Shown here piece by piece: positions 1-64,000 of a stretch of DNA of 64,000 nt. The translations under genes were made by a program, and so were the position numbers. The stretch spans positions 14,391 to 78,390 of the forward strand of contig JBNMQC010000003.1 of NCBI GenBank assembly GCA_051277445.1, read 5' to 3'. Source of the stretch: Bermanella sp. GTDB lineage: Bacteria > Pseudomonadota > Gammaproteobacteria > Pseudomonadales > Oceanobacteraceae. Numbering within the stretch: the first letter of the stretch is position 1; the number at the start of each line of letters is the position of its first letter. The notes beneath the pieces were generated by a model. It did no database searches. It was not told where the DNA came from and worked only from the letters and a program-made list of their open reading frames with translations.

Positions 1-174
1 ATTACCTCTTCAAGGCGCTTTCAACTGGTGCGCTTAAGCGACCATAAAACCATTATAAAAGCTCAGTCTTTTTATGCGTGTATTGATCTAAAAACCGGCC
101 GCCCAGCACGGATGCCCAAGGAGTTCATTGATGTACACAGGCAAGCGCTGGCGGTTCACCAAACCTCTGAATGA
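1..174 (+). CDS. 3' end of a probable acyl-CoA thioesterase (hotdog fold), truncated by the window edge
   Basis: Frame 1 is open from base 1 to TGA at 172-174: ITSSRRFQLVRLSDHKTIIKAQSFYACIDLKTGRPARMPKEF..., which resembles the C-terminus of 4HBT/YbgC-like thioesterases. Not in the ORF track. Confidence 0.55.
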   Translation: MTSSRRFQLVRLSDHKTIIKAQSFYACIDLKTGRPARMPKEFIDVHRQALAVHQTSE

Positions 175-235
175 GAACTTCATTAAGTTGAAAGAATTGT
201 CAGCTAAACTGACACTATATAAGTGATACTAGGAT

Positions 236-1219
236 GTGGTGATGCAAGTAATGAGCGAGTCGGGTGCTGAAATGAAGTGGACACCCGAACAAGTTAAAGG
301 GCAAATTCCCGCATTAAACACGGATCTTCTTGGTAAGGATATGCCAGAGTTCGTCAACCTGTATAACCAGCACTACGGCCTAGATCTAGAGTCCAAGTAC
401 ATTGGTTTGCAGCATGTGGTTGGGGTTTTTGAAGTGGCTCAATTCAGTATCAGTGGTCATGTGTTTGTTTTGCCTGAAGCAAAAGGTACCGTATTGCTGG
501 TTCATGGCTATTACGACCATGTGGGGTTGTATAACAAGATCATCGACCACTGTTTATCACAAGGCTATAGCGTGTTTAGCTATGACTTGCCCGGCCATGG
601 TTTAAGCAGTGGCGAGCGCGCAGCGATCGATTCGTTTCGTCAATATGATGAAGTGTTTTGCGCGGCGCTTAACTGGGTGCAAACCCATTTGCCGTCGCCA
701 CTTGTGGTCATCGGGCAGAGCACAGGCGGTGCGGTAATCATTAATTATCTGCTCAGTCGCGCAATTGATCGATCGGCATCGCCTTTTGCCAATATCTTCT
801 TAATGGCGCCTTTAGTTCGCCCAGTGGATTGGCGAATTTCTAAATTATTCTATTATTTGGCTCGCCCTTTTGTGAGCCAGCTTAAGCGTGAGTTTGCGCA
901 AAACTCCCATGATTTAGATTTTTTATCCTTTATTAGTACGTCAGATCCTTTACAGCCTTTGTTTTTAAAAACCAATTGGGTTGGCGCACTGAATAAGTGG
1001 ATTAAATTTATTGAAGCCAGTTCGGCTGTGGACCTTGATATTAACGTGATTCAAGGCACGCAAGATGGCACCGTGGATTATCGCCACAACATGCTGGTGC
1101 TAGAAGATAAATTCAAAGGCTTTAATGTGACCTTTGTGGAGCAAGGCCGCCACCATTTGGCGAATGAAGAATCGGCTAAACTACAGCAAGTCCTGGCGGC
1201 CATGACGCCATTGGTTTAG
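236..1219 (+). CDS. alpha/beta hydrolase, lysophospholipase/monoglyceride lipase-like
   Basis: VHGYYDH, DLPGHGLS, nucleophile elbow GQSTGG, QGTQDGTVD and GRHHL give a Ser-Asp-His triad. The start may be a later ATG. Confidence 0.85.
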   Translation: MVMQVMSESGAEMKWTPEQVKGQIPALNTDLLGKDMPEFVNLYNQHYGLDLESKYIGLQHVVGVFEVAQFSISGHVFVLPEAKGTVLLVHGYYDHVGLYNKIIDHCLSQGYSVFSYDLPGHGLSSGERAAIDSFRQYDEVFCAALNWVQTHLPSPLVVIGQSTGGAVIINYLLSRAIDRSASPFANIFLMAPLVRPVDWRISKLFYYLARPFVSQLKREFAQNSHDLDFLSFISTSDPLQPLFLKTNWVGALNKWIKFIEASSAVDLDINVIQGTQDGTVDYRHNMLVLEDKFKGFNVTFVEQGRHHLANEESAKLQQVLAAMTPLV

Positions 1220-1312
1220 GTCATATCGCCAAGCCTAGTACTTGCAATCAATAGTCGTTAAACTGCGTGGCTAATAATAATTTTAATAAAAAATTCATGG
1301 AGCGAAGTCGTC

Positions 1313-3019
1313 ATGCTTAGGTCGTTAAAACTCACATTATTGCTGTGCATCAGCGTGTGGCTCGTAGGCTGTGCCACCTATGGTCAAGATGTACGTAAAG
1401 GCTTAGACCTAACGCAACAAGGTCAATATAGTGAAGCGGCAGGGGCCTTTGAAAAAGCCTTGGACCCAAAGGGCGATGATCGCCTGCTGTATTACACCGA
1501 ATTAGGCATGGTGTATCACCTTGCGGGTGATTACGAAAAGTCGAATCGCTTACTTGAATCCGCTGAACGCATTTCTGAAGACCTATATACCAAGCGCATC
1601 AGTGACATGCTCACCACCGCCATGAGCAACCCTCGCCAAGGCCCCTATCGCGCCCCTAATTTCGAGCGTGTTTTCATTAATTATTACAAAGCGTTGAATT
1701 ACCTGATGCTGGCTGTCGATAGCACGGACAACAAAGTACGTGAGCGTGCATTAGAAGGTGCCCGCATTGAAAGCCGCCGTATCGATATGGTGTTAAGTGA
1801 TATTGAAACGCAAAAAGGTAACTACCAAGAACAGGCGGATCGTGAAAAATCCATGTTCTCTAAGTTGATGCGAATCTTTAATAAGCTGACCGGTGAAATC
1901 ATTGATCGCGACAAGATCGTCTATCGTAATGACGCGTTTGGGCATTATTTAGCCGGTGTGATTTACGAGCAATACAAAGAATACGACGAAGCGCGCGTGG
2001 CTTATCAGAAATCCGCGTCACTTTATGAAAATGGCTATCAAAAGCAGTATGGCTTAAAAAAAGACATGACCGAGCAGGCCTGGTTCGACACCATCCGCAT
2101 GATGCAAAAAGCCGGCGGCTGGCGTAATGAATGGCCACAATTGAGCCAAAGTAAGCTAAGCAAAGACAAGCGCCAGCTGTTAAAAGACTTCAACGAAATG
2201 GGTCACCTCATCGTGCTGGAGCATACCGGTATGGTGCCTGAACGCGATGAAATGAACATGCTGCTCACCGCCGACCCCAATACGCGTCAGGTGGTGATTC
2301 ACCCTATTTTAACCGGTGACCCAGCGCGCCAACTGGACCAACGTTTTTGGTTTTATGCCTTGTATGCCGATAAAGGCATTACCGACCTCATGAGCGCCAT
2401 TTATGAAGAGCGAGTGATTCCCGCTTTATTGCAGTATTCCATGGTGAAACGGGAGTACTTAGGTCCACTATGGGATGTGGCAGATGGCTTGGGCTTGGTG
2501 CAAGTGCTGCAACAGGGTATGCGCATTACGGTGCCGTATTACCGTGTTACTTCTTATAAAGGGTCGGGCCCATCCAGTTTAAATGTGGCGGGTGAGGATC
2601 ATCCGATGTTGACCGGGCAGTCCGTTGCGCACTTGGCTGTGCAGCAGCAGTTGTTGGATGCCAGTGTGGATATTCAAGAAGCCATGGCACGGGAGGCCTT
2701 TAAGAATTTAACCGCCGCTCAAGCGGCTTCTGTGGGCGGCGATGCCGGAGCTGTGCTTGGCTTCTTAGGAAAAATTGCTGCCAATGCGTCTTCTTCGGCT
2801 GAGACCCGCAATTGGCTACTACTGCCTGATCAAATTAAAGTGACGCGGATCCCGCTAACCCCTGGCACGCATACGGTGACATTGAACAGCGAGCCGTTAA
2901 AAGGCCAGAAACAAACACAAACTAAACAAGTGGACATTAAACCCGGTGAGATGGCTGTGTGGAAAGTACGAACTTTCCCAACTAAAGCGAATCAGACCTC
3001 TCTACAAGTGGGTTTATAG
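1313..3019 (+). CDS. COG3014-like lipoprotein with N-terminal TPR-like helices
   Basis: Lipobox LVGC, YY.ELG, E..F.NYYKALNYL, ARIE.RR and AETRNWLLLP motifs; lies directly upstream of an LpoB-like gene. Confidence 0.7.
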   Translation: MLRSLKLTLLLCISVWLVGCATYGQDVRKGLDLTQQGQYSEAAGAFEKALDPKGDDRLLYYTELGMVYHLAGDYEKSNRLLESAERISEDLYTKRISDMLTTAMSNPRQGPYRAPNFERVFINYYKALNYLMLAVDSTDNKVRERALEGARIESRRIDMVLSDIETQKGNYQEQADREKSMFSKLMRIFNKLTGEIIDRDKIVYRNDAFGHYLAGVIYEQYKEYDEARVAYQKSASLYENGYQKQYGLKKDMTEQAWFDTIRMMQKAGGWRNEWPQLSQSKLSKDKRQLLKDFNEMGHLIVLEHTGMVPERDEMNMLLTADPNTRQVVIHPILTGDPARQLDQRFWFYALYADKGITDLMSAIYEERVIPALLQYSMVKREYLGPLWDVADGLGLVQVLQQGMRITVPYYRVTSYKGSGPSSLNVAGEDHPMLTGQSVAHLAVQQQLLDASVDIQEAMAREAFKNLTAAQAASVGGDAGAVLGFLGKIAANASSSAETRNWLLLPDQIKVTRIPLTPGTHTVTLNSEPLKGQKQTQTKQVDIKPGEMAVWKVRTFPTKANQTSLQVGL

Positions 3020-3071
3020 TGCATCGTGCACTAAACTAAAGACCGATTAAATTAACATCACGAGGGAAGCA

Positions 3072-3677
3072 ATGATGAAAAAAGTAGTAACTTATGCGGT
3101 ATTGGCAGGCCTTTGTGCCACTTTATTGAGCGGCTGTGGTAGCACCCGTGTAAACCGCGTGGATGCCAATCAAGAGATCGCACTAACTGATAAATGGAAC
3201 GATAAAGACTCTCAGTTGGTGAGCGAAGAGATGATCGGCGATATGTTGTCATTCCCTTGGATTCGCGACTTTAAACGTGACAACGGTGGCGATAAGCCAA
3301 CCGTGATCATTCAGCGTGTGCGTAATAAAAGTCATGAGCATATTTCAGCTGAAACCTTCTTGAACGACTTAAAGCGCGCCATTATTCGTAGCGGCGATGC
3401 GCGTTTTGTTGCCAGTGCCGATGAGCGTGCCGATGTTCGTGATGAGCGTGCAGACCAAGAGCTCAATGCGAAAAAAGCCAAGGCCATGGGGAACGAAACT
3501 GCAGCCGATTTCGCGCTGTCTGGCAGCATCAACTCGTTTGTTGACCAACTTGATGGTGATCGTGTTACCACCTATCAGGTGGACCTAAAGCTGATCAACA
3601 TGGAAACCAACGAAGAAGTTTGGAACGGTCAGAAAAAGCTGAAAAAGCTTCAAGAAAAGTCTAGTTACGGCTGGTGA
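3072..3677 (+). CDS. LpoB-family (COG3417-like) outer-membrane lipoprotein
   Basis: Lipobox LSGC, V.N..HEHI, ADFALSGSI and YQVDLKLINMETNEEVW, typical of the LpoB/CsgG-like fold. Lacks the long Pro-rich linker of E. coli LpoB. Confidence 0.75.
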   Translation: MMKKVVTYAVLAGLCATLLSGCGSTRVNRVDANQEIALTDKWNDKDSQLVSEEMIGDMLSFPWIRDFKRDNGGDKPTVIIQRVRNKSHEHISAETFLNDLKRAIIRSGDARFVASADERADVRDERADQELNAKKAKAMGNETAADFALSGSINSFVDQLDGDRVTTYQVDLKLINMETNEEVWNGQKKLKKLQEKSSYGW

Positions 3678-3725
3678 GTTCGGTTCGTTAACCGTTAATT
3701 GAGACAAATTTCAAGGTAGCAGAGT

Positions 3726-4745
3726 ATGCGTTTAATGGTCGCCGCGTTAACGGCAAGCTTATTAGTGACGGGTTGCATGAGTAACCCCAGTAAGAAGCCA
3801 TCATCAGCCACACCGGACTGGGTGGTAAACGAGCCGGTGCAAGGCGGCCATGTTTACGGGGTGGGCAGTGCGCCCGTTTATGGCGACTCAGCCCGCGCAT
3901 TGCAGCAAGCTCAAGATGCAGCACGTGTGACCATGGTTCAAAAGCTAAAGGTGACGATTTCTGGCACCCTAACCCAGGATACGCAGGAAGTGCGTCAGAC
4001 TGGGCAGCAAACTCAACTGATGAAAACCGTGCGCAACACCATTAGCAGTACCATTCCAGATGCTGAGCTGGACAACGTTGTGGTGGAAGAAAACTTTGTG
4101 GATAAGACCAACAAGGTAGCTTACAGCCTAGTGCATCTTGATCGCGTGAAGGCGGCCAGTAAATTACGCCAGCGTATCAGTGACCTAGATATGCAAGTGA
4201 CAGACTTAAACAATAAAATCTCAACCAGCCAAGATACCTTGAAGCAGTTGCAAGGGTTAATGCCGGCCCTGAAATGGTTAGAGCAGCGTGAGCGCTTGTC
4301 GGAGCAAATGCAGTTGGTGGATGTGAATAACCGCCGTGCAGCAAAAGATGACATGCTGGTCGACGCGGAAGACCGCATCAAAGGGTTATTTGATCGCTTA
4401 GTGGTGAACCTGATTCCGAGTAATGCGGATGGCAGCAAAATGCGCGATGGCTTAGTGTCTTCCCTAACCGACTTAGGGTTGCGCATCAGTGGACAGTCGC
4501 CACACTTGATTTTCCGTTATGCCGCGAGTCTAAGGCCTATTGAAAAAGCCGGCCGTTTTATTGTATTTGCCTCTGGTAAGGTGAGCATCGAAGATGCTAA
4601 CGGACGCACCTTGAGTAGTTTTACTCGTGAAGCAAAAGGGGTGAGTGCAGCTTCCAGTGAGCAAGCCCAATTTAAAGCAGTGCAGGGGTTAGCCGAGGTA
4701 TTGGGGCAAGAATTAGCCAGTAGTTTTGTGACAAAAATCGATTAG
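3726..4745 (+). CDS. LPP20-family lipoprotein
   Basis: Lipobox VTGC, PDWV, VYGVGSA and A.AQDAAR..M motifs, followed by a coiled-coil and a C-terminal alpha/beta domain. Confidence 0.65.
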   Translation: MRLMVAALTASLLVTGCMSNPSKKPSSATPDWVVNEPVQGGHVYGVGSAPVYGDSARALQQAQDAARVTMVQKLKVTISGTLTQDTQEVRQTGQQTQLMKTVRNTISSTIPDAELDNVVVEENFVDKTNKVAYSLVHLDRVKAASKLRQRISDLDMQVTDLNNKISTSQDTLKQLQGLMPALKWLEQRERLSEQMQLVDVNNRRAAKDDMLVDAEDRIKGLFDRLVVNLIPSNADGSKMRDGLVSSLTDLGLRISGQSPHLIFRYAASLRPIEKAGRFIVFASGKVSIEDANGRTLSSFTREAKGVSAASSEQAQFKAVQGLAEVLGQELASSFVTKID

Positions 4746-4767
4746 CGACAACAGGCCTGATTTTACT

Positions 4768-4800
4768 AAAACCTGGCAGCGCAAGCTGGCGGGTTTTTTT
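4768..4800. terminator. Intrinsic terminator, probably bidirectional
   Basis: CCTGGCAGC-GCAA-GCTGGCGGG imperfect stem followed by T7; A4 on the left side; between convergent genes. Confidence 0.7.
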
Positions 4801-4819
4801 GTGCCTTTTGATTGGGGGG

Positions 4820-6385
4820 TCAGTAAGTATTATCAGGAAACTGCAGGCGAATTTTTTGGAATTCAGGCATAAGATCCAGTGCCACTGTCACCAAGTTTGG
4901 ATCGAATTGTTTTCCACTGGCTTGCTGTAAAAAATCCACAATTTCATGGTACGTGTACGCTGGTCGATACGCTTTATGACAGCCAAGCGCATCGATTACG
5001 TCCACCACGCTAACGATACGGGCAGTATAGTCAATCTCCTCGCCCTTGAGCTGTTTAGGGTGACCCGTACCATCCCAGTGCTCATGATGCTGAGCCGCGA
5101 TACGGCTTGCCATTTTAAGCACAGGCCGTTCTGACTTACTTAATACATTGGCACCAATTTCGGTGTGTTGCGCCATGATGGCTTTATCGGATTCGCTATA
5201 GAAGGTTTGTTTTGTGAGGATATGATCAGGAATGCCGATGGTGCCGATATCGTGTAAAGGTGCGGCCAATTTAATGCGCTCACAGGTGTTGTCGTTGAGC
5301 CCTGCTTTACAAGCCATTAGATAGGCCATTTTACTCACTCGGCGCACATGATTGCTCTCATCGGGTAAGCGCCGTTCGATGGTTTCACTTAATACATACA
5401 CCAGCTCTTGGCGACTTTGGCGAATCGCTTCTTTCTGATGCAGGTTATTATGGGTGATGGCGACACACTTGGTGTAAATATCCAATAAGTGACAACCGAT
5501 TTTATTCAGTCGGGCATTGGGGCGAACATATAATAGGTTTTCACCTGCGGCCTTAATATTGTAGTAACCGATGTACACCTCTTCATTATGAATACTGGTG
5601 TGACTTGATTTCGCTTGATCAAAGTACTGCGTGATCTCTTGCGGTAATTGAGCGTCTTCTGAGTTGTCTAAGAAATGACGTATCTTTCCTGTGGCCGCGA
5701 GAATGGCATAACGGTGATGTTGAGTCTTTGCGGCGACTGCATCAACCGGTGTATGGGTGCAAACCGCTTCTGCTTCTAGGTTTAATAGGGTGCCAATTTC
5801 CTCTAATACCGCGCTTGCGAATACAGGTAACTGCTGGGTATCGACAATCTTAGACGTGGCTTCTATCAAGTTAAATAGCCCTTGACGGTTTGCCGCAATG
5901 GTGCGGATATCGCGATAACTTCTTAGGGCGCTGTAAAGCAAGGTGCGAAGCTTGGTTGAGGTGAGCTCCGTTTTGTTTTTGTAATCGTTAATATCATAAC
6001 GCTCGATGACGGTTTCTTCAGGGGCTTGCCCTGGTTGACCGGTACGGAGCACCAAACGGATGTCTTTGTCTTTCAGCTCATCCCGAATGAATTGTACAAG
6101 GCGAAGGCCGGCATCATCGGTTTCCATCACCACATCCACCAATGCAAGGGCGAACGGTGGCTGTTCTTGAAGGATACGCTTCGCTTCGGCCATGGAATAC
6201 GCATGCACAATGTCTACATCCGCTTGGTCAAATTGACAGCCAGCGAGTACCAATGAGGTGACTTTATGGACTTGCTCTTCGTCATCCACGATCAAGATGC
6301 GCCAATTGACACGCGCTGGCGTTAATGACTCGCTGCTTTCTTCCGGCGCGTCATCGTCCCCAAATAGAAGATCCGAATCTGACAT
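4820..6385 (-). CDS. Response regulator with REC, DUF3369-like and HD-GYP domains (putative cyclic di-nucleotide phosphodiesterase)
   Basis: REC: IVDDE, LVDVVME, RTGQPG, YKNK. HD-GYP: NHVRRV, LHDIG, HHEHWDGTGHP, DVIDAL, QFDP. SD AGGAG precedes the ATG. Confidence 0.9.
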   Translation of the reverse strand: MSDSDLLFGDDDAPEESSESLTPARVNWRILIVDDEEQVHKVTSLVLAGCQFDQADVDIVHAYSMAEAKRILQEQPPFALALVDVVMETDDAGLRLVQFIRDELKDKDIRLVLRTGQPGQAPEETVIERYDINDYKNKTELTSTKLRTLLYSALRSYRDIRTIAANRQGLFNLIEATSKIVDTQQLPVFASAVLEEIGTLLNLEAEAVCTHTPVDAVAAKTQHHRYAILAATGKIRHFLDNSEDAQLPQEITQYFDQAKSSHTSIHNEEVYIGYYNIKAAGENLLYVRPNARLNKIGCHLLDIYTKCVAITHNNLHQKEAIRQSRQELVYVLSETIERRLPDESNHVRRVSKMAYLMACKAGLNDNTCERIKLAAPLHDIGTIGIPDHILTKQTFYSESDKAIMAQHTEIGANVLSKSERPVLKMASRIAAQHHEHWDGTGHPKQLKGEEIDYTARIVSVVDVIDALGCHKAYRPAYTYHEIVDFLQQASGKQFDPNLVTVALDLMPEFQKIRLQFPDNTY

Positions 6386-6406
6386 GCTGACTCCTTATTT
6401 ATTATC

Positions 6407-6416
6407 AGTTTAGACA
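6407..6416 (-). promoter_or_regulatory. Putative RpoS-type extended -10 (TGTCTAAACT) for the HD-GYP regulator
   Basis: C at -13 followed by TAAACT; the predicted start near 6400 leaves a ~15-nt leader containing the SD; no good -35. Confidence 0.45.
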
Positions 6417-6472
6417 TATCTTGCGAGTCTGCTGCTACTCTTAGTGAGGAAAATGCATTTTTTTCACCTGAG

Positions 6473-6482
6473 TGTCTAAACT
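6473..6482 (+). promoter_or_regulatory. Putative RpoS-type extended -10 (TGTCTAAACT) for the sensor kinase
   Basis: Same 10-mer as at 6407-6416 in the opposite orientation; the predicted start near 6489 is ~26 nt before ATG 6515. Confidence 0.45.
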
Positions 6483-6514
6483 GGAGATATCCCATGGAAA
6501 ACAAGAGGGCCTAA

Positions 6515-8122
6515 ATGAGGCAATGGTATGCCCGGCTTGGCTTTGGCGACAAAATACAGCTGATCATTAATGTTGTGAGTATCAGCGTTCTCACGTTAGC
6601 TATCCTTGTGATTGGCGTGGGATTCTATGGGGAATTTAAACGTAATCTAGAGCATCGGGTGCTGCAGAAATCGAACCTGCTGGCGGATGCCGCTGCCGTT
6701 GGGGTGGTGTTTGATCAGCCTGAATCGGTGAATATGCTGCTGAGCTCCTTGGCGGTGGATGAGGGCGTCAGGTCGGCCATTGTGTATAAGAAATACGGCC
6801 CAGGCGATTATCGTTATTTCTCCCATTATGAAAAAGTCGCGACTCAGCGAGTGGACTTCAGTTATGAGGGCGGTCCTGTGCAGCAGTGGCGCGACGGTGA
6901 GTTCATTCTTCGCCTACCCATTTTAGTGGATAGTGAAGAGGTAGGCCGCTTATACCTTACCGAAGACGATAACTACCTTGCTAGCTTCGGGTTTAATATC
7001 TTGAAATACATGGTACCCGTGTTGCTTTGCAGTTTGTTGGTTGTGTGGTTGCTCTCTCGCAGCCTGCAATCAAAACTTGCCGCACCACTAGGGGATTTAA
7101 CCAAGGCTGTGCATGAGGTGGCTTATACGCAGGATTATGGCAAACAGGTGGAAATAGGCAGTGATGATGAGCTAGGTGAACTCGGTAGTGCGTTTAATTT
7201 TATGTTGTCTAAGTTATCAGAGCACGAAGCCTTTCGGATTGAAAAAGAAACCGAGATTGTAGAGCTTAATGCGGACTTAGAAAATAAAGTGTATGAGCGC
7301 ACTCGTGAACTTGAGGCCAGTTTAGCCAATCTGCAAATCACTCAGCAGCAGTTAGTTGAGCAAGAAAAGATGGCCTCTTTAGGAGAGTTAGTGGCGGGAG
7401 TCGCCCATGAAATTAACACCCCGATCGGTGTTGGGATCACGGCGGTGAGTCACCTTGTAGAGAGCATTGTACGTATTAATAAAGCCTTCAATACTGGCAC
7501 ATTAACCAAAAAACAGTTCGCTGAAATGCTTGAGGCAATTTTAGAGAGCGCCTCAATTGTTGAAAGTAACCTAGTGCGAGCTGCCGACTTAGTGAAAGCA
7601 TTTAAATCTGTGGCGGTAGATCAATCCAGTGCGGAGCCCAGACTGTTTTCACTTAAATCTTATGTGCAGGATATATTGACCTCACTTCGACCCAAGCTTA
7701 AACGCACCCCTCATGAAATTCACATGGATATCCCAGACGATTTAGACCTTTACTGTGATCCAGGTGTGGTGTCGCAAATTGTCACCAACTTGATCATGAA
7801 CTCACTGCACCATGCTTTTCAGGCCGAGCAGGTTGGCATTATTAATATTCGCGCGCATGTGTTGGAAGACGTGCTCAACCTGACATACGAGGATAACGGT
7901 CAGGGTATTGATCCAGACATACTGAAGCGTCTGTTTGATCCTTTTGTCACCACCAAACGCGGCCAGGGTGGCAGCGGTTTGGGCACACATATCATTTATA
8001 ATCTGGTCACCCAAGCCTTGGGTGGACGCATTCAGTGCTTTAGTGAACCTAATCAAGGCACTCGATTTGAGATCATCTTGCCTCTAGAGAATATCTCGGC
8101 AAACCATAACCATTTGCACTAA
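6515..8122 (+). CDS. Membrane sensor histidine kinase (periplasmic CHASE8/YfiN-like sensor, HAMP, HisKA, HATPase)
   Basis: Two TM helices; HAMP (DELGELGSAFNFM); H-box AGVAHEINTP; N-box NLIMNSLHH; DNGQGI, FDPFVTTK and GSGLG. Confidence 0.9.
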   Translation: MRQWYARLGFGDKIQLIINVVSISVLTLAILVIGVGFYGEFKRNLEHRVLQKSNLLADAAAVGVVFDQPESVNMLLSSLAVDEGVRSAIVYKKYGPGDYRYFSHYEKVATQRVDFSYEGGPVQQWRDGEFILRLPILVDSEEVGRLYLTEDDNYLASFGFNILKYMVPVLLCSLLVVWLLSRSLQSKLAAPLGDLTKAVHEVAYTQDYGKQVEIGSDDELGELGSAFNFMLSKLSEHEAFRIEKETEIVELNADLENKVYERTRELEASLANLQITQQQLVEQEKMASLGELVAGVAHEINTPIGVGITAVSHLVESIVRINKAFNTGTLTKKQFAEMLEAILESASIVESNLVRAADLVKAFKSVAVDQSSAEPRLFSLKSYVQDILTSLRPKLKRTPHEIHMDIPDDLDLYCDPGVVSQIVTNLIMNSLHHAFQAEQVGIINIRAHVLEDVLNLTYEDNGQGIDPDILKRLFDPFVTTKRGQGGSGLGTHIIYNLVTQALGGRIQCFSEPNQGTRFEIILPLENISANHNHLH

Positions 8123-8586
8123 TCTGGATCGCACGCTGCTATTAGGCACTGCCATTGCTCATCGCTGATCGGCATCACAGACAAGCGATTACCTTTCTGA
8201 ATTAATTTTAAATCTGCTAAGCGTTCATCTTTTAACGCAAGGGCTTTGATTCGGGCAAGCTTCAAGACGTGCTTAAAAGCGGTTTTGTATTCCATATCAA
8301 TGGCAAGCCACTTGTTATTGGTTAGTGATTTTTCATCAAAGTATGGGCTACTTGCATGAACCGCCAGTGGGTCTGGGTACGCGTCGCTGGCGACAGTCAT
8401 GATGCCTGCAAGACCGATCTCCTTGCAGCTTGAGTGGTAGAAAAACGCCAAATCACCCGGTTTCATTTGTGCAATGAAATTTCGGGCTTGATAGTTTCGA
8501 ACCCCATCCCATGGGGCAGTACGTTTTAGCCTGAGATCCTTGATGGAAAACTCGTCCGGTTCACTTTTTAATAGCCAGTAGGACAT
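8119..8586 (-). CDS. EVE domain-containing protein
   Basis: MSYWLLKSEPDEFS, WDGVRNYQARNF, FFYHSSC and RLSVMP are canonical EVE/thymocyte nuclear protein motifs. Confidence 0.93.
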   Translation of the reverse strand: MSYWLLKSEPDEFSIKDLRLKRTAPWDGVRNYQARNFIAQMKPGDLAFFYHSSCKEIGLAGIMTVASDAYPDPLAVHASSPYFDEKSLTNNKWLAIDMEYKTAFKHVLKLARIKALALKDERLADLKLIQKGNRLSVMPISDEQWQCLIAACDPD

Positions 8587-8697
8587 TTTACACCTTTACA
8601 AACATAGGGGTTTAGATACATATTCCGCTACCTGCGTTACATTAATTACAACTGTGCACGATAATTGCCTAATAAATAACGGGCGCGCACTCAAAGC

Positions 8698-8740
8698 TGT
8701 GACTTTAGTCACGGTGCTTAATGTTTAAACAGCCTAAAGT
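8698..8740 (+). promoter_or_regulatory. CRP/Vfr-like site with class II promoter geometry
   Basis: TGTGA-ctttag-TCACG at 8698-8713 (9/10 match to TGTGA-N6-TCACA). Placing its centre at -41.5 puts -12..-7 on TAAAGT (8735-8740). Confidence 0.55.
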
Positions 8741-8824
8741 AATAACAACAAAAACATTTACGGATATCTTTTAGGGCAACTTAGATTTTACAGGATGTAG
8801 AGTAACTGCCGGAGCTGAAGAAAA

Positions 8825-8959
8825 ATGAAATCTCAACGTCCAGACCTTATGGTTATTATAAGTATTGTGTTCGTACTAGGCGCGGTTGCTACCAGCCTAA
8901 CTGCAAATAGCGATGATCGAAATGTTCGCCCACAAGTTTCACAGCACATGATTCGTTAA
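8825..8959 (+). CDS. Small 44-aa single-pass membrane or secreted protein (below the ORF-track cutoff)
   Basis: MKSQRPDLMVIISIVFVLGAVATSLTANSDDRNVRPQVSQHMIR*; GGAG at 8811-8814; one hydrophobic segment; fills the gap between EVE and ygfA. Confidence 0.6.
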   Translation: MKSQRPDLMVIISIVFVLGAVATSLTANSDDRNVRPQVSQHMIR

Positions 8960-8978
8960 GCGCATTTGGCTTAATGAA

Positions 8979-9581
8979 TCATGTTTTAACTTTATACGCT
9001 TTTATATCTGTGATGATGCCATCTAAAGGCACATCCCATGACTCGATGGGCAGCTTCTCAACTTTTTGAAATTCATGGGCTAGACCAATTAATCTTGGTT
9101 TATTCAGGCTGTTTTGTTTTAAGAATTCGAAGGTTCGATCGTAAAATCCCCCTCCCATTCCCAAACGCCCACCATTTTCATCAAATGCCACCAAGGGCAT
9201 GAATACCACATCCAGTTGTTTGGCCGGTACTAGCGTATTTCGTCTTGGATCTGGTTCTAATATGCCAAATTTATTTTTAATCTGAGGCCCATCATCCGGG
9301 GCAAAGCAAAGGTGGCCGTTCTTAGTGGGACTTAGGCTTGGTAGCAGAATGGACTTCCCTCTGTATCGGGCTTTTTCCATGACCACAATAGGATCCATCT
9401 CTCCATCATTGGCTAGATACATAGCAATATTTTGAGCCCGTTGAAACCAAGGCTGGGTAAAGACAATTTGGCTGAGGTTGCGAGCCGCCTGTAATTGTTG
9501 CTGCGGGCTCAATTGGCTGCGCTGATGGCGCATGAACTGACGAATACTAGAACGATCAGATAGGTCGTATTCGGTTGTCAA
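8979..9581 (-). CDS. ygfA: 5-formyltetrahydrofolate cyclo-ligase
   Basis: YLANDGE, GILEP, LDVVFMPLVAFD, RLGMGGGFYDR and ESWDVPLD motifs; directly downstream of 6S RNA. TTG at 9581 (GGAGAG 7 nt upstream) is preferred over GTG at 9596. Confidence 0.93.
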   Translation of the reverse strand: MTTEYDLSDRSSIRQFMRHQRSQLSPQQQLQAARNLSQIVFTQPWFQRAQNIAMYLANDGEMDPIVVMEKARYRGKSILLPSLSPTKNGHLCFAPDDGPQIKNKFGILEPDPRRNTLVPAKQLDVVFMPLVAFDENGGRLGMGGGFYDRTFEFLKQNSLNKPRLIGLAHEFQKVEKLPIESWDVPLDGIITDIKAYKVKT

Positions 9582-9585
9582 AATA

Positions 9586-9766
9586 GGGCTCTCCACTGTG
9601 CCGCTGTCAGAGAAAGGCCTTGAACCGAGAGGTCCAAGGTGGCGGTTCCAGAACTGATTCGGGCTTTCCGCTCAAGGCGGACATGCACGCCCTCAATGCT
9701 TAGGAACCTCCAAAATAATGATTAAGGCTCGAGGACTTCAAAGACTGGCAAACACCCCAGAGAGCC
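9586..9766 (-). ncRNA. ssrS: 6S RNA
   Basis: Canonical position between zapA and ygfA; ~180 nt; complementary ends (GCTCTCTGGGGTGTT ... GGCACAGTGGAGAGC); CCTTGGACC..GGTTCAAGG 3' hairpin like that of gammaproteobacterial 6S; TATAAT on the minus strand at 9772-9777. Confidence 0.9.
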
Positions 9767-9858
9767 ATGAAATTATAACTCAGTTAAATGGCTTTTGCCG
9801 CACATTCTCAGGAATTAAAGTGTACTAATTCCCTTGCATTTTGCGTATTTTTGAGATG

Positions 9859-10167
9859 CTAGTCGCCAAGATCCATCTGCTGATCTTGTGCCAATGCCCC
9901 CTCAAGCTTGTTATTCATTTGCTTGATTTGGCTTTGCGTGGTCTCACTGCCACAGGTGGCGTTGAGGTAATCGTAGGCTAGATTTAAGGCAGCCATGATG
10001 GCGACGCGCTCTGAACCATACAGTTTGCCTTGGCCTTTTATCTCGCGCATGCGTACGTCTAACAATTGAGCGGCACGCTCTAAATCTTGGCGATTTTCAG
10101 CTGGGCAAGCGACGAGGTATTCCTTACCTAGTAGCTCAACACTGACAGTTGAATCAGGTTTACTCAT
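9859..10167 (-). CDS. zapA: Cell division protein ZapA
   Basis: LLGKEYLVACP, AAQLLD.RM and ERVAIMAALN motifs. Confidence 0.93.
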   Translation of the reverse strand: MSKPDSTVSVELLGKEYLVACPAENRQDLERAAQLLDVRMREIKGQGKLYGSERVAIMAALNLAYDYLNATCGSETTQSQIKQMNNKLEGALAQDQQMDLGD

Positions 10168-10375
10168 TGGGTTCGTGCTCCAACAGCTTTAAACGGGAAA
10201 GCATTTCGGCAATTTTATTACGCGCCAGTTCATTCTGTTGCAGCAAACGCTGACGCTCGTGTTGCCAAGATTCCGTCTCAGCTTTGAGCATGCGATTTTC
10301 TTCTTTCGTGCGCTGATAGGCAGAAATCAGCTCATCGAGTTTTTTATTAATGTCTTTAAGACTTGGGGAATCCAT
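10160..10375 (-). CDS. TIGR02449-family coiled-coil protein (ZapB-like)
   Basis: 71-aa coiled coil with ER..LLQQNELARNKI.EMLSRLK; overlaps the zapA start. Confidence 0.85.
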   Translation of the reverse strand: MDSPSLKDINKKLDELISAYQRTKEENRMLKAETESWQHERQRLLQQNELARNKIAEMLSRLKLLEHEPNE

Positions 10376-10474
10376 TGTGCACCCTATTTGGCAGATGGGG
10401 TAAATATAATCTTGTGGCCTTGGTGGGTCAATTACAGCCGTGATAGGATTGCTTATTTTAGTAAGAGCCTGCCC

Positions 10475-11050
10475 ATGTCCAGTTCTGATAACCGCCCCGC
10501 CAAGCTATCTCGATTTGATCTTTACAGTAACATTGCCCTAAGCCAAGGGGCGTTAGCGTCACCTGCGGCCATGCAAGGCTGGCTGACGGGCTACTTATCC
10601 ACAGGTGCACGCTTAACCAAAGAGCAGTGGTTAGCCGAAAGTGCAGAATATCTTGCATTAGCAGACGCTTGGAACGATAAAAGCAAACTGCCTATCTTGG
10701 GTTTCTATCAAGATGAGTTAAAACAAATCCAAGGGCAAGACCTAGACTATCAGTTATTGATGCCGGGTGACGATGAAGATTTTGAAGTGCGCATGCAGGC
10801 CTTCTCTGAATGGTCTAAGGGCTTTCTAGATGGTTTTGGGGCGTCAGGGCGCATTGCAGAGTCAGATATCACAGAAGATGTGATGGAAATTTTGAAGCAT
10901 TACGATGCATTCAGTTATGGCATTGAAGAAGATGACATAGACGAGGACAGTGAGCGTTTATTTACCGAGCTTGTTGAGCATGCCCGAGTCACAGCGTTAT
11001 TTATGTTTTACCATTTCAATCAAGCTCAGCAAGAACCGAAACTGCATTAA
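10475..11050 (+). CDS. ygfB: UPF0149 family protein (YgfB/YecA)
   Basis: SPA.MQG.LTG, LLMPGDDE, W.KGFL.GFG and ELVEH.R motifs; upstream of pepP. ATG 10475 is preferred over 10238. Confidence 0.85.
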   Translation: MSSSDNRPAKLSRFDLYSNIALSQGALASPAAMQGWLTGYLSTGARLTKEQWLAESAEYLALADAWNDKSKLPILGFYQDELKQIQGQDLDYQLLMPGDDEDFEVRMQAFSEWSKGFLDGFGASGRIAESDITEDVMEILKHYDAFSYGIEEDDIDEDSERLFTELVEHARVTALFMFYHFNQAQQEPKLH

Positions 11051-11059
11051 CAGGAAAAG

Positions 11060-12373
11060 GTGGTTACGATGAATTTCATTCAGCACCGCGACGCGTTATT
11101 TAGCAAAATGGCGGAAAACAGCTTGGCGGTTATTCCGTCTGCCGATATTCATCTGCGTAATCGAGATGCTGATTTTCCATTTCGCCAAAGCAGCGACTTG
11201 TTCTATTTAACGGGTTTTATTGAAGACAGTGCTTGCTTGGTGTTGCAAAAAAAAGCCGGGGTATGTCAGAGCGTTTTATTTTGCCAGGCCAAGGTCAAAG
11301 AAATGGAAATCTGGACGGGTTACCGCCTTGGACCAGAAGCGGCCATCGATGCGTTAGGTTTAACGGACGCATTTAGTTATGCCGCACTGCATGAAAAGCT
11401 GCCCGACCTAATGGCGGATTGTGATCAGGTTTACGCGGCTTGGGGCAGTGATAAAGCATGGGACGCGCGCTTAATTGAAGCCATCGAAAAAGTAAAACTG
11501 AAAGCCCGTACCGGTGTTCAAGCGCCTACTGCAATGCAGGCCATTGAGCCTTTGCTGCATGAATTACGTTTAATTAAAGATGATGCTGAAATTGAAGTGA
11601 TGGCCAAAGCGGCGGATATCAGCGCTCATGCTCATATAGCGGCCATGCAACAGGTTAAGCCTGGCATGTTTGAATATCAGCTAGAAGGCACCATTCGAAA
11701 CTATTGTGCCCAACAGGGATCGCGTTTTGATGCCTACACCAGCATTGTTGGCAGCGGTGAAAATGCCTGCATCCTGCATTACACCGCCAATGATCAAAAG
11801 ATTAAAGACGGTGATTTAATCCTGATTGATGCGGGTTGCGAAGTGAACCATTACGCCAGTGACATCACCCGTACCTTTCCTGCCAATGGACGTTTTAGTG
11901 CTGAGCAGAAAGCCCTTTATCAGTTGGTATTAGACGCTCAGTTTGCTGCCATTGACGCCGTCAAACCGGGCAATCATTTTAATCAGCCCCATGAAGTGGT
12001 CTTGCAGATATTAACGGCAGGTCTTGTGGATCTTGGGTTGCTTGAAGGCGATGTGGCCACATTAATTGAAAAAGAAGCCTATAAACCTTTTTACATGCAT
12101 CGCACCAGTCATTGGCTGGGTATGGATGTGCATGATGTGGGCGCTTATAAAGTGGATGGCAACTGGCGCGAACTGCAACCGGGTATGGTGTTAACCATTG
12201 AGCCGGGTTTATACATTGCACCGGATGATGAAAGCGTGGACGCCAAATGGCGCGGTATCGGCATTCGTATTGAAGATGATGTTTTGGTGACGGATGAAGG
12301 GCATCGTGTGCTCAGTGCGCATGTGCCAAAAACCATTGAAGAAATTGAACGACTAATGGCTGAGGGTGAATGA
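11060..12373 (+). CDS. pepP: Xaa-Pro aminopeptidase
   Basis: FRQSSD..YLTGF, LIDAGCE, YASDITRTFP, HWLGMDVHDVG, EPGLY and GIRIEDDV motifs. ATG 11069 is a possible start. Confidence 0.96.
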   Translation: MVTMNFIQHRDALFSKMAENSLAVIPSADIHLRNRDADFPFRQSSDLFYLTGFIEDSACLVLQKKAGVCQSVLFCQAKVKEMEIWTGYRLGPEAAIDALGLTDAFSYAALHEKLPDLMADCDQVYAAWGSDKAWDARLIEAIEKVKLKARTGVQAPTAMQAIEPLLHELRLIKDDAEIEVMAKAADISAHAHIAAMQQVKPGMFEYQLEGTIRNYCAQQGSRFDAYTSIVGSGENACILHYTANDQKIKDGDLILIDAGCEVNHYASDITRTFPANGRFSAEQKALYQLVLDAQFAAIDAVKPGNHFNQPHEVVLQILTAGLVDLGLLEGDVATLIEKEAYKPFYMHRTSHWLGMDVHDVGAYKVDGNWRELQPGMVLTIEPGLYIAPDDESVDAKWRGIGIRIEDDVLVTDEGHRVLSAHVPKTIEEIERLMAEGE

Positions 12374-13599
12374 ATAAATCATTTGATGTCATCATCGTTG
12401 GTGCCGGCATGGTGGGTGCAAGCCTCGCCTTGTTACTGCGCCAGTGTATGTCTCAGGGGTTATCGGTTGCATTGATTGATGAGCATGAGATTCGAGTGAA
12501 TGATGGCCAACAGCCCAGCTTTGATGATCGCACAACGGCTTTATCCTTGGGTACGCAGCGCATCCTAGAAACGCTTTCGTTGTGGCCGAATCTGCGCCAA
12601 CACAGTTGTGCCATTGAACATATTCAAGTGAGTCAGCAAGGTCAATTTGGTCGGGTGCGCCTGCATGCAAACGATGAAGGCGTCTCTTCTCTAGGCAGTG
12701 TGATTCCTAATCGCGCATTGGGCCAAGGTTTTTCTCAAGCTTTATTAGGCTGCGATCACCTTACTATTTTAGCGCCAGCCAATGTTCAGTCCTATGAAAT
12801 GCATGACCAAGGGGCCCAATTAACCCTTGAGAAAGAGGGCGAGATTGAGCGCCTACAAACGTCGTTATTGGTGCTAGCGGATGGCGCGCGAAGTGCTGGT
12901 TGCAAACAACTGGGTATCGAGCAGCAGCGCCATGATTATGGTCAGACGGCACTGATCTGCAATGTCAGTTTTGATCGGCCGCATGATCATTGGGCGTACG
13001 AGCGATTTACTCAAGGAGGCCCTTTGGCGTTGCTGCCTATGCATGGCAACCGTTTTGCGTTGGTTTGGTGTATGCCTCATGAACAGGCGCAGGCGTGTTT
13101 AGAGCTAGACGAATCATCATTTAATCAGCGTCTACAAGGCATGCTGGGGTTCGATAAAGGCCGCATCATCAAAAGCGGTGAAAGGTCTTGCTATCCGCTG
13201 GCTCTGACACAAGCAAAAGAACAGGTTCGCCGTCACTTGGTGATACTGGGTAACGCGGCTCACGGTTTACACCCTGTGGCTGGACAGGGCTTCAACCTAG
13301 CCCTGCGTGACGCCAATGAGCTGGCTAAAAATATTACTCACACCTACCTCAATCAAGGCCTAGGTCAATTGGGCGAGCTTGCTCATTTGCTAAGGTATCA
13401 GCATGCACAGCAGCACGATCAAGCGCTCACAATTAATTTAAGCCATCACTTGCCAACCCAGTTTGCTCAAACCGGATGTGCCTGGTCCATGATGCGTAGC
13501 CTAGGTTTAACCATGATGGATAGCGTACCTCTGGCAAAAACAGTATTCGCTCGTCAAGCCATGGGGTTAGTGGGTGCCACACAGGCTTGGCAGCCTTGA
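12370..13599 (+). CDS. ubiH: 2-octaprenyl-6-methoxyphenol hydroxylase
   Basis: GAGMVG FAD motif, ERFTQGGPLALLP and GNAAHGLHPVAGQGFNLALRD; follows pepP. Confidence 0.9.
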   Translation: MNKSFDVIIVGAGMVGASLALLLRQCMSQGLSVALIDEHEIRVNDGQQPSFDDRTTALSLGTQRILETLSLWPNLRQHSCAIEHIQVSQQGQFGRVRLHANDEGVSSLGSVIPNRALGQGFSQALLGCDHLTILAPANVQSYEMHDQGAQLTLEKEGEIERLQTSLLVLADGARSAGCKQLGIEQQRHDYGQTALICNVSFDRPHDHWAYERFTQGGPLALLPMHGNRFALVWCMPHEQAQACLELDESSFNQRLQGMLGFDKGRIIKSGERSCYPLALTQAKEQVRRHLVILGNAAHGLHPVAGQGFNLALRDANELAKNITHTYLNQGLGQLGELAHLLRYQHAQQHDQALTINLSHHLPTQFAQTGCAWSMMRSLGLTMMDSVPLAKTVFARQAMGLVGATQAWQP

Positions 13600-13620
13600 T
13601 ATTCGCAATGAGATAAAACC

Positions 13621-14838
13621 ATGAATCAGCAGTTTGATGTGATTATTATTGGCGGCGGTTTAGTGGGGGCTTCGTTAGCCTGCGCACTAAAAGAAACTCG
13701 TCTGTCGGTTGCCTTAATCGAAGCCCAGACGCCGGCGCTGCCACAATATGCTGAGGTGTCACTTGAGAACGCAGACTTACGTGTGAGCGCCCTGAACCGA
13801 GCCAGCGAGTCCTTTTTGCGTCATCTAGGTGTTTGGCAAACCCTATCACCAGCTCGCTTAAGCCCTTACGACAAGATGCGCGTTTGGGATGGAGAAGGCA
13901 CTGGTCACATTCAATTTAATGCCGCTGAATTGGCTGAAAGTCATTTAGGTCACATCGTTGAGAATACGGTAACCAATACCGGCTTAATGGACGCTTTGGC
14001 GCAGCAAGGTAACGTTCAAATATTTAGCCCAGTGAAACTGCAAACCATTGAGCCATTAAATGATGATGCTTCAGGTTACTTGCTTCAACTAGATAACGGG
14101 CAGTTATTACAGACCCCAATGCTAGTGGCTGCAGACGGCGCACGCTCATGGGTGCGGGAATGGGCCGGCTTTGAAACCCGTGAATGGGATTATGAACATC
14201 ATGCCTTGGTGTGTACGGTCGAGGTCGAAAAAGACCATGAGCGCTGTGCCTGGCAGCGCTTTACCGAAGACGGCGTGCTGGCCTTCTTACCCATGGCTCA
14301 ATCTAATTTGTGCAGTATTGTTTGGTCTTGCCCACAGGCTCGCGCGGAACACTTGTTAGGCCTCAGCGATGAGGACTTCTTAAATGAACTGTCCCGTGGG
14401 TTTGAATCAATGCTAGGGCCCGTGACGGGATGTGGCAAGCGAGCCGCGATTCCTTTGCGCCAGCGTCATGCAAAAAACTACGTGAAAGACGGTATTGTCT
14501 TGGTGGGGGATGCTGCTCACAGTATTCACCCGTTAGCAGGACAAGGGGTGAATCTGGGTTTTATGGATGCGTATGTGCTGGCGGATGAGATCAAGCAGGG
14601 GTTGGCAAGAGGGTTAAGTGCTCACCACCCGCATGTTTTGGCCCGATTTGAACGCCGACGTATGCCAGAAAATTTATCGATGATGGCTACTATGGAAGGT
14701 TTTAAGCGTATGTTTGCAGTTAAGTCTCCGGGCCTGCGGTGGTTGCGCAATTGGGGTATGAGCAATATGAACCGTGTGGGTTTCTTAAAAAATCATATCG
14801 TGCAGATGGCCATGGGCAATCAACGGGAAATCCGTTAG
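13621..14838 (+). CDS. ubiI: FAD-dependent ubiquinone biosynthesis hydroxylase UbiI/VisC family
   Basis: GGGLVG, RVSAL, AADGARS and GDAAHSIHPLAGQGVNLG motifs; downstream of ubiH. Confidence 0.85.
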   Translation: MNQQFDVIIIGGGLVGASLACALKETRLSVALIEAQTPALPQYAEVSLENADLRVSALNRASESFLRHLGVWQTLSPARLSPYDKMRVWDGEGTGHIQFNAAELAESHLGHIVENTVTNTGLMDALAQQGNVQIFSPVKLQTIEPLNDDASGYLLQLDNGQLLQTPMLVAADGARSWVREWAGFETREWDYEHHALVCTVEVEKDHERCAWQRFTEDGVLAFLPMAQSNLCSIVWSCPQARAEHLLGLSDEDFLNELSRGFESMLGPVTGCGKRAAIPLRQRHAKNYVKDGIVLVGDAAHSIHPLAGQGVNLGFMDAYVLADEIKQGLARGLSAHHPHVLARFERRRMPENLSMMATMEGFKRMFAVKSPGLRWLRNWGMSNMNRVGFLKNHIVQMAMGNQREIR

Positions 14839-15710
14839 CTCAGCCCATAGTTGTTAGGGCTAATGCCGAGTTCGGCAAAGGTTTCTTTAAAGCTTTCAAG
14901 GTCATAGTCATTAAAGCCAAGGTATTCTAAAACCATTTGGCCGATATCTTGCCATTCAAAATCTTCATCCTGGCGACCCAGTACCTTGTAGGTGCCGCAG
15001 ATATGCTCTGCCATTTTTAATATACAAGTAAGGGTTGTCTGATCATTTTCGATGGTTTGTTTGCTGAATAACCGTTTGCAATTGTGGTGCTCGGCAATGA
15101 TTTCACACAGCACTTTAGGCAGGTTCCATGACTTGGCTGTGAAGTACCCAATCACCGCATGGTTGGTGTTCAGTTGCTGGTTCTCAAAATCAATGATGCG
15201 GTTATACCCGCCACTGTAGCTTTCTTCTAAGACCTCCAAGTAATTGGGGTAGCGGTTCATCAGCAGAGGCACCCCCACATTGTGGAACAGACCGAGTGCG
15301 TAAGCATTGTCTGGGTAGCTGTAACCCACCTGTTTGGCGATGGTGGCGCTGGTCATGGCCACATCCATAGCGCTGTCCCAGAAGCGGGTCAGACTCTTGA
15401 TTGTGTCATCCGTCATGGAGCTTTTGATGCTGATACCATTGACGATGTTCACCACGCTGTTCATCCCTAGCAGACCTACGGCTTGTTGGATGCTGGTGAT
15501 TTCGTTTGATAACCCATAAAACTGGCTGTTGACCACTTTTAATACCGTCCCCGCTAGACCCACGTCTTGTTTGATTAGCTCGGCAATGCGGTTGATGTCA
15601 GGGTCAGGCATGACTTGCTCCATCTGTAAGTCCACCATAATCTGAGGTTGAGGTGGAATACTGATGCCTTGAAGGATTTTGCTGATTTGATCTTCGCTAA
15701 GTTCAGACAC
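14835..15710 (-). CDS. HDOD domain-containing protein
   Basis: IPPQPQI, DVGLAG.VLKVVNS, ALGLFHNVG, NHAVIGY..AKSWNLP and IAEHH motifs. GTG 15710 is preferred; the ORF track uses ATG 15740. Confidence 0.88.
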   Translation of the reverse strand: MSELSEDQISKILQGISIPPQPQIMVDLQMEQVMPDPDINRIAELIKQDVGLAGTVLKVVNSQFYGLSNEITSIQQAVGLLGMNSVVNIVNGISIKSSMTDDTIKSLTRFWDSAMDVAMTSATIAKQVGYSYPDNAYALGLFHNVGVPLLMNRYPNYLEVLEESYSGGYNRIIDFENQQLNTNHAVIGYFTAKSWNLPKVLCEIIAEHHNCKRLFSKQTIENDQTTLTCILKMAEHICGTYKVLGRQDEDFEWQDIGQMVLEYLGFNDYDLESFKETFAELGISPNNYGLS

Positions 15711-15742
15711 GCTGCTTGGCCTAATTATGTATATCTCCATTT

Positions 15743-15752
15743 AGTTTAGACA
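15743..15752 (-). promoter_or_regulatory. Putative RpoS-type extended -10 (TGTCTAAACT) for the HDOD gene
   Basis: Third copy of the same 10-mer, in sense orientation about 30 nt upstream of the likely GTG start. Confidence 0.4.
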
Positions 15753-15817
15753 ATATTTGATGATTCCCAGTTATAATTACGAAACTCTTTGTTCTTATTA
15801 TTACCCCTAGGATACAC

Positions 15818-17011
15818 ATGACCTTACCCATTTTGCGCCTTCGAGCGAAAGAAGATAAACGCCTGCGACAAGGTCATGTTTGGATCTATAGCAATGAGGT
15901 GGACACCAAGGCATCGCCTCTAAAGAGTTTCACCTCAGGTGAGCAGGTCATTGTGCAAAGCTCACAAGGGAAGAACTTAGGTGTTGCATACATTAACCCA
16001 AATAGTTTGATTTGTGCGCGCTTACTGTCCCGCCGCGCTAAGCTATTTGGTCGTGGTCAGATTATGCAAAAGATAGAAATGGCATTGGCGCTGCGAGAAG
16101 CCTGCTTTGACCAACCCCATTATCGCTTAGTATATGGCGAAAGTGACGGACTGCCTGGATTGGTGATCGATCGTTTTGGTGATTATTTTGTGGCACAAAT
16201 ATCCACTGCCGGCATGGAAGCCATGAAGTCACAAATTCAGGGTGCATTAACACGCATATTTGATATTAAAGGTTTGCTATGGAAAAACGATGGCAAAATG
16301 CGTGTGCAAGAAGGCTTAGATGAATACGTTGAGGTCGCCGTGGGTGAAGTACCTAAAATGGTACCTATGATTGAAAATCTAACCCAATTTGAAGTCCCTG
16401 TTTGGGATGGACAAAAGACGGGCTGGTTTTATGATCATCGCCTAAATCGTGAACGCATCAATCGTCATGTGAAAGGCAAGCGCGTATTGGATATTTGCAG
16501 TTACGCTGGTGGCTGGGGTGTGCAAGCGGCAACGGCTGGTGCAGAGCATGTCACCTGTGTGGATGTATCTAAGCAGGCACTCGACTGGGTTGAAAATAAT
16601 GCAGCACTGAACGGCGTTGCTGATTCGGTCAGCTGCATTCAAGGGGATGCGTTTACGGTGATGGAAAAGCTGATTGAAGAAGGACAGCTGTTTGATGTGG
16701 TGATCTTAGATCCGCCTGCATTTATTCCAAAGCGCAAAGATATCCCAGCCGGTGAGCGTGCCTATCAAAAACTGAATCAACTGGGTATGCGTTTGTTGGG
16801 CAGCGATGGCTTCTTGCTCAGTGCGTCTTGCTCTATGCATTTAAGTGAAAGCAGTTTAGAAAATATGCTGATGCAAGCTGGTCGTCACCTTGATCGTCAT
16901 GTGCAAATTATAGAGCGAGGCGGTCAAGGCCCTGACCATCCCGTACATCCTGCTATTCATGAAACCCGTTATATAAAAAGTTTGATGTGCCGTGTTGCAT
17001 TTAATGTATAA
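15818..17011 (+). CDS. rlmI: 23S rRNA m5C1962 methyltransferase RlmI family
   Basis: GHVWIYSNE, ESDGLPGLVIDRF, GQKTGWFYDHR, SYAGGW and DVVILDPPAF motifs. Confidence 0.88.
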   Translation: MTLPILRLRAKEDKRLRQGHVWIYSNEVDTKASPLKSFTSGEQVIVQSSQGKNLGVAYINPNSLICARLLSRRAKLFGRGQIMQKIEMALALREACFDQPHYRLVYGESDGLPGLVIDRFGDYFVAQISTAGMEAMKSQIQGALTRIFDIKGLLWKNDGKMRVQEGLDEYVEVAVGEVPKMVPMIENLTQFEVPVWDGQKTGWFYDHRLNRERINRHVKGKRVLDICSYAGGWGVQAATAGAEHVTCVDVSKQALDWVENNAALNGVADSVSCIQGDAFTVMEKLIEEGQLFDVVILDPPAFIPKRKDIPAGERAYQKLNQLGMRLLGSDGFLLSASCSMHLSESSLENMLMQAGRHLDRHVQIIERGGQGPDHPVHPAIHETRYIKSLMCRVAFNV

Positions 17012-17029
17012 CAATAAAAGTAAGCAAAA

Positions 17030-17467
17030 ATGAAAGCATTAATTCAGCGTGTTAAGCACGCAAAAGTTGAAGTGGACGATGAAATAACGGGTGAAATTAA
17101 CCAAGGTATTTTGGTGCTACTGGGTGTTGAAAAAAATGATACGCAAGAAATTGCCGATAAACTTTTAAAGAAACTACTAGCGTATCGAATTTTTTCGGAC
17201 GAACAGGGCAAGATGAATTTAAACGTGCAGCAAGTGGCGGGCAGTTTACTTGTGGTTTCACAATTCACCTTGGTGGCCGATACTCAAAAAGGTACGCGCC
17301 CAGGATTCTCAAAAGGTGCGTCACCACAACTAGGTGAGCAGTTGTATGATTATTTTGTCGCAAAAAGTGCTGAAGTTATCACAACACAAACCGGCCGATT
17401 TGGTGCGGATATGCAAGTAAGTCTGAAAAACGATGGACCTGTGACTTTCATGCTTGAAATGCATTAA
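17030..17467 (+). CDS. dtd: D-aminoacyl-tRNA deacylase
   Basis: [25 protein letters not shown] and NDGPVTF motifs. Confidence 0.97.
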
Positions 17468-17492
17468 ATTCGACGGGCGTTATGCTGAAAAT

Positions 17493-17519
17493 AAAAAGGC
17501 GACCATGGGTCGCCTTTTT
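17493..17519. terminator. Bidirectional intrinsic terminator
   Basis: AAAAAGGCGACC-ATG-GGTCGCCTTTTT between convergent dtd and mrcA. Confidence 0.9.
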
Positions 17520-17528
17520 AGTGTTTGT

Positions 17529-20168
17529 TTAAAAGAGCTGCTCTGGGGTAAAGCTACTCTCGTCCTCTTGTTCATCGCTATCGGCTGAGTAGGGATTACT
17601 AATGGCCGGCGGCTGCTCCATTTGCTGGGGCACATTTTCTTGGCGAAAGGTTTCAAAAATCGCATTGGTTTGACCGGGGTAGGCTCGGTTTCCAGTTTCG
17701 GGGTCAATACGAATTGAAACGAGGCCGTTGGGTTGTTTGATCGCAGACTCGGGCATGTCTTTTAGTGCAACTTTCATATAATTTACCCAGATAGGCAGCG
17801 CGGTATTGCTACCGAATGCCCAGCGACCCAGTGTACGAGGGCTATCAAAGCCGACCCAAACGTTGGCCACCAACTTATTGTTGTAGCCAGAAAACCATGC
17901 GTCTTTTTGGTCATTGGTTGTCCCGGTCTTACCGGCTAGATCATTACGGTTTAATACTAATGCGCGCTTACCTGTGCCGCGCTTGATCACATCTTTAAGC
18001 ATGGTGTACATAAGGTAATTAACGCGTTCATCCATTACACGGGGAGCCAGTGGAGGAAACTGAGCGATGTATTCTTCTAGCTGGCTTTGTTTCTTCTCTC
18101 GGATCATGGCGGGCGTAATGGTGTCATCTAGACCGACCAATTCAAGTTGAGCTTGCTCGTCTTCATCCAGTGTTTGTTTGAATTCCTCAATACTTTTAAG
18201 GCATGTCTCGCATACGATTTTAGCAAGGTGTTCAAACAATACTTCGCCGTCATTATCTTCAATTTTTTGAATGAAATGAGGGTCAACCTTATAACCGCCA
18301 TTGGCTAATACATTATAAGCACTGGCCATTTCAAACGGGGTTAATCCTGAGCTGCCCAGCGCCAAAGATAAATCGCGATTGAGTTTGGCTTTGGGTAAGC
18401 CAAATCGTGTCATGTAGTTGATAGAGCGGCCAATGCCGGTGCGGCTTAATACCCTGATTGAAACAAGGTTGCGAGATTTGTATAGGGCTTGGCGCAAGCG
18501 GGTGGGACCAAAGAACTTACCGCTGTAGTTTTCAGGACGCCAAATGGCTTCAAGACTGTCATCTTCGAAAACCACAGGCGCATCATTAATAATAGACGCT
18601 GGGGTTAAGCCGTATTCTAGACCTGCGCTGTAAACAAAGGGCTTAAAACTTGAGCCGGGTTGACGGTCAGCCTGAATCGAGCGGTTATACTTACTCAGGT
18701 CAAAATCATAACCGCCCACGAGTGCTTTAAGCGCACCGTTTTGCGGGTCAAATGATACCAGTGACGCTTGCGCTTCCGGCTCTTGAGCTAACCAGTAGGC
18801 ATCATCAATTTGCTGCACCAAAACACGCTGACCCATTTTAAACAGACTTTGGGCCTCTTTGATTTCAGGCCCTAGATCATTTACGGATAAATATTGACGA
18901 GCCCATTGGTAGTGCTCAAACGGCATGACGATTTCGTGGTTCTGCTCACTGGCCAGTGTGATGGATTGGTCCTCAGGATTTATATCGGTCACCACGGCCC
19001 AGTTTAAGTCACCTGGGTTATCTAGGTTTTTAAGTTGCTCGAGCCAATAATGAGTATTTAAGTCTTGCGGGCTTGGCGGAAGAAAAATGGATTTATCCAT
19101 GCGCGGTGCTGGATCACCAAGCTGCCAAATAGTAGGGGCAAACGTGACGGCGACTTCTTGTTGCTCAGGCAAAATAAAAGCGGGTAATACCTTTTGCTCA
19201 GCACGCAGGCCATGTTTACGGTCGTAATCATGCAGACCTTCTCGAATGACACGCTGAGCGGTGGTTTGCAGCTCGCTATGGATGGTTGTGGTGACGCTAT
19301 AGCCTTTGGTGTAAAGGTCGTTAGGATAGCGTTCAAGCATTTCGCTGCGCACCATTTCAGCCACATAGGGGGCTTCAATCTCTGTGGCCAAGCCATGGTA
19401 TTTGGCTGTGATGGGTTCAGAGCCCGCTTCATCGAATTCTACCTGAGTAATAAAGTCCGATGTAAACATACGTGCAAGCACGTAGTTGCGGCGATAAATG
19501 GCGCGCTCTGGGTTGTTAATTGGGTTTGCCGCGCTGGGCGCTTGAGGTAAACCTGCAATCATGGCCAGTTGCGCTAAGGAAAGATCTTTAATGGATTTGC
19601 CATAATAAACTTGTGCAGCGGACTCAACACCATAGGCGCGTTTACCTAGGTATATTTTGTTCACATACAGCTCTAAGATGTCTTTCTTGCTTAATTCTTG
19701 TTCAATGTGAAGGGCAAGTAAGATTTCAGTGAATTTACGGGTAAATGTTTTTTCACTGCTTAAGTAATAGTTCTTTGCCACCTGCATGGTGATGGTACTG
19801 CCCCCTGAGCGCTTTTTACCTGTGGTGATGAGCTCGTAGGCTGCCCTTGCTAGGCCTTTAAAGTCGATACCAATGTGGCTATAAAAGTTTTCATCCTCTG
19901 CGGCAATCAATGCATTATAAAATTGCTGAGGTACATCCTCATAGGCAACGGGCATACGACGTTTCTCGCCATATTCCGCCATAAGCTTTCCGTCGCTGGT
20001 GTAAATACGCAATGGTGTTTGTAATTGAATGTTTTTTAAACTTTCAACAGCAGGTAAGCTGGGCGCTAAATATAAGTACACGCTGCTTACGCCCAAAATA
20101 AGACCAAAGAAGCCAGCGGCGCAGGTTAAAATCAAAAAACGCAAAACAGGTCGATTTTTTTTCATCAT
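17529..20168 (-). CDS. mrcA: Penicillin-binding protein 1A
   Basis: TG motifs EDENF, GGSTITMQVAKN and RKFTE; TP motifs SSFK, SRN and KTG; divergent from pilM. Start placed at ATG 20168/20165. Confidence 0.96.
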   Translation of the reverse strand: MMKKNRPVLRFLILTCAAGFFGLILGVSSVYLYLAPSLPAVESLKNIQLQTPLRIYTSDGKLMAEYGEKRRMPVAYEDVPQQFYNALIAAEDENFYSHIGIDFKGLARAAYELITTGKKRSGGSTITMQVAKNYYLSSEKTFTRKFTEILLALHIEQELSKKDILELYVNKIYLGKRAYGVESAAQVYYGKSIKDLSLAQLAMIAGLPQAPSAANPINNPERAIYRRNYVLARMFTSDFITQVEFDEAGSEPITAKYHGLATEIEAPYVAEMVRSEMLERYPNDLYTKGYSVTTTIHSELQTTAQRVIREGLHDYDRKHGLRAEQKVLPAFILPEQQEVAVTFAPTIWQLGDPAPRMDKSIFLPPSPQDLNTHYWLEQLKNLDNPGDLNWAVVTDINPEDQSITLASEQNHEIVMPFEHYQWARQYLSVNDLGPEIKEAQSLFKMGQRVLVQQIDDAYWLAQEPEAQASLVSFDPQNGALKALVGGYDFDLSKYNRSIQADRQPGSSFKPFVYSAGLEYGLTPASIINDAPVVFEDDSLEAIWRPENYSGKFFGPTRLRQALYKSRNLVSIRVLSRTGIGRSINYMTRFGLPKAKLNRDLSLALGSSGLTPFEMASAYNVLANGGYKVDPHFIQKIEDNDGEVLFEHLAKIVCETCLKSIEEFKQTLDEDEQAQLELVGLDDTITPAMIREKKQSQLEEYIAQFPPLAPRVMDERVNYLMYTMLKDVIKRGTGKRALVLNRNDLAGKTGTTNDQKDAWFSGYNNKLVANVWVGFDSPRTLGRWAFGSNTALPIWVNYMKVALKDMPESAIKQPNGLVSIRIDPETGNRAYPGQTNAIFETFRQENVPQQMEQPPAISNPYSADSDEQEDESSFTPEQLF

Positions 20169-20313
20169 TAAATGCTTAAAATGCTCGTTTACCCAGTAAA
20201 TATGGGGTGTTGCCATTATAAATGGTTTTTGTTCTTTTCGCAGGATTGTGCTTATAATGCTCCGATATTCGTGCATTTTGGCATTTTTCCGCCTCGGATG
20301 CTGGATAAATTAA

Positions 20314-21386
<1,073 letters not shown>

Positions 21387-21387
<1 letters not shown>

Positions 21388-21938
21388 TGGCAAAGATTAA
21401 CCTTAGGCCTTGGCGTGAAGAGTTACGCCAAGAGCGTCAAAAAGAATATGTGGGTGTTTTGATCCTAGTATTGATGGCTGCTTTTACTATTTGGTGGTTC
21501 GTAAGTGGTGCTTATAGCAGTGCGATTAGCGCTCAAGAGTATCGAAATCAATATGTGAAAACGCAAGCATCTGCTCTTGATAAAAAAATTAAAGAAATTC
21601 AAGAGCTGAAAACAAAACGCCAAGAACTGCTTGATCGAATGCGTTTAATTCAAGAATTGCAGGGCAACCGACCTGTCATTGTGCGCATGTTTGATGAAAT
21701 GGCAAGACTCATGCCAGAAGAGTTGTTTCTAGCTAGTGTCTCTTCTAAGGGCAAGCTGTTTACCATTAAAGGACGAGCTTCTAGTAACGATCAAATATCA
21801 CAGTTGATGCGTAATTTTGATTCATCTCCTTGGTTTGCTAACCCTAATCTTTTAGGGGTGAAGGCGGGTGATAATGGGTATAACAGTTTTGATATGCTTG
21901 TGAGTCAGTCTACTCCTGTCGTAGAGGGGGTTAAATAA
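21387..21938 (+). CDS. pilN: Type IV pilus assembly protein PilN
   Basis: INLRPWREE, IQELQ..RP and ISQLMRN..SPWF motifs. Confidence 0.95.
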
Positions 21939-22585
21939 TGGATTTCCAAGAATTAACCGAGAAAATTAATGGTTTCGATATCAATGATATTGATTGGAAT
22001 AACATGGGCTCTTGGCCATTAGTAGGTCGAATTGTCTTTGCTGTTATTGTTTTCTTTGGTGTGCTATCAGGTTTATATTTTCTAGATATACAATCGTCTA
22101 TGGAAAGATACGAGCAAGTTCTAGCTGAAGAAGCTGTAATCAAGAAAGATTTTGAATCAAAGGCTTTTCGTGTGGCTAATCTTGGTGCATATAAGAAACA
22201 GCTTCTAGAGATTGAAGAGTCATTTGGTAGTCTATTACGGCAACTTCCAAGAGATACTGAAGTGCCTGGCTTATTAGAAGATATTACAGCTTCCGCGCTA
22301 GGATCGAACCTAGAAATTCGTTCTATTAAGCTGGATAAGGAAAAAGAGACAGAGTTTTACACAGAGTTGCCTATTAATATTGATGTTACTGGCGAATATC
22401 ATGATTTTGGAGCATTTGTTAGTGCTGTTGCAGGTTTAGGGCGAATTGTGACATTGCATGATTTTACTGTAACACCAGCGGGCGATAAAAATAGTAAACA
22501 GCTTAATTTAAAAATTGTAGCTAAGACTTATCGTTACAATAATGAGGCGAAAAAGCCTAAAAAGAAAAAAAAGGCTAAAAGGTAG
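21938..22585 (+). CDS. pilO: Type IV pilus assembly protein PilO
   Basis: GSWP, LLRQLP..TEVPGLLEDI and RIVTLHDF motifs. Confidence 0.95.
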   Translation: MDFQELTEKINGFDINDIDWNNMGSWPLVGRIVFAVIVFFGVLSGLYFLDIQSSMERYEQVLAEEAVIKKDFESKAFRVANLGAYKKQLLEIEESFGSLLRQLPRDTEVPGLLEDITASALGSNLEIRSIKLDKEKETEFYTELPINIDVTGEYHDFGAFVSAVAGLGRIVTLHDFTVTPAGDKNSKQLNLKIVAKTYRYNNEAKKPKKKKKAKR

Positions 22586-22587
22586 CA

Positions 22588-23121
22588 GTGATGAAGAAAC
22601 TATTATTACTTAGTCTTATTTTTCTTGTTGCTTGCAGTGACTCCAATATTGCTGACCTTGAAGAATTTATTGCCCAAACAACGGCTAAACCAAAGGGGCG
22701 TATTGCTCCTTTGCCTGAATTTAAACCCTATTCAGCGTTTATATATAGTGCTTCGGCTATGCGGTCACCTTTTGAATCCCCAGTAGCATTCGAGGAAATG
22801 AGTAGTCGTATTGATGATACTGTAGATGCGCCAGACCAGAGTCGTCCAAAACAAGCGTTAGAACGTTTTAATTTGAGTGAGTTATCATTAGTGGGAACAC
22901 TGTCCAAAGATGCAGATGGTAATTTAAAAGCTCTGGTGAGAACACAAACCGGTAATGTACATGTTGTTGAGCCGGGTCACTACTTGGGTAGGAATCATGG
23001 TCGAATTATTAATATAAATGATAATAAACTAGAAATAATTGAAGTCGTACCAAACGGCAGTGGTGGCTGGATTTCAAGGCCTCAAACTTTGGGCTTAAAC
23101 CAGTCAGCTAGGGGTGAGTAA
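22588..23121 (+). CDS. pilP: Type IV pilus lipoprotein PilP
   Basis: Lipobox LVAC, RSPF, LERFNLSEL..VGTL and GHYLGRNHGRI motifs. Confidence 0.95.
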   Translation: MMKKLLLLSLIFLVACSDSNIADLEEFIAQTTAKPKGRIAPLPEFKPYSAFIYSASAMRSPFESPVAFEEMSSRIDDTVDAPDQSRPKQALERFNLSELSLVGTLSKDADGNLKALVRTQTGNVHVVEPGHYLGRNHGRIININDNKLEIIEVVPNGSGGWISRPQTLGLNQSARGE

Positions 23122-23123
23122 TC

Positions 23124-25214
23124 ATGAGAAGAATAATGAAAAATAGTATATTGGCCTTGTTATGTTTGGCTTCTTCATCCTTGTACGCATCTGCCATTAA
23201 AGATGTGGCATTTTCATCTTTACCAGGTGATAAAACTGAAATGAGGTTGTCATTTGATGGTCAGCCCCCTGAGGTATCGGGCTATACCATTGAAGAGCCT
23301 GCTCGTATTGCTCTGGATTTACCTGGAACAACAAGTGATCTGAAATCCAAATATCACAAAATTGGAATGGGTAATGCCCGAACGGCAATTATTGTTGGTA
23401 CTGAAGAGAAAACTCGGGTCATTATTAATTTAACAGAATTGACCGGTTATCAGACTCGAACAGAAGGTAATGATTTGCTTGTGGTCATTGGTCAGCAAGA
23501 AATTGCGGACCAACCAGATGTAAGTTTGTTGGCACAAGAAAGTTCTAGTTTTAAAGTAAATAAAAAAGATGAAAGCGGTCGTATCATTGATGTAGATTTT
23601 CGTCGCGGTGATTTGGGTGAAGGGCAAGTATTAATCAGTCTCAGTAATCCAAATGTTCCTGTGGATATTAGCCAAGAGTCTGGTCGGATCCGAGTTGAGT
23701 TTAGCAATGTAAAATTAGCCGAAGAGATGCGCAGACGTCTTGATGTTCGAGATTTTGCAACGCCAGTGCGCTTTATTGACGCAACGATTGAATCTGGAAA
23801 GCCAGTATTCTTCATTGAGCCAACCGACGACCGTTATGAATACTTGGCCTATCAAGCGGATAACTTACTGACTGTTAACGTTAAACCATTGACTAAAGCT
23901 GAGCAGGATCGTCAAAAAGAAGAACGTTTCCCTTATACAGGTGAAAAATTGTCCCTTAATTTCCAAGATATTGAAGTACGAACTGTTCTGCAGATTATTG
24001 CTGATTTTACAGGTTTTAACCTTGTAGCGAGCGACACTGTTCAAGGAAACATTACATTACGTTTAAAAAATGTACCTTGGGATCAGGCACTGGATATTGT
24101 TTTGAAATCGCAAGGTTTAGCTAAGCAGCAAATTGGTAATGTATTAATGATTGGCCCTGCTGATCAAATCGCGAATCGTCAAAAAATTGAGTTAGAAGCG
24201 AATCGTCAGGTTGAGGACTTTGCACCATTAAGAACTGAGTTCATCCAAGTGCGATATGCAAAAGCCACAGATCTTCTTGCTTTGGTTTCAGCTGAGGGTT
24301 CTTTGCTGGGCGAGCGTGGAAGCGCCAGTGTTGATGCGCGTACCAATACGATTATTTTACAAGATACAGCCACCTCAATAGAGGCGGTACGTCGAGCTAT
24401 CAAAGTACTGGACGTTCCTGTTCGTCAAGTTCTGATTGAAGCGCGTATTGTTGTTGCGTCGACGAATGTGGGAGAGAACCTGGGTATTCGATGGGGTGGT
24501 GGTTATGGTGTGCTTAAAAACGATAAGATATTCACTGCAGGTGGCTCACGTGCTGCGACTACGGCCTATAACAATATTGTCGTTGACCGAATCAATGGTG
24601 ATGATCCTGATGATTTTAATTTTGATGATGGGAGTGTCGTAAATTTGCCTGTTAATAGTGCAAATGCCACTACATTTGGTATCGGTGTGAATGCTTTTGA
24701 CTATATGCTGGATCTTGAGTTATCAGCCATGGAATCTGACGGAAAAGCCGAAATTATCTCTCAGCCTCGTGTGATTACGGCAGACGGTCAGACAGCTCGT
24801 ATTCAGGCTGGCTCTCAAATTCCATATGAGCAAGCAGCCTCTAGTGGTGCAACTACTATTACTTTCAAAGAGGCCGTACTTAAGCTTGAGGTAACACCTC
24901 AGATTACACCTGATGACCGTATCTTGATGGATTTGATTATCAATAAAGATGCGATCGGTGAGGTCTTTAATAACATTCCCTCAATCGATACGAATGAATT
25001 GGAAACCCAGGTACTGGTTAATAACGGAGAGACCATCGTGCTTGGTGGTATTTTCCAGTCAGAAGACATCACTCAAATCGATAAGACGCCGTTCTTTGGT
25101 GACCTGCCGGTTATTGGTCGACTATTCCGTCGTACCACTCATACAGAAGATAAAAGCGAGCTGTTAATTTTCATAACTCCACGATTAGTGAAGGATGTGT
25201 TAAGCACGCGCTAG
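23124..25214 (+). CDS. pilQ: Type IV pilus secretin PilQ
   Basis: AMIN domains, [33 protein letters not shown] and ELLIFITPR motifs. Confidence 0.97.
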
Positions 25215-25222
25215 AGAAATTT

Positions 25223-25750
25223 ATGGCAAAACATAATATTTATTTAGTGGGGCCGATGGGTGCTGGAAAAAGCACCATCGGCCGTTTGCTTTCCACTGAA
25301 TTAAAACTTGAATTTAAAGACAGCGACAAAGAAATTGAGGATCGTTGCGGATGCAATATTCCTTGGATTTTTGATGTGGAAGGCGAGCAGGGTTTTCGAG
25401 ATCGTGAAGTGATTGCCATCGATGAGATCACTCAAGAGAAAGACGTGCTGATGGCAACTGGCGGCGGTGCAGTATTGCGCCCTGAAAATCGATTGCACCT
25501 TAAAGGTCGTGGTACGGTTGTATACCTTAAAACGTCTGTGGATCAGCAGCTTGCTCGAACGGCTAAAGATAAAAATCGCCCTTTACTGCAAATCGATAAC
25601 CCAAGAGAAGTCCTTACGCGTTTGATGGATCAACGAGATCCGCTTTATCAAGAAGTTGCGGATATCACTATTTATACTGACGACCGCAATCCTAAATTTG
25701 TTGTACAAGAAATCTTAAAACGATTATCTGAGATTAATATCATTGAGTAA
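25223..25750 (+). CDS. aroK: Shikimate kinase
   Basis: [30 protein letters not shown] and RPLL motifs. Confidence 0.97.
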
Positions 25751-25751
25751 T

Positions 25752-26831
25752 ATGAAAACCCTAACCGTTGATTTGGGGGAGCGTAGCTACCCCATTTTTA
25801 TTGGACAAGACCTGTTGTCGACCCCATCGCTTATTAGTTCCTATGTTAAGGGTAAGCAGGTCATGATTGTGACCAATGAAACAGTTGCCCCATTATATTT
25901 GTCCCAAGTTAAATCCATGTTTGCGGATTACCAAGTCGATGAAGTGATTTTGCCTGATGGTGAGGAATACAAAAACCTAGATCATCTGAATTTAATCTTT
26001 GATGCATTGTTAGAAAAACGCCATAACCGCACGACTACGTTAGTGGCACTCGGTGGTGGTGTTGTTGGGGATATGACGGGATTTGCTGCAGCGAGTTATC
26101 AGCGCGGTGTTGAATTTATCCAGATTCCAACCACTTTACTTTCGCAGGTGGATTCATCGGTTGGTGGTAAAACAGGCGTTAATCATGCGCTAGGTAAAAA
26201 CATGATAGGCGCCTTCCATCAGCCTAATTGTGTTTTGATCGATGTGAATAGTCTAAATACATTACCAGCTAATGAGCTGGCCGCAGGGTTAGCTGAGGTT
26301 ATTAAGTATGGTTTGATATGCGATTTACCATTTTTTGATTGGCTAGAAGTAAATATCCAGAATCTTAATGCTAAGCAGACTCAGGCGCTGATTTATGCCA
26401 TTGAAACATCGTGTTTGAATAAAGCAAAAGTCGTGGCGTTAGATGAGCGTGAAGGTGGTATTCGAGCCATTTTGAACCTTGGCCACACCTTTGGTCATGC
26501 CATCGAAACAGATCAAGGCTATGGTAACTGGCTTCATGGTGAGGCGGTGGCCACCGGTATGTTAATGGCCGCTGATCTGTCGTGTCGGTTAGGTTGGATC
26601 AGCCAAAATGAGGTTGCGCGCATCGAAGCGTTACTACTGGAAGCGCACTTACCCGTTAAGTGTCCTCAGGGCATGAGTGCTGAACGATTTAAAGACTTAA
26701 TGGCGGTAGACAAAAAGGTGTTAGATGGTAAGCTGAGGTTGGTTCTTTTACGAGCAATGGGTGAAGCCATCACCACATCTGACTTCGAATTAGAACATTT
26801 TGAGGCTACTCTGACGCACCTGACCAACTAA
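25752..26831 (+). CDS. aroB: 3-dehydroquinate synthase
   Basis: [41 protein letters not shown] and HGEAVA motifs. Confidence 0.97.
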
Positions 26832-26838
26832 TAATAAA

Positions 26839-28251
26839 ATGGAGGGCAAGATGGCTGACTCAAATAAGGCATCTCCCGACATTATCCTTCTAGGGGAGCG
26901 CGAGCAGCAGCTGGATATGTTGCTGCACGTCCAAGAATTCAGTGCAATGGCCGTATTAATTACAGGCCCCAGTGATATCGGTAAAACCGCTTTACTCGAA
27001 GCCGCCGTTGCGCAACTCACCATCCACCATCAAACCATTCATATCAGCGCGTTTTCAACGAATCAGCTTGCAGATTTGATTGACGAAATTGCCATGCAGT
27101 TAGGCTGCGCGGCAAATCTTTTAGACTTAGATCAGCAGCTTGCCCATATTTCTGAGCAGCAAGAGACATTGCACCTGGTCATCGATGATGCTCACCTGCT
27201 TGATGATGATGTGATTACCCTCTTACTTGAGAAGTCTGCCATGCCTCATGGCTGGCGTTTAATCTTATGCGGTGATGAGTCATTAAAGCCCCGTCTTAAG
27301 TCCTTACAGAATCAGTTTGAGCATAAACTGTATCACTTGATTGAGCTTGCTCCTTTTACTGAGGAAGAAAGCGAAGCGTTTATTTCGCAGCTATTCAAGC
27401 GTTCAGGAATTGATGTGGTGCCCATGAGCATAAAGGATATGCATCAGCTATGGTTATTAAGTAAAGGGGTGCCAGGAAAGTTAATTGAGCTGGTGGAGTT
27501 GGAGCAAGATAACCGCAGGCAGCGTTCTAGTCGTTTTCCTATAGGGCATATTGCAGCAGTTTGCCTGATCGGTTCGGCATTGTTGGTTTCCTTCCTTTAT
27601 CAGGGCCAAGAATCGGATGTGCAAATGGACAGTGATGACGTCATTGCACAGTTGCTAAAGGAACAAAAGGAGCGCTTGGACGCGCCTATTAAAACAGAAT
27701 CAGTGAGCCAGTCTGGTGGTTTGTTAGCAGATGAAATTAGTCTCCCATTAGATTCAGAGCCGCCAACAGCCAATATGGATGCTAAGAAAGAGATAGACCC
27801 TATTGAGCCACAAAGTGAGAAAGCACGAGCCGAAGCGACGCAAGTAGCGGAATCTATACCCAAAAGGGTAGAGACTCAGGTCAAACCACTAGGCAAAATA
27901 CCGACCGTGGCAGCTAAAAAACCAGAGGTTGCTGCACCGAAAGTTGAAAAAAATCGCCACCCTCTGTTGTCTGCGCCCAGTCAATCTTATGCGTTGCAGT
28001 TATTGGGGGTGCGCAATGAGGCCAGTGCTAAGGCGTTTGTTCAACGATTTACTCGTCAGATGGATGGCAGTAAATTAAATATTTATGAGACACGCTACAA
28101 AGGCGAGCCATGGTTTGTTGTGGTATACGGCCCAATGGACAATAAACAGCAAGCCAGTAAACAGGCTGACCAGCTATCAAAAACGTTAAAAGGCCAGCCC
28201 TGGGTGAGGCCTATCAGTAAAATTCAGGCGGATATTAGACAGATAAAATAA
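26839..28251 (+). CDS. damX: DamX-like protein (N-terminal AAA domain, TM helix, C-terminal SPOR domain)
   Basis: Walker A GPSDIGKT, Walker B LVIDDAH, TM helix, SPOR (YALQL, WFVVVYG, PWVR); position after aroB. Confidence 0.75.
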   Translation: MEGKMADSNKASPDIILLGEREQQLDMLLHVQEFSAMAVLITGPSDIGKTALLEAAVAQLTIHHQTIHISAFSTNQLADLIDEIAMQLGCAANLLDLDQQLAHISEQQETLHLVIDDAHLLDDDVITLLLEKSAMPHGWRLILCGDESLKPRLKSLQNQFEHKLYHLIELAPFTEEESEAFISQLFKRSGIDVVPMSIKDMHQLWLLSKGVPGKLIELVELEQDNRRQRSSRFPIGHIAAVCLIGSALLVSFLYQGQESDVQMDSDDVIAQLLKEQKERLDAPIKTESVSQSGGLLADEISLPLDSEPPTANMDAKKEIDPIEPQSEKARAEATQVAESIPKRVETQVKPLGKIPTVAAKKPEVAAPKVEKNRHPLLSAPSQSYALQLLGVRNEASAKAFVQRFTRQMDGSKLNIYETRYKGEPWFVVVYGPMDNKQQASKQADQLSKTLKGQPWVRPISKIQADIRQIK

Positions 28252-28337
28252 CGTTAATTTGAGTCAAAAATCGTTACAAAATGTAATTGATTCCACCCCT
28301 TTTTTCTTGGGGTTATCCCCCTGTTTGGCTAATTTAT

Positions 28338-28366
28338 TTGAGCCTGCCCCTTCTCGTGTGTAGAAT
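28338..28366 (+). promoter_or_regulatory. sigma70-type promoter for gltBD
   Basis: TTGAGC-17 bp-TAGAAT. Confidence 0.55.
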
Positions 28367-28457
28367 AAGCCTCCTTTTGTCTGTTCAAAGCTACTGAATC
28401 GGCGTCCAAATGCCATATAAGGCATTGATTTATAAAGAATTTTTGATGAGAGCGTCT

Positions 28458-31400
28458 ATGAAAACAGGTCTGTACACTCCAGGTGAATTCAAAGACAACT
28501 GCGGTTTTGGCTTGATTGCCCATATGGAAGGCCAAACGAGTCACGACCTATTGCGTACGGCCATTGAATCATTGACTTGTATGACTCACCGCGGTGGTAT
28601 CGCGGCTGATGGTAAGACAGGTGATGGTTGTGGCCTTTTGATTCAAAAGCCAGATGGCTTTCTTCGCCAAGTTGCTAAAGCCGATTTAGGTATCGATTTA
28701 CCTGAGCAGTATGCTGTGGGCATGATCTTTTTAGATTTAGATGCATCCCTAGCCGACAAACAGCGTGCGGCCATGGATACTGCATTTGCAGACCAAGGCT
28801 TAGAAGTTAAGGGCTGGCGCGAAGTGCCAACCAATAATGACTGTCTAGGCCCGATGGCGGTAGATTGTTTACCGCGTTTTGAGCAAGTATTTGTTTGCGC
28901 AAAAGACACTCTTAGCGAACAAGCGTTTGCCGTTAAACTTTATTACGCTCGTCGCAAGGCTGAGCTTGCTCTTACTCAATACCCAGATTTTTACATCTGC
29001 TCGTTATCAGAAAAAACCTTGTCTTATAAAGGTTTGATGATGCCGGTGGATCTGCCTAATTTTTACCTAGATTTGGGTGATGAGCGTTTAGAGACCGCAA
29101 TTTGTGTCTTCCACCAACGCTTTTCAACTAACACAGCGCCACGCTGGCCTTTGGCTCAGCCTTTCCGTTTGTTAGCGCACAATGGTGAAATCAATACAAT
29201 TCGTGGTAACCGTAATTGGGCTGCAGCACGTGGTAGCAAGTTCGAGTCCCCATTACTTGAAAACCTAGACTCTATTCAGCCTGTTGTTAACACAACCGGT
29301 TCTGACTCATCTTCTATGGATAACATGCTTGAGCTATTGCATACGGGCGGTATGGATATGTTCCGCGCCATTCGTATGATGATTCCACCGGCTTGGCAAA
29401 ATGTTGAAACCATGGATGCGGATTTACGTGCATTTTATGATTACAACTCCATGCACATGGAACCTTGGGATGGCCCGGCTGGTTTAGTTATTACTGACGG
29501 TCGTTATGCGGTGTGTGGACTTGACCGAAATGGTTTACGTCCGTCTCGTTGGGTGAAAACCAAAAATGGTTTTATCACGGTTGCTTCTGAAATCGGTACC
29601 CATAGCTACAAGCCTGAAGATGTCATTTCAAAAGGTCGTGTTGGCCCAGGTCAGATATTAGCGATTGATACTCAAACCGGTGAAGTGCTGGAAGCCGACG
29701 AAATCGATAACCGCTTGAAGAATTCCCAGCCTTACAGTAAGTGGTTGAAAGAAAACTCCATGCGTATCGAATCGCGCTTGGAGCTGCAAAGCTTTCAAGA
29801 AAGCAGCCTAGATCAAGACGAATTAAAAGCACGTCAAAAGCTGCACTTAATCAGCTTTGAAGAGCGAGAGCAGGTTTTACGCCCTATGGCTGAACAAGGT
29901 GTCGAAGGCACTGGTTCAATGGGCGATGACGCGCCGATGGCTGTTTTATCGCAAAAGTCCCGCCATATCGCAGACTACTTCCGTCAGATGTTCGCGCAGG
30001 TCACCAACCCGCCAATTGACCCTCTACGTGAAGCCATCGTGATGTCTCTTGAAACCTGCATAGGTAAAGAGAAAAACGTATTTGTTGAAAATGCAGATCA
30101 TGCGAGTCGAATCGTATTAACCAGTCCTGTGTTGTCGCCATTAAAGTTCAATGGCCTAAAAAGCACTGGCAAAGAAGAATTTAACTTCACAACCTTGTCT
30201 CTTGCCTATGATGTGGAGCTTGGTTTAAAAGGTGCTATTGAACGTTTAGTGAATCAAGCAATTAGCGCGTCGAGTGAAGGCATAACCATGCTTATTCTTT
30301 CCGACCGTGAAGTAGCGGCCGGTCAGTTGGTGATTCCTGCGGCCATGGCAACAGGTGCGGTACACCATGGTTTGATCGCGAAAGGCTTGCGTACAGAAAG
30401 CAATCTTGTGATTGAAACAGGTGACGCTCGTGATGCGCATCACTTTGCTGTTCTACTTGGTTTTGGTGCCACGGCTGTTTATCCATGGTTAACCTACGAA
30501 GTACTGGCAGATATGCATCGCAGCGGTGAGCTATTGGGCGATCCTTTGCAGTCTAACCAAAACTTCCGTAAGGGTATTCGCAAAGGCCTATTGAAGATCC
30601 TTTCTAAAATGGGTATCTCAACCATTGCTTCTTACCGTGGCTCTCAATTATTCGAAGGCATTGGTTTAGCGAGTGATGTGGTTGATACGTGTTTCTGCGG
30701 TTTAAGCAGCCGTATTCAAGGTGCCGGTTTTGATGATTTCCAAGACGATTTAATTCGTAACGCAGCTCACGCTTGGAAGCCACGTAAAGGCTTAGATCAA
30801 GGCGGTTTACTGAAATACGTTCATGGTGGTGAGTATCACGCGTTTAACCCTGACGTGATCACGACAATTCAAGACGCGGTGCAAACCGGGTCTCAAGCTT
30901 CATATGACAAGTACGCTGAACTGGTAAATAATCGTCCAGCGGCAACATTGCGTGACTTACTGGCGGTTAAAACCACTAATAGTATTTCTATTGATGAAGT
31001 TGAACCAATTGAAGCGATCTTCCCTCGTTTCGACTCAGCGGCTATGTCCCTCGGTGCACTATCTCCAGAAGCACACGAAGCCTTAGCGCAAGCAATGAAT
31101 GAGTTGGGTGGTAATTCTAACTCGGGCGAAGGTGGTGAAGACCCTAAGCGTTACGGCACGCTGAAAAACTCAAAAATTAAGCAAATTGCATCAGGTCGTT
31201 TTGGTGTGACGCCGCATTACTTATCCAGTGCCGATGTGTTGCAAATTAAAGTAGCGCAAGGTGCCAAACCGGGTGAGGGCGGTCAATTACCAGGCGGTAA
31301 AGTAAACAACCTAATAGCCACGTTGCGTTATTCGGTTCCTGGCGTGACGCTAATTTCGCCACCACCACATCACGATATATATTCAATCGAAGATTTGGCT

Positions 31401-32906
31401 CAGTTGATTTATGACCTTAAGCAAGTGAACCCACGCGCTAAAGTGTCTGTAAAATTAGTATCTGAACCGGGTGTTGGCACCATTGCTGCGGGCGTGGCTA
31501 AAGCCTACGCCGATTTGATCACCATCTCTGGTTATGACGGCGGTACTGCGGCATCTCCATTAACATCCATTAAATATGCAGGCTCTCCATTTGAACTGGG
31601 CTTGTCTGAAGCGCATCAAACATTACGCGCCAATGATCTTCGTGGCATGGTTCGCTTACAAACAGATGGCGGTCTGAAGACAGGTTTGGATATCGTTAAA
31701 GCTGCGATGCTTGGTGCAGAGAGCTTTGGCTTCGGTACTACCCCTATGGTGGCCATGGGTTGTAAATACCTGCGTATTTGTCACCTTAATAACTGTGCGA
31801 CAGGTGTTGCGACTCAAAATGACGAGCTGCGTGAAAAACACTTTATCGGCACCGTTGAAATGGTGAAAAATTTCTTCCGCTTTGTTGCCGAAGAAACCCG
31901 TCAGTGGATGGCGGCTGTTGGTGTGCGCTCATTAGGTGAATTGGTTGGTCGAACCGATTTATTAGAAATGATTGAAGGTGCAACCAACAAGCAAAAGAAT
32001 ATCGATCTTACACCTTTGTTGGGTAGCGATTTGATCCCTGCAGATAAGCCTCATACTGTTCAGGTTGATCGTAACAACCCTTACGATGAAGGTGCCATGG
32101 CTGAACGCATGGTGACGGATACGCTGACCGCCATTGAAAATAAAGCGGGCGGTGAGTTCACCTATACCATTGGTAACTGTGATCGCTCTATTGGTGCGCG
32201 TTTGTCGGGCGAAATTGCCCTTCGTCACGGCAACCAAGGCATGGCCACAGCGCCTATTAAAATTAATTTAACCGGTACAGCAGGCCAGTCATTTGGTGTG
32301 TGGAATGCCGGTGGTTTAGAAATGCGCCTTGAAGGCGATGCAAATGACTACGTAGGTAAGGGTATGACAGGCGGTAAGCTTGTGATTTTCCCTCCGAAAG
32401 TGTCGGAGTTTGCATCCCAGGATGCATCCATCGTAGGTAATACCTGCCTATATGGTGCAACGGGCGGCAAGCTGTTAGCAGCAGGTCGTGCAGGCGAGCG
32501 TTTCGCAGTGCGTAACTCTGGCGCGAAAGCGGTAGTAGAAGGCGCAGGTGATCACTGTTGTGAATACATGACAGGTGGTCAAGTAACGGTACTGGGTAGC
32601 ACAGGCTATAACTTTGGTGCCGGTATGACAGGTGGTTTTGCATATGTCTTAGATCAAGACAACACCTTTGTGGATAAATACAATCACGAGTTGGTAGATA
32701 TTCACCGCATCAGTAATGAAGAAACTGAAGCCCATCGTAATCATTTACGCGGCATCATCACAAACTATGTTGAAGAAACTGGCAGTCGCTGGGGCCAAGA
32801 GATCTTGGAAAACTTCGATAATTACATTGGCAAGTTCTGGTTGGTTAAGCCTAAGGCTGCGAGCTTAGAGCAATTGCTGAAAAACACCCGGACTCGCTCC
32901 GAGTAA
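28458..32906 (+). CDS. gltB: Glutamate synthase large subunit
   Basis: FKDNCGFG (catalytic Cys), [34 protein letters not shown] and [13 protein letters not shown] motifs. Confidence 0.99.
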
Positions 32907-32919
32907 TTTTTACCAATAG

Positions 32920-34362
<1,443 letters not shown>

Positions 34363-34382
34363 AAAACAACCAGCTCTGTTAC

Positions 34383-34422
34383 AAAAAAAGCACGATAATC
34401 GCATGATTAGTCGTGCTTTTTT
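34383..34422. terminator. Intrinsic terminator after gltD
   Basis: A7-GCACGATAATC-GCAT-GATTAGTCGTGC-T6. Confidence 0.88.
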
Positions 34423-34515
34423 GTATCTGTGTCATTGTTACTTGAAGTTGATGCAGTAATAATACTCTCACTTAATAACTTACTGTAAAGCACACGCAAA
34501 GAAACAGGGAATTTC

Positions 34516-36966
34516 ATGAAAAATACAATAATAATGTGGACCATGATGGTCCTGCTGTCATTTTTGACAGCTTGTGGGGGATCTGATTCAGGTGAATCAA
34601 ATTTTAGTAAATCAGATACTACTCCAGATGTTCAAGATGAAGATGTGGCAATTGATGATAAACAAGAGCCAGATACGGTAATAGAAGATAATGTACTCGT
34701 TGCTCTTGGTGTTGGCTCAGGAAATTCTTTCCAGCCGGGTGTTGCACTTAGCGGTTTAAGTGGAGGAGAAGCCTTATCTGCTAGCGGTAGTACCACCATT
34801 TCTGTTGATCTTGTTGATCTTAATGATAATAACGCACGGTTTTTAGGCTTAAGAGAAGTGTCATTTGTTTCAACTTGCTCAAGTGCAGGGTTAGCTGAGT
34901 TCACCCCTGCGACTATTAAAGCATCTGGAAACGCTACTGCCACTTATAAGGACTTAGGGTGCGGAAAAGAGTTAGGCGCTACTGATAACGTAGTTGTATA
35001 TATCGATGGAGAAACTGATACAAATCCTAATGCCACCGCACGAACTACAATTGACGTTGAAGCTGCTCAGATCGGCGCAATTCAATTTTTAAGTGCTGAG
35101 CCGAGTTTGATTGCCCTAAATGGTTATGGTGCAGGAGATATACCATCGCTTAGTACACTTATCTTTAAAGTACTAGATCGTTCTGGTAATCCTATGCCAG
35201 ATCGTACAGTGAACTTTGAATTGGATCATGAATATGGTGGTGCAGCTTTATCATTAACCAGAGCAATAACTGGAGCTGATGGAAGTGTTAATGTGATTTT
35301 GAATGCAGGAGCTGCAGCGGGTACTGTGCGTGCAAAAGCATCTGTTGATATTAAAAACGCTTCAGGCTCTGTTACCAGTACGATTTCTACAATGTCTGTA
35401 CCAATTACTATGGCCACTAGTTTAGGCGATCAAAATAGTTTTAGTTTGTCTGCTGATTCATTCAACCCACGTGCTTGGGGCTATGATGGTGAAAAGGTTT
35501 CCTTTAATGTGCGTATTGGCGATCATTATCAAAACCCTGTGATTGATGGTACTCGAGTTTATTTTCGCGCATCTGGAGGTATGATTCAGCCAAGTTGTGA
35601 AACATCAAATGGTTCATGTAGTGTTGAATGGGAAAGTACAAACCCTCGCCCAGTTGATGGATACGTAACAGTTGTTGCTTTTACTCGTGGCCAGGGCGAT
35701 TACCAAGATGCTAATAGTAATGGTCTGTTTGATTTAGGAGAGTCGTTTACGACTTATGGCGAATCCTTTGTAGATGCCAATGGTAATGGTAGTTTTGAAA
35801 CGGAGGGTGAGTATCAGCCCATAGTTGATATTGATGATGACGCAATCGCGGATTTTGGGTGGAAAGCAAATGAGTATCAAGTTTATGTTGATCCGACAGG
35901 TACGCCTACATACTCCATAGATAGTTCGAATTTCTTTGAGGAGTTTATTGATAGTAATAATAATGGCTTGTTAGATGCAGCGCCTTCAGTGAAGTATCAG
36001 GGCGTAAACTGTACCGAAGCAGCTTTTTCTGCTGGCCACTGTGCAGAACAAATTAATCTCGTGGGTAGTGCTCGTCTACAGATGTCACAAGGTAATGATG
36101 CATATATTGAAGGGCCATTTGCTTGGGATGCGGACTTAGGTCGTTACGATACGACTAAGCGGTTAACTTGTGTGGATGCGAGCCAATCAACACAGAATAT
36201 TGCTTGGCGTATTGCTGACTCTCAGTCGCGCAGAAACCACTTACCTAAGGGTACTGGACTAGAGCCAGTACTGGATGATGTGGAATCTGTTTTTCTGTCA
36301 GGGTTTGGTACTGTGGCAAGTGTATATCCTGCACCTGTATGGCCCGTATGGAGTGCGAAGGCAGAAAATATTATTAATGAAACTGGAAAAACCGCAGCAG
36401 AAATAGCTTCTGAAAAAGCAGAACGCAAATATCGTTATCTGAATGCGCGTGGCCACTTTCTGACAGCAGGCATCATTCGTGGCGAAAACCCAACAACAAT
36501 CACAGGATTAGGCTCAGTAGCTGTGAAAGTTAATACAGTTGGCGGCGGTGATATTACCGGTGGTTCAGTGAACGTTGATGTATATGGGCAGCAAGTATCG
36601 CTGTTCAAAAGTGGTATCCCTCAAGTTAAAGTAGATGTTACTGATGGTGCAGCCACGTATACACTTAAAGTCAAAAATGCCTGTTCCCAGGGGTTGCCTC
36701 AAAATGCAACCCTATTGATCGGTTTGAGTAATGGCTCCTTAGGAGCGGTTTCTGTAGCTGGTGGTGCAAATGCAGTAGTTTCAAATGACGCTTCTAGTGC
36801 TTCGATATCTATGAATGACACGGGCGAAACAACAATTGTAAATTTGACTATTTCTAGTGATCTTACTAGTGATGAAATCCCAAATAGTTTGACGGTTTCT
36901 TATCAAGTGCCTGATGGAAGTGATTTTAGGATCTATAATTTGCCTGATTTCGCAATTAAAGATTAA
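34516..36966 (+). CDS. Large surface lipoprotein with bacterial Ig-like (Big_1-type) domains and DxNxNG Ca-binding-like motifs
   Basis: Lipobox LTAC-GG; acidic linker; [17 protein letters not shown]..; [13 protein letters not shown]...GTVRAKA; Cys pairs; DANSNG, DANGNG and DSNNNG motifs. Confidence 0.75.
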
Positions 36967-37007
36967 ATCTATCGCGCCATTTGGGCGCAATGTGTTTGTT
37001 GGAAAAT

Positions 37008-38072
37008 ATGACTGAACTAAAAAACGATCGTTTTCTTCGCGCTTTACTTAAGCAACCTGTGGATCGCACGCCTATCTGGATGATGCGTCAAGCAGGTCGG
37101 TATTTGCCTGAGTATCGTGCGAGTCGTGCCACTGCCGGCTCGTTCATGGATCTTTGCATGAATCATGAATTTGCTTGCGAAGTGACGTTGCAGCCACTTG
37201 AGCGTTATCCATTGGATGCCGCGATTCTGTTCAGTGATATTTTAACGATTCCTGATGCCATGAATTTAGGCCTGTACTTTGAAACAGGTGAAGGCCCTAA
37301 ATTTAAAAAAGTGGTGCGAACCGAGGCTGATGTTGCAGCACTGCCGATTGTAAATACGGCAAGTGACTTGTCTTATGTGACAAAGGCGGTGTCGACCATT
37401 CGCCATGAGCTTAATGGTCGTGTGCCGTTAATTGGCTTCTCTGGCTCTCCATGGACGTTAGCCACTTATATGGTTGAGGGTGGTAGCAGCAAAGACTTTC
37501 GTCATGTAAAAGCTATGATGTACAGTCAACCAGAAGTGATGCACGAGCTATTAAACAAGCTTGCTTTGTCTGTTATTGATTATTTAAATGCGCAAATTCA
37601 AGCGGGTGCCCAAGCGGTACAAATTTTTGATACTTGGGGTGGTGTTTTGAGCCATGCTGCCTATCAGGAGTTTTCATTGAAGTACATGCAGCAAATCGTA
37701 AACGGTTTGATTCGTGAACATGAAGGCCGCAAGGTACCGGTTATTTTGTTTACCAAGGGCGCAGGCCAATGGTTAGAGATGATGGCGGATACTGGGTGTG
37801 ATGCGCTGGGTCTAGATTGGACAACGGATATTGCAAGTGCGCGTCGTCGCGTTGGCGATCAAGTCGCACTGCAGGGCAACATGGACCCTAGTGTACTATA
37901 TGCCAACCCTTCGCGTATTCGTGAAGAAGTGGCGTCTATTTTGGCAAGCTACGGACAAGGTTCGGGTCATGTCTTCAATCTAGGTCACGGTATCCATCAG
38001 TTTGTGGACCCTGATCATGCAAAAGCATTCATTGAAGCGGTAGTTGAGCTGAGTCCAGAGTATCACAAATAG
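37008..38072 (+). CDS. hemE: Uroporphyrinogen decarboxylase
   Basis: [36 protein letters not shown] and NLGHGI motifs. Confidence 0.98.
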
Positions 38073-38093
38073 CTTAGCATCATTTGATGAGAC

Positions 38094-38131
38094 AAAAGGC
38101 GGCGTATAACTTAGGTTTGCGCCGTTTTTTT
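38094..38131 (+). terminator. Intrinsic terminator after hemE
   Basis: GGCGGCGTA...TGCGCCG stem followed by T7. Confidence 0.75.
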
Positions 38132-38384
38132 GTTTGGGCTCAACGTTTTCTTTTGTGTTGATTTGGCGTATTTTAATTACGAGCATTTGGCGTCAAGTGA
38201 GCCTTTAACAGTGTGAAAATGTAGATTGTCCTACGTTATATGCTGTCCCAAATGCTGTAATCGCTAGTGAATCGCATCGCGAGCCATTCTTTACACTTCT
38301 TTTGCAATGCACCCCCAAGGGGTTATGGTTTAGTCTTGGCGCATCCCCTAGAATATGCGCCTTCTTTTATGAGTGGTGTTTGTC

Positions 38385-39635
38385 ATGCCTGAATTCTTAA
38401 CCGTTATCATCATTGGTCTGGCATTTGCTGGGCTGCTGTTTGTTATCCTTGAAGATGTGATTCATATTAACAAGGCTCAAACGGTACTGTTTTTCGGCAC
38501 GCTATCTTGGCTGCTGTTGTTTATGTTTTCGGGCCATGAAGAAAATCATGCGATTGTGATTGAAGGCTTATATGAAAATATAGCGGAGATCGCAGGCTTG
38601 TGGTTGTTCTTGCTCGCTGCCATGACCTTTGTGGTGTATTTAAATAAAAAAGGCCTGATCGAAAGTCTGATTTACCGCTTTTTGCCACAACAAATCAGTG
38701 AGCGAAAATTACTGTTTTTTATTGCCTTATTTGCCTTTGTCTTTTCATCGTTGGCTGACAATATTACCGCCACTCTTATCTCCATTGCTTTGATTTTATC
38801 CCTTAAGCTTGAAACGAAAAAAACCATACGATTTGCTACCGTAGTGGTGTTTGCGGTGAATTCAGGCGGTGTGGCGATGATCACGGGTGATGTGACAACG
38901 CTGATGATCTTCTTGCAGGGTAAGGCCAGTATTTTAAATCTTCTATTATTGTCATTGCCTGCTTTGATCGCTGTTATCGCGTTAGCGTCTTTACTCAGCT
39001 TTTCGCTTAAAGAGACGATTCATATTCAGATGAAAAAAGATAACCACGAGCCGGTGGATGTGGCCATTGCCATTGTGTTTGTGCTGACCATTCTAGGCAC
39101 GATTGCTAGCAACATCTTATTTGATATACCACCGGTATTAACCTTTTTGTTTGGTTTGTCTGTTATGTTTTTGGTGGCTCGAGCTTACGGCGAAGACACT
39201 GAAAATGACCCAATTCTTAACTATATTCGTCAAATTGAATTCGACACCTTACTGTTCTTCTTGGGTATTTTGCTATTGGTTGGTGCATTAAAAGAAATTC
39301 ATGCATTAGAAAGTTTTGTGCGCATTTATGATGTGCTGCCGATCTGGATGGCCAATTACGTGATGGGTATTCTCTCAGCCATAATCGATAACGTGCCCTT
39401 AACGGCTGCCCTGTTAAAGTCTGATGTGACGATGAATGTACAGCAATGGTTATCGCTCACCTATGCCGTGGGTGTGGGCGGCTCTATGTTAATTATTGGC
39501 TCCGCTGCGGGTATTGTGGCCATGAGTAAAATAGAAGCGCTTACCTTCATGAGTTACTTTAAGTATTTTATCCTACTGTTTTTTGCCTACACCCTAGGGT
39601 ATGGTGCCACCATGTTAATGGGTACACTTTTGTAA
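38385..39635 (+). CDS. nhaD: NhaD-type Na+/H+ antiporter (ion transporter superfamily)
   Basis: EDVIHINK, LFLLAAMTFV, SSLADNITATL, GDVTTLM, SAIIDNVPLTAA and GGSMLIIGSAAG motifs; many TM helices. Confidence 0.85.
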   Translation: MPEFLTVIIIGLAFAGLLFVILEDVIHINKAQTVLFFGTLSWLLLFMFSGHEENHAIVIEGLYENIAEIAGLWLFLLAAMTFVVYLNKKGLIESLIYRFLPQQISERKLLFFIALFAFVFSSLADNITATLISIALILSLKLETKKTIRFATVVVFAVNSGGVAMITGDVTTLMIFLQGKASILNLLLLSLPALIAVIALASLLSFSLKETIHIQMKKDNHEPVDVAIAIVFVLTILGTIASNILFDIPPVLTFLFGLSVMFLVARAYGEDTENDPILNYIRQIEFDTLLFFLGILLLVGALKEIHALESFVRIYDVLPIWMANYVMGILSAIIDNVPLTAALLKSDVTMNVQQWLSLTYAVGVGGSMLIIGSAAGIVAMSKIEALTFMSYFKYFILLFFAYTLGYGATMLMGTLL

Positions 39636-39663
39636 CGAGATAAGTAAGCGAGGCTCAGAGGAT

Positions 39664-41037
39664 ATGGCAAAACGTAAGGTGGCATACGTATGCAGTGATT
39701 GCGGGTCGGATCACAGCAAGTGGCAAGGGCAATGCGGTGCCTGCGGCCAGTGGAACACCTTACAAGAATTTACTGTGTCTGCGTCTAAGTCAGCATCTGT
39801 TCGTGAAGGCTATGCTGGCAGTGCCAGCGGTGGCATGGGCGTGAATAAAATAGTGAAACTAAACGACGTTTCATTGGAGGCCTTGCCCCGTTTTAGTTCT
39901 GGTATGGCGGAGTTTGATCGCGTCCTCGGTGGTGGCCTGGTGCCAGGCTCAGTGAATCTTATTGGTGGCCATCCAGGTGCGGGTAAATCTACCTTACTTC
40001 TACAAACTATGTGTTACTTAGCGGAGCACATGCCAGTATTGTACATCACAGGTGAGGAGTCTCTTCAGCAGGTGGCATTGCGGGCTCAGCGCTTAAATCT
40101 CCCTACCGATAAATTGCAAATGCTTGCTGAAACAGACGTTGAGCAAATCATTTCCATTGCCAAAAACCATACGCCAAAAGTCATCGTCATTGACTCGATC
40201 CAAGTGATGCACACTCCGGGTGTGGAGTCGGCACCGGGCAGTGTGTCACAGGTGCGTGAAAGTGCGGCGTTTTTAACGCGCTTTGCCAAGCAAAGTAATA
40301 CGGTTTTATTTTTAGTGGGTCACGTGACCAAAGACGGCTCATTAGCTGGGCCAAAAGTGTTAGAGCACATGATTGATTGCTCCATCATGTTAGAGGGTGA
40401 CAGCGACAATCGTTTTCGTACTTTGCGCGGCATCAAAAACCGTTTCGGTGCGGTGAATGAATTAGGCGTGTTTGCCATGATGGAAACCGGCTTAAAAGAA
40501 GTGAAGAATCCAAGCTCCATATTCTTAAGCCGTTCGGACCAACCGGTAAGTGGTTCCAGCGTCATGGTGGTTTGGGAAGGCACCCGTCCGATCTTAGTTG
40601 AGATTCAGGCGCTGGTCGATGAAAGCCATTTTGGCCATCCAAAGCGAGTGGCGGTGGGTTTAGACCAAAACCGTTTGAGTATGTTGTTAGCGGTGATGCA
40701 TCGTCATGGCGGCATTCATTGTGGTGATCAGGATGTTTACATTAACGTAGTGGGTGGTGTGAGGGTCAGTGAAACCTCTGCGGATTTAGCCTTGTTGATG
40801 TCTGTGCTTTCGAGCTTTCGGGACCGTCCATTGCCACAAGATATGGTGATCTTTGGTGAAGTGGGATTGTCCGGTGAAATTCGCCCGGTACCCAGCGGTC
40901 AAGATCGCTTGAAAGAAGCGGCAAAACACGGTTTTAAGCGGGCAATTGCCCCTAAAGCCAACATCCCAAAAGGCGGAATTCCAGGGATGCAGGTAATGGC
41001 CGTGGAACATATTTCCCAGGCCCTAGAGATCATCTAG
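39664..41037 (+). CDS. radA: DNA repair protein RadA/Sms
   Basis: CSDCG..KWQGQCGAC zinc finger, GHPGAGKSTLL and KNRFG motifs. Confidence 0.98.
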   Translation: MAKRKVAYVCSDCGSDHSKWQGQCGACGQWNTLQEFTVSASKSASVREGYAGSASGGMGVNKIVKLNDVSLEALPRFSSGMAEFDRVLGGGLVPGSVNLIGGHPGAGKSTLLLQTMCYLAEHMPVLYITGEESLQQVALRAQRLNLPTDKLQMLAETDVEQIISIAKNHTPKVIVIDSIQVMHTPGVESAPGSVSQVRESAAFLTRFAKQSNTVLFLVGHVTKDGSLAGPKVLEHMIDCSIMLEGDSDNRFRTLRGIKNRFGAVNELGVFAMMETGLKEVKNPSSIFLSRSDQPVSGSSVMVVWEGTRPILVEIQALVDESHFGHPKRVAVGLDQNRLSMLLAVMHRHGGIHCGDQDVYINVVGGVRVSETSADLALLMSVLSSFRDRPLPQDMVIFGEVGLSGEIRPVPSGQDRLKEAAKHGFKRAIAPKANIPKGGIPGMQVMAVEHISQALEII

Positions 41038-41049
41038 TGCCTACATGAG

Positions 41050-41418
41050 TCACGTGTCCCCGTGCTCAGAAATTAACGCGGTTAATTCGCGCTCTACACC
41101 CTCATCCGAGCCCACATTCAGCTCGACTAAACGTTTGAGCAGTGTAATGCTGTCTAGGTCAATGAACCCGCATTGGCAGCCCACATAGTCGGGGGTGGTG
41201 TGCACAAGATTGCACTCCATCTTAATGTGGGTGTGGTCAGCTAAGCGAATATCCACCATAAGGGGGTTGCCGGGATGAATGCTCCACACATCAGGTTGCT
41301 TGAATAGGACGCCGTTGAGGCTGATATCGATTAAGTCCACGGGCCAAGTGTGATTACCTTGGCTGACCGTGGTTTGAGCATCGAAAGGGATGCGTGTGAA
41401 ATGGCGATGTTCAGACAT
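41050..41418 (-). CDS. mapZ: Single-domain PilZ c-di-GMP adaptor, MapZ-like
   Basis: RHFTR (RxxxR), DISLNG (DxSxxG) and IDLDSI..L.RLVELN.G....ERE, resembling P. aeruginosa PA4608 (from memory); next to radA as there. Confidence 0.75.
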   Translation of the reverse strand: MSEHRHFTRIPFDAQTTVSQGNHTWPVDLIDISLNGVLFKQPDVWSIHPGNPLMVDIRLADHTHIKMECNLVHTTPDYVGCQCGFIDLDSITLLKRLVELNVGSDEGVERELTALISEHGDT

Positions 41419-41449
41419 GTTAGCTCCTCTAACGAGGAGCGTGTCCTCG

Positions 41450-43114
41450 TTAATTTAAACGCTTGTACTTGATGCGTTTAGGCTGGTCAGCTTCTGCACC
41501 AAAGCGACGTTTGCGATCTTCCATATAGTCTTGGTAATTACCTTCCATAAAGTACAGTTGGCTCTCACCTTCATACGCAAGAATGTGGGTGGCAATACGA
41601 TCCAAAAACCACCTGTCATGTGAAATAACAATAGCACAACCTGGGAAGTTCAGTAGGGCTTCCTCTAGGGCACGAAGGGTTTCCACGTCCAAGTCATTGG
41701 ATGGTTCATCCAATAACAACATGTTGGCCCCTTGTTTTAATACACAGGCAAGTTGCAAACGGCCACGTTCACCACCGGATAGCTCGCCCACACGTTTCTG
41801 CTGGTCATTGCCTTTAAAGTTGAAGCGTCCACAGTAGGCACGAGAACTGGTTTCGTAATTGCCAATTTGCAGCATATCGTGACCATCGCTGATGCATTCC
41901 CAGACCGTCTTGTTGTCATCGAGCTGATCGCGCAACTGCTCAACAAACGCGGTTTTAACGGTGGAACCAATGCGGATATCGCCGCTATCTGGCTGTTCAA
42001 CCCCCGCCACCATGCGGAATAAGGTGGATTTACCGGCACCATTGGCACCGATCACACCGACAATGGCGCCCGGCGGAATCTTCGCGCTAAAGTTGTCGAT
42101 GAGTAGTTGATCGCCAAAGCTTTTGCTGACGCCATCAAATTCCACCACTAGGTCACCTAAGCGTTCACCGGGTGGAATGAAGATTTCGCTGGTCTCGTTG
42201 CGCTTTTGAGTTTCTTGGCTGTTGAGTTCATCAAAGCGGGCAAGACGGGCTTTGCTCTTGGCTTGGCGTGCTTTTGGGTTAGAGCGTACCCATTCTAGTT
42301 CGTGTTTAATGGTGCGGTCTAATGCTGACTGCTGTTTGCTTTCCTGTTCAAGGCGGGCTTCTTTTTGCTCAAGCCAGCTCGTGTAGTTACCTTCAAATGG
42401 AATACCGTGGCCACGGTCCAGTTCTAAAATCCACTCAGCACAGTTATCTAGGAAGTAACGGTCGTGGGTGATGGCCACTACGGTGCCAGGGTAATCTTCT
42501 AAAAAGCGCTCAAGCCAGCCGACTGATTGGGCGTCCAAATGGTTGGTGGGTTCGTCTAATAACAGCATGTCTGGTTTGCTGAGTAATAAACGACAAAGCG
42601 CCACACGACGACGCTCACCACCGGACAGCTTGGTGACGTCTGCATCCCACGGAGCCAAGCGCAATGCTTCGGCCGCACGCTCCATGATGTTATCAATGTT
42701 ATGGCCATCGTTGGCTTCGATGATGGCTTCAAGACGACCCTGTTTTTTGGCCAGTTTGTCAAAGTCCGCTTCTGGGTCGGCGTAGTCCGCATACACTTGG
42801 TCAAGTTCAGCCATGGCATCGAATAATTCACGCAATCCATCTTGAACATTACCGCGAACGTCTTTGTTTGGGTCTAATTCTGGCTCCTGCGGTAAATAAC
42901 CGATCTTAATGTCTGGCTGTGGACGCGCTTCACCGTTATATTCTGTGTCCACCCCTGCCATAATGCGCAGCAAGGTGGATTTACCGGCACCGTTCAAGCC
43001 CAACACGCCGATCTTGGCGCCAGGGAAGAAGGATAAGGAAATGTCTTTAAGAATTTCGCGTTTTGGGGGAACCACTTTCCCCACTCGATTCATTGTATAA
43101 ACGTACTGAGCCAT
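41450..43114 (-). CDS. ettA: Energy-dependent translational throttle protein EttA
   Basis: MAQYVYTM, GLNGAGKST, LSGGERRR, LDEPTNHLD and a second ABC domain; no TM segments. Confidence 0.98.
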   Translation of the reverse strand: MAQYVYTMNRVGKVVPPKREILKDISLSFFPGAKIGVLGLNGAGKSTLLRIMAGVDTEYNGEARPQPDIKIGYLPQEPELDPNKDVRGNVQDGLRELFDAMAELDQVYADYADPEADFDKLAKKQGRLEAIIEANDGHNIDNIMERAAEALRLAPWDADVTKLSGGERRRVALCRLLLSKPDMLLLDEPTNHLDAQSVGWLERFLEDYPGTVVAITHDRYFLDNCAEWILELDRGHGIPFEGNYTSWLEQKEARLEQESKQQSALDRTIKHELEWVRSNPKARQAKSKARLARFDELNSQETQKRNETSEIFIPPGERLGDLVVEFDGVSKSFGDQLLIDNFSAKIPPGAIVGVIGANGAGKSTLFRMVAGVEQPDSGDIRIGSTVKTAFVEQLRDQLDDNKTVWECISDGHDMLQIGNYETSSRAYCGRFNFKGNDQQKRVGELSGGERGRLQLACVLKQGANMLLLDEPSNDLDVETLRALEEALLNFPGCAIVISHDRWFLDRIATHILAYEGESQLYFMEGNYQDYMEDRKRRFGAEADQPKRIKYKRLN

Positions 43115-43207
43115 AAGCTGTAAGTGCCCTTAAATTGGGTGGTGATGCTAGGAATAGCTGCAAATTAATAGATTAGGCAGCTAAACGCAAACTAGGTAGG
43201 GAAAACA

Positions 43208-46200
43208 ATGTTGATTGATCGACTAATAACAATAAAAAAAGATTCTGTTCGATTGCTACTGGTGTTGTTCTTTTTGTTTTTATTGGCCACTCAGATAGCC
43301 TCTTTTTACATTCAATACGCCAGTGTCAAAGAGCATGACCAGTATGTACTTGATAAGACCTTATCGAGCTTAGCCAAGCAAACAGCTATCAGTGTGTATG
43401 CACAAAAGAACAGTATCCCCCCGATTCTCAGTCAATATCAATCAGCTATAGGTGACGTGATCATGGGTGAGTCGCTCACCAGTGCGCAGGTGCTAACTGA
43501 GGCATTCAATCGCACGTTAGTGGACTACCATGGATACCTTATATTGAATCGTCGTCTTGATATAGTTGCGTCACAGTACGATTCAGTATTTGAAGGGCAA
43601 ATCAATCAGATTACAGCATTTATAAAAGATCATACGCCTACCTATAGTGAGCCTGTGACATTGCTGGCCGATTTATTTGAAGGCGTTGGCAGCATTAATT
43701 TTATATATGATCTCGATGCATATATCGGGCAACCTTATTACTTGGTTGTGAGCCGTAAAACCCAAGTTTATAGCCGTATTATCGATGAAAATAACTATGG
43801 CAGCTTTCGTGTCCTAGTAACGGATACTCGAGATGGCCATATCATCGTCAGTACTGAAGATTTCCATCAGCAAAGTCGTGCACATAACATCAGTGATTAC
43901 AGCGCCAGTATTCTAGGTGAACGTGATATTGACAATACGCCTTGGCGGTATGTGGCGGTTGAAAAAGAGGATTTTTCGCAAAAGCAGATAATGCACCTTC
44001 TTTTACCCAAGGTTTTATTTATCGCGTTATATTTTTTGCTGGCATATATCACGCTTAAAATTATTGGCCGCATACACAATGAAAGCGGACAAAAAGTGGC
44101 CAAGTTCGATCGTAAATCTCAGCGAGCCGAACAAGCATTGGACTGTATCGATGAGGTAGTCATTACCACAACGCTCAAAGGTAAAATCATTTTCTGTAAT
44201 AGCTCTGCCGGGCGCTGGTTAAAACAACAAGAAATCGACACAGTGATTGGTAAGCCCATTCATAAAGTATTTCCTTTTGAAGGGCTGCCTTGGCTAAAAG
44301 ATTGGTCAGATAAGGATGATGAACCAGGTCTTACGCATTATGGGGAAGTACTGGTCGATTTTGATGGCAAGCTGATTACCTTAGATATCAACAAACACTT
44401 TTCTTATTTAGAGAAAACCGTTCCGACTGTGATTTGGGTGTTAAGGGATGTCAGTCGCCAAGCGGCGGATCATGATTTATTAAACATTAGTCGTTCACGC
44501 TATCGCGCTTTATATAACGGCAGTGGTATTGGTATGTGGCATATTGATATTTCTTTAGTTCGCGAATGGTTAAGTAATATTAATACCTGCAATGTTTATG
44601 ACTATATCCAAAGTCACCCTAAAGAATTCACCGCATTGCGCTCTTCCTTTCATTTGATTGATATTAATGACGCGGCCTTAAAAATCTATAACGGTGCCAG
44701 CAAGAGTGAGATTTTGGGTAAGATCAGTGAATTATTTAAGCTATATAATAAAGATCTGATGATCGATATTGCTCAGAAAATTCATGAAAACCAAACACGA
44801 TTTAGTACAGAAATTAAATTTACATCACTTGATGGTATGCAGCATTATTACCTTGTTAACGGCACGCTTGATAGTGTTGGTAAAGATCAAGCGCTTCTCA
44901 GTTTTATTAATATAAGTGATCGTATTGCCGCCGAAATGGCACTAAAAGAAAGTGAAAGCTTTTGGTCCAGTGTTATTGAATCACTGCCTGATCCTATATA
45001 TGTGAATGATTTAAATAATAAAGAGACGATTTATAATAGTCGCCATATCGGCGAGCTACTTGGCTACACATCTGAGCAGATCCGTAAGATAGGGCATTGG
45101 CGTGAGTTGCTGCATAAAGATGATGTTATTAAAGTGGACCCTGCTGTCTCGACGTTAAAAACATTAGAGCCGGGGCAGGTGAATGAAACCAGTGCGCGGG
45201 TTAAGCACAGTGACGGCAGCTGGCGAATTATGCGTTTTCGCGACACTATTTTTACACGTGGTGACCTCCACGAAAGTCGATACTATGTGGGGCTCGCTCG
45301 TGATATTACCGATGAAGAGTTCGCAAAGGAGCAGTTATCCCATAGTGAACGCCGTTATCGCTTATTAGCCGAAAGCATGCTGGATATTGTATTTACCTTA
45401 GATAAGGATTTAAACCTCAATTACATTAGTTCCTCTGTTAATCGCATTCTAGGCCATGATTCTGTCAGTGTTTTAAAGCATGGCTTGTCTTATATTATTA
45501 ATGATAATAGTTACCAGTATTTATATCGTGTATGCCAAGACGATCTCTCAGCTGCTATCCAAGGCGTCGAAGATTGCGTGCGCACATTTGATATTGATGT
45601 ATACGCAGAAAATGGCCAGCCAATGATACTGGAAATTCAAAGCAGCATTTTGCGCAATGAAGCGAATGAAGTGGAAGGCATTTTGGCAACCGGCAGAGAT
45701 GTGACGCAAAAACGGTTCATCGAAAAAGAAGCTCGAACTGCGTCAGAAGTGTTCGAAAATTCTTCCGAATCGATTATCGTGACTGAAGCCAATGGCCATA
45801 TTAGTCGAGTAAATAAAGCGTTTACTCATTTGTCGGGTTATCAGCCCGATGATGTATTAAATAACAAACCGAATCTTCTTCTTTCACCTTCTACCTCCGA
45901 AAAAACCATCAAAGAAATGAAAGCTGCCTTATTGAATGAAGGTTATTGGCAGGGTGAGTTGCAGTATATAAATAAACGTCAGGAGGTACGCCCAAGTTGG
46001 ACGGGGATTACAGCGCTAAAAGATGAAAACGGACAAGTGCAAAGCCATATCATTATTTCTTCCGATATTGCTGAACGAAAAATTACCGAAGCTCGCATAG
46101 AGCGCTTGGCATACTTTGATGGTCTAACTGGTTTACCAAATCGTTCGCAAATGCATGAAACCCTTGAGCGATTGATGCTTGATAAAAAACAAATCATCGC

Positions 46201-47413
46201 GCTTTTATTTATTGACCTAGACCGGTTTAAACCCATCAACGACAGTATGGGGCACCCGGTGGGAGATAAAGTATTAAAAGAAGTGGCTAAGCGTTTAAGT
46301 AATGCCATTAGACCGCAAGACTTAGTGGCGCGCATTGGTGGTGATGAATTTACCGTTATTATGTCTGGGTTAACAACCAGCGACGAAGCTGTCATTGAAT
46401 CCATTGACGTGTCAGAACGCATCCTCAAACAATTAGTGCAGCCATTCAAAATTGAAGATCGCCAATTATATTTAAGTTGCAGTGTAGGGGTGGCACTGTT
46501 CCCAGAAAATGCCGAAAGCGGTATGGACCTATTAAAAAATGCCGATACCGCCATGTACCATGCGAAAGCCATGGGTAAAAATAATGTGCAGTTCTATGCA
46601 GAGAACATGAATACCCACGCCATGGAACGTTTGGAGTTAGAAAATAATTTACACCTTGCATTAAGACGTAATGAATTTGAATTATTCTACCAAGCTCAAT
46701 GGGACACCATTGAAAATAAAATCTGCGGCATAGAATCCTTGCTGAGATGGCGTCGCCCTGGATTTGGTGTCGTAGGCCCAGATACTTTTATTCCTGTCAT
46801 AGAAGAAACCGGCTTGATTGTGCCCATTGGTGAATGGGTATTACGCACCGCCTGTGAACAAATCATTGACTGGCAAGAGGCTGGGTTTATCGTGCCCAAG
46901 CTTTCCGTGAACTTAAGTGCTCGCCAGTTTAAAGATGCACAAATGCTGGACCGTATTTGCCGTATCGTGGATGAAACTGGGGTTGATCCAGAGCTGATTG
47001 AGCTGGAGCTCACAGAGAGTATCTTGATGGACGATGTGGACCGTGCCCTTGCAGTATTAAACGAAGCGCGGGCCATGGGCTTTCAACTGTCCATTGATGA
47101 CTTTGGCACGGGTTATTCTTCTTTAAGCTATTTAAAGCAGTTCCCTGTGAATAACTTAAAGATTGATAAGAGCTTCATCAAAAACTTACCAGACAACCTA
47201 GAAGACGCCCAAATTACGCGCACCATAGTGGCCATGGCCAATAACCTAGGCTTAGGGGTGATTGCCGAAGGGGTAGAAAAAGAAGAGCAGCAAACCTTTT
47301 TACAGCAGGTGGGTTGTCACAAGGTACAGGGCTATATGTATAGTTACCCAGTCACTGCGGATATTCTGGCCCATGACTTCTTAGATGCCGAACATGAGGC
47401 GTATATGGATTAG
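43208..47413 (+). CDS. Membrane-anchored multi-PAS GGDEF-EAL protein, MorA-like
   Basis: Two TM segments, about five PAS domains, RPQD I-site then GGDEF, ESLLRW, DDFGTGYSS and EGVE; 1401 aa and adjacent to glyA, as with P. aeruginosa morA (from memory). Confidence 0.9.
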   Translation: MLIDRLITIKKDSVRLLLVLFFLFLLATQIASFYIQYASVKEHDQYVLDKTLSSLAKQTAISVYAQKNSIPPILSQYQSAIGDVIMGESLTSAQVLTEAFNRTLVDYHGYLILNRRLDIVASQYDSVFEGQINQITAFIKDHTPTYSEPVTLLADLFEGVGSINFIYDLDAYIGQPYYLVVSRKTQVYSRIIDENNYGSFRVLVTDTRDGHIIVSTEDFHQQSRAHNISDYSASILGERDIDNTPWRYVAVEKEDFSQKQIMHLLLPKVLFIALYFLLAYITLKIIGRIHNESGQKVAKFDRKSQRAEQALDCIDEVVITTTLKGKIIFCNSSAGRWLKQQEIDTVIGKPIHKVFPFEGLPWLKDWSDKDDEPGLTHYGEVLVDFDGKLITLDINKHFSYLEKTVPTVIWVLRDVSRQAADHDLLNISRSRYRALYNGSGIGMWHIDISLVREWLSNINTCNVYDYIQSHPKEFTALRSSFHLIDINDAALKIYNGASKSEILGKISELFKLYNKDLMIDIAQKIHENQTRFSTEIKFTSLDGMQHYYLVNGTLDSVGKDQALLSFINISDRIAAEMALKESESFWSSVIESLPDPIYVNDLNNKETIYNSRHIGELLGYTSEQIRKIGHWRELLHKDDVIKVDPAVSTLKTLEPGQVNETSARVKHSDGSWRIMRFRDTIFTRGDLHESRYYVGLARDITDEEFAKEQLSHSERRYRLLAESMLDIVFTLDKDLNLNYISSSVNRILGHDSVSVLKHGLSYIINDNSYQYLYRVCQDDLSAAIQGVEDCVRTFDIDVYAENGQPMILEIQSSILRNEANEVEGILATGRDVTQKRFIEKEARTASEVFENSSESIIVTEANGHISRVNKAFTHLSGYQPDDVLNNKPNLLLSPSTSEKTIKEMKAALLNEGYWQGELQYINKRQEVRPSWTGITALKDENGQVQSHIIISSDIAERKITEARIERLAYFDGLTGLPNRSQMHETLERLMLDKKQIIALLFIDLDRFKPINDSMGHPVGDKVLKEVAKRLSNAIRPQDLVARIGGDEFTVIMSGLTTSDEAVIESIDVSERILKQLVQPFKIEDRQLYLSCSVGVALFPENAESGMDLLKNADTAMYHAKAMGKNNVQFYAENMNTHAMERLELENNLHLALRRNEFELFYQAQWDTIENKICGIESLLRWRRPGFGVVGPDTFIPVIEETGLIVPIGEWVLRTACEQIIDWQEAGFIVPKLSVNLSARQFKDAQMLDRICRIVDETGVDPELIELELTESILMDDVDRALAVLNEARAMGFQLSIDDFGTGYSSLSYLKQFPVNNLKIDKSFIKNLPDNLEDAQITRTIVAMANNLGLGVIAEGVEKEEQQTFLQQVGCHKVQGYMYSYPVTADILAHDFLDAEHEAYMD

Positions 47414-47490
47414 CTGTTTATATAACGGCTTTACCCATTTTAGCCATACGTTTTATGCCTTTTTTAGTGGGCGATGTCTGATTATGGCTG

Positions 47491-47516
47491 GCTCAGCCCC
47501 TCGGGGCTGAGCCTAC
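47491..47516 (-). repeat. GTAG-family REP element
   Basis: The minus strand reads GTAG-GCTCAGCCCC-GA-GGGGCTGAGC: a GTAG foot plus a perfect 10-bp GC-rich palindrome; there is no U-tract. Confidence 0.65.
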
Positions 47517-47666
47517 ATGAACAATCCTCCACTCCCCTTGATACCCTTTCAAGTGCCAGTCTTGAGTGCTTGATGTACAATGCTGCCCAATTCCTCTTAG
47601 CTTGGCCGAAATAGGCTAATCTAAGGCTCACCAGCTTTAACCTTTAACTGAATCACGGGGACTATT

Positions 47667-48929
47667 ATGTTCAAAAAAGACATGAACATTGCGGATTTTG
47701 ATCCAGCGCTATGGGAAGCCATGCAAGCTGAAGATGTGCGTCAAGAGCACCACATCGAGCTGATCGCTTCTGAAAACTACACTAGCCCTCGTGTGATGGA
47801 AGCCCAAGGCAGCCAGCTAACGAACAAATACGCAGAAGGCTACCCAGGCAAGCGTTACTACGGTGGTTGTGAGCATGTTGACGTGATCGAGCAATTGGCG
47901 ATTGACCGTGCAAAAGAGCTTTTCGGCGCACCTTATGCCAACGTACAGCCGCACTCAGGTTCACAAGCCAACGCAGCGGTATTCATGGCTCTTTGTAAGC
48001 CTGGCGACACGATTCTAGGTATGAGCTTGGCCCATGGTGGTCACTTGACTCACGGTGCATCTGTGTCTTTCTCTGGTCGTATCTACAATGCCATTCAGTA
48101 TGGTCTTCACCCTGAAACCGGTGAAATCGATTACGCCGATGTTGAACGTCTAGCGCTTGAGCACAAGCCAAAAATGATCATCGCTGGTTTCTCAGCTTAT
48201 TCTCGCATCGTTGACTGGAATCGTTTCCGTGAAATCGCCGATAAAGTGGGCGCGTACCTTTTCGTGGACATGGCTCACATTGCTGGCCTAGTGGCGGCGG
48301 GCGTTTACCCATCTCCAGTGGGTATTGCTGACGTGGTCACCACCACGACACACAAAACACTACGTGGCCCACGTGGCGGCTTGATCCTAGCCAAAGAAGA
48401 CGAAGAGCTTAACAAGCGTCTTAACTTTGCGGTGTTCCCTGAATCTCAAGGCGGACCATTGATGCACGTAATCGCCGGTAAAGCGGTTTGCTTCAAAGAG
48501 GCCATGAGCGATGAATATAAAACGTATCAACAGCAAGTGGTGAAAAACGCGCAAGCCATGGCAGAAGTGTTTATTTCTCGTGGTATTAACATCGTTTCTG
48601 GCGGTACAGACGACCACCTATTCTTGGTTGATTTAATCGGCAAAGAATACACAGGTAAAGATGCAGACGCGGCCCTTGGCGAAGCGTACATCACGGTTAA
48701 TAAAAACTCAGTACCAAACGATCCACGCTCTCCGTTCGTAACCTCTGGTTTACGTATTGGTACGCCAGCGATCACGAGCCGTGGTTTCAAAGAAGCGGAG
48801 TCTCGTGAGTTAACCGGTTGGATCTGCGACGTACTGGATAGCCTAGAAAATGGCAACAAAGACGAAGTAGCCGCAACCGTGCGTGAGAAAGTGAAAGCAC
48901 TTTGCGCGACCTTGCCTGTTTATTCGTAA
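47667..48929 (+). CDS. glyA: Serine hydroxymethyltransferase
   Basis: [41 protein letters not shown] and [14 protein letters not shown] motifs. Confidence 0.99.
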
Positions 48930-48948
48930 GACGTTAAATATGGAGTAA

Positions 48949-49021
48949 GCCGGACGCCTGGCATCAGGCGTCGAACGCTCCGCCATTCCGGCCGCGAGGA
49001 ACGAGCAGAACCGGAATCCAT
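48949..49021. repeat. Palindromic repeat remnants directly after glyA
   Basis: GACGCCTG-GCAT-CAGGCGTC hairpin, then CCATTCCGG...CCGGAATCCA, resembling ATTCCGGC/GCCGGAATCC REP-like elements. Confidence 0.5.
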
Positions 49022-49063
49022 AAAAAACCGCGATTAACTGAGAGGCTGTCGCGGTTTTTTTAT
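49020..49063. terminator. Bidirectional intrinsic terminator, copy 1
   Basis: A6-CCGCGAT...GTCGCGG-T7. Confidence 0.85.
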
Positions 49064-49087
49064 GACTTGATTTAGGGATTACTACTT

Positions 49088-49339
49088 TTTGTGGGAGGGC
49101 GCTTGCGCGCGATTAGCGAAGTTAGCTCTAATCAGAGTTGAATACCAAAACACTGTATCCCGCGCAAGTGAGATAACAAAAATTAGTAGGTTTGGTTAGC
49201 CTGAGTATTTGTACTAAATATATTATGCTTACCGGCGTAACCCAACAAGCAATGTAACCAGCTAAAAAAGCGTGATGGGTTTGGCTGCGCCTCTATACGA
49301 ATCGAATTTCGCTTGAGCACACTTCCAACGCATCCTACC
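49088..49339. repeat. Cluster of degenerate REP/REPIN elements
   Basis: TGTGGGAGGGCGCTTGCGCGCGAT with partner remnant CCCGCGCAAG; GTAGGTTTGGTTAGC...GCGTAACCCAAC; GATGGGTTTGGCTGCGC...ATCCTAC. Confidence 0.55.
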
Positions 49340-49412
49340 TAAGTTTCAGGTTTAATCTATTTTTCGCACTGTTCTAGCTGCTTCGATAGCGTTTGTTGAG
49401 CTATTGACGAAT

Positions 49413-49455
49413 ATAAAAAACCGCGATTAGCTGAAAGGCTATCGCGGTTTTTTAT
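49413..49455. terminator. Bidirectional intrinsic terminator, copy 2 (overlaps the stop of the orphan ORF)
   Basis: A6-CCGCGAT...ATCGCGG-T6; near-identical to 49020-49063. Confidence 0.85.
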
Positions 49456-50816
49456 ATTGTCGTCATAATTAAAGTGTATACAAAGCCATTAAATTTATAA
49501 GTCGGCAATGGTCCTTTATAATCACTTCCTTGAGGGTTCCCATCTAAGATAGCTTTCATTTGCATGTCAGGAAGACCATTAGTTTTTTCCTGAGAGAAAG
49601 AAAGCTCATATTTATATTTATAGCATTTAATGGCAGGTCCATATGCTGAATGGGTACCACATGACCCTATGTTTGATTGTCCTGTAATTCCATTCCACAC
49701 TACATCAAAGGAACCACTATTTGGATAAATAATAGACGATAATATGATTTCATTCTTTTGTTCCATTGTATGATTGTTTATAACGAAGAATCCTGAATTA
49801 CTTATAAGGTTGATAGCTGTTCCTTTTGCATCCCTTCTACCTTCTAAAAATGTAATAAACTTATTTATATTGGTTGCTTCCCAATTATCACCCTCTTTTT
49901 CAAGAGTGATGGCTGAAATTAATGGGGTGCACTCTATACAAATTTGTTTATTATTAATTGGCTTGGACTTAGTAATTGCTAATATACGATTTTCGTTTAG
50001 GTTGATCTTCTTTATTATAGTGGAAACAATATTTCTATTACTTTTGTTCCAGTATGTTTTTATTCTTGGTTCTTTATTGATGCTTAATGTATCAAAATCA
50101 TCGGGTAAATTCCAAATTGAAATCTTCTTATATTCTGAGCAGGTCCCAAATAACTTTATAAGTATTAAACAGTCTAATGAATTACTTATATTAGTTAGAA
50201 AGACTTTATTTGGTTGAAGATCGATCGTTAATATTGATCTAACTACTTCTGAGTCATTATTATAAGAACTGGATTTACCTGATTCTAATTTAACTGAATA
50301 TCTTTTAGTGAATTTATTTAATAAAAATGAAGAGTTTATATTAGATGAGTATAGAGATATTTTTCGCTTATTTGATTTTACATAATAAGAAATAGAGTTT
50401 TCAGTAAAGTCACTATTTGATCTAAATTTAATGCTGTTGTTACTATTTTTTAATTTTTTCACCCCTGGCTTTAGAGTTTTTTCCATGAATTTAGCATGAT
50501 CAATAGAATTTTCATGTTTTTTGTCAAAGACAGTGCAAGTTGTTAAATCATATACGATTACATAGTCGTTATATGAATATGCAAGGCTCTTTTTATCCTC
50601 TGTGTATTGGCTTTTTAATTTATCTGATAGTGGCTTCAACCTATATTTTTTAATAGTTGGCATGATGTTTCTTGATGCGGTGAATTCATTTAGGCAAGCT
50701 TCGCTAAATAGTGATATGGAACTTGGGTAGTTTGAAGGTTTTTTATTTAATGCGCACCCTGTTAGGGTTATGCAAAAAACAATAATAAATATGTTGGTAT
50801 ATGCTTTTTCAAACAT
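49452..50816 (-). CDS. AT-rich hypothetical lipoprotein, 454 aa
   Basis: Lipobox LTGC, several Cys including CIEC, and K/N/S/I-rich composition; GC is clearly below the flanks (sampled lines 17-42%). I recognise no family. Confidence 0.7.
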   Translation of the reverse strand: MFEKAYTNIFIIVFCITLTGCALNKKPSNYPSSISLFSEACLNEFTASRNIMPTIKKYRLKPLSDKLKSQYTEDKKSLAYSYNDYVIVYDLTTCTVFDKKHENSIDHAKFMEKTLKPGVKKLKNSNNSIKFRSNSDFTENSISYYVKSNKRKISLYSSNINSSFLLNKFTKRYSVKLESGKSSSYNNDSEVVRSILTIDLQPNKVFLTNISNSLDCLILIKLFGTCSEYKKISIWNLPDDFDTLSINKEPRIKTYWNKSNRNIVSTIIKKINLNENRILAITKSKPINNKQICIECTPLISAITLEKEGDNWEATNINKFITFLEGRRDAKGTAINLISNSGFFVINNHTMEQKNEIILSSIIYPNSGSFDVVWNGITGQSNIGSCGTHSAYGPAIKCYKYKYELSFSQEKTNGLPDMQMKAILDGNPQGSDYKGPLPTYKFNGFVYTLIMTTI

Positions 50817-51346
50817 TATTAATTTCTCTAAATAAATGATCTATAACCCCAATATCCACGCCAGCTTGAGGTAACAAGGTCGAGGCTTGGTCATGGGTTT
50901 GGTGATAAAATTATTGGGAGATGAATTCACCAAAATTCTTGCTAGCGCTTTCTCCTTTGATTAGTAAACGTGCTGTCTAAATCCGCTTCGCTTAATTGAG
51001 TGATAACCCAATCGCTTATAATTGCTTCTATTTCAAATCGAGTGTTTTTAAATGCTTAGAAATTGGTAAAAAGCATTTGACCAGCAGATTCAAAAGTGGG
51101 GTGCTTATCAAGTATTTTTAACTTTAAAAATGTCTGGTTATCAGGGCCATGATTCAAAAAGAAACGGCGCAGCCACAATAAATCGTACACTAATATCAGA
51201 TTTAGTGTATCGAGAATAGGCTTAAAATACGAGCTGTGATCTGCATTAAGCTGATCGAAGGATAAAGACGAAGTGGCATCTAATGCTTGGTAATTAAGGC
51301 GGCTATTATATTTAGCGAAGGTTTGAAAGTGCTGTAAGCCGTTCAT
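50809..51346 (-). pseudogene. DinB-family protein pseudogene
   Basis: AKYNSRLN..., YFKPILDTLNLILVYDLLWLRRF; TAA at 51056-58; in-frame continuation IISDWVITQLSEADLDSTF; frameshift near 50960; then KGESASKNFGEFISQ*FYHQTHDQASTLLPQAGVDIGVID. Confidence 0.85.
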
Positions 51347-51533
51347 CTCTGCCTTGAGGTATTTGTACCAATTGACTCAAACTATATTCCGAAAGTGCGT
51401 TGAAATCACTGATCTGGTTTCTCTCGCTACAAATGCTTTGTACTCCACAGATTAAATCATCGATACAACAGACCTCTACCCCACATAATCGAGCCATGCT
51501 AAGCTCTGATCTCTTAAAGAAAAGGATACCACT

Positions 51534-52127
51534 ATGGATAGTACGATGATCACTTGGGCCGTAATTATCGGTGCCATTTTATTTATTGCCATGATGTTTA
51601 ACCGCTTGGTGGCACTGCGTAATCGCCATAAGAATGCGTTCTCGCAAATCGATGTGCAGTTACAGCGTCGTTATGACCTGATCCCTAATTTGGTTGAAAC
51701 CGCTAAAGGGTATGCGAAACATGAACGTGAGACCTTAGAAGCGGTGATCTCGGCGCGTAATGAAGCCAGTGCCATTTTGAAAGGCTTACAAGCCGGCAAT
51801 GCAAACGGTCAATTAGATGTGAGTGCACTTAACGGTGCGGAAGATGTACTGGGCGGCATGATGAGTAAATTATTTGCATTAAGTGAGTCCTACCCAGATC
51901 TTAAAGCGGATGCTCAGTTTCAGCAGCTGATGGAAGAATTGAGTTCAACCGAGAACCGCATCAGTTTTGCCCGCCAAGCATTCAACGATGCGGTGATGGC
52001 TTACAATACCTACCGTGAGTCATTCCCAAGTAATATCATTGCTAACGGGTTTTCATTCCAAGCAGCCAACTTATTAGAGTTTAAAGATAAGGCTATAAAA
52101 AAACCGGTCAAAGTTAACTTTGGTTAA
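51534..52127 (+). CDS. lemA: LemA family protein
   Basis: N-terminal TM, NAFSQIDVQLQRRYDLIPNLV, ESYPDLKA and TENRISFARQAFND motifs. Confidence 0.96.
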   Translation: MDSTMITWAVIIGAILFIAMMFNRLVALRNRHKNAFSQIDVQLQRRYDLIPNLVETAKGYAKHERETLEAVISARNEASAILKGLQAGNANGQLDVSALNGAEDVLGGMMSKLFALSESYPDLKADAQFQQLMEELSSTENRISFARQAFNDAVMAYNTYRESFPSNIIANGFSFQAANLLEFKDKAIKKPVKVNFG

Positions 52128-52159
52128 TGTCTTATAGCTTTAAAAAGTGAACCTGTAAT

Positions 52160-54136
52160 ATGGATTTTTTTGAACACCAAGCCCATGCAAAAGCAGCCAG
52201 TCGTCGGCTGCTTTTGTTGTTTGTGCTGATCTGTTTTGTGTTTATCTCACTGGTAAATAGTGTCTTTTATCTATTTATTCATTTATTTCAAGCGACCCCT
52301 TCGGGTGTGACTGGCCCCAGTTGGTTGATGAGGTTTTTATCGTGGCAGTTTAGTGTCGACGGATTAATTGCCAGTTCCATCTCTATTTTTATTATTGGTA
52401 TTGGTTGCTTGTCTCGTTGGCTTGAATTGCGTAAGGGCGGTAATGGGTTGGCTATTAAAGTGGGCGCACGCTCCCTTGGCTTTGCTTCTAACGTTGAGAA
52501 AGAGCAGCAACTGATTAACGTGGTAGAGGAAATGGCCATCGCGTCAGGAGTTACTTCTCCTGGGGTTTATGTATTGGATCATGAGAAGTCTATTAATGCG
52601 TTTGTCGCAGGGTATAGCTTTCAAGATAGTGCTTTAGTCGTCACCAAAGGCTTGCTCGATAGTATGAGCCGAGATGAACTTCAAGCGGTTGTGGGTCATG
52701 AATTTAGTCATATTCTGCATGGAGACAATCGCATCAATATTCGCCTTCTGGTTTTGTTAGCGGGTTTTGTATGGGTAGTTGAACTCGGTCGTATGATGAT
52801 GGTGGACTCTTATTCACGCCATAAATACGGTGCTAAACATTGGGGGTTTAACTCTTGGAATAAACGCTCAAATAAAGACTCAGGCGCGGTGTTTTTTATC
52901 GGCATCCCTTTGATGATAGCAGGTTACATCGGTTTGTTTTTTGGCATGGTTTTACGTACTGCCATTAGTCGAAAACGAGAATACTTAGCAGACGCCTCTG
53001 CGGTTCAGTTTACGCGTAATCCAGAGGCCTTGGCCAGTGCCTTAAATGTGATTAAAGAAAATGCCCAGCATGGCTTTTTAAAAATGGCGCGGGCAGAAGA
53101 GGTGAGCCACATGTGTATCTCGCCAACAAAGCGATACAGCTGGTTCGCGACGCATCCACCCATTGAAAGCCGAATTAATGTTATCGATAACACGTTTTTT
53201 ACGCGCTTTAAATCGCGAATGCGTAAAAAAGACAAGCAAAAAGAACAGGCACAACAACAAAGCCAGATGAGGCAGGCCGCCAGTAGTATTTATCAGGCAG
53301 ATGTCAGTCGATTACAAAACGAAGGCAATCAGCACTTACATAATGTCATTGGTACTCTAACATTGGCAAATCTTGATTATGCTATAAGCCTGCATGATCA
53401 GATGCCATTTGAATTTCGACAATCTTTACAGGACCCTGAAAAAGCGAGGATTATGTTGCTGTACCTGTTGCTAGACGACAATGAGGTTGTTCGTCAGCAG
53501 CAGCAGGCGTGGTTGCTTGAACAATACCCAGATGCGGCCATGTACTTAAAAACCCTAACCTTGCTTGCCAGTTCGTTACAAGCTCGCTTTGCTATTCCCT
53601 TAGTGGAATTGTTGGTGCCACTGTTGAAAACCTTAGATGGCCAGGTGCAGCAGGGATTATTGGAGCAGGTGTTGGTTCTGGCTAAGTGGGATAAAAAACT
53701 GAATCTATTTGAAATTTGTTTGTATAGCCTGCTTAAGCAATCATTTTCAGAGATTTTACCTAATCGTTCATCTCATACGATTAAAAACATCAATGTTGTG
53801 TCGTATGAATTTAATTACATTATTTCATGTTTGATTCATAACACGGGCAGCGCTGAAAATGAAAGAAGCGCACTGCACAAGCGCATGCTTAATGTGTTTA
53901 CCATGAAGCAAGGTGCATTGATTGAAGAAAAAGAAATCAGTGCGAAAAAACTGTATTTAACGCTTAAAAAATTAGCCTCGCTTTCGCCCATGTTAAAGCG
54001 TTCACTCATGGACGTGTGCGGGGATATTGTCTTGCATGATGGTATTGTGCGTGCGCAAGAGTACGAAGCGCTAAAACTCATTAGTTTAACCTTATCTTGC
54101 CCTATGCCTGCTTTACCTTTAACAACAAGCACTTAA
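52160..54136 (+). CDS. M48 (HtpX-like) membrane zinc metalloprotease with a C-terminal extension
   Basis: NVVEEMAIASG, INAFVAG, HEFSH (HExxH), REYLADA and ATHPP motifs; about 300 extra C-terminal residues. Confidence 0.9.
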   Translation: MDFFEHQAHAKAASRRLLLLFVLICFVFISLVNSVFYLFIHLFQATPSGVTGPSWLMRFLSWQFSVDGLIASSISIFIIGIGCLSRWLELRKGGNGLAIKVGARSLGFASNVEKEQQLINVVEEMAIASGVTSPGVYVLDHEKSINAFVAGYSFQDSALVVTKGLLDSMSRDELQAVVGHEFSHILHGDNRINIRLLVLLAGFVWVVELGRMMMVDSYSRHKYGAKHWGFNSWNKRSNKDSGAVFFIGIPLMIAGYIGLFFGMVLRTAISRKREYLADASAVQFTRNPEALASALNVIKENAQHGFLKMARAEEVSHMCISPTKRYSWFATHPPIESRINVIDNTFFTRFKSRMRKKDKQKEQAQQQSQMRQAASSIYQADVSRLQNEGNQHLHNVIGTLTLANLDYAISLHDQMPFEFRQSLQDPEKARIMLLYLLLDDNEVVRQQQQAWLLEQYPDAAMYLKTLTLLASSLQARFAIPLVELLVPLLKTLDGQVQQGLLEQVLVLAKWDKKLNLFEICLYSLLKQSFSEILPNRSSHTIKNINVVSYEFNYIISCLIHNTGSAENERSALHKRMLNVFTMKQGALIEEKEISAKKLYLTLKKLASLSPMLKRSLMDVCGDIVLHDGIVRAQEYEALKLISLTLSCPMPALPLTTST

Positions 54137-54163
54137 CACTTTTCCTACCCCCTAGGTGATATG

Positions 54164-54183
54164 GCAATACTTGACTGTATTGC
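54164..54183. promoter_or_regulatory. Palindromic operator centred on a -35-like hexamer
   Basis: GCAATAC-TTGACT-GTATTGC, 58 bp upstream of the first gene of the operon; TATAAT at 54207-54212. Confidence 0.5.
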
Positions 54184-54241
54184 TCAGAATGCTACAAGTT
54201 GAGACATATAATCAATTTCAGTTCACAAAAGGGGGTGTGGC

Positions 54242-55030
54242 ATGTCCACACAGCTAACGCCAGCACAACTTCGTCATGCGATTCGCACGGGCGAGCACAC
54301 GACTAATACCTCTGGCCTATGCCAAGGTTTCGTGCAATGTAACGTAGCGATACTCCCTAAAGCGTGGGCGGATGAATTTCTCCAGTTTTGTCAGTTAAAC
54401 CAAAAACCTTGCCCTGTGGTGGCCATGGCCGCACAACCCGGTGATACGAACCTTGTCGAAATAGCCCCCGATTTTGACATTCGCACCGATGTGCCTAAGT
54501 ACCGTATTTGGAAACATGGTGAGCTTGTGGATGAGGTTGCTGACATCTCTAATGTGTGGCGCGATGATCTCGTCACCTTTTTACTAGGCTGTTCGTTTAG
54601 TTTTGAAGAAGCCTTGATCGCAGATGGTCTAGAAGTACGTAACATTTCTGAAGGCAAGAACGTGCCTATGTACGACACTAACATTGCGTGTCGAGAAGCG
54701 GGTCGTTTCCACGGCAATACGGTGGTGAGTATGCGCCCGTTTAAACCTGCCGATGCTATTCGTATGATTCAAATCTGTAGCCGTTTTCCCTCGGTTCATG
54801 GCGCGCCGATTCATTTTGGTGATCCAGCTGCCATTGGTATTAAGGATATTAATAAGCCCGAATACGGCGATGCAGTGACTATCAAAGACGGTGAAGTGCC
54901 TGTGTTTACCGCTTGTGGTGTGACTCCGCAGGCCGCCATCATGGCGGCAAAGCCTGAGTTTTGTATTACACACTCACCGGGCCACATGGTCGTCACGGAT
55001 ATTCCTAATTCTAAGCTAGCCATTTTATAA
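54242..55030 (+). CDS. DUF1445 family putative hydro-lyase (YcsI-like; N-terminal domain of D-glutamate cyclase)
   Basis: [57 protein letters not shown] and THSPGHM motifs. Confidence 0.9.
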
Positions 55031-55039
55031 GGAGTCATC

Positions 55040-55777
55040 ATGTCGTTGTTATTAAATTGTGATCTTGGTGAAAGTTTTGGCTCTTGGAAAATGGGCTTGG
55101 ACGAGGATGTATTCCCTCATATTGACCAAGCCAACATTGCCTGCGGTTTTCATGGTGGCGACCCGCTTGTAATGATGAAAACCCTAGGCCTAGCTAAAAA
55201 ATACGGTGTGATGGTTGGCGCGCACCCAGCGTATCCAGATCTTGTGGGGTTTGGTCGTCGCTCGATGAATTGTTCCGAGCCTGAAGTCATTGCATTCATG
55301 TTGTATCAGATGAGTGCGATGGACGGCATGGCAAAAACCCAAGGCTTAACCATGGAGTATGTAAAACCCCATGGAGCCTTGTATAACGATATGATGTCCA
55401 AGTTAGATGTGCGTCGTGCCATTATGCAAGCGGTGGCGCAATTCCATCGCCCTGTAAAATTAATGCTGCAAGCCACAAACGATGCCAAGGCCCATGAACA
55501 AGAAGCGGCAGACTTCGGTATTGATCTATTGTTTGAAGCCTTTGCTGATCGCTGTTATGACGACGACGGGAAATTACTCGCGCGCAGTAAACCCGGCGCC
55601 GTGCACACTAAAGAAAAAATGTTGGCGCAAGTAAAGCAGTTAAACGAGCAAGGCACCATTACCTCGGTGAGTGGTAATACCTTACATATAAAGGCGGATT
55701 CTTTATGCGTGCATGGCGACAACCTTGACGGTGTTCAAGCCATCGCTCAGATCCGCCAACTGATTCAAGGGTCATAA
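55040..55777 (+). CDS. pxpA: 5-oxoprolinase subunit A (LamB/YcsF family)
   Basis: LNCDLGESFG, ANIACGFHGGDP, VKPHGALYN, EAFADR.Y and SLCVHGDN motifs. Confidence 0.95.
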   Translation: MSLLLNCDLGESFGSWKMGLDEDVFPHIDQANIACGFHGGDPLVMMKTLGLAKKYGVMVGAHPAYPDLVGFGRRSMNCSEPEVIAFMLYQMSAMDGMAKTQGLTMEYVKPHGALYNDMMSKLDVRRAIMQAVAQFHRPVKLMLQATNDAKAHEQEAADFGIDLLFEAFADRCYDDDGKLLARSKPGAVHTKEKMLAQVKQLNEQGTITSVSGNTLHIKADSLCVHGDNLDGVQAIAQIRQLIQGS

Positions 55778-55778
55778 C

Positions 55779-56480
55779 ATGCGAATTCATGTGGCCGGTG
55801 AAAATGCCTTAATGGTGTATTTTGCAGACACGGTAAGCGATGCCACCAGTGCGCAAATTCAACATACCGCACAAGGGTTAGCCCAGCACTTGGGTGATGT
55901 GCTCATTGATCTTGTGCCCAGTTATGCCTCCATGCTGGTGCTGTTTGATCCGCTCAAAACCGACCATATTCATGTGCGTAAACTCATACGTGGTGCAGCT
56001 TCACACCCTCAAGTTGAGCAAGACTCTCAGCAAGAGAACATTGTGCGTTTGCCCGTTTATTATGGCAGTGAGACCAGCCCAGATCTTGCCCATATTGCGC
56101 AAAATGCAGGTTTAAGCGTTGAGCAAGTGATCGAGATTCATCAACAAACATTGTATCGGGTCTATGCCATTGGCTTTGCCCCAGGTTTTGCGTATCTAGG
56201 TGAAACCGATGCGCTCATCGCCACGCCCCGTCTTGCGACACCACGTAAAAAAGTGCCTAAGGGTGCGGTGGCCATTGCCGATCGTCAAACCGCGGTATAC
56301 CCAGCCCCAAGCCCTGGTGGTTGGAATTTAATAGGCTGTTGTCCCACGCCTATGTTTGATCCAAAAGGTACACCGGCTATGCCTGTACAAGCCGGTGATG
56401 CTGTGCAGTTTTATGCCATCGACAAGGACGAGTTTCTCGCTTTAGGTGGCACTTTTGACGCATGGGGAGAAATCGAATGA
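55779..56480 (+). CDS. pxpB: 5-oxoprolinase subunit B (KipI family)
   Basis: DLVPSYAS, GFAPGFAYLG, PKGAVAIA.RQTAVYP and PGGWNLIG motifs. Confidence 0.95.
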   Translation: MRIHVAGENALMVYFADTVSDATSAQIQHTAQGLAQHLGDVLIDLVPSYASMLVLFDPLKTDHIHVRKLIRGAASHPQVEQDSQQENIVRLPVYYGSETSPDLAHIAQNAGLSVEQVIEIHQQTLYRVYAIGFAPGFAYLGETDALIATPRLATPRKKVPKGAVAIADRQTAVYPAPSPGGWNLIGCCPTPMFDPKGTPAMPVQAGDAVQFYAIDKDEFLALGGTFDAWGEIE

Positions 56481-57436
56481 GCCCGTCTATTCAGATTTTA
56501 AACCCAGGTATTTTAACCCTGATTCAAGATGCTGGGCGTTACGGTCAGCACAGCGTGGGCTTAACCACAGGCGGTCCCATGGACCCGTTGGCGTTCAAGT
56601 GGGCCAATCGCTTAGTGGGCAACGACGAACACGTTAGCGCGTTAGAAACCACAATCGGTGGTATTAAAATCAAGGTGAACAGTTGCACACAAGTGGCAGT
56701 AACCGGAGCGGAAGTCTCCGTGAAGGTCAATGGCCAAGCAAAAGCGCAATGGCAAACCTTAAACTTGAAAGCGAGCGACGAATTAGAGCTGGGCTACGCC
56801 ACACAAGGCTGTCGCATTTATATTGCTTTCGCGAGTGGTCTGAATATCGAGCCACAATTTAACAGTACCAGTACTGTCGTACGTGAGGGTATCGGTGGTT
56901 TAACTGGCAAGGGCCTGCAAGCCGGTGATGTGCTTGAGCTTAACCATGAAACCCTTGAGGACAGCCGCTGGCAGTTACCTGAAAGCGCACGCCCTGTATA
57001 TGAAGACACTGTGACCTTGCGTTTGATACCCGGCTATCAAGAACACCATTTTTCTCGTCATCAACAGCGCATGTTCTTCTATCATGAATATAAGGTCAGT
57101 GACTTGTGTGATCGTATGGGCTATCGCTTAACCGGCCCTAAAGTGACCTGTGATATCGAAGGTATTTTATCTGAAGGGATATGCCTAGGTGCAGTACAAG
57201 TACCAAAAGATGGTCAACCCATCGTGTTGATGAACGACCGCCAAACCATCGGAGGGTATCCCAAAATCGGATCGGTGTTGTCGATAGATTTAGCCAAACT
57301 AGCGCAACTCACCGCCGGTGGCACCGTGAAGTTTGAACCCATAACCATTGACCATGCCCACAACGAATTGGCCCTTGCGCAATATCGCTATCGCCATCAA
57401 GCCCTCGTTGCTGTTACATCCGAGGAAATAAAATGA
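56477..57436 (+). CDS. pxpC: 5-oxoprolinase subunit C (KipA family)
   Basis: IQDAGRYG, GGPMD...ANRLVGN, DRMGYRL, GAVQVP.DGQPI and DRQTIGGYPK motifs; ATGA overlap with pxpB. Confidence 0.95.
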   Translation: MSPSIQILNPGILTLIQDAGRYGQHSVGLTTGGPMDPLAFKWANRLVGNDEHVSALETTIGGIKIKVNSCTQVAVTGAEVSVKVNGQAKAQWQTLNLKASDELELGYATQGCRIYIAFASGLNIEPQFNSTSTVVREGIGGLTGKGLQAGDVLELNHETLEDSRWQLPESARPVYEDTVTLRLIPGYQEHHFSRHQQRMFFYHEYKVSDLCDRMGYRLTGPKVTCDIEGILSEGICLGAVQVPKDGQPIVLMNDRQTIGGYPKIGSVLSIDLAKLAQLTAGGTVKFEPITIDHAHNELALAQYRYRHQALVAVTSEEIK

Positions 57437-58296
57437 GCCAATTAACCACGGCCATGCAGTTAAGCGTTGATATTGAAAACATGCTGGTAGAGCGCAACTT
57501 ACGGGGCATGAAAACCGTACAAGGCGCATTGCCACAAGGTTATGTATTGCGCGCTGCGCAAATGATGCTGCCCATCCGCGGCACGGTGTTGATCGGTACT
57601 GGTTTTCCTGTTGTGGATACGTTTGAAACCGATGGCCCTGTGGGCGCTATTGCACTGTATCAAGCATTCGAAGCGCTTGGTGCAAAGCCGGTGATTGTCT
57701 GTGGCGCGCCATTAAGTCAGGAGCTTGCCCAAACTTATCGCGTGCATGAAATCACCGTGGGCCCCGCTGCCCAGCGCGACGAAGAGGCCCTAAAAGGGTT
57801 AGCCCAATTGCAGCCTGAATTAATCGTATCCATTGAACGCCCAGGTCTGGCGGCCGATGGTAAGTACTACAATATGCGCGGTGAAGACATCAGTGCTCGC
57901 GCAGCTTGCTTCGATACGTTTTTGATTCATGCGCAGTGTCCAACCATCGCCATTGGCGATGGTGGCAACGAAATCGGTATGGGCAATATTCAAGACGCCT
58001 TAAAAGGGTTGGACATTCAAGCGGCGGCCACGGGCTGTAATGAGTTAGTGATTGCTGATGTTTCTAACTGGGCCGCACTGGGTTTGATTGCCATGTTGGA
58101 TTGGTTAAGCGGTCAAGACTTACTGGCCAAGTTAGATGCCATGGCGGTATTAGAATTCTTATCCAAACACGGCAGCGTGGATGGCGTGACCCGAGAAAAC
58201 ACATTAACCGAAGACGGTTTGCCTGCTCAGGATGGCATTGATTTATTGAACCGCTTACGAACGTTAGTCAGTGACAAGAAATTAGTTAGTCAATAA
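57433..58296 (+). CDS. DUF4392 family protein (D-glutamate cyclase-like C-terminal domain)
   Basis: GTGFP, ETDGPVGA, SIERPG, YYNMRG, IGDGGNEIGMG, VSNWAA and DGVT motifs; ATGA overlap with pxpC. Confidence 0.88.
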   Translation: MSQLTTAMQLSVDIENMLVERNLRGMKTVQGALPQGYVLRAAQMMLPIRGTVLIGTGFPVVDTFETDGPVGAIALYQAFEALGAKPVIVCGAPLSQELAQTYRVHEITVGPAAQRDEEALKGLAQLQPELIVSIERPGLAADGKYYNMRGEDISARAACFDTFLIHAQCPTIAIGDGGNEIGMGNIQDALKGLDIQAAATGCNELVIADVSNWAALGLIAMLDWLSGQDLLAKLDAMAVLEFLSKHGSVDGVTRENTLTEDGLPAQDGIDLLNRLRTLVSDKKLVSQ

Positions 58297-58321
58297 TGAA
58301 ACATTTTATAAGAGGTGCTTT

Positions 58322-59179
58322 ATGAGCATTGTATATTTAGACAATAGTTATATGCCGATGTCTGAGGCAAAAATTTCACCCATGGACCGTGGTTTTTTGT
58401 TTGGTGATGGCATCTATGAAGTGATTCCCGCTTATGATGGAAAGCTGGTGGGTTTTGGCCCGCACATTGATCGTATGAATCAAGGTTTGGAATTAATTGG
58501 TATTGATTTCAAATGGAACCAAGACCAGTGGCGTGAAGTGTGTGAGCAACTGATTGCCAAAAACGAAGGTGATAATCTAGGTATTTATTTACACGTCAGT
58601 CGTGGTGCCGATACCAAGCGTTTTCATGCCTATCCAGAAAATGTGGCGCCAACGGTATTTGCTTACGCGTTTGAAATTCCACCGGCGAATGTGCCAGACA
58701 AAACAAAAGCAAAAGGCTATAAAGTGGCCACGACACAAGACATGCGCTGGCAGCGTTGCAATATTAAATCCACCGCGTTGTTAGGCAACGTGATGCATTT
58801 CCAATTTGGTTATGCACAGGGTTACAACGAAACCTTACTTTATAATGCAAAAAATGAATTAACCGAAGCCGGTGCATGTAATGCTTACATCGTTAAAGAC
58901 GGTGTAGTGATTACACCGCCATTGGATAACCAAATTCTACCGGGTATTACCCGTTTAATGTTGCTAGAAATTCTTGCTAAATATAGCGACATTAAGGTAG
59001 AAGAGCGCATTGTCACCATGGATGAAGTGTTCAATGCCGACGAAGTGTGGATTACCAGCTCATCAAAAGAAATCGCACCAGTGGTTGAAATTGATGGTAA
59101 GCCAGTTGGTAATGGTGAAGTGGGTGATGTGTGGCTTGCTGCGCAAACTCAGTACACCGCACACAAATTTGAGTTTTAA
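58322..59179 (+). CDS. dat: D-amino acid aminotransferase (PLP fold type IV)
   Basis: DRGFLFGDGIYE, YLHVSRG...KRFH (the Arg/His pair typical of canonical DAATs), RCNIKST (PLP Lys), ILPGITR and TSSSKE motifs. Confidence 0.85.
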   Translation: MSIVYLDNSYMPMSEAKISPMDRGFLFGDGIYEVIPAYDGKLVGFGPHIDRMNQGLELIGIDFKWNQDQWREVCEQLIAKNEGDNLGIYLHVSRGADTKRFHAYPENVAPTVFAYAFEIPPANVPDKTKAKGYKVATTQDMRWQRCNIKSTALLGNVMHFQFGYAQGYNETLLYNAKNELTEAGACNAYIVKDGVVITPPLDNQILPGITRLMLLEILAKYSDIKVEERIVTMDEVFNADEVWITSSSKEIAPVVEIDGKPVGNGEVGDVWLAAQTQYTAHKFEF

Positions 59180-59222
59180 TTAGCTCAATACTTACTAAGT
59201 AAGTTAGTTTTCATACGCCCTT

Positions 59223-59258
59223 AAAAGCCTGTCTTTATTTTTAAAGATGGGCTTTTTT
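59223..59258 (+). terminator. Intrinsic terminator of the pxp-dat operon
   Basis: AAAAGCCTGTCTTTA...TAAAGATGGGC-T6. Confidence 0.8.
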
Positions 59259-59301
59259 GTTTGTACGGGTTTTATGATCAGAGACAAATGAAGGGTAAAA
59301 G

Positions 59302-59327
59302 AAAAAGGCGAGCTAAGCTCACCTTTT
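59302..59327 (-). terminator. Intrinsic terminator of the lpxL-like gene
   Basis: Minus strand AGGTGAGC-TTA-GCTCGCCT followed by a T-run. Confidence 0.75.
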
Positions 59328-59369
59328 AATGTATTTTAAATACGGTTATTTCGTAACAAGTATTTAATC

Positions 59370-60314
59370 TTATTTATACGGATTAGCATCCTCTGGATTT
59401 TCTTGAGTTTTAAAGCGCTTATGCAGCCACAGGTATTGGGCTGGATAGCGGCGAATCGCACCTTCTAACCATTCGTTATAGGCTTTTGCATCTTGCTCTT
59501 CATCGCCGGTTTCAGGTAAGGCTTCATAAAATTCTAAAATGTACTCTTGGCAGTCCTGCTTGCGATGGTAGCTGTAAGGTACAATGCGTGCGTTACCACT
59601 TTTGCTTAAAAATGTTAGGCCAGAGATCGTCGAAGCACGGCGGCCAAATAACGGTGCAAACACGGCGTACTTACGTCCGTAATCTTGATCCGGTGCATAC
59701 CAAAGGGCTTTGCCTCGATTTAAACAATCAATAAAGCCTTTCACGTTTTTTTTATGATAAGCATGGGTTACATAACGATAGCGTCCCCCCATAATAATGG
59801 CGTTCATGAGTTTGTTATCCAGCGGGCGATAAGTCACATTCATTTCGGTGATCAAACTGGTTAAGGCGCCGGCTAAATCTAAAATACTAAAATGAGCACC
59901 GGCCAATACAACGCCTTGGCCGTTATCTAAATACTTATCTAAATGTTCTTTACCACGCACATCAAGGGTTGATTTAAAACGTTTAAAGTTTCCAAACCAA
60001 GAGGTGGCACTGTCTAAATAGCCTTGCATGTTTTCATGAAAAATTTCTTTAACCAGCGCGTCTTTTTCTTTAGGGGTTAAGTCAGGAAAACAAATATCCA
60101 CATTCACCTGCACCACATGGCGACGACCTTTGGCCAAGTTGTATGTCAGCCAGGCGAGGCCTTTACTGATTTTCCATTGCACTTTAAACGGCATGAGTTG
60201 GCTGATGTATAAAAATGCGATAAACAACCAAACGCCCCAGTATTTGGCCTTAAGAAACTCCATCCGCAGTAAGCGGGTGTCTTCAATATGTTCAGGATTT
60301 TTTGTTTTTTTCAT
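59370..60314 (-). CDS. lpxL: Lipid A biosynthesis acyltransferase (LpxL/HtrB family)
   Basis: HFSILD (HX4D), YAPDQDYG, FAPLFG and PAQYLWLHKRFKT motifs. Confidence 0.85.
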   Translation of the reverse strand: MKKTKNPEHIEDTRLLRMEFLKAKYWGVWLFIAFLYISQLMPFKVQWKISKGLAWLTYNLAKGRRHVVQVNVDICFPDLTPKEKDALVKEIFHENMQGYLDSATSWFGNFKRFKSTLDVRGKEHLDKYLDNGQGVVLAGAHFSILDLAGALTSLITEMNVTYRPLDNKLMNAIIMGGRYRYVTHAYHKKNVKGFIDCLNRGKALWYAPDQDYGRKYAVFAPLFGRRASTISGLTFLSKSGNARIVPYSYHRKQDCQEYILEFYEALPETGDEEQDAKAYNEWLEGAIRRYPAQYLWLHKRFKTQENPEDANPYK

Positions 60315-60417
60315 TTTTTTCGGGCACTTTTAAAAGACGCCTTGGCACCTTAATGTGAATGAGGTTCGCAGACGAGACGATGTTGATACGTGAATCATGT
60401 TCGTCTGCGCAATGTAA

Positions 60418-61845
60418 TTAACTATGGGCTTTGATGCTATTGATGATATTGGTTGTACTGCAACCATCTTCAAAATTCAGCACCTGCACCTGACCACCAT
60501 TTTCGATGACTTCTTGGCCACCTGCGATGTCTTCGATTTTATAGTCGCCGCCTTTGACTAAAATATTCGGTAATAATTTAGCGATTAAGCGTTGCGGCGT
60601 GTCTTCAGTAAAAGGCACCACATAGTCCACACTTTCTAAGCCCGCCAGAACATCCATACGGTGGCTGGTTGGGTTAATTGGGCGGCCTTCACCTTTTAAA
60701 CGACGAACGGAGTCGTCAGAGTTCACTGCCACAATGAGCTTGTCGCCAAGCTTTTTCGCATTTTTTAAATAACTCACATGGCCTGGGTGCAAGATATCAA
60801 AGCAGCCATTGGTCATGACCAAGGTTTCCCCTTGTGCTTTAGCATCGTTGATGATTTCAAGCAGGGCGTCTTCATCCATGATGCCGCCATGAGCGATTTC
60901 ATCGGCTTTGGCTTCGCGGCGTAATTCAGCAAGGCTGACAGTCGCTGTCCCCAATTTAGCCACCACAAGCGCTGCGGCGGTATTGGCAAGGGCTGTGGCT
61001 TCTGCGAGGGGACTGCCAGCGGCATAGGCGGCGGCTAAGACACTGATTACCGTGTCGCCAGCACCAGTGACGTCATAGACTTCACGAGCGGTTGCAGCCA
61101 GGTGCACAGGTTGCTCGCCTTTTTGGAACAGGGTCATGCCCTTTTCACTGCGGGTAACCAATAACGCATCAAGCCCCACGGTGTTCAGTAGCTCAAAACC
61201 TTTACTGACCAATTCGGCTTCATCTTTGCAGTGGCCCACAACCTGTTCGAACTCGCTCATATTTGGCGTGATCAAGGTGGCGCCGGAATAACGTTTAAAG
61301 TCGCTGCCTTTTGGATCGATAAAAATGGGCTTGCCTGCCTCATTGGCCACGGCAATAAAGGCCTCAATATTGTGCAGAGCGCCTTTGCCGTAATCGCTTA
61401 GGATCACCACGTCGCACTCATGGATTTGCTGCTTATAGTTTTCCAGCATGCCGGAGTTATCAGCATCGGCGAAGGACTCTTCAAAGTCTAAGCGGATCAA
61501 TTGCTGATGACGGCTTAATACCCGCAGTTTGGTGATTGTAGGGTGACTCGCAATTGGGGTGAACTGAGTTTTAATGTTGTGGTGGCGAAGGGTCGCGGTG
61601 AGCACTTGAGCGTTTTCATCATTGCCCACAAGGCCCAGTACACTGGTTTGCGCGGTTAGACTGGCAATATTTAATGCCACGTTGCCTGCGCCACCCGCGC
61701 GATCTTCAATGTCACTGACTTTAACCACGGGCACAGGGGCCTCTGGCGAAATGCGTGAAGTTGGGCCGCTCCAATAGCGATCTAACATCACGTCCCCAAC
61801 CACTAAGATACGGGCATTGGCAAAGTTAGGAATACGCAAAGTCAT
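60418..61845 (-). CDS. hldE: Bifunctional heptose 7-phosphate kinase / heptose 1-phosphate adenylyltransferase
   Basis: [54 protein letters not shown] and KGGDY motifs. Confidence 0.97.
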
Positions 61846-62005
61846 GAATTAAAACCAAATTATTTTATTAGCCGGCTATGTTAGCACAAGCGTGAGAGTG
61901 CGGCAGTGCCCGATGCATCAGATATTGCAAGGTTTTGAGTCATAGGGGTAATCACCGGTTGGGGGTGTTAGAATGAGAGCAGGTTTCAATGGTATTCAAT
62001 AAATC

Positions 62006-63295
62006 ATGGCTAGATTGCTTTATTCCTGCGTGCTAAGCGTATTGACCCCTTTCATTGTGCTGCGCATGTTTATCCGCGCACGCAAGGCACCAGCCTATGG
62101 ACAACGCTGGTGGCAGCGCTTTGGTTTCTTTAAAGGACCTAAAAGCATCAACGCTAAGCAAGGCGGCATCTGGTTTCATACGGTCAGTGTAGGTGAATTC
62201 ATCGCGGCGGTGCCTTTGATCGAGCAAACCATGCAAGCTTACCCAGATACCCTCATTACTATTACCACCACCACGCCCACTGGCAGTGAGCAAGTGCAAA
62301 GACGCTTTGCTAAACAGCTGGGCAAGCAGGTATTTCATGTTTACCTACCCTATGACTTACCTTGGTTTTTGCAGGGCTTTTTACGCAAGGTGCGCCCACA
62401 GGTCCTAATTATTCTAGAAACAGAGCTATGGCCGAATTTGATTCATTGCAGTAAAAAAGTTGGCTGCAAGGTATTGGTGGTGAACGCGCGGTTAAGTGAA
62501 AAAAGCGCAAAAGGCTATGCCAAGGTGGCGGGGCTTGCTCGCGACATGCTAAATAAATTAGACGGCTTGGCTGTGCAAAACGAGACCGATGCCAAACGGT
62601 TTATTGGGCTGGGCATGCCCGAAGCGGCTATGCAGGTAACCGGCAGTATCAAGTTTGATTTAACGATTTCCCCTGACCTTTTAAACCAAGGCCAAGCGTT
62701 GAAACACAGTTGGGGAGTAGCGCGTAAAGTGTTGATTGTGGCTAGCACCCACAAGGGCGAAGATGAAATCGCCCTAGATGGTTTTAATACCTTGCTTAAG
62801 CAAGACCCTGAATTACTACTGATTCTGGTGCCACGTCACCCTGAACGCTTTGATGATGTGGCTAACCTCGTTGAGCAGCGAGGCTTGCGTTTGAGTCGTC
62901 GCAGCTTGTTGGATGCATCCAATCAAACACAGGTATTGCTGGTGGATGCCATGGGCGAGCTAATGGCATTTTTAGCGGCCAGTGATGTGTGTTTAATGGG
63001 CGGCAGCTTTGTGGCAAACGGTGGTCATAACCCGCTGGAGCCTGCGGCATTGGGTGTTCCTGTGCTCATGGGTGAAAGCCAATTTAATTTCGCACTGATT
63101 TGTCAGCAGCTTGAGCAAGTAGGGGGGTTGGCCACGGTGAAACCTCACAACTGGGCAGAGCGTGCGGCTGTGTGGTTAGAAGATACCCAATTAAGACAAC
63201 AAAAAGGTCAAGCTGCCAAGGCGGTTGTGGAGGCCAATCGCGGGGCGAAGCAAAAGGTCTTTGAATGGCTGCAGCGATTGTTTAGCGCGTGTTAA
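62006..63295 (+). CDS. waaA: 3-deoxy-D-manno-octulosonic acid transferase
   Basis: IWFHTVSVGE, TTPTG, ETELWPN, VNARLS, GSIKFD, PRHPERF and GGHNPLEPA motifs. Confidence 0.97.
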   Translation: MARLLYSCVLSVLTPFIVLRMFIRARKAPAYGQRWWQRFGFFKGPKSINAKQGGIWFHTVSVGEFIAAVPLIEQTMQAYPDTLITITTTTPTGSEQVQRRFAKQLGKQVFHVYLPYDLPWFLQGFLRKVRPQVLIILETELWPNLIHCSKKVGCKVLVVNARLSEKSAKGYAKVAGLARDMLNKLDGLAVQNETDAKRFIGLGMPEAAMQVTGSIKFDLTISPDLLNQGQALKHSWGVARKVLIVASTHKGEDEIALDGFNTLLKQDPELLLILVPRHPERFDDVANLVEQRGLRLSRRSLLDASNQTQVLLVDAMGELMAFLAASDVCLMGGSFVANGGHNPLEPAALGVPVLMGESQFNFALICQQLEQVGGLATVKPHNWAERAAVWLEDTQLRQQKGQAAKAVVEANRGAKQKVFEWLQRLFSAC

Positions 63296-63321
63296 TCGGA
63301 CTGGATAACCCTACTTAAACG

Positions 63322-63353
63322 AAAAAAGCCCAAACAGCTGTTTGGGCTTTTTT
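63322..63353. terminator. Bidirectional intrinsic terminator
   Basis: A6-GCCCAAACA-GC-TGTTTGGGC-T6 between convergent waaA and cpdA. Confidence 0.9.
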
Positions 63354-63374
63354 AATGCAGGTGTAAGGCCAGGA

Positions 63375-64000
63375 TTAATAACCCTTGGTGGTGTAGTCGA
63401 TCTTAAAGTCGATGTGTTCAACCCGAGATACGCCCGTGTCGATGGTGCCATCATCGTTTAGCTCGATCCAGCGATAGCCAGGGCCTTCTTTATCCACATC
63501 AAAGTCACTGGATTCAGGGGTAAACTGCACACAGGTTGAAGGCGTTGAAATAAAGCGCACGCCGTCCACCATGTTATCGCTGTCTTGGTGAACATGTCCC
63601 CACAGTACAACGCGAACATTGTCATGCTTGGCGACGATATCTAATAAGGCTTGGCTGTTGCGAATTTGTTGAGTGTCGAGCCACTTACAATCCATCGGTT
63701 TTGGATGGTGATGCATGGTAATTAACGTGTGGCGAGTGGTATCGGCTTTTAACGCGGATTCGAGAAGATCTAACTGGCTTTGAGCCAGATTGCCAAACAC
63801 GCTACCGGGTACCTGACTGTCGAGAAGGATTAACTGCCAATTGCCTTTCTTGATGACAGGTAGCATTTCCTTGGATTCACTGACCACCTCTAACATGTTA
63901 GGGCGGTAGTCGTGGTTGCCTGGAATCCAGTATTGCTCTTTGCCGTCTTTATCTAAAAGATCTTTTAAGTGCTGGTAGGACTCTATGCTGCCGTCTTGGC
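63375..64000 (-). CDS. cpdA: 3',5'-cyclic AMP phosphodiesterase, 5' end outside the window
   Basis: Open to the window edge: QDGS..SY, WIPGNHD, LLDSQV.G, MHHHP, GHVHQ and STPSTCVQF motifs. Confidence 0.92.
   Translation of the reverse strand, partial: QDGSIESYQHLKDLLDKDGKEQYWIPGNHDYRPNMLEVVSESKEMLPVIKKGNWQLILLDSQVPGSVFGNLAQSQLDLLESALKADTTRHTLITMHHHPKPMDCKWLDTQQIRNSQALLDIVAKHDNVRVVLWGHVHQDSDNMVDGVRFISTPSTCVQFTPESSDFDVDKEGPGYRWIELNDDGTIDTGVSRVEHIDFKIDYTTKGY

Follow-up and report, generated by a model that had tools for sequence, protein, structure and literature searches.

Organization of the locus

The window, a 64,000-nt stretch of Bermanella sp. DNA, contains six forward-strand ORFs at 54242-59179, namely DUF1445, pxpA, pxpB, pxpC, DUF4392 and dat (Table 1). 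The distances read from the sequence are 9 nt between DUF1445 and pxpA, 1 nt between pxpA and pxpB, and 25 nt between DUF4392 and dat, while the stop codons of pxpB and pxpC overlap the following starts within ATGA (56477-56480 and 57433-57436, respectively). All six starts are preceded by Shine-Dalgarno-like purine runs; the longest pxpC ORF begins at 56462, yet the spacing of GGGGAG belongs to the ATG at 56477. The co-directional genes, gaps, overlaps and terminator of the sequence-only reading are thus all found in the sequence. The window PxpC scores 226 with the PxpC equivalog model NF045499, under its cutoff of 500. The envelope genes lpxL, hldE and waaA lie near the cluster; gene density is high, and the flanking genes are housekeeping genes.

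Table 1. Features of the six-gene locus (positions in the window).
Feature	Position	Strand	Evidence
Promoter / regulatory region	54137..54241	+	blocks TACCCCCTAGG..TATGG..TTGAC conserved in alignment with L001, L003
Inverted repeat GCAATAC-N6-GTATTGC	54164..54183	.	7-nt arms, 100% complementary; overlaps TTGACT hexamer
DUF1445 / YcsI-type ("putative hydro-lyase")	54242..55030	+	PF07286 (D-Glu_cyclase) E 7.5e-68; NCBIfam NF003969 416 bits vs cutoff 324
pxpA (LamB/YcsF family; subunit of ATP-dependent 5-oxoprolinase-type lactam hydrolase)	55040..55777	+	PF03746; NF003816 338 bits vs cutoff 213
pxpB (CT_C_D, KipI-like subunit)	55779..56480	+	PF02682; TIGR00370 165 bits vs cutoff 145.55
pxpC (CT_A_B, KipA-like subunit)	56477..57436	+	PF02626; TIGR00724 277 vs cutoff 230
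DUF4392 protein (GLUCM-like_C)	57433..58296	+	PF14336 E 1e-67
dat, fold-type IV aminotransferase, D-amino-acid transaminase type	58322..59179	+	PF01063 (class IV aminotransferase)
Intrinsic-terminator-like hairpin with T-run, closing the operon	59223..59263	+	terminator scan (hairpin and T-run 59223-59256); metatranscriptome contig ends at 59262

Several metatranscriptomes contain RNA contigs of a 95-99% identical strain that bridge the junctions DUF1445-pxpA, pxpC-DUF4392 and DUF4392-dat; contigs over the last of these speak against dat being transcribed on its own. The six genes form a single transcription unit for a putative D-glutamate/5-oxoproline module. The core of this module consists of five proteins, the DUF1445 and DUF4392 homologues of animal D-glutamate cyclase, encoded apart, and the three-subunit PxpABC, while Dat is a frequent sixth, accessory member.

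Upstream of DUF1445 the hexamer TATAAT occupies 54207-54212, its -35 element being poor, and a consensus promoter scan of the regulatory region gave no match, so that the promoter may be activator-dependent. The palindrome that had been proposed as an operator is present, but its left arm is not kept in the closest relative, L001, and by our own estimate about 0.06-0.2 perfect 7-bp inverted repeats are expected by chance in ~100 nt; as evidence for an operator it is weak.

Conservation, gene order and fusions

A neighbourhood survey covered 80 related genomes. The DUF1445-pxpABC-DUF4392 core is colinear in 59 of the 63 informative loci, and a D-amino-acid transaminase gene follows it in 51 of 58, being missing in the other 7. 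The arrangement recurs in Oceanospirillales, Cellvibrionales, Alteromonadales and Thiotrichales, which is far beyond chance and not an accidental adjacency, and the operon is common to many marine Gammaproteobacteria. Carriers available in culture include Marinomonas, Neptunomonas, Amphritea, Marinobacterium and Oceanobacter kriegii. In 31 loci an alanine racemase gene lies on the same strand either right after dat or right before DUF1445. None of the 80 loci has a transporter, and the window operon contains neither a transporter nor a regulator, as had been noted; in 27 of the 80 loci of the relatives, however, there is a LysR gene, placed either between DUF4392 and dat or right next to the cluster. 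AsnC regulators also occur there. The envelope-gene surroundings of other lineages are dacA/rlpA/mltB or ftsA/ftsZ.

A more distant clade has DUF4392 proteins ~35-40% identical to the one of the window, and in 21 of its 34 loci the gene immediately 5' of DUF4392 is DUF1445. The pxpABC genes are interleaved with this pair there in three different orders, while most loci of the clade carry the pair without pxpABC within 8 kb. Hence, of the six-gene linkage proposed earlier, the five-gene core is conserved, but dat is an accessory member and the DUF pair often stands without pxpABC nearby. Archaeal DUF4392 genes have sugar-phosphate genes as neighbours, along with genes for HAD and HD hydrolases.

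Moreover, the components are found fused. A 590-aa PxpC::DUF4392 protein forms a 193-member cluster in Porticoccaceae and is encoded in the same operon as dat and alr. In another lineage, a triple fusion of DUF4392, a Mur-ligase-like domain and DUF1445 is encoded immediately downstream of a fused hydantoinase A/B protein, an ATP-dependent cyclic-amide (lactam) hydrolase type non-homologous to PxpABC. Distant DUF4392 proteins are fused to MurD-like ligase and NlpC/P60 domains. The functional coupling of the cyclase halves, the 5-oxoprolinase and Dat, as put forward in the sequence-only reading, is now much better founded because of synteny, the PxpC::DUF4392 fusion, rearranged yet linked loci, the hydantoinase-type linkage and the varied recruitment of transaminases.

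Properties of the DUF1445, DUF4392 and Dat proteins

The solved relatives of the DUF1445 protein (3db9, 2pif; E 1e-85) have no assigned function. Its residues C50, C57, C117, C150, C225, H186, H244, E122, R133, R165 and D253 are invariant out to the distant fusions. Compared with known folds, the DUF1445 model matched its own family and, weakly, an NrpR-like protein, with no Asp/Glu/hydantoin or proline racemase fold, and family-profile searches found no known racemase or epimerase domain among the six operon proteins.

The DUF4392 protein belongs to the same family as TON_0340, a dinuclear Mn/Mg enzyme from Thermococcus onnurineus (PDB 4dwz/5gkx; E 6e-31; PMC5132392). It keeps the catalytic Glu and all six acidic metal ligands (E65, D67, E135, D176, E180, D261), which are invariant in alignment A1, and is predicted by homology to be a dinuclear Mn/Mg enzyme as well. 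TON_0340 differs in having been assayed as a Mn-dependent phosphatase, an activity abolished in the D157L and E59Q mutants (PMC5132392), and in its sugar-phosphate and HAD/HD context with no DUF1445 or pxp genes.

The best solved relatives of Dat are D-amino-acid aminotransferases (4pbc, E 1e-55; 3daa, E 3e-52), while branched-chain enzymes match at ~1e-34 or weaker. Dat aligns with the fold-type IV enzyme of Bacillus sp. YM-1 and its relatives (3daa, 4pbc, 9pxs) at the Lys of ..IKS.., the R-x-H carboxylate-binding motif and the TE..N motif. Unlike the YM-1 enzyme, it belongs to a pxp/DUF operon; it does not reach the cutoff of either NCBIfam model for D-amino-acid transaminases (254 vs 320 and 238 vs 277), and its substrate range is a prediction. 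The transaminase beside the cluster in locus L021 scores 407 bits with a D-amino-acid transaminase model (cutoff 320); those of L148 and L160 have such models as their top matches, with scores under the cutoffs. At least two different transaminase lineages have been recruited beside the cluster, and probably three.

Comparison with known systems

One of the closest known systems is the pxp operon of B. subtilis, which also includes the regulator kipR; its PxpABC 5-oxoprolinase was reported by Niehaus et al. 2017. In PMC10448178 the operon is given as pxpA(ycsF)-ycsG-ycsI-kipI(pxpB)-kipA(pxpC), where YcsI is the DUF1445 protein, left without an assigned function; the clustering of this family with pxp genes stated in the sequence-only reading is thus borne out. 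As in the window, a three-subunit ATP-dependent 5-oxoprolinase is encoded with DUF1445, while the operon as described in that paper lists neither DUF4392 nor dat, and does list a transporter, ycsG. A connection through manganese is that YcsG is a Mn importer and the DUF4392 protein has a predicted Mn/Mg site. No proposal of a D-enantiomer role for YcsI was found in the searchable papers.

The two domains of mammalian DGLUCY (C14orf159; EC 4.2.1.48) are of the same families as the two DUF proteins, PF07286 and PF14336, as had been stated (PMC5339696, PMC5132392), and conservation extends to the metal ligands of DUF4392 (PMC5132392). The mouse enzyme converts D-Glu to 5-oxo-D-proline, which mammals excrete, and its knockout accumulates D-Glu (PMC5339696). 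DGLUCY is one mitochondrial polypeptide and its product leaves the body by excretion; the window encodes two proteins, with pxpABC between their genes, and links them to a ring opener that uses ATP and to a transaminase.

In Pseudomonas putida, mutant fitness assigns the PxpABC paralogues PP_4575-7 to 5-oxoproline and PP_2920-2 to butyrolactam (bioRxiv 10.1101/2021.12.09.472016). They share the three-subunit lactam hydrolase architecture with the window, and their specificity varies between paralogues; partners of the DUF1445, DUF4392 or Dat type are not described for them, and their substrates are defined by fitness, whereas that of the window PxpABC is only predicted.

The DgcN-DgcA system for D-Glu catabolism of marine bacteria (as cited in PMC10845958), in which D-Glu is N-acylated and then racemised, has the same ecological role: marine Proteobacteria use it to turn D-Glu into L-Glu with no need for a glutamate racemase. 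If the route proposed below holds, both would share the acylation of the amine before C-alpha inversion. Here, however, the acyl group would be the gamma-carboxylate of D-Glu itself (internal N-acylation), and ring opening would cost ATP; none of the six genes encodes a homologue of an acetyltransferase or of an N-acetyl-amino-acid racemase.

Proposed pathway and alternative explanations

Gene content, conservation, fusions, the retained metal site and co-transcription are observed, and the reading that fits them best, with a probability of roughly 0.4, is a D-to-L glutamate route via 5-oxoproline, of which we infer the substrates, the direction and the inversion step. D-Glu would come from peptidoglycan turnover, from uptake, or from Dat acting on D-Ala or other D-amino acids and 2-oxoglutarate. 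The DUF pair may close it to 5-oxo-D-proline, by analogy with the reaction demonstrated only for the fused mouse enzyme; the lactam would then be inverted, on PxpABC or by either DUF protein, and PxpABC would spend ATP on opening the ring, releasing L-Glu. The steps add up to D-Glu + ATP -> L-Glu + ADP + Pi, a conversion that would be irreversible and would proceed without glutamate racemase. A change of configuration between the steps seems necessary, since a cyclase and an ATP-dependent opener would run a futile cycle if both worked on one enantiomer. The link to D-Glu rests on the DGLUCY reaction, the relatives of Dat, the recruited D-amino-acid transaminases and the MurD-like and NlpC/P60 fusions of distant DUF4392 proteins. 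The literature search found no publication of the operon or pathway, in agreement with the earlier surmise that no bacterial operon of this full composition has been characterised. The operon thus looks like an undescribed way of handling D-glutamate, with predicted chemistry.

The composition and domain homologies behind this route, first suggested in the sequence-only reading, hold, while the direction of flux and the inversion remain conjectural. Against inversion, the operon has no racemase-type domain, and the DUF1445 model matches none of the known racemase folds; moreover, the fused mammalian enzyme does not obviously racemise 5-oxo-D-proline, because mammals excrete it. The differing specificities of PxpABC paralogues (bioRxiv 10.1101/2021.12.09.472016) leave room for a D-specific PxpABC in the cluster, or for one with a different lactam as its substrate. 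The alanine racemase genes of 31 loci count against the route too, since they fit a Dat that works from D-Glu towards D-Ala. The frequent DUF pairs without pxpABC in the distant clade, the archaeal DUF4392 context and the phosphatase assays of TON_0340 also speak against the route, as does the lack of a conserved transporter, unusual for a nutrient-uptake pathway.

It is possible, though rather unlikely, that the operon instead salvages both pyroglutamate enantiomers into central metabolism. The ring of 5-oxo-D-proline (and of 5-oxo-L-proline) would be opened by PxpABC, or by a D-specific form of it aided by the DUF proteins, to yield D-Glu (and L-Glu); Dat would transfer the amino group of D-Glu to pyruvate, yielding 2-oxoglutarate and D-Ala, and alanine racemase would convert D-Ala to L-Ala. 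Such a scheme needs no lactam racemisation, because chirality is lost at the transaminase step. The alanine racemase genes fit Dat draining D-Glu to D-Ala at least as well as Dat feeding D-Glu, the LysR and AsnC regulators suggest an inducible catabolic unit, lactam specificities have diverged among PxpABC paralogues, and the DGLUCY reaction is reversible in principle. On the other hand, a D-specific PxpABC would run a futile cycle if the DUF pair does cyclise D-Glu, parallel branches make the PxpC::DUF4392 and hydantoinase-linked triple fusions harder to explain, and dat is not always present. Those regulators also count against a constitutive, non-nutritional unit for D-Glu homeostasis and metabolite repair, an unlikely reading in which Dat (with Alr) would make D-Glu and D-Ala for peptidoglycan and the five-gene core would clear surplus D-Glu or spontaneous dead-end lactams of the D-Glu and L-Glu pools. 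The absence of transporters, the window operon without a regulator, the MurD-like ligase fusions and the envelope genes around the cluster in several lineages agree with it, although these neighbourhoods vary by lineage and may be coincidental; PxpABC is also considered to act on 5-oxoproline arising spontaneously from glutamate and glutamine (bioRxiv 10.1101/2021.12.09.472016; PMC10448178).

Still less probable is an accessory role in which the DUF proteins would assist an ordinary L-5-oxoprolinase or an enzyme that hydrolyses a different lactam, DUF4392 being, for example, a Mn-dependent phosphatase of a phosphorylated intermediate or side product, with an incidental tie to D-glutamate. The activity of TON_0340 and its loss in the mutants, the physical association suggested by the PxpC fusion, the archaeal neighbourhoods and the association of DUF4392 with a Mur-ligase-like, acyl-phosphate-forming ATP domain favour this, but mouse DGLUCY is active as a D-Glu cyclase and its loss leads to D-Glu build-up, D-amino-acid transaminases of different lineages were recruited beside the cluster, and the TON_0340 phosphatase reportedly acts on generic substrates only. 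Finally, a chance packing of functionally unrelated genes, for which the gene density and the housekeeping flanks could be cited, is contradicted by the comparative data and can hardly be maintained, given the synteny across four orders, the fusions, the rearranged but linked versions and the analogous linkage to a non-homologous lactam hydrolase.

Operon structure and flanking signals

The six genes described by the sequence-only reading were recovered as plus-strand open reading frames exactly where it had claimed them, and the family order according to Pfam and NCBIfam is DUF1445, PxpA, PxpB, PxpC, DUF4392 and class IV aminotransferase. Direct reading of the junctions reproduced the described spacing (gaps of 9, 1 and 25 nt and two ATGA overlaps), and a purine-rich stretch of ribosome-binding type precedes each of the six starts. 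The proposed terminator is likewise present at the operon end, as a hairpin followed by a T-run. Coordinates of all features are collected in the table.

Coordinates of the operon, its transcripts, neighboring features and related loci (L, loci of relatives; other coordinates refer to the window)
Feature	Coordinates	Strand	Evidence
DUF1445-pxpA-pxpB-pxpC-DUF4392-dat operon	54242-59179	+	open reading frames
ATGA overlap pxpB/pxpC	56477-56480	+	junction sequence
ATGA overlap pxpC/DUF4392	57433-57436	+	junction sequence
Terminator hairpin and T-run closing the operon	59223-59256	+	sequence scan
Contigs across DUF1445-pxpA junction	54979-55442, 54660-55231		RNA contigs
Contig across pxpC-DUF4392 junction	57342-58157		RNA contig
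Contigs across DUF4392-dat junction	58270-58952, 58180-392, 57482-59032		RNA contigs
Site of 9 extra bases in DUF4392-dat spacer	58297-58304		metatranscriptome strain
LemA and M48 protease genes	51534-54136		
Low-GC island	49400-51200		
454-aa ORF between glyA and lemA	49452-50816	-	
Reduced variant pxpA-DUF4392-dat-alr	L073:9234-12795		
Triple fusions with hydantoinase A/B gene	L084:2725-9799, L087:1522-7982, L088:2-6290		

The upstream palindrome that had been described as operator-like does exist (GCAATAC-N6-GTATTGC), but its standing as a conserved operator had to be downgraded, as the left arm is not retained in the closest relative (L001) and a repeat of this length could occur by chance. 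The upstream block kept in relatives is TACCCCCTAGG..TATGG..TTGAC. A scan for sigma-70 and sigma-54 consensus promoters upstream of the operon returned none, and reading by eye revealed just a TATAAT with a poor -35.

The neighbors of the operon are housekeeping genes, those on the 5' side encoding LemA and an M48 protease and those on the 3' side being envelope genes of the lpxL, hldE and waaA types. The M48 (HtpX-like) protease, encoded after LemA, has 658 aa, including a C-terminal extension of approximately 300 aa without a domain match; the LemA-M48 pair is kept 5' of the operon in the closest relatives L001 and L003 only. Further upstream there is a low-GC island (25-36%, compared with about 46-50% around it) that contains a 454-aa ORF with no match in Pfam or PADLOC.

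Transcription of the operon

The RNA data come from four marine metatranscriptomes of one study, containing a strain 95-99% identical to the window. Contigs cross the DUF1445-pxpA, pxpC-DUF4392 and DUF4392-dat junctions, one contig stops at the terminator (59262), and the upstream intergenic region has zero coverage in three of the four runs. These observations give moderate support to co-transcription of the operon, dat included; the support is held at this level because the contigs are strandless assembler output and DNA carry-over is possible. The metatranscriptome strain has 9 extra bases between DUF4392 and dat, and therefore the length of this spacer varies within the species.

Conservation of the cluster among close relatives

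At E <= 1e-5, 4782 relatives of DUF4392 were found in a collection clustered at 90%; at 50% identity, the protein has 1930 clusters. Scanning a collection with one genome per species gave at least 575 matching places, the best 80 of which (55-92% identity) were kept, searched by tblastn with the six window proteins and subjected to ORF clustering. They belong to Oceanospirillales, Cellvibrionales (Halieaceae, Porticoccaceae), Alteromonadales (Colwellia, Rheinheimera, Arsukibacterium) and Thiotrichales.

The genes DUF1445-pxpA-pxpB-pxpC-DUF4392 are colinear in 59 of the 63 loci with sufficient upstream sequence. Cultured carriers of the cluster include Oceanobacter kriegii DSM 6294, Neptunomonas antarctica S3-22, Marinobacterium lutimaris DSM 22012 and Amphritea balenae. 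An orthologue of dat, counted when encoded on the same strand no more than 6 kb away and with 50% identity or more, is present in 51 of the 58 loci with sufficient downstream sequence, being directly adjacent in 29 of them; the contigs crossing the DUF4392-dat junction speak against dat being transcribed separately. Alanine racemase (alr) is encoded on the same strand in 31 loci, right after dat or right before DUF1445, and a LysR-type regulator in 27, often between DUF4392 and dat. The unit is therefore the five-gene core, to which dat, alr and the regulator are frequent accessories; the window locus consists of the core and dat. In loci where dat is missing, a search for a substitute (murI, dadA or a transporter) yielded unrelated genes only. 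A reduced variant, in which pxpB, pxpC and DUF1445 are absent within 9 kb, was observed in one locus (L073).

Gene fusions and distant clades

In Porticoccaceae, PxpC and DUF4392 form a single 590-aa protein (a cluster of 193 members from many independent assemblies), and the gene order is DUF1445-pxpA-pxpB-[pxpC::DUF4392]-transaminase-alr. To cover more distant clades, metagenomes were scanned with DUF4392 seeds that share roughly 35-40% identity with the protein of the window, which gave 80 further loci. According to ORF clustering, DUF1445 is immediately 5' of DUF4392 in 21 of 34 such loci of at least 6 kb; tblastn placed it directly 5' of DUF4392 or inside the cluster in about 40 of the 49 loci that span 4 kb or more. 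The pxpABC genes are usually absent within 8 kb of the DUF1445-DUF4392 pair, and are present in eight loci. Three arrangements were seen: the order of the window; transaminase-pxpB-pxpC-DUF1445-pxpA-DUF4392; and DUF1445-DUF4392 with pxpCBA on the opposite strand and, upstream, alr and a gene for a class IV transaminase. No conserved transporter was found in either set of 80 loci, save an MFS gene beside the pair in one distant clade.

The transaminases adjacent to the cluster belong to different lineages. The one of Thiolinea has 35% identity to the window Dat and passes the NCBIfam cutoff for D-amino-acid transaminases (407 vs 320), and for those of loci L148 and L160 the D-amino-acid transaminase models are the best, with scores below the cutoffs.

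At least 368 proteins (E <= 1e-20) combine DUF4392 with a MurD-like N domain and a Mur-ligase central (ATP-binding) domain. These fusions (P0360, P0411-P0529) were observed in SAR324, Planctomycetota, Thermodesulfobacteriota and Syntrophobacteraceae. Five of the proteins gain a C-terminal DUF1445, yielding triple fusions DUF4392–Mur-ligase-like–DUF1445 of 864-932 aa. All three triple fusions that could be placed on contigs directly follow a fused hydantoinase A/B gene on the same strand; in L087 the two genes overlap by 4 nt. The hydantoinase A/B proteins range in length from about 1200 aa, where the contig end truncates the gene, to 1400 aa, and among solved structures 7hk5 matches them best (E 8e-132). 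This family, which includes the eukaryote-type 5-oxoprolinase and N-methylhydantoinase, comprises ATP-dependent openers of five-membered cyclic amides non-homologous to PxpABC. Because two of the contigs (L084 and L087) share secA upstream, the three loci probably represent a single clade and not separate origins of the arrangement. Near the double DUF4392-Mur-ligase fusions of L085 and L086 no lactam hydrolase was found, and a 306-aa protein encoded 5' of the fusion in L085, considered as a hidden DUF1445, was rejected (hhalign probability 0.6%).

Judged by gene arrangement, the PxpC fusion, the linkage in distant clades, the Mur-ligase fusions and the recruitment of transaminases show that DUF1445 and DUF4392 are a predicted functional couple in bacteria, like the fused animal protein, and that this pair was repeatedly joined to a putative ATP-dependent lactam hydrolase and a putative D-amino-acid transaminase.

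DUF4392 also occurs in fusions with an NlpC/P60 cell-wall peptidase domain (P0348), with SAM-dependent methyltransferase domains (four clusters: P0271, P0291, P0295, P0302) and with a zinc-ribbon domain (P0374). In a distant marine clade (L141, L142, L147, L149, L153-L155 and others) the DUF1445-DUF4392 pair is flanked by genes for an MFS transporter, an amidase and a protein of the enolase superfamily (MR/MLE), which counts dipeptide epimerases and N-acyl-amino-acid racemases among its members.

Protein families of the operon

The window DUF4392 protein matches PF14336 ('GLUCM-like_C') with 229 bits, NCBIfam having no model for it, and is similar to the solved TON_0340 (E 6e-31), where a small cavity contains two Mn/Mg ions bound by six acidic residues, and Glu59 is catalytic (PMC5132392). 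All six ligands of this dinuclear metal site are retained: the window protein has E65, D67, E135, D176, E180 and D261 at the positions of TON_0340 E59, D61, E115, D157, E161 and D246, and these residues are invariant in the alignment of 14 relatives. The archaeal genes (L081, L082 and L083, from Thermococcus and Pyrococcus) lie in a conserved run encoding an Hps-Phi fusion, a 250-aa protein of unknown function, a HAD hydrolase, a 59-aa ORF, DUF4392 and an HD protein. Neither DUF1445 nor pxp genes are found beside DUF4392 in these Thermococcales loci, making their context uninformative for the bacterial clade, and the archaeal proteins may have a different substrate.

The DUF1445 protein matches PF07286 ('D-Glu_cyclase', 227 bits) and, above the cutoff, NF003969 ('putative hydro-lyase'). 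The solved proteins 3db9 and 2pif (E 1e-85) are both structural-genomics entries without function. Five Cys, H186, H244 and several charged residues are invariant out to the triple fusions. Foldseek comparison of the AlphaFold model (pLDDT 76) with PDB returned 2pif, 3db9 and, weakly, the NrpR-like 3nek (TM 0.41-0.48), and no known racemase fold. Hence the assignment of DUF1445 as a racemase by fold is unsupported; it does not resemble the cofactor-independent two-thiol folds of Asp/Glu/hydantoin and proline racemases, and, with several invariant Cys present, it could still be a racemase of a new fold. The sole structural match outside the family, 3nek, is MJ0159, annotated as 'nitrogen repressor-like'. 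NrpR proteins sense 2-oxoglutarate. The weak likeness could reflect a C5-dicarboxylate binding fold in the DUF1445 model, or be noise.

Both domains of animal D-glutamate cyclase (DGLUCY, EC 4.2.1.48) are thus present in the window as separate proteins. Unlike DGLUCY, which is one polypeptide, they have separate genes at a distance of 2.4 kb, with pxpABC in the interval, and in the bacterial fusions found elsewhere a Mur-ligase-like domain is inserted between the two.

The families LamB/YcsF, CT_C_D and CT_A_B, which constitute PxpABC, are encoded together (Pfam E 3e-88, 3e-69 and 4e-88). PxpA (NF003816) and PxpB (TIGR00370) exceed the NCBIfam cutoffs, whereas PxpC is below that of the curated equivalog NF045499 PxpC_5OPro (226.6 bits vs 500), passing the broader domain model TIGR00724 only (277 vs 230). 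Characterized PxpABC, the prokaryotic 5-oxoprolinase, opens 5-oxo-L-proline to L-glutamate at the expense of ATP, an activity predicted for the window proteins, and paralogues open other lactams (bioRxiv 10.1101/2021.12.09.472016).

Dat has fold type IV (PF01063, 174 bits) and is closer to solved D-amino-acid transaminases (E from 1e-55 to 3e-52) than to branched-chain enzymes (about 1e-34). The alignment retains the Lys, R-x-H and TE..N motifs, where we take the Lys to be catalytic and R-x-H to bind the carboxylate, as in the YM-1 enzyme. By fold, motifs and closeness it is a predicted D-amino-acid aminotransferase (EC 2.6.1.21), with scores below the NCBIfam cutoffs for the models NF005209 (254.6 vs 320) and TIGR01121 (238.2 vs 277.45), which are still the best-scoring ones.

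Possible metabolic role

Mere adjacency of unrelated genes is excluded, and the operon very probably is one functional module for D-Glu and 5-oxoproline. For the DUF pair, experiments have established a single activity, D-Glu cyclization by the fused mouse enzyme, which converts D-Glu to 5-oxo-D-proline and whose loss leads to D-Glu accumulation (PMC5339696); by analogy, the bacterial pair may do the same. The fusions, and the analogous linkage to an opener of another type, suggest that a cyclase and an opener act one after the other. If both acted on the same enantiomer, ATP would be burnt for nothing, and a change of configuration between the two steps would reconcile this. The route proposed by the sequence-only reading would accordingly begin with D-Glu cyclization by the DUF pair, after which the lactam would change its configuration and the opener would release L-Glu, the one ATP spent making the inversion irreversible; Dat would link the D-Glu pool to other D-amino acids, D-Ala among them. 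We assign this D-to-L route a probability of about 0.4. It is doubtful that the core is an ATP-driven one-way stereo-inverter in which one DUF protein would be a new-fold 5-oxoproline racemase and the other the D-Glu cyclase, in complex with the lactam hydrolase. The logic of acylating the amine before inversion would be shared with the DgcN/DgcA pathway, where D-Glu is N-acetylated before racemization (cited in PMC10845958). Unlike that pathway, with its N-acetyltransferase and N-acetyl-D-glutamate racemase, the six window proteins have no such domains.

The inversion route is weakened because Pfam, NCBIfam and the DUF1445 fold search identified no lactam-inverting enzyme among the six proteins, and because mammals excrete 5-oxo-D-proline (PMC5339696). 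It is further weakened because the window PxpABC might be D-specific, and alr in the operon fits Dat draining D-Glu to D-Ala and then to L-Ala; both points would suit salvage, an unlikely reading in which ring opening would act on both lactam enantiomers and Dat would remove the D-Glu. Quite unlikely is a housekeeping role, with Dat and Alr making cell-wall D-amino acids and the core repairing cyclized glutamate. This would be consistent with the absence of a transporter and, in the window, of a regulator, with the position of the cluster close to envelope or division genes in several lineages, and with the MurD-like domain fusions of DUF4392. The assay of TON_0340 as a Mn-dependent phosphatase (PMC5132392) and the location of archaeal DUF4392 among sugar-phosphate, HAD and HD genes point to a phosphatase or accessory factor, which we consider improbable.

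Distribution and implications

The earlier statement that no bacterial operon of this full composition had been characterized holds in about 8 million open full-text papers and bioRxiv (subscription papers being outside this scope), where neither such an operon nor a function of bacterial DUF1445 or DUF4392 is described. One preprint lists split homologues of human DGLUCY in six gut species, without functional comment (PMC11580864). The component families are known, and their combination and the implied pathway appear to be undescribed.

With at least 575 places in the species-level genome collection, the cluster is common in abundant marine Gammaproteobacteria, and it connects YcsI/DUF1445 with DUF4392, both of them widespread proteins that lack a firm function. 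Peptidoglycan-derived D-Glu and D-Ala make up a sizeable share of marine dissolved organic nitrogen; to our knowledge, the return of D-Glu to the L-pool by bacteria is known in part only. The human orthologue of DUF4392 is implicated in cardiac D-Glu metabolism. The D-to-L route, if true, would be a new mode of amino-acid inversion, in which internal N-acylation precedes a ring opening paid for with ATP, and would explain why YcsI travels with 5-oxoprolinase genes. A stereo-inverter would, in addition, provide a function for bacterial YcsI and for the second domain of human DGLUCY, and a third oceanic route of D-Glu assimilation, besides MurI-type racemases and DgcN/DgcA.

The window comes from a Bermanella-like representative of the Oceanospirillales. 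Among the at least 575 places, the best genomic match is a Bermanella MAG (DUF4392 identity 92%), and the exact window sequence was found in a sea-ice metagenome.

Follow-up and report, generated by a model that had tools for sequence, protein, structure and literature searches.

The window, a 64,000-nucleotide stretch of Bermanella sp. DNA, contains a six-gene operon in which a DUF1445 gene is followed by pxpA, pxpB, pxpC, a DUF4392 gene and a gene for a D-amino-acid transaminase (Dat), with a terminator behind the last of them (Table 1). An earlier, sequence-only reading had presumed an operon of this kind, and profile matches to DUF1445, PxpABC, DUF4392 and Dat now establish it. In NCBIfam, Dat best matches two D-amino-acid transaminase models, with scores of 254.6 and 238.2 bits that are under the respective cut-offs of 320 and 277. 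The DUF4392 protein matches TON_0340 structures with E-values of about 1e-31, and all six metal-binding acidic residues are aligned (PMC5132392). This PxpA is the only one found in the genome, so PxpABC is taken to be the housekeeping enzyme and presumably L-specific. Since the genome also encodes its own MurI (193 bits, cut-off 146.65), Dat should be dispensable for cell-wall D-Glu. A perfect inverted repeat upstream of the first gene is, to judge from its letters, a possible operator; its spacer, TTGACT, is like a -35 hexamer.

Table 1. Features of the DUF1445 operon and conserved codons within its first gene (positions in the window)
Feature	Position	Strand	Evidence
7-bp inverted repeat upstream of operon	54164-54183	+	GCAATAC-N6-GTATTGC, perfect, read from sequence; possible operator
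DUF1445/UPF0317/YcsI-family gene, 262 aa	54242-55030	+	PF07286 and NCBIfam PRK05463
Cys57 codon, third conserved Cys, absent from the sequence-only reading	54410-54412	+	87% conserved
Cys117 codon (TGT), GCSFSFE motif	54590-54592	+	C in 140/150 representatives
His186 codon, HG.P motif, absent from the sequence-only reading	54797-54799	+	H in 32/32 genome copies and 110/110 long forms; H also in S/S variant P0143
Cys225 codon (TGT), ACGVTPQ motif	54914-54916	+	C in 127/136 representatives
pxpA (LamB/YcsF), 5-oxoprolinase subunit A	55040-55777	+	PF03746, E 3.1e-88; NCBIfam PxpA subfamily, 338 bits
pxpB	55779-56480	+	PF02682, E 3.2e-69; TIGR00370, 165 bits, above cut-off
pxpC	56462-57436	+	PF02626, E 4.5e-88; TIGR00724, 277 bits
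DUF4392/GLUCM-like_C gene (TON_0340 family)	57433-58296	+	PF14336, E 1.1e-67
D-amino-acid transaminase (class IV)	58322-59179	+	PF01063, E 6.1e-51
Terminator-like hairpin closing the operon	59223-59256	+	15-pair stem, then T run

The stop-free translation of the first gene is a typical YcsI/UPF0317 protein. PF07286, 'D-Glu_cyclase' (E 7.5e-68, 227.3 bits, cut-off 25) is its sole Pfam match at E<=0.001, with neither PF01177 nor a DapF/Pro_racemase family appearing. It also matches the NCBIfam equivalog PRK05463, 'putative hydro-lyase', over residues 3-260 with 415.7 bits (cut-off 324), in keeping with the label that the sequence-only reading gave as the usual one. Two crystal structures from the family have been available since 2007-2008, with no assigned chemistry in bacteria; our literature searches turned up no functional study for DUF1445, UPF0317, ycsI or bacterial D-glutamate cyclase, and no paper describing a 5-oxoproline or pyroglutamate racemase.

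Two motif cysteines, each followed by small or hydroxyl residues, had been proposed to act as the bases of a 5-oxoproline racemase. Both cysteines are present as described, and the residues in question are Ser118 and Ser120 after Cys117 and Gly226 and Thr228 after Cys225. Their conservation across the family greatly exceeds the background: in 150 diverse relatives, chosen as representatives of 50%-identity clusters, each cysteine is kept in about 93% of sequences, whereas identity averages 27% per alignment column. Both occur in 31 of the 32 proteobacterial genome copies and in about 106 of 110 fused long forms, the exceptions being three truncated PxpA forms and one with Ile. Some 17 polar and Gly/Pro positions, among them Arg11, Thr23, Gln32, Asn53, Tyr87, Ser118 and Asp253, exceed 95% conservation over the span from bacteria to vertebrates. 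The window protein has every family-wide residue, namely Arg11, Thr23, Gln32, Asn53, Tyr87, Gly116-Cys117-Ser118, His186-Gly187-x-Pro189, Cys225, Thr228 and Asp253. His186 is invariant wherever tabulated; Cys57 is present in 31 of the 32 genome copies and is Leu in the D-glutamate cyclase of fish and snake.

Joint loss of Cys117 and Cys225 is more frequent than chance predicts (three double losses, Fisher p 0.006, uncorrected for phylogeny). The S/S copies L034 and L037 have no Pxp context. One-Cys variants are found in Pxp contexts, a C/S form directly after pxpC and an S/C form within a cluster of biotin carboxylase and PxpABC-like genes, and their persistence beside pxp genes counts against a two-base racemase. 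A structural Cys3-His metal site made of Cys57, Cys117, His186 and Cys225 was also considered. As a four-ligand site it is unlikely, because vertebrates and some fusions that have no Cys57 retain the other three residues, and because single Cys-to-Ser or Cys-to-Gly variants retain His186. A Cys2-His catalytic site may be an alternative, and the conservation of Cys57 and His186 may permit nucleophile or metal-site readings, in opposition to a racemase.

An AlphaFold model of the protein, built from an alignment of 68 sequences (pLDDT 96.3), places Cys117 after strand 110-116 and before helix 118-127, and Cys225 after strand 219-224 and before helix 227-236. Segments 107-149 and 215-255 form a weak internal repeat in which Cys aligns to Cys (hhalign P 9e-5 to 3e-4). 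Structural matches to the small domain begin at 116-118 and finish at 224-225, and the two cysteines are thus located at the two crossovers between sub-domains, a topology from which they are predicted to lie close and opposed in space. The model superimposes on the UPF0317 proteins PSPTO_5379 (2PIF) and Atu3911 (3DB9) with TM 0.84-0.94, a VIA Z of 33.5 over 248 residues and Foldseek E-values of 1e-32 to 1e-28. These two proteins share the family and fold, are 46-49% identical to the window protein and keep the GCS..FE and ACGVTPQ motifs, but both differ from it in having Ala at position 50. Beyond the family, the one structure that matches is 3NEK, an NrpR-like sensor domain that aligns over 166 residues (Z 9.8; Foldseek E 1e-5), and one sub-domain resembles PII/CutA-type folds (Z 3-4). 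Neither the Foldseek matches nor a VIA search of 48,161 chains returned an Asp/Glu-racemase or DapF/proline-racemase fold, although absence from such lists does not prove a different fold, and no racemase was returned when PDB sequences were searched by profile at E<=10.

In two-thiol racemases, the two Cys face each other across a single substrate pocket, with their S-gamma atoms separated by about 7-8 A. The racemases of glutamate, aspartate and hydantoin, together with proline racemase and DapF, resemble DUF1445 in having two conserved Cys at helix starts within two related units, in having natural Cys-to-Ser/Thr variants, and in acting on small alpha-substituted carboxylates, the class to which the proposed DUF1445 substrate would belong. 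However, no sequence or fold similarity between them and DUF1445 was detected by Pfam, Foldseek, VIA or the PDB profile search. The likeness lies in the design and is no argument for homology.

DUF1445 occurs in 33 of 301 genomes sampled from the phylum, or about 11% of this proteobacterial sample. PxpA is found in 29 of these 33 genomes versus 53 of the 268 that have no DUF1445, and the four DUF1445 genomes lacking PxpA (G020, G027, G039 and G278) are exactly those with an adjoining 5-oxoprolinase of the HyuA/HyuB type (1200-1270 aa). The new result is that DUF1445 is tied without exception (33/33 genomes) to an ATP-dependent 5-oxoprolinase, of one or the other of two unrelated types; the partner has been swapped for a non-homologous one and DUF1445 retained. 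This narrows the job of DUF1445 to the 5-oxoproline ring. Gene fusions repeat the same associations. To illustrate, DUF1445-HyuA-HyuB fusions were found in P0069, P0098, P0293, P0333, P0395 and P0401, fusions to HyuB-only pieces in P0101, P0114 and P0119, fusions to PxpC in six clusters, one of them with 75 members, and fusions to PxpA in four clusters. DUF1445 is joined to DUF4392, in both domain orders, in 65 of the best 120 long forms, and PLP enzymes and MGMT are further fusion partners.

Typical loci comprise a LysR gene, DUF1445, a TRAP or Liv-type transporter and the oxoprolinase, and several also contain M20 peptidase and amidase-signature genes. Apparent 'c3' neighbours of DUF1445 were rejected as genes, being antisense ORFs of DUF1445 itself in GC-rich genomes. 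The adjoining DctP matches 2PFY (E 1.8e-93) and 2PFZ (E 2.7e-72), which we take to be BP1887 and BP1891 of Bordetella pertussis; the bulk of other DctP structures score 1e-20, although another solved DctP, 6WGM, also reaches 1.9e-66. Both BP1887 and BP1891 are pyroglutamate-binding proteins of the DctP type (PMC12344293). DUF4392 is missing from 26 of the 33 DUF1445 genomes and occurs alone in four genomes, and in 28 of 32 loci neither it nor Dat is near DUF1445. Among the census loci, Dat is confined to six-gene operons and always adjoins DUF4392. Dat therefore tracks DUF4392 rather than DUF1445, which suggests the order Dat, DUF4392, DUF1445, PxpABC for the pathway.

Two known systems reprise parts of this operon. 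The operon of Bacillus subtilis is ycsF(pxpA)-ycsG-ycsI-kipI(pxpB)-kipA(pxpC) and is not known to include DUF4392 or Dat. A control profile search duly found PF07286 and PF03746 in B. subtilis, and the PxpA-NRAMP-DUF1445-PxpBC layout with GntR, as in Bacillus, recurs in three of the census loci (L005, L006 and L013). YcsI is thus encoded inside a pxpABC operon, as is the window protein, whereas DUF4392 and Dat accompany only the latter; in PMC10448178, YcsI serves only as a polarity control. The other system is the vertebrate mitochondrial D-glutamate cyclase DGLUCY (C14orf159, EC 4.2.1.48), which has a DUF1445 domain with equivalents of Cys117, Cys225 and His186 in addition to a DUF4392 domain. 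The same domain pair is present in the window, its DUF4392 member having the six metal-binding acidic residues, but as separate genes of one operon and not as one fused chain. The animal enzyme further differs in lacking Cys57 and a linked 5-oxoprolinase gene. The mouse two-domain protein converts D-Glu to 5-oxo-D-proline and forms no L-Glu, and the 5-oxoproline that humans excrete is mostly the D form (PMC5339696).

A D-to-L 5-oxoproline racemase role for DUF1445 is plausible, and interconversion of 5-oxo-D-proline with 5-oxo-L-proline by Cys117 and Cys225 as two bases is the single mechanism that we rate most likely, although our preference for it is tentative and falls short of even confidence. 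We infer the following scheme. Dat would transfer D-amino-acid nitrogen to 2-oxoglutarate to give D-Glu, and the Mn-site protein DUF4392 would cyclise D-Glu to 5-oxo-D-proline. DUF1445 would then take this lactam into the cleft that separates its two sub-domains and racemise it by a two-base proton shuttle, with Cys117 and Cys225, each at a helix start, forming an opposed thiol/thiolate pair. Finally, PxpABC would use ATP to open 5-oxo-L-proline to L-Glu, pulling the whole chain forward. The equilibrium between Glu and 5-oxoproline has a known direction, which implies that, beside an oxoprolinase driven by ATP, a plain D-Glu cyclase would be either futile or a dead end.

The original proposal thus stands in part. 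Conservation and joint loss of the cysteines, their placement between strand end and helix start, and the adjacency to oxoprolinase that a D-to-L step requires all speak for it. Against it, no racemase fold was matched, and vertebrate D-glutamate cyclase has both cysteines, so two conserved Cys alone are no sign of a racemase; moreover, the mouse product is 5-oxo-D-proline, and an active racemase domain should blur the enantiomeric outcome. We also count against it that PxpABC paralogues are able to act on other lactams (bioRxiv 10.1101/2021.12.09.472016).

Were DUF1445 a racemase, its fold would be new among cofactor-independent racemases, and bacteria would possess an irreversible route from D-Glu to L-Glu by way of a lactam, with DUF4392 as the true Mn-dependent cyclase and PxpABC or the HyuAB-type enzyme acting last. 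Such a route would be chemically analogous to that of N-acetyl-D-glutamate racemase and would constitute a new salvage route for D-glutamate and D-pyroglutamate. The N-terminal domain of the animal D-glutamate cyclase would also have an overlooked second activity, a reason to re-examine an enzyme, half of it DUF1445, that has been linked to heart failure (PMC5339696).

If the racemase fails, the family is most likely a D-specific lactam hydro-lyase. DUF1445, alone or with DUF4392, would then itself be the D-glutamate cyclase that interconverts D-Glu with 5-oxo-D-proline and water, a reading we consider unlikely, if a serious contender. The operon would handle both pyroglutamate enantiomers in parallel: PxpABC would open the L form with ATP, while DUF1445 would equilibrate the D form with D-Glu, to be drained by Dat to 2-oxoglutarate or used by MurD, and the cysteines, possibly with His186, would be nucleophile, acid or metal ligands instead of racemase bases. 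Such an assignment needs no new enzyme class and accords with the Pfam and NCBIfam names, with Dat as a D-Glu sink in the same operon, with the one-Cys variants still found in pxp clusters, and with the retention of Cys117, Cys225 and His186 in vertebrate orthologues; indeed, the activity of mouse DGLUCY is the sole one shown experimentally for any protein containing the domain (PMC5339696). Nevertheless, the literature searched yielded no assignment of the catalytic DGLUCY domain, and the conserved Mn-binding acidic cluster sits in DUF4392 (PMC5132392), which most DUF1445 genomes do not have. In the many loci without nearby Dat or DUF4392, forward cyclisation would give a dead-end product and reverse hydrolysis would run against the equilibrium, and two parallel branches do not predict obligate pairing and fusion with two unrelated oxoprolinases.

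The remaining readings, taken together, weigh about as much with us as the racemase. One of them accounts for that pairing, and for the associated transporters, by making DUF1445 another 5-oxoproline-forming lyase, like gamma-glutamyl cyclotransferase or glutaminyl cyclase, that would free the ring from a gamma-glutamyl or similar compound after its import, for opening by oxoprolinase, amounting to an abbreviated gamma-glutamyl cycle in bacteria. The M20 peptidase and amidase-signature genes of several loci would fit, and cyclisation of D-Glu is, formally, this reaction too, water being the leaving group. We nonetheless think it improbable: the adjoining TRAP binding protein falls in the pyroglutamate-binding DctP group, suggesting uptake of the preformed ring, the association with DUF4392 and Dat goes unexplained, and a switch of enantiomer preference would be required among close relatives that share the conserved residues. 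Slimmer still is the chance that DUF1445, rather than being an enzyme, is a small-molecule-sensing subunit or domain that binds Glu, 2-oxoglutarate or 5-oxoproline and tunes the oxoprolinase or cyclase. Its appeal comes from the structural match to 3NEK (MJ0159; 11% identity), the ligand domain of a transcription factor and no known enzyme, from the PII/CutA-like sub-domain, and from the diversity of enzymes to which DUF1445 is fused (HyuAB, PxpA, PxpC, DUF4392, PLP enzymes and MGMT); NrpR itself responds to 2-oxoglutarate (PMC4902934). The highly conserved polar and Gly/Pro positions fit a fixed catalytic site better, however, and DUF1445 is mostly a separate protein of 260 aa in catabolic operons that have LysR or GntR regulators of their own.

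The DUF1445 gene of the window, a stop-free ORF that translates into 262 residues, is an unexceptional member of a known family. Its product is a full-length member of PF07286, which Pfam now names 'D-Glu_cyclase', and also matches NCBIfam PRK05463, 'putative hydro-lyase', which the sequence-only reading had named as the usual label. Marine bacteria of Oceanospirillales type, for instance Bermanella, carry the closest relatives, at 95% identity. The genome holds a single PxpA, and PxpABC is therefore a housekeeping enzyme; it also has a glutamate racemase gene of its own, so the D-amino-acid transaminase (Dat) is dispensable for cell-wall D-Glu. No regulator gene adjoins the operon's upstream inverted repeat within the window.

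Features of the DUF1445 operon and its surroundings
Feature	Position	Strand	Remark
LemA-family gene, then M48 (HtpX-like) peptidase gene	51534-54136		upstream of operon; peptidase 658 aa, 105-nt gap to operon
Perfect inverted repeat GCAATAC-N6-GTATTGC	54164-54183		spacer TTGACT; 59 nt 5' of operon start codon
DUF1445	54242-55030	+	first gene of compact six-gene operon
PxpA	55040-55777		operon gene 2
PxpB	55779-56480		operon gene 3
PxpC	56462-57436		operon gene 4
DUF4392	57433-58296		operon gene 5
Class IV (D-amino-acid-type) transaminase	58322-59179		operon gene 6
Terminator-like hairpin	59223-59256		after transaminase gene

The main new result of the analysis is the genomic coupling of DUF1445 to 5-oxoprolinases. 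Among 301 genomes drawn evenly from the same phylum, DUF1445 was matched in 33, PxpA in 82 and DUF4392 in 11. PxpA is present in 29 of the 33 DUF1445 genomes and in 53 of the 268 without DUF1445. The four DUF1445 genomes that lack PxpA are exactly those in which DUF1445 adjoins a HyuA/HyuB-type 5-oxoprolinase of 1200-1270 aa (loci L007, L010, L014, and L026). All 33 sampled DUF1445 genomes therefore encode an ATP-dependent oxoprolinase, which belongs to one of two unrelated types. Within 9 kb of DUF1445, a LysR regulator occurs at 17 of 32 loci, PxpABC at 14, TRAP transporter genes (DctPQM) at about 11 and a Liv-type ABC transporter at about six, with DUF4392 at only four and Dat at three. When compared with PDB, the DctP adjoining DUF1445 matches 2PFY (E 1.8e-93) and 2PFZ (E 2.7e-72), which we take to be B. 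pertussis BP1887 and BP1891. The same DctP matches 6WGM, another solved DctP, at E 1.9e-66, and the remaining DctP structures at ~1e-20. BP1887 and BP1891 are pyroglutamate-binding proteins of this DctP type (PMC12344293). At L021, L024, and L036, a DUF2848 gene and an amidase-signature gene recur after DctM, between the TRAP transporter and PxpABC.

Domain fusions tell the same story. Of the top 120 long forms, 65 join DUF1445 to DUF4392, in either order. Further fusions are with HyuA-HyuB in six full-length clusters (1477-1553 aa) plus HyuB-only pieces, with PxpC in six clusters, and with PxpA in four, although three of the four could be read-through calls. Fused DUF1445-DUF4392 proteins in a sponge, a choanoflagellate, and cnidarians (P0093, P0032, P0400, and P0073) are at odds with the statement that conservation of DUF1445 is confined to vertebrates (PMC5339696). 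The O6-methylguanine-DNA methyltransferase DNA-binding domain, PF01035, is also repeatedly fused to DUF1445 (P0004, P0019, P0023, P0328, P0346, and about 10 more), in one case in the protist Cafeteria roenbergensis.

The sequence-only reading had singled out Cys117 (codon 54590-54592, in GCSFSFE) and Cys225 (codon 54914-54916, in ACGVTPQ), each followed by small or hydroxyl residues, as a possible two-base pair of a 5-oxoproline racemase; translation bears out both codons and the residues that follow. HMMER, run against 1.84 billion cluster representatives, returned 3547 relatives. In the best 150 of these, about 40-60% identical to the window protein, residue 117 is Cys in 140 of 150, otherwise Ser or Gly, and residue 225 is Cys in 127 of 136, as against a mean column identity of 27% in a 68-sequence alignment. 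The two-Cys observation is confirmed, well beyond chance. Both residues persist in 31 of 32 copies from proteobacterial genomes and in the solved structures 3DB9 and 2PIF. Fish and snake proteins that carry the annotation mitochondrial D-glutamate cyclase retain both too, as do about 106 of the 110 longer fused forms; of the others, three are truncated PxpA forms and one has Ile in place of Cys225. Two further residues, absent from the sequence-only reading, would also permit nucleophile or metal chemistry: Cys57, 87% conserved, and His186, invariant wherever tabulated.

Among the full-length representatives listed, twelve have lost Cys117, Cys225 or both (S/C, G/C, C/S, S/S, S/T, or S/H at 117/225). 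By a stricter count, 114 are C/C, seven lack only Cys117, three only Cys225, and three both, an enrichment of joint loss (Fisher p 0.006, with sequences treated as independent of phylogeny). A C/S variant lies directly 3' of pxpC and an S/C variant within a biotin-carboxylase and PxpABC-like cluster, so both Cys are not strictly required for coexistence with Pxp proteins; S/S, S/H, and S/T variants lie elsewhere or with PxpA only. At L042:3199-11196 and L043:336-8360, genes for LamB/YcsF, biotin carboxyl carrier, biotin carboxylase, PxpB-like, and PxpC-like proteins precede a Ser117/Cys225 DUF1445, with an Amdase/Asp_Glu_race-type gene nearby on the opposite strand; the cluster resembles a biotin-dependent relative of the oxoprolinase system. 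Ser117/His225 copies (L039:4086-4895, L040:5667-6476, L041:4086-4895) begin at the final base of a gene for a class A penicillin-binding protein and are also 3' of an AMIN/Amidase_3 cell-wall amidase gene, a peptidoglycan setting with no oxoprolinase. Neither S/S locus (L034:9056-9946, L037:4596-6149) has Pxp, HyuAB, or pyroglutamate-transporter neighbours; the former copy adjoins a CitMHS transporter gene, and the latter lies among RidA, luciferase-like monooxygenase, MaoC dehydratase, and cupin genes.

An AlphaFold model of the window protein, built with an alignment supplied, is confident (pLDDT 96.3) and places each Cys between a strand and a helix (110-116 and 118-127 for Cys117, 219-224 and 227-236 for Cys225). 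Small-domain structural matches span 116/118 to 224/225, or 27 to 262 with only about 90 residues aligned; from these boundaries the chain seems to exit one ferredoxin-like sub-domain at Cys117 and return to it at Cys225, which would place both Cys at inter-domain crossovers. The two segments align Cys-to-Cys over 26-41 columns in profile-profile comparison (P 9e-5 to 3e-4), which hints weakly at an internal repeat. We infer that these features together are consistent with an active-site cleft in which the two Cys are equivalent.

That DUF1445 is a 5-oxoproline racemase is a tentative reading, the likeliest of the four weighed here but less likely than not. The protein would hand 5-oxo-L-proline to the oxoprolinase, interconverting D and L forms when pyroglutamate is imported or D-lactam is made by DUF4392, cases in which a D/L racemase would be the simplest supplier. 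Such a supply would explain the obligate oxoprolinase pairing, the swap of partner for a non-homologous oxoprolinase, and the oxoprolinase fusions. The racemase idea gains from the genomic coupling and loses by the animal enzyme's D product and by the apparently unrelated fold. The possibility of unrelated folds, already allowed for in the sequence-only reading, agrees with the searches: Foldseek, a scan that exhaustively covered 48,161 chains, and a sequence-profile search of PDB all returned no known racemase fold. Outside its own family, the sole fold match is 3NEK, a sensor domain of NrpR-like type (Z 9.8 over 166 aligned residues); a sensor subunit is, in our estimate, improbable.

A D-specific hydro-lyase, which we rate only slightly below the racemase, draws on the measured product of the mouse two-domain protein, which converts D-Glu to 5-oxo-D-proline (D and L standards resolved) and is without glutamate racemase activity; humans excrete the lactam chiefly in its D form (PMC5339696). 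Vertebrate orthologues, in which Leu replaces Cys57, share both Cys with the window protein, so having the Cys pair does not conflict with a measured product that remains in the D form. However, the product of a simple D-Glu cyclase would be a dead end beside an L-specific oxoprolinase and would enter a futile cycle beside a D-accepting one; either way, an ATP-driven oxoprolinase would be of no use to it. PxpABC paralogues can open other lactams (bioRxiv 10.1101/2021.12.09.472016), a further point against the racemase reading. Another 5-oxoproline-forming lyase is improbable, and readings beyond these four take what likelihood is left. The literature searched contains no report of a 5-oxoproline racemase or of any bacterial DUF1445 activity.

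In the 301-genome sample, Dat tracks DUF4392 rather than DUF1445, and four genomes have DUF4392 without DUF1445. The simplest order is Dat, DUF4392, DUF1445, oxoprolinase. The window DUF4392 retains all six metal-binding acidic residues of TON_0340 (compared with PMC5132392), so that it is itself a credible catalyst. Where a genome lacks DUF1445, lone DUF4392 genes lie beside class V aminotransferases (L046:7434-11008, L047:7643-11250, L048:8757-12368), with neighbours that include a 430-456-aa protein without a Pfam match and, at one locus, a Mur-ligase-like gene.
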